A stretch of 861 nt of DNA from the sequence record AF039872.1. The stretch is one strand, 5' to 3'. The position numbers and the translations under genes are program-made. The notes under the pieces were generated by a model. It did no database searches, was not told where the DNA came from, and saw only the letters and a list, made by a program, of their open reading frames with translations. Of this stretch, positions 1 through 861 are shown piece after piece; positions within the stretch are counted from its first letter, which is position 1, and every line of letters begins with the position of its first letter. The DNA is from a phage.

Positions 1-33
1 CTTGCATGCCTGCAGTCGACTCTAGAGGATCCC
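1..33. other. Cloning-vector polylinker (pUC/M13mp18/19-type multiple cloning site); not biological insert sequence
   Basis: Contiguous restriction sites in canonical pUC order: SphI gcatgc 4-9, PstI ctgcag 10-15, SalI gtcgac 15-20, XbaI tctaga 21-26, BamHI ggatcc 27-32. The string matches the pUC19 HindIII-to-BamHI polylinker from memory except for one missing G (canonical CTGCAGGTCGAC, here ctgcagtcgac). The insert appears to begin at the GATC within or just after the BamHI site (about nt 28-34), consistent with Sau3AI/BamHI-compatible cloning. Confidence 0.85.
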
Positions 34-34
34 G

Positions 35-616
35 TTAGATGAGATTATCTTTATAAAGGATAACAGTTACGTGTGTGGCACAAACTCTCAAATTTCTGGC
101 CAATCTCGTGTTGCTACTGTTATTGATTCTCTTGAGAAGCGTTCTAAGATGCTTAACTTTAAAGAGAAATTCCTCGATAACGGAACCGTGATTGGTCTTA
201 TTCTTGAGACGGATGAAATCCTGAACAAGAAATTGCGTGAGCGTAAACAAGAAGAATTACAACTCGATTATAATCCTAGTACGGGTCAGTCCTCTGTCCT
301 GATTCTAGATGGTGGTATGAAAGCTAAACCGTACTCCCAAATATCCTCTTTTAAAGATCTAGACTTTAAGGAAGACATAGAAGGGTTTAATAAATCTATT
401 TGTCTAGCCTTTGGAGTTCCGCAAGTACTGCTTGATGGTGGTAATAATGCGAATATTCGACCAAACATCGAATTGTTCTATTATATGACTATCATTCCTA
501 TGCTGAACAAACTGACTAGTTCTCTTACTTTCTTTTTTGGTTATAAGATCACTCCTAATACTAAGGGAAGTCGCAGCATTAACACCAAGATAAAGAAGCA
601 GAGGCTAAACATTTAA
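35..616 (+). CDS. Phage portal protein, 5'-truncated fragment (HK97-family-like portal motif block); true N-terminus lies outside the clone
   Basis: The frame of the 71..616 ORF is actually open from nt 26, running through the vector junction with no stop, so the GTG at 71 is an ORF-caller artefact and not a real start. The translation contains ...VLILDGGMKAKPYSQISSFKDLDFKEDIEGFNKSICLAFGVPQVLLDGGNNANIRPNIELFYYMTIIPMLNKL..., which matches the conserved '...kDlDF...ia.AFGVP..LLg...N.sN.e...' block I recall from tailed-phage portal proteins. The stop is TAA at 614-616. Family assignment is from memory and needs an HMM search. Confidence 0.7.
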   Translation, partial: LDEIIFIKDNSYVCGTNSQISGQSRVATVIDSLEKRSKMLNFKEKFLDNGTVIGLILETDEILNKKLRERKQEELQLDYNPSTGQSSVLILDGGMKAKPYSQISSFKDLDFKEDIEGFNKSICLAFGVPQVLLDGGNNANIRPNIELFYYMTIIPMLNKLTSSLTFFFGYKITPNTKGSRSINTKIKKQRLNI

Positions 617-698
617 CCTCAATGGGTAATAATGGTATTATAACCGGTAACGAAGCTCGTTCAAAGCTGAACTGGAGCCATTAGATGATGACAAATGA
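583..698 (+). other. Probable frame-shifted continuation of the portal C-terminus (frame 2 at 583-684, then frame 3 at 669-698); read error or pseudogenisation
   Basis: The frame open over 583-684 translates to HQDKEAEAKHLTSMGNNGIITGNEARSKLNWSH*. The frame over 669-698 translates to ELEPLDDDK* with TGA at 696-698. Joined, '...GIITGNEARSKLELEPLDDDK*' resembles the portal C-terminal signature 'G.iT.NE.R...L.L.P..GGD' as I recall it. The AFGVP-to-NEAR spacing is about 80 aa, which is plausible for this family. Each frame switch is consistent with a single missing base: one between about 540 and 583 (a T6 homopolymer lies at 533-538) and one near 667-672. Confidence 0.45.
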
Positions 699-777
699 AT
701 AAGATTCGTATCCTGCAACGTCGCTGGGTCCGCAACAAGTGTATCCGGTCAAAGAAGTGGGAGACCTAAGGTTCACC

Positions 778-784
778 GAGGGAG
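778..784 (+). promoter_or_regulatory. Shine-Dalgarno-like ribosome-binding site (GAGGGAG) for the downstream ORF
   Basis: Purine-rich GAGGGAG at 778-784, with 6 nt between GGAG (781-784) and the ATG at 791. This spacing is typical of low-GC Gram-positive bacteria and their phages. Confidence 0.35.
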
Positions 785-790
785 ATTAGA

Positions 791-861
791 ATGATGATTA
801 AGTGGGCTAAGGACAATTTTGGTGAAAACTACAGAATCCAAAGCTCCCTGCAACGGTGGCG
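791..861 (+). CDS. Possible 5' end of the next gene downstream of portal (hypothetical protein, 3'-partial, runs off the window)
   Basis: ATG at 791 preceded by the SD-like site; open frame to the window end translating MMIKWAKDNFGENYRIQSSLQRW.... Only 23 codons are visible and this is the presumed low-quality 3' end of a read, so both product and frame are uncertain. By synteny in HK97-like head modules a prohead protease or scaffold gene often follows portal, but the visible residues do not let me confirm this. Confidence 0.3.
   Translation, partial: MMIKWAKDNFGENYRIQSSLQRW

Follow-up and report, generated by a model that had tools for sequence, protein, structure and literature searches.

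The 861-nucleotide stretch of phage DNA held in sequence record AF039872.1, which at its full length we call the window, opens with a succession of restriction sites that resembles a plasmid polylinker. This raises the question of whether its 5' end belongs to any phage genome and, if not, where the phage DNA begins. A restriction-site scan found SphI, PstI, SalI, XbaI and BamHI sites starting at nt 4, 10, 15, 21 and 27, each adjoining the next and in canonical order. The window start, which reads CTTGCATGCCTGCAGTCGACTCTAGAGGATCCC, was aligned locally to the canonical pUC18/19-type multiple cloning site, CTTGCATGCCTGCAGGTCGACTCTAGAGGATCCC, and over nt 1-33 the two agree at 33 of 34 positions, the exception being a single gap. 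By chance, 33 of 34 bases would agree with a given 34-mer at a rate of about 1e-18 per position. The G+C fraction is 0.58 in nt 1-33 versus 0.39 in the remainder of the window. The vector-derived features, all on the plus strand, are these:

1 to 33, plus strand: pUC18/19 (M13mp18/19)-type multiple cloning site, recognized by site scan, alignment and plasmid-record matches.
Start of the window, plus strand: CTT of the HindIII site AAGCTT.
4 to 9, plus strand: SphI site.
10 to 15, plus strand: PstI site.
15 to 20, plus strand: SalI site.
21 to 26, plus strand: XbaI site.
27 to 32, plus strand: BamHI site.
33, plus strand: the next C of the GGATCCCC run, after BamHI.

The canonical polylinker sequence was checked against deposited plasmid records, and our identification of the vector is based on those that carry the same polylinker. 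A blastn search with nt 1-35 against 72,556 plasmid records (PLSDB, 7.3 Gb) matched 34 of them, 27 at a query coverage of at least 80%; in 24 plasmid records, query positions 1-33 correspond to 34 record bases at 97.1% identity (E = 4e-6). One record read directly, U36911.1, presents a pUC19-type context, with M13 -40 and -20 primer sites, the polylinker GCCAAGCTTGCATGCCTGCAGGTCGACTCTAGAGGATCCCCGGGTACCGAGCTCGAATTC from HindIII to EcoRI, a reverse-primer site, the lac operator and lacZ-alpha. The window shares with the polylinker of pUC18, pUC19, M13mp18 and M13mp19 the series of partial HindIII, SphI, PstI, SalI, XbaI and BamHI sites and the C-run of SmaI, and 33 of 34 bases are those of the copies in U36911.1 and GQ149346.1; it differs in that one G of CTGCAGGTCGAC is missing. 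Polylinkers of the pUC type are also found in pGEM-3Z/4Z, pTZ18/19, pK18/19 and other vectors. As the window opens within the HindIII site, pUC18, pUC19, M13 and other derivatives are indistinguishable here. In the pUC19 orientation, going by the U36911.1 sequence, the read start would fall 26 nt past the -40 universal primer. The original prediction of a pUC-type polylinker at nt 1-33, with five sites in canonical order, is thus borne out by the 33 of 34 matching positions and by the 24 plasmid records, and it is confirmed that these 33 nt are leftover cloning-vector sequence, a laboratory artefact that carries no biological feature.

The search also drew attention to the plasmid collection itself. 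Most or all of the queried pUC polylinker is carried by 27 PLSDB records, among them GQ149346.1 (1590-1863, L003), HM037272.1, NZ_CP023686.1 and CP036489.1, and M13 primer sites are present in both records whose flanks were read, GQ149346.1 and U36911.1. Several of the polylinker-bearing records are described as natural isolates, for example E. coli from giant panda gut, and in Bacillus thuringiensis CT-43 the polylinker occurs at 13 places within one record. Coding sequences annotated as hypothetical protein overlie two of the matches, and a coding sequence annotated as phage tail protein overlies one. These occurrences look like vector-derived or untrimmed vector sequence in the reference collection.

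Beyond the polylinker, the window is phage T5 DNA. A megablast search with the entire window found 439 T5-like (Tequintavirus) records among 50,697 phage records, of which the four T5 records were best, at 96.2% identity over query positions 29-838. The match in NC_005859.1 runs from 104898 to 104080 on the minus strand, and it spans the portal gene T5.152 and the start of T5.151, which encodes the head decoration protein pb10. The portal gene (pb7) occupies 104135-105346 of NC_005859.1, minus strand, and has 403 codons. In a base-by-base alignment, window positions 36-566 are identical to it over 531 nt ungapped (100%), position 36 being the second base of codon 152. The in-frame translation of nt 35-565 scored 93.3 bits against the Pfam model PF04860, Phage_portal (gathering threshold 39.1, E = 2.1e-26). 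The match covers profile positions 114-287 of 321, so that the portal domain is present in the window with its middle and C-terminal portions. Relative to the T5 portal gene, the window has codons 152-403 only, and 38 private errors from nt 565 on break the frame. The features of the insert are as follows:

36 to 566, plus strand: error-free part of the insert, portal gene T5.152 (pb7), identical to NC_005859.1 from 104892 downwards on the minus strand; Pfam Phage_portal.
567 to 788, plus strand: remainder of the T5 portal gene to its stop, ridden with errors; the frame is shifted by insertions at about 565 and about 587, and of the native TAA only T-A is left, at 787-788.
791 to 861, plus strand: start of T5.151 (pb10), where the read ends and errors are dense, recognized by alignment to T5.

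The product name of the gene 3' of the portal gene is inconsistent across Tequintavirus records, almost every one of which names the same DNA differently. The names for the pb10 gene include head protein pb10, putative major tail subunit, putative tail protein, Hoc-like head decoration, tail fiber protein and neck whiskers protein.

The quality of the insert sequence is sharply uneven. Positions 36-564 show no difference from T5, while positions 565-860 show 38, namely 19 substitutions, 16 single-base deletions and 3 insertions. Counted in 100-nt bins from nt 565 on, the differences number 2, 7, 15 and 14, and half of them are single-base indels; all 16 single-base deletions lie within nt 671-860. 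Over the same stretch (565-860), T5 and its relative NBSal005 are separated by 3 substitutions and no indels, and nearly all the deviations in the tail are private to the window. They destroy the reading frames of the portal C-terminus and of pb10. This is the pattern of a single-pass read losing resolution, not of evolutionary divergence. The error profile, together with the length of 861 nt, points to single-pass Sanger sequencing as the chemistry. The last bases still align to T5, though poorly, and no second vector junction was found at the 3' end of the window.

The open reading frame listed for this region, nt 71-616 (181 aa), is artefactual at both ends because of the XbaI TAG and the junction at its 5' end and the read frameshift at its 3' end. 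Its in-frame upstream limit is a TAG inside the XbaI site of the vector (window 23-25). Its stop codon, at 614-616, arises from a G inserted at about 565 and an A inserted at about 587, and the native portal protein runs 75 residues further. It had been proposed that the apparent N-terminus of the portal frame was made by the cloning junction; the start of the insert at codon 152 of 403 and the closure of the upstream frame by the XbaI TAG agree with that proposal.

The exact join of vector and phage is harder to place. The junction zone is the following:

29 to 35, plus strand: ATCCCGT, in which the vector accounts for the bases up to C33, and T5 could account for C33-G34.

T35 (or G34 if the vector was T-tailed) is explained by neither vector nor T5 and is a miscalled or added base. 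The window here reads GGATCCC, then GT, then the native TAGATG, and a join at a SmaI end (GGATCCCC followed by native insert) would cost 1 or 2 read errors under the different models. Native T5 reads ...AATAATCAGATAAACTATCGCG TAGATGAG... at this place, also given as ...AAACTATCGCGTAGATG, and has no GATC; NBSal005 reads ...GACTATCGCGTAGATG, likewise without GATC. We scored every pairing of a vector end with a T5 start by its edit distance to window positions 1-70, where the missing polylinker G costs 1 in every model:

GGATCCC joined to GTAGATG (equivalent to GGATCC joined to CGTAGATG): edit distance 2.
Canonical SmaI end GGATCCCC, a T, and TAGATG (T-tailed vector): edit distance 2.
Canonical SmaI end joined to GTAGATG: edit distance 3.
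Filled-in BamHI end GGATC joined to CGCGTAGATG: edit distance 3.
SmaI end joined to CGTAGATG (blunt cut CG^CG): edit distance 4.
BamHI sticky end: edit distance 4.

Several models are level, each costing 1 to 2 errors beyond the missing G, and a filled-in BamHI end with a blunt insert is as parsimonious as the canonical SmaI end. None of the models is error-free, at least one base among 33-35 being a miscall or a base without template, so that more than one exact point and method of ligation fits. Identity to the vector continues through the BamHI hexamer and on to the C-run of SmaI, where blunt or T-tailed ligation most probably joined the insert.

A SmaI-side join leaves room for different histories of the clone. 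Instead of a random shotgun clone, the insert may have been a deliberate subclone or a PCR product, either a product starting TAGATGAG in a T-tailed SmaI vector or an in-frame lacZ-alpha::portal(152-403) fusion. The former would need one substitution only at the junction (SmaI end, T, TAGATG), and for the latter, GGATCCC followed by GTAGATG would set lacZ-alpha in frame with portal codon 152. An in-frame join is expected one time in three, however, and codon 152 is no boundary of a gene or domain: the Pfam match runs from the second residue on and is cut in mid-domain. A deliberate fusion is further opposed by the frame as read, which the XbaI TAG closes owing to the missing G. We regard such a deliberate clone as unlikely; if it were true, the verdict of vector contamination would be unchanged and the history of the clone alone would differ. 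A literature search on the design of T5 shotgun libraries returned nothing relevant, the T5 genome papers lying outside its scope. When the polylinker G is restored in the GGATCCC/GTAGATG join, the lacZ-alpha frame is seen to run into portal codon 152 (...LEDP/VDEIIF...); at a chance of one in three this is probably a coincidence, and we give it no weight.

The missing G is the sole difference from the polylinker. The alignments to the pUC19 polylinker and to the plasmid records bear out the earlier observation that one G is lacking, and they place the loss at the second G of CTGCAGGTCGAC, between nt 15 and 16. It might be a true 1-nt deletion in the copy of the vector that was used, that is, a variant polylinker, and in favor of this, hardly any other error occurs in the 560 nt of read around it. 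Against it, the G is present in all 24 deposited copies that align over window 1-33, and three more copies, which reach nt 31-32, have the extra base too. A polylinker without the G was found in no plasmid record, the three matches of 100% identity spanning nt 15-33 only, 3' of the gap, and an exact scan for the G-less 29-mer did not find it in viral contigs; a naturally G-less variant was rejected on these results. The position also argues against a deletion in the vector. Compressions of bands or peaks in Sanger sequencing are common within the first 20 nt and in GC-rich palindromic stretches such as PstI/SalI, and the missing G lies in just such a stretch, fewer than 20 nt from where the read begins. 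We consider a deletion in the vector improbable and a base-calling error very likely, its cause probably a compression of GG in the palindromic PstI/SalI region. The original prediction had taken the missing G as direct evidence that the read suffers single-base dropouts. Such dropouts do occur, as the 16 single-base deletions in the tail attest, but the missing G lies in the clean early part of the read and is an error of a separate kind, early compression as opposed to 3' decay.

The deviations at the junction and in the polylinker could both be real properties of the clone, as in a lacZ-alpha::portal(152-403) fusion or in a T-vector PCR subclone of the C-terminal part of the portal gene in a variant polylinker. 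To this we assign a low probability, and even then the clone would still be a routine laboratory construct.

The insert had been predicted to be fused to the vector at a GATC, which would make it a Sau3AI, MboI or BglII fragment of phage DNA cloned in the BamHI site, with the insert beginning at the GATC at 28-31. There is indeed a GATC at that place, and the megablast alignment to T5 reaches nt 29. A BamHI/Sau3AI join, however, needs a GATC in the native insert, and T5 has none, the nearest T5 GATC being at window position 356, 320 nt downstream of the junction. The edit distance of 4 compares with 2 to 3 for the SmaI-side models, and GATCCCGTTAGATG occurs in no relative. Nor does the T5 alignment itself lend support: within 7 nt its extension back to nt 29, through TAGA..ATC.CG.TAGATG, takes on both a mismatch and a gap. 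It is due to chance, as is all extension of the alignment into nt 23-35. With no GATC at the junction in either T5 or NBSal005, the sticky-end model is effectively refuted, and we hold it to be very improbable. The GATC at 28-31 belongs to the BamHI site of the vector itself.

The megablast phage alignments as a whole reach 7 to 13 nt into the vector, with query starts at 29 and, in some relatives, at 23. This over-extension comes about because native T5 sequence, TAGACTATCGCG-TAGATG, happens to resemble the vector junction, TAGAGGATCCCGTTAGATG. Taken by themselves, the BLAST boundaries would make the vector part look too short and wrongly suggest a junction at GATC.

Finally, the idea that the 33-mer is native, in an engineered T5 genome or in a natural phage with a polylinker-like sequence, deserves almost no credence, since the polylinker is present at this position in none of the 439 T5-like records (megablast alignments begin at nt 23-29 at the earliest), the junction was absent from viral and genome collections, and it would cut the essential portal gene at codon 152. 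Contiguity of the 33-mer with the downstream sequence, which would have spoken for a native origin, was checked through the junction 22-mer GATCCCGTTAGATGAGATTATC, and exact scans found this 22-mer neither in IMG/VR viral contigs nor in 185,579 bacterial and archaeal species represented by one genome each. The 33-mer is not native. The T5 genome has unrelated sequence in place of the polylinker, ...TATATTTAATAATCAGATAAACTATCGCG.

We are highly confident that the record is an untrimmed single-pass Sanger-type read of a pUC18/19- or M13mp18/19-type clone of T5 DNA, joined beside the SmaI half-site. Under this explanation, the read would have started from a vector primer lying to the HindIII side, passed through the polylinker at nt 1-33 and entered the insert at codon 152 of the T5 portal gene. 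It would have remained accurate for about 530 nt, then decayed, and ended inside the next gene, pb10. The join of insert and vector would lie beside the SmaI half-site (GGATCCC[C]) and be blunt-ended or T-tailed, with no GATC sticky end, and both the missing polylinker G and the odd base at 34-35 would be base-calling errors made early in the read. Vector identity, insert identity, the lack of a native GATC and the error profile are direct observations; the sequencing chemistry, the site and method of ligation, and the view of the missing G as a read error and not a vector mutation are inferred from them. That the record is a read from a clone and not native genome had been anticipated, and the vector polylinker on a T5 insert, with a junction not found in the viral contigs and genomes scanned, is in keeping with this.

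The consequences concern how the record is to be read. The record gives no genomic context upstream of nt 36; the prediction that any such context would be artefactual held, as the sequence there is vector and the native T5 sequence is unrelated to it. No reading should be built on the apparent frameshifts, odd stops or divergence from T5 over the last 300 nt. The content is already known, a synthetic pUC18/19 (M13mp18/19) polylinker on a well-known gene of a model phage, with nothing biologically new in it. What follows is a matter of data hygiene only: nt 1-35 should be masked, nt 36-564 can be trusted as T5 portal gene, and everything after about nt 565 should be distrusted.

What the first reader, a model, noticed from the sequence alone, without database searches (positions are those of the whole stretch)
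533..698. Portal C-terminus is split across three reading frames; two single-base indels would restore one ORF
The annotated ORF ends at TAA 614-616 with an atypical basic tail (SRSINTKIKKQRLNI). The expected portal C-terminal signature instead appears in another frame (583-684: ...GIITGNEARSKLNWSH*) and then a third (669-698: ELEPLDDDK*). Both switches go in the direction of one missing base each, the same error type seen in the vector polylinker. The likeliest explanation is read-quality decay beyond about 530 nt, including a T6 run at 533-538. The alternative is a genuinely frameshifted gene in a decaying prophage. Programmed frameshifting is not typical for portal genes, and I see no slippery-site and pseudoknot arrangement to support it.
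Basis: partly seen in the sequence, partly recalled or inferred. Interest (0 to 1): 0.5.

Follow-up and report, generated by a model that had tools for sequence, protein, structure and literature searches.

The report
Sequencing-read errors scramble T5 portal end
The broken reading frame is not biology: the window is a single-pass sequencing read of a cloned piece of phage T5, and the end of its portal gene only looks frameshifted because base-calling degrades from about base 565 onward.

Summary
The window is a clone read. Bases 1-33 are a pUC-type polylinker, which itself lacks one G. Bases 36-564 are 100% identical to the phage T5 portal gene (pb7, residues 152-327). From base 565 to the end, the window differs from T5 at 38 positions: 19 substitutions, 16 deleted bases and 3 inserted bases. 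The count per 50-nt bin rises steadily: 0 in every bin up to 535, then 1, 3, 3, 7, 7, 8, 9.

The repair it proposed is not right.
- The first switch is two inserted bases (G at 565, A at 587), with 7 codons (EVAALTP) in a third frame between them. It is not one missing base.
- The T6 run at 533-538 is correct.
- The gene does not end at 698. It runs to 787-789 through seven more indels, for 11 in the portal gene overall.

17 of 19 substitutions are alleles absent from 12 T5-like relatives, 15 of 19 hit a T, and 15 of 19 repeat the preceding base. These are marks of base-caller failure. All relatives keep one ungapped ORF, no E. coli genome holds the sequence, and no slippery site is in phase.

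The parts
1..33 (+). Cloning-vector polylinker (HindIII remnant, SphI, PstI, SalI, XbaI, BamHI, SmaI half). One G is missing between 15 and 16 (ctgcaGGtcgac reads ctgcagtcgac).
   Evidence: 33 window bases match 34 bases of the pUC-type MCS in engineered plasmids at 97.1%. The plasmid sequence was read directly.
34..35 (+). Vector-insert junction. It does not exactly fit vector GGATCCCC plus T5 GTAGATG, so 1-2 early-read miscalls are likely. A blunt insert in SmaI is inferred.
   Evidence: Window compared with the vector and with T5. T5 has no GATC at the junction, so this is not a Sau3AI/BamHI clone.
36..564 (+). Error-free part of the read: T5 portal gene pb7, residues 152-327, in window frame 2. 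It includes the correct T6 run at 533-538.
   Evidence: 529/529 identical to four T5 records. Pfam Phage_portal PF04860, E=6e-27.
565..567 (+). First error: GG in T5 is read as GGG (one inserted G). The portal frame moves from window frame 2 to frame 3.
566..586 (+). pb7 residues 329-335 (EVAALT/P) in window frame 3.
587..588 (+). Second error: CCAG in T5 is read as CCAAG (one inserted A). The frame moves from 3 to 1.
588..671 (+). pb7 residues 336-363 in window frame 1 (DKEAEAKHLTSMGNNGIITGNEARSKL), with three substitution miscalls at 622, 626 and 664.
614..616 (+). False stop (TAA) of the frame-2 ORF. In T5 these bases are out of frame, inside codons for HLT.
671..672 (+). Third indel: AACCTGG in T5 is read as AACTGG (one C missing). 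The frame moves from 1 to 3.
672..691 (+). pb7 residues 364-369 (LEPLDD) in window frame 3.
691..692 (+). Fourth indel: GATGAGCAG in T5 is read as GATGACAA (one G missing). The frame moves from 3 to 2 and creates the false TGA at 696-698.
692..789 (+). Rest of pb7 (residues 371-403, QMNKIRIPANVAGSATGVSGQEGGRPKGSTEGD) spread over frames 2, 1, 3, 1, 3, 2, 1 by seven more indels (at 710, 716, 751, 756, 767, 773 and 787). The true stop lies at 787-789 and reads TAG because one A of T5's TAA-G was dropped.
791..861 (+). Start of the next T5 gene, the head decoration protein pb10 (ATG at 791-793). It is also scrambled, with 8 indels and 8 substitutions in 71 bases.
   Evidence: T5 annotation; alignment.

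Best explanation
The window is a single-pass Sanger-type read from a plasmid or M13 clone of bacteriophage T5 DNA. It is primed in the vector and reads through the polylinker into the last 60% of the portal gene pb7, then on into the decoration gene pb10.

Base calling is perfect for about 530 insert bases and then degrades progressively. Peaks broaden, the T signal in particular is lost, and the caller either drops the base or calls the preceding peak twice. It also miscounts short runs (GG as GGG, A as AA, CC as C). Each miscounted base shifts the apparent reading frame, so the intact pb7 C-terminus appears chopped into pieces in all three frames, with spurious stop codons at 614-616, 682-684 and 696-698.

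Shown here: the identity to T5, the error gradient, that the errors are private to this read and base-biased, and the intact ORF in all relatives. Inferred: the sequencing chemistry and the peak-level mechanism.
For: - Vector polylinker occupies 1-33 and has one base missing relative to the known vector sequence.
- Window 36-564 is 529/529 identical to all four T5 records, and no other phage reaches 100%.
- All 38 differences to T5 lie at or beyond 565. Counts per 50-nt bin are 0 for ten bins, then 1, 3, 3, 7, 7, 8, 9.
- No phage among 468 matches the tail better than T5 does (88.8%).
- All listed relatives match 803 window bases to exactly 813 of their own, so only the read has indels.
- 12 relatives, from 88% to 99% identical to T5, align to T5 without a gap and keep one ORF to ...TEGD* or ...GDKE*.
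- 17 of 19 substitutions are alleles seen in none of the 12 relatives, and 16 of 19 lie at sites invariant among them.
- 15 of 19 substitutions are at T in T5, against 27% T content (binomial p=3.8e-6).
- 15 of 19 repeat the preceding called base, against 1/3 expected (p=6e-5).
- The apparent excess at third codon positions follows from T5 codons often ending in T: 44 of the 84 Ts in the tail are at position 3.
- The cryo-EM model of virion pb7 is one continuous chain over residues 11-377 of 403. It covers the positions of the first four frame switches, at residues 328, 335, 363 and 370 (PMC11313276).
Against: - No trace or quality values are available, so the error model rests on comparison with reference genomes rather than on the raw signal.
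- Two tail substitutions (706 C>T, 746 T>C) coincide with alleles found in some relatives and could in principle be real stock polymorphisms.
- The vector-insert junction at 33-36 is not exactly explained.
Confidence: 0.97

Rival explanations
1. The source is a genuine T5 variant or mosaic whose portal 3' end really differs from T5, with a recombination boundary near 565. Only some of the differences would then be read errors.
For: The change from 0% to about 12% divergence is abrupt, and 11 of 19 substitutions fall at third codon positions. Two alleles (at 706 and 746) occur in relatives.
Against: - No phage among 468 carries this tail, and T5 is still the best match.
- 17 of 19 alleles are private, and 16 of 19 sites are invariant in the 12 relatives.
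- The third-position excess is explained by the T bias.
- Divergence keeps rising towards the read end rather than levelling off.
- 19 indels in 297 bases would destroy two essential structural genes.
Confidence: 0.02
2. The clone itself carries real mutations, from a cloning or PCR artefact or from selection against a toxic insert in E. coli.
For: Frame-breaking changes in a cloned phage structural gene are conceivable.
Against: - Mutations would not cluster solely in the last 297 bases of the read with a steady rise.
- They would not be T-specific or repeat the preceding base.
- The insert lacks the pb7 N-terminus (it starts at residue 152), so there is little expression to select against.
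Confidence: 0.008
3. The gene is genuinely frameshifted and sits in a decaying prophage.
For: There are multiple frame breaks and premature stops.
Against: - No match in 20,395 records from 5,426 complete E. coli genomes.
- The sequence is joined to a cloning polylinker.
- It is 100% identical to T5, a Tequintavirus, over 529 bases. T5 is strictly lytic (established knowledge, not tested here).
- Decay would not spare the first 529 bases completely.
Confidence: 0.001
4. Programmed ribosomal frameshifting joins the pieces during translation.
For: None beyond the split itself. A T6 run lies upstream at 533-538.
Against: - T5 and 12 relatives encode the same C-terminus in one frame.
- The only X XXY YYZ heptamer near the region (TTTTTTG, 533-539) is out of phase with the portal frame and lies 26 bases upstream of the first switch.
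- At least 11 shifts in both directions would be needed.
Confidence: 0.001

Closest known systems
Bacteriophage T5 portal protein pb7 (T5.152 / T5p148, YP_006980.1), HK97-family portal, Pfam PF04860
   Same: Window 36-564 is identical at the DNA level. Once the indels are removed, the tail encodes the same residues 328-403. The gene order, portal then decoration protein pb10, is also the same.
   Different: The only differences are the 38 read-end discrepancies. None is supported by any other genome.
End-of-read base-calling errors in single-pass Sanger clone reads (GSS/EST-type records with untrimmed vector)
   Same: Untrimmed polylinker at the 5' end, a clean stretch of about 530 bases, then a rising rate of run-length miscounts and dropped or duplicated peaks.
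   Different: The strong T-specific bias is more marked than a generic decay model would predict. It points to loss of one dye or lane signal. Which chemistry was used cannot be determined from the sequence.
Programmed frameshifting in phage structural genes (for example the tail assembly chaperone G/GT of lambda-like phages)
   Same: Only the superficial appearance of one protein continuing in another frame.
   Different: There is no in-phase slippery site, no conservation of the split, and the gene class is different. The reference gene is a single ORF.

Membership tests
Phage portal protein (Pfam PF04860, HK97-type); specifically T5 pb7 | Significant match to the Phage_portal profile above Pfam's gathering score | tested here: met
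   The window frame-2 product scores 95.1 bits against a cut-off of 39.1 (E=6e-27). Full T5 pb7 scores 172.2 bits.
Phage portal protein (Pfam PF04860, HK97-type); specifically T5 pb7 | Orthology to T5 pb7 by near-identity and by gene neighbourhood (portal, decoration protein, protease, major head protein) | tested here: met
   529/529 identity. T5 annotation of the region. The window spans the pb7/pb10 junction.
Sequencing artefact (read-end decay of a clone read) | Vector sequence at the read start, showing that this is a raw clone read | tested here: met
   pUC-type MCS at 1-33.
Sequencing artefact (read-end decay of a clone read) | Discrepancies to the reference absent early and increasing with distance from the primer | tested here: met
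   0 in 529 bases, then 1, 3, 3, 7, 7, 8, 9 per bin.
Sequencing artefact (read-end decay of a clone read) | Discrepancies private to the read and unlike natural variation | tested here: met
   17 of 19 substitution alleles are absent from 12 relatives, and no relative has any indel. T bias p=3.8e-6. Repeat of the preceding base p=6e-5.
Sequencing artefact (read-end decay of a clone read) | Demonstrable miscall in sequence whose true form is known independently | tested here: met
   One G is missing in the PstI/SalI junction of the polylinker.
Sequencing artefact (read-end decay of a clone read) | Low quality values or unresolved peaks in the trace beyond about 565 | not testable with these tools
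   No trace or quality file is available.
Programmed ribosomal frameshift | Slippery sequence in phase at the shift point | tested here: not met
   No X XXY YYZ heptamer lies at 565, 587, 671 or 691. The T6-containing heptamer at 533-539 is out of phase.
Programmed ribosomal frameshift | Frame split conserved in homologous genes | tested here: not met
   T5 and 12 relatives have a single ORF.
Programmed ribosomal frameshift | Downstream stimulatory RNA structure | not tested
   The other two features fail, so this test would not change the conclusion.
Pseudogene in a decaying prophage | Location in a bacterial chromosome | tested here: not met
   No hit in 5,426 complete E. coli genomes. The sequence is flanked by a cloning vector.

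The most novel reading that the evidence does not exclude
A few of the tail differences could be real polymorphisms of the particular T5 laboratory stock that was cloned, hidden among the read errors. The candidates are 706 C>T and 746 T>C, which coincide with alleles in other T5-like phages. Both are synonymous third-position changes in pb7.
Probability: 0.1. Interest if true: 0.02.

Novelty: not a real feature. Interest (0 to 1): 0.03.

Why it matters
It matters only for data hygiene. The record should be trimmed of vector (1-35) and of its low-quality tail (from about 565 on), and no ORF, stop codon or protein variant should be annotated from 565-861. The 181-aa ORF ending at 614-616 and its basic tail are artefacts. 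The real protein is the well-characterised 403-residue T5 portal pb7, whose structure in the virion has been solved.

Tried and rejected
- **Mosaic or divergent tail.** The substitutions looked enriched at third codon positions, so I searched the tail alone and compared each difference with 12 relatives. The alleles are private to this read, and the codon-position pattern follows from a T-specific error bias. Rejected.
- **Prophage origin.** A search of all complete E. coli genomes found nothing. Rejected.
- **Programmed frameshift.** The heptamer scan found nothing in phase, and the reference ORFs are continuous. Rejected.
- **Sau3AI/BamHI cloning junction.** T5 has no GATC at the junction. 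A blunt SmaI junction fits better, but still needs 1-2 miscalls. Left unresolved.
- **Not run.** The large protein-database searches, structure prediction and RNA tools, because near-identity to an annotated, structurally solved T5 gene made them unnecessary.

Full report
**What the window is.** Bases 1-33 (cttgcatgcctgcagtcgactctagaggatccc) match the pUC-type multiple cloning site present in engineered plasmids. The match is 33 window bases against 34 plasmid bases. Reading one such plasmid shows aagcttgcatgcctgcaGGtcgactctagaggatccccgggtacc, so the window lacks one G between its positions 15 and 16. From base 36 on, the window is phage T5. A megablast of 30-861 finds 439 T5-like phage records with T5 best at 96.4%, and in every listed record 803 window bases pair with 813 record bases. 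The T5 annotation places the match over the 3' 60% of the portal gene (T5.152 / pb7, 403 aa) and the start of the next gene, the head decoration protein pb10. The frame-2 product of the window matches Pfam Phage_portal (PF04860) at E=6e-27.

**Checking the observation.**
- The frame-2 ORF 71-616 ends ...SRSINTKIKKQRLNI at TAA 614-616.
- Frame 1 carries ...GIITGNEARSKLNWSH*, ending at 682-684.
- Frame 3 carries ELEPLDDDK*, ending at 696-698.

The T5 protein reads ...ITPNTKEVAALTPDKEAEAKHLTSLVNNGIITGNEARSELNLEPLDDEQMNKIRIPANVAGSATGVSGQEGGRPKGSTEGD*. The alternative-frame pieces are therefore true pb7 sequence, and the basic tail of the frame-2 ORF is not.

**The actual anatomy.** Base-by-base alignment to T5 shows window 36-564 identical at 529 of 529 positions. 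Only the four T5 records reach 100%. All 38 differences lie from 565 on: 19 substitutions, 16 deleted bases and 3 inserted bases. Tracking the T5 portal frame through the window gives the following path.

| Window span | Window frame | Content or event at the end of the span |
|---|---|---|
| 36-564 | 2 | clean pb7; then an extra G in GGG 565-567 |
| 566-586 | 3 | EVAALT; then an extra A at 587/588 |
| 588-671 | 1 | DKEAEAKHLTSMGNNGIITGNEARSKL; then a missing C in AACCTGG |
| 672-691 | 3 | LEPLDD; then a missing G in GAGCAG |
| 692-710 | 2 | QMNKIR |
| 711-716 | 1 | |
| 717-750 | 3 | NVAGSATSVSG |
| 752-756 | 1 | |
| 757-767 | 3 | GRP |
| 768-773 | 2 | |
| 774-787 | 1 | TEGD; true stop at 787-789 |

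- The first switch is two insertions, not one deletion. The 7-codon frame-3 piece between them was missed.
- The T6 run at 533-538 is correct.
- The first error is at 565.
- The TGA at 696-698 is spurious.
- Two repairs do not restore the ORF.

The pb10 start (ATG 791-793) is scrambled in the same way.

**Error or biology?** Five independent lines point to error.
1. *Gradient.* Differences per 50-nt bin are 0 for ten bins, then 1, 3, 3, 7, 7, 8, 9. This is the shape of read decay, not of a recombination block or of mutation.
2. *Private to this read.* No phage among 468 matches the tail better than T5 does (88.8%). Twelve relatives, from 88% to 99% identical to T5, align to T5 with no gap at all and keep one ORF. 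17 of 19 substitution alleles are absent from all twelve, and 16 of the 19 sites are invariant among them, although 48 of 310 tail sites are naturally polymorphic.
3. *Base bias.* 15 of 19 substitutions are at a T in T5, against 27% T content (p=3.8e-6). As the alignment places them, 7 of the 16 deletions are also Ts. This explains the excess of third-position changes that at first suggested real divergence, because 44 of the 84 Ts in the T5 tail are at codon position 3.
4. *Neighbour copying.* 15 of 19 miscalled bases repeat the preceding called base (p=6e-5 against 1/3). Most indels miscount short runs, for example GG to GGG, CC to C and AA to A. This is what a base caller does with broad, merging peaks and one weak channel.
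5. *Independent control.* The read also has an error inside the vector polylinker, whose true sequence is known.

**Rivals.**
- *Decaying prophage.* There is no match in 5,426 complete E. coli genomes, the insert is joined to a vector, and the first 529 bases are pristine.
- *Programmed frameshift.* T5 and all relatives encode the C-terminus in one frame. No X XXY YYZ heptamer lies at any switch, and the TTTTTTG at 533-539 is out of phase.
- *Structural evidence.* The cryo-EM structure of T5 virions models pb7 as one chain over residues 11-377 of 403, with the crown domain at 337-377 (PMC11313276). The switches at residues 328, 335, 363 and 370 fall within the modelled chain, so the protein made by the phage is the continuous one.
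- *Mutated clone or divergent stock.* This cannot be excluded for individual bases (706 and 746 match natural alleles), but it cannot explain the gradient, the bias or the indels.

**Comparison with what is known, and verdict.** The gene is T5 pb7, an HK97-family portal, already sequenced in several T5 genomes that are identical across this region and solved structurally. The 'feature' is a read-end artefact of an untrimmed single-pass clone read. Novelty: not a real feature. Interest is very low. The only practical consequence is that bases 1-35 and roughly 565-861 should be trimmed, and that nothing should be annotated from the tail.

Noticed in passing
window 15-16: The polylinker reads ctgcagtcgac where the vector has ctgcaGGtcgac, so one G is dropped in known vector sequence at the very start of the read. 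The read is therefore imperfect at both ends.
   Followed up: yes
window 31-38: The vector-insert junction GGATCCCGTTAGATG fits neither SmaI-cut vector (GGATCCCC) plus T5 (GTAGATG) exactly, nor a BamHI/Sau3AI join, because T5 has no GATC here. A blunt insert in SmaI with 1-2 miscalls is the simplest reading.
   Followed up: partly
window 622-858: The read errors are strongly T-specific (15 of 19 substitutions are at T), and 15 of 19 repeat the preceding base. This suggests loss of one dye or lane signal rather than uniform decay. The chemistry cannot be identified from the sequence.
   Followed up: yes
window 706 and 746: Two tail substitutions (C>T and T>C, both synonymous third positions of pb7) coincide with alleles present in 8 and 1 of the 12 relatives. 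This is probably coincidence, but real stock polymorphism is not excluded.
   Followed up: partly
window 787-793; L001 2256-2263; L007-L014 about 905-914: T5 and its closest relatives end the portal at ...TEGD* with a 2-nt spacer before the pb10 ATG. More distant relatives (AKFV33, T5_ev219, phC11, Gostya9, Kenya-K16 and the Epseptimavirus phages) extend it by two residues (...GDKE*) and overlap the decoration gene start by 4 nt. This is natural, in-frame variation at the gene junction.
   Followed up: partly
phage collection hits OR847562.1, OR845102.1, MG969412.1: OR847562.1, a 2.4-kb record named 'Listeria phage LM 4-11-1', carries this T5-like portal at 90.7% identity. Other records among the matches are also named for Campylobacter. 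These are probably mislabelled or contaminated deposits. MG969412.1 (148.7 kb) holds the region twice, which suggests an assembly duplication.
   Followed up: no
L001 2261-2755 and homologues: The gene after the portal is annotated inconsistently across records: Hoc-like head decoration, tail fiber protein, major tail subunit, neck whiskers protein and tail protein. In T5 it is the experimentally characterised capsid decoration protein pb10.
   Followed up: no
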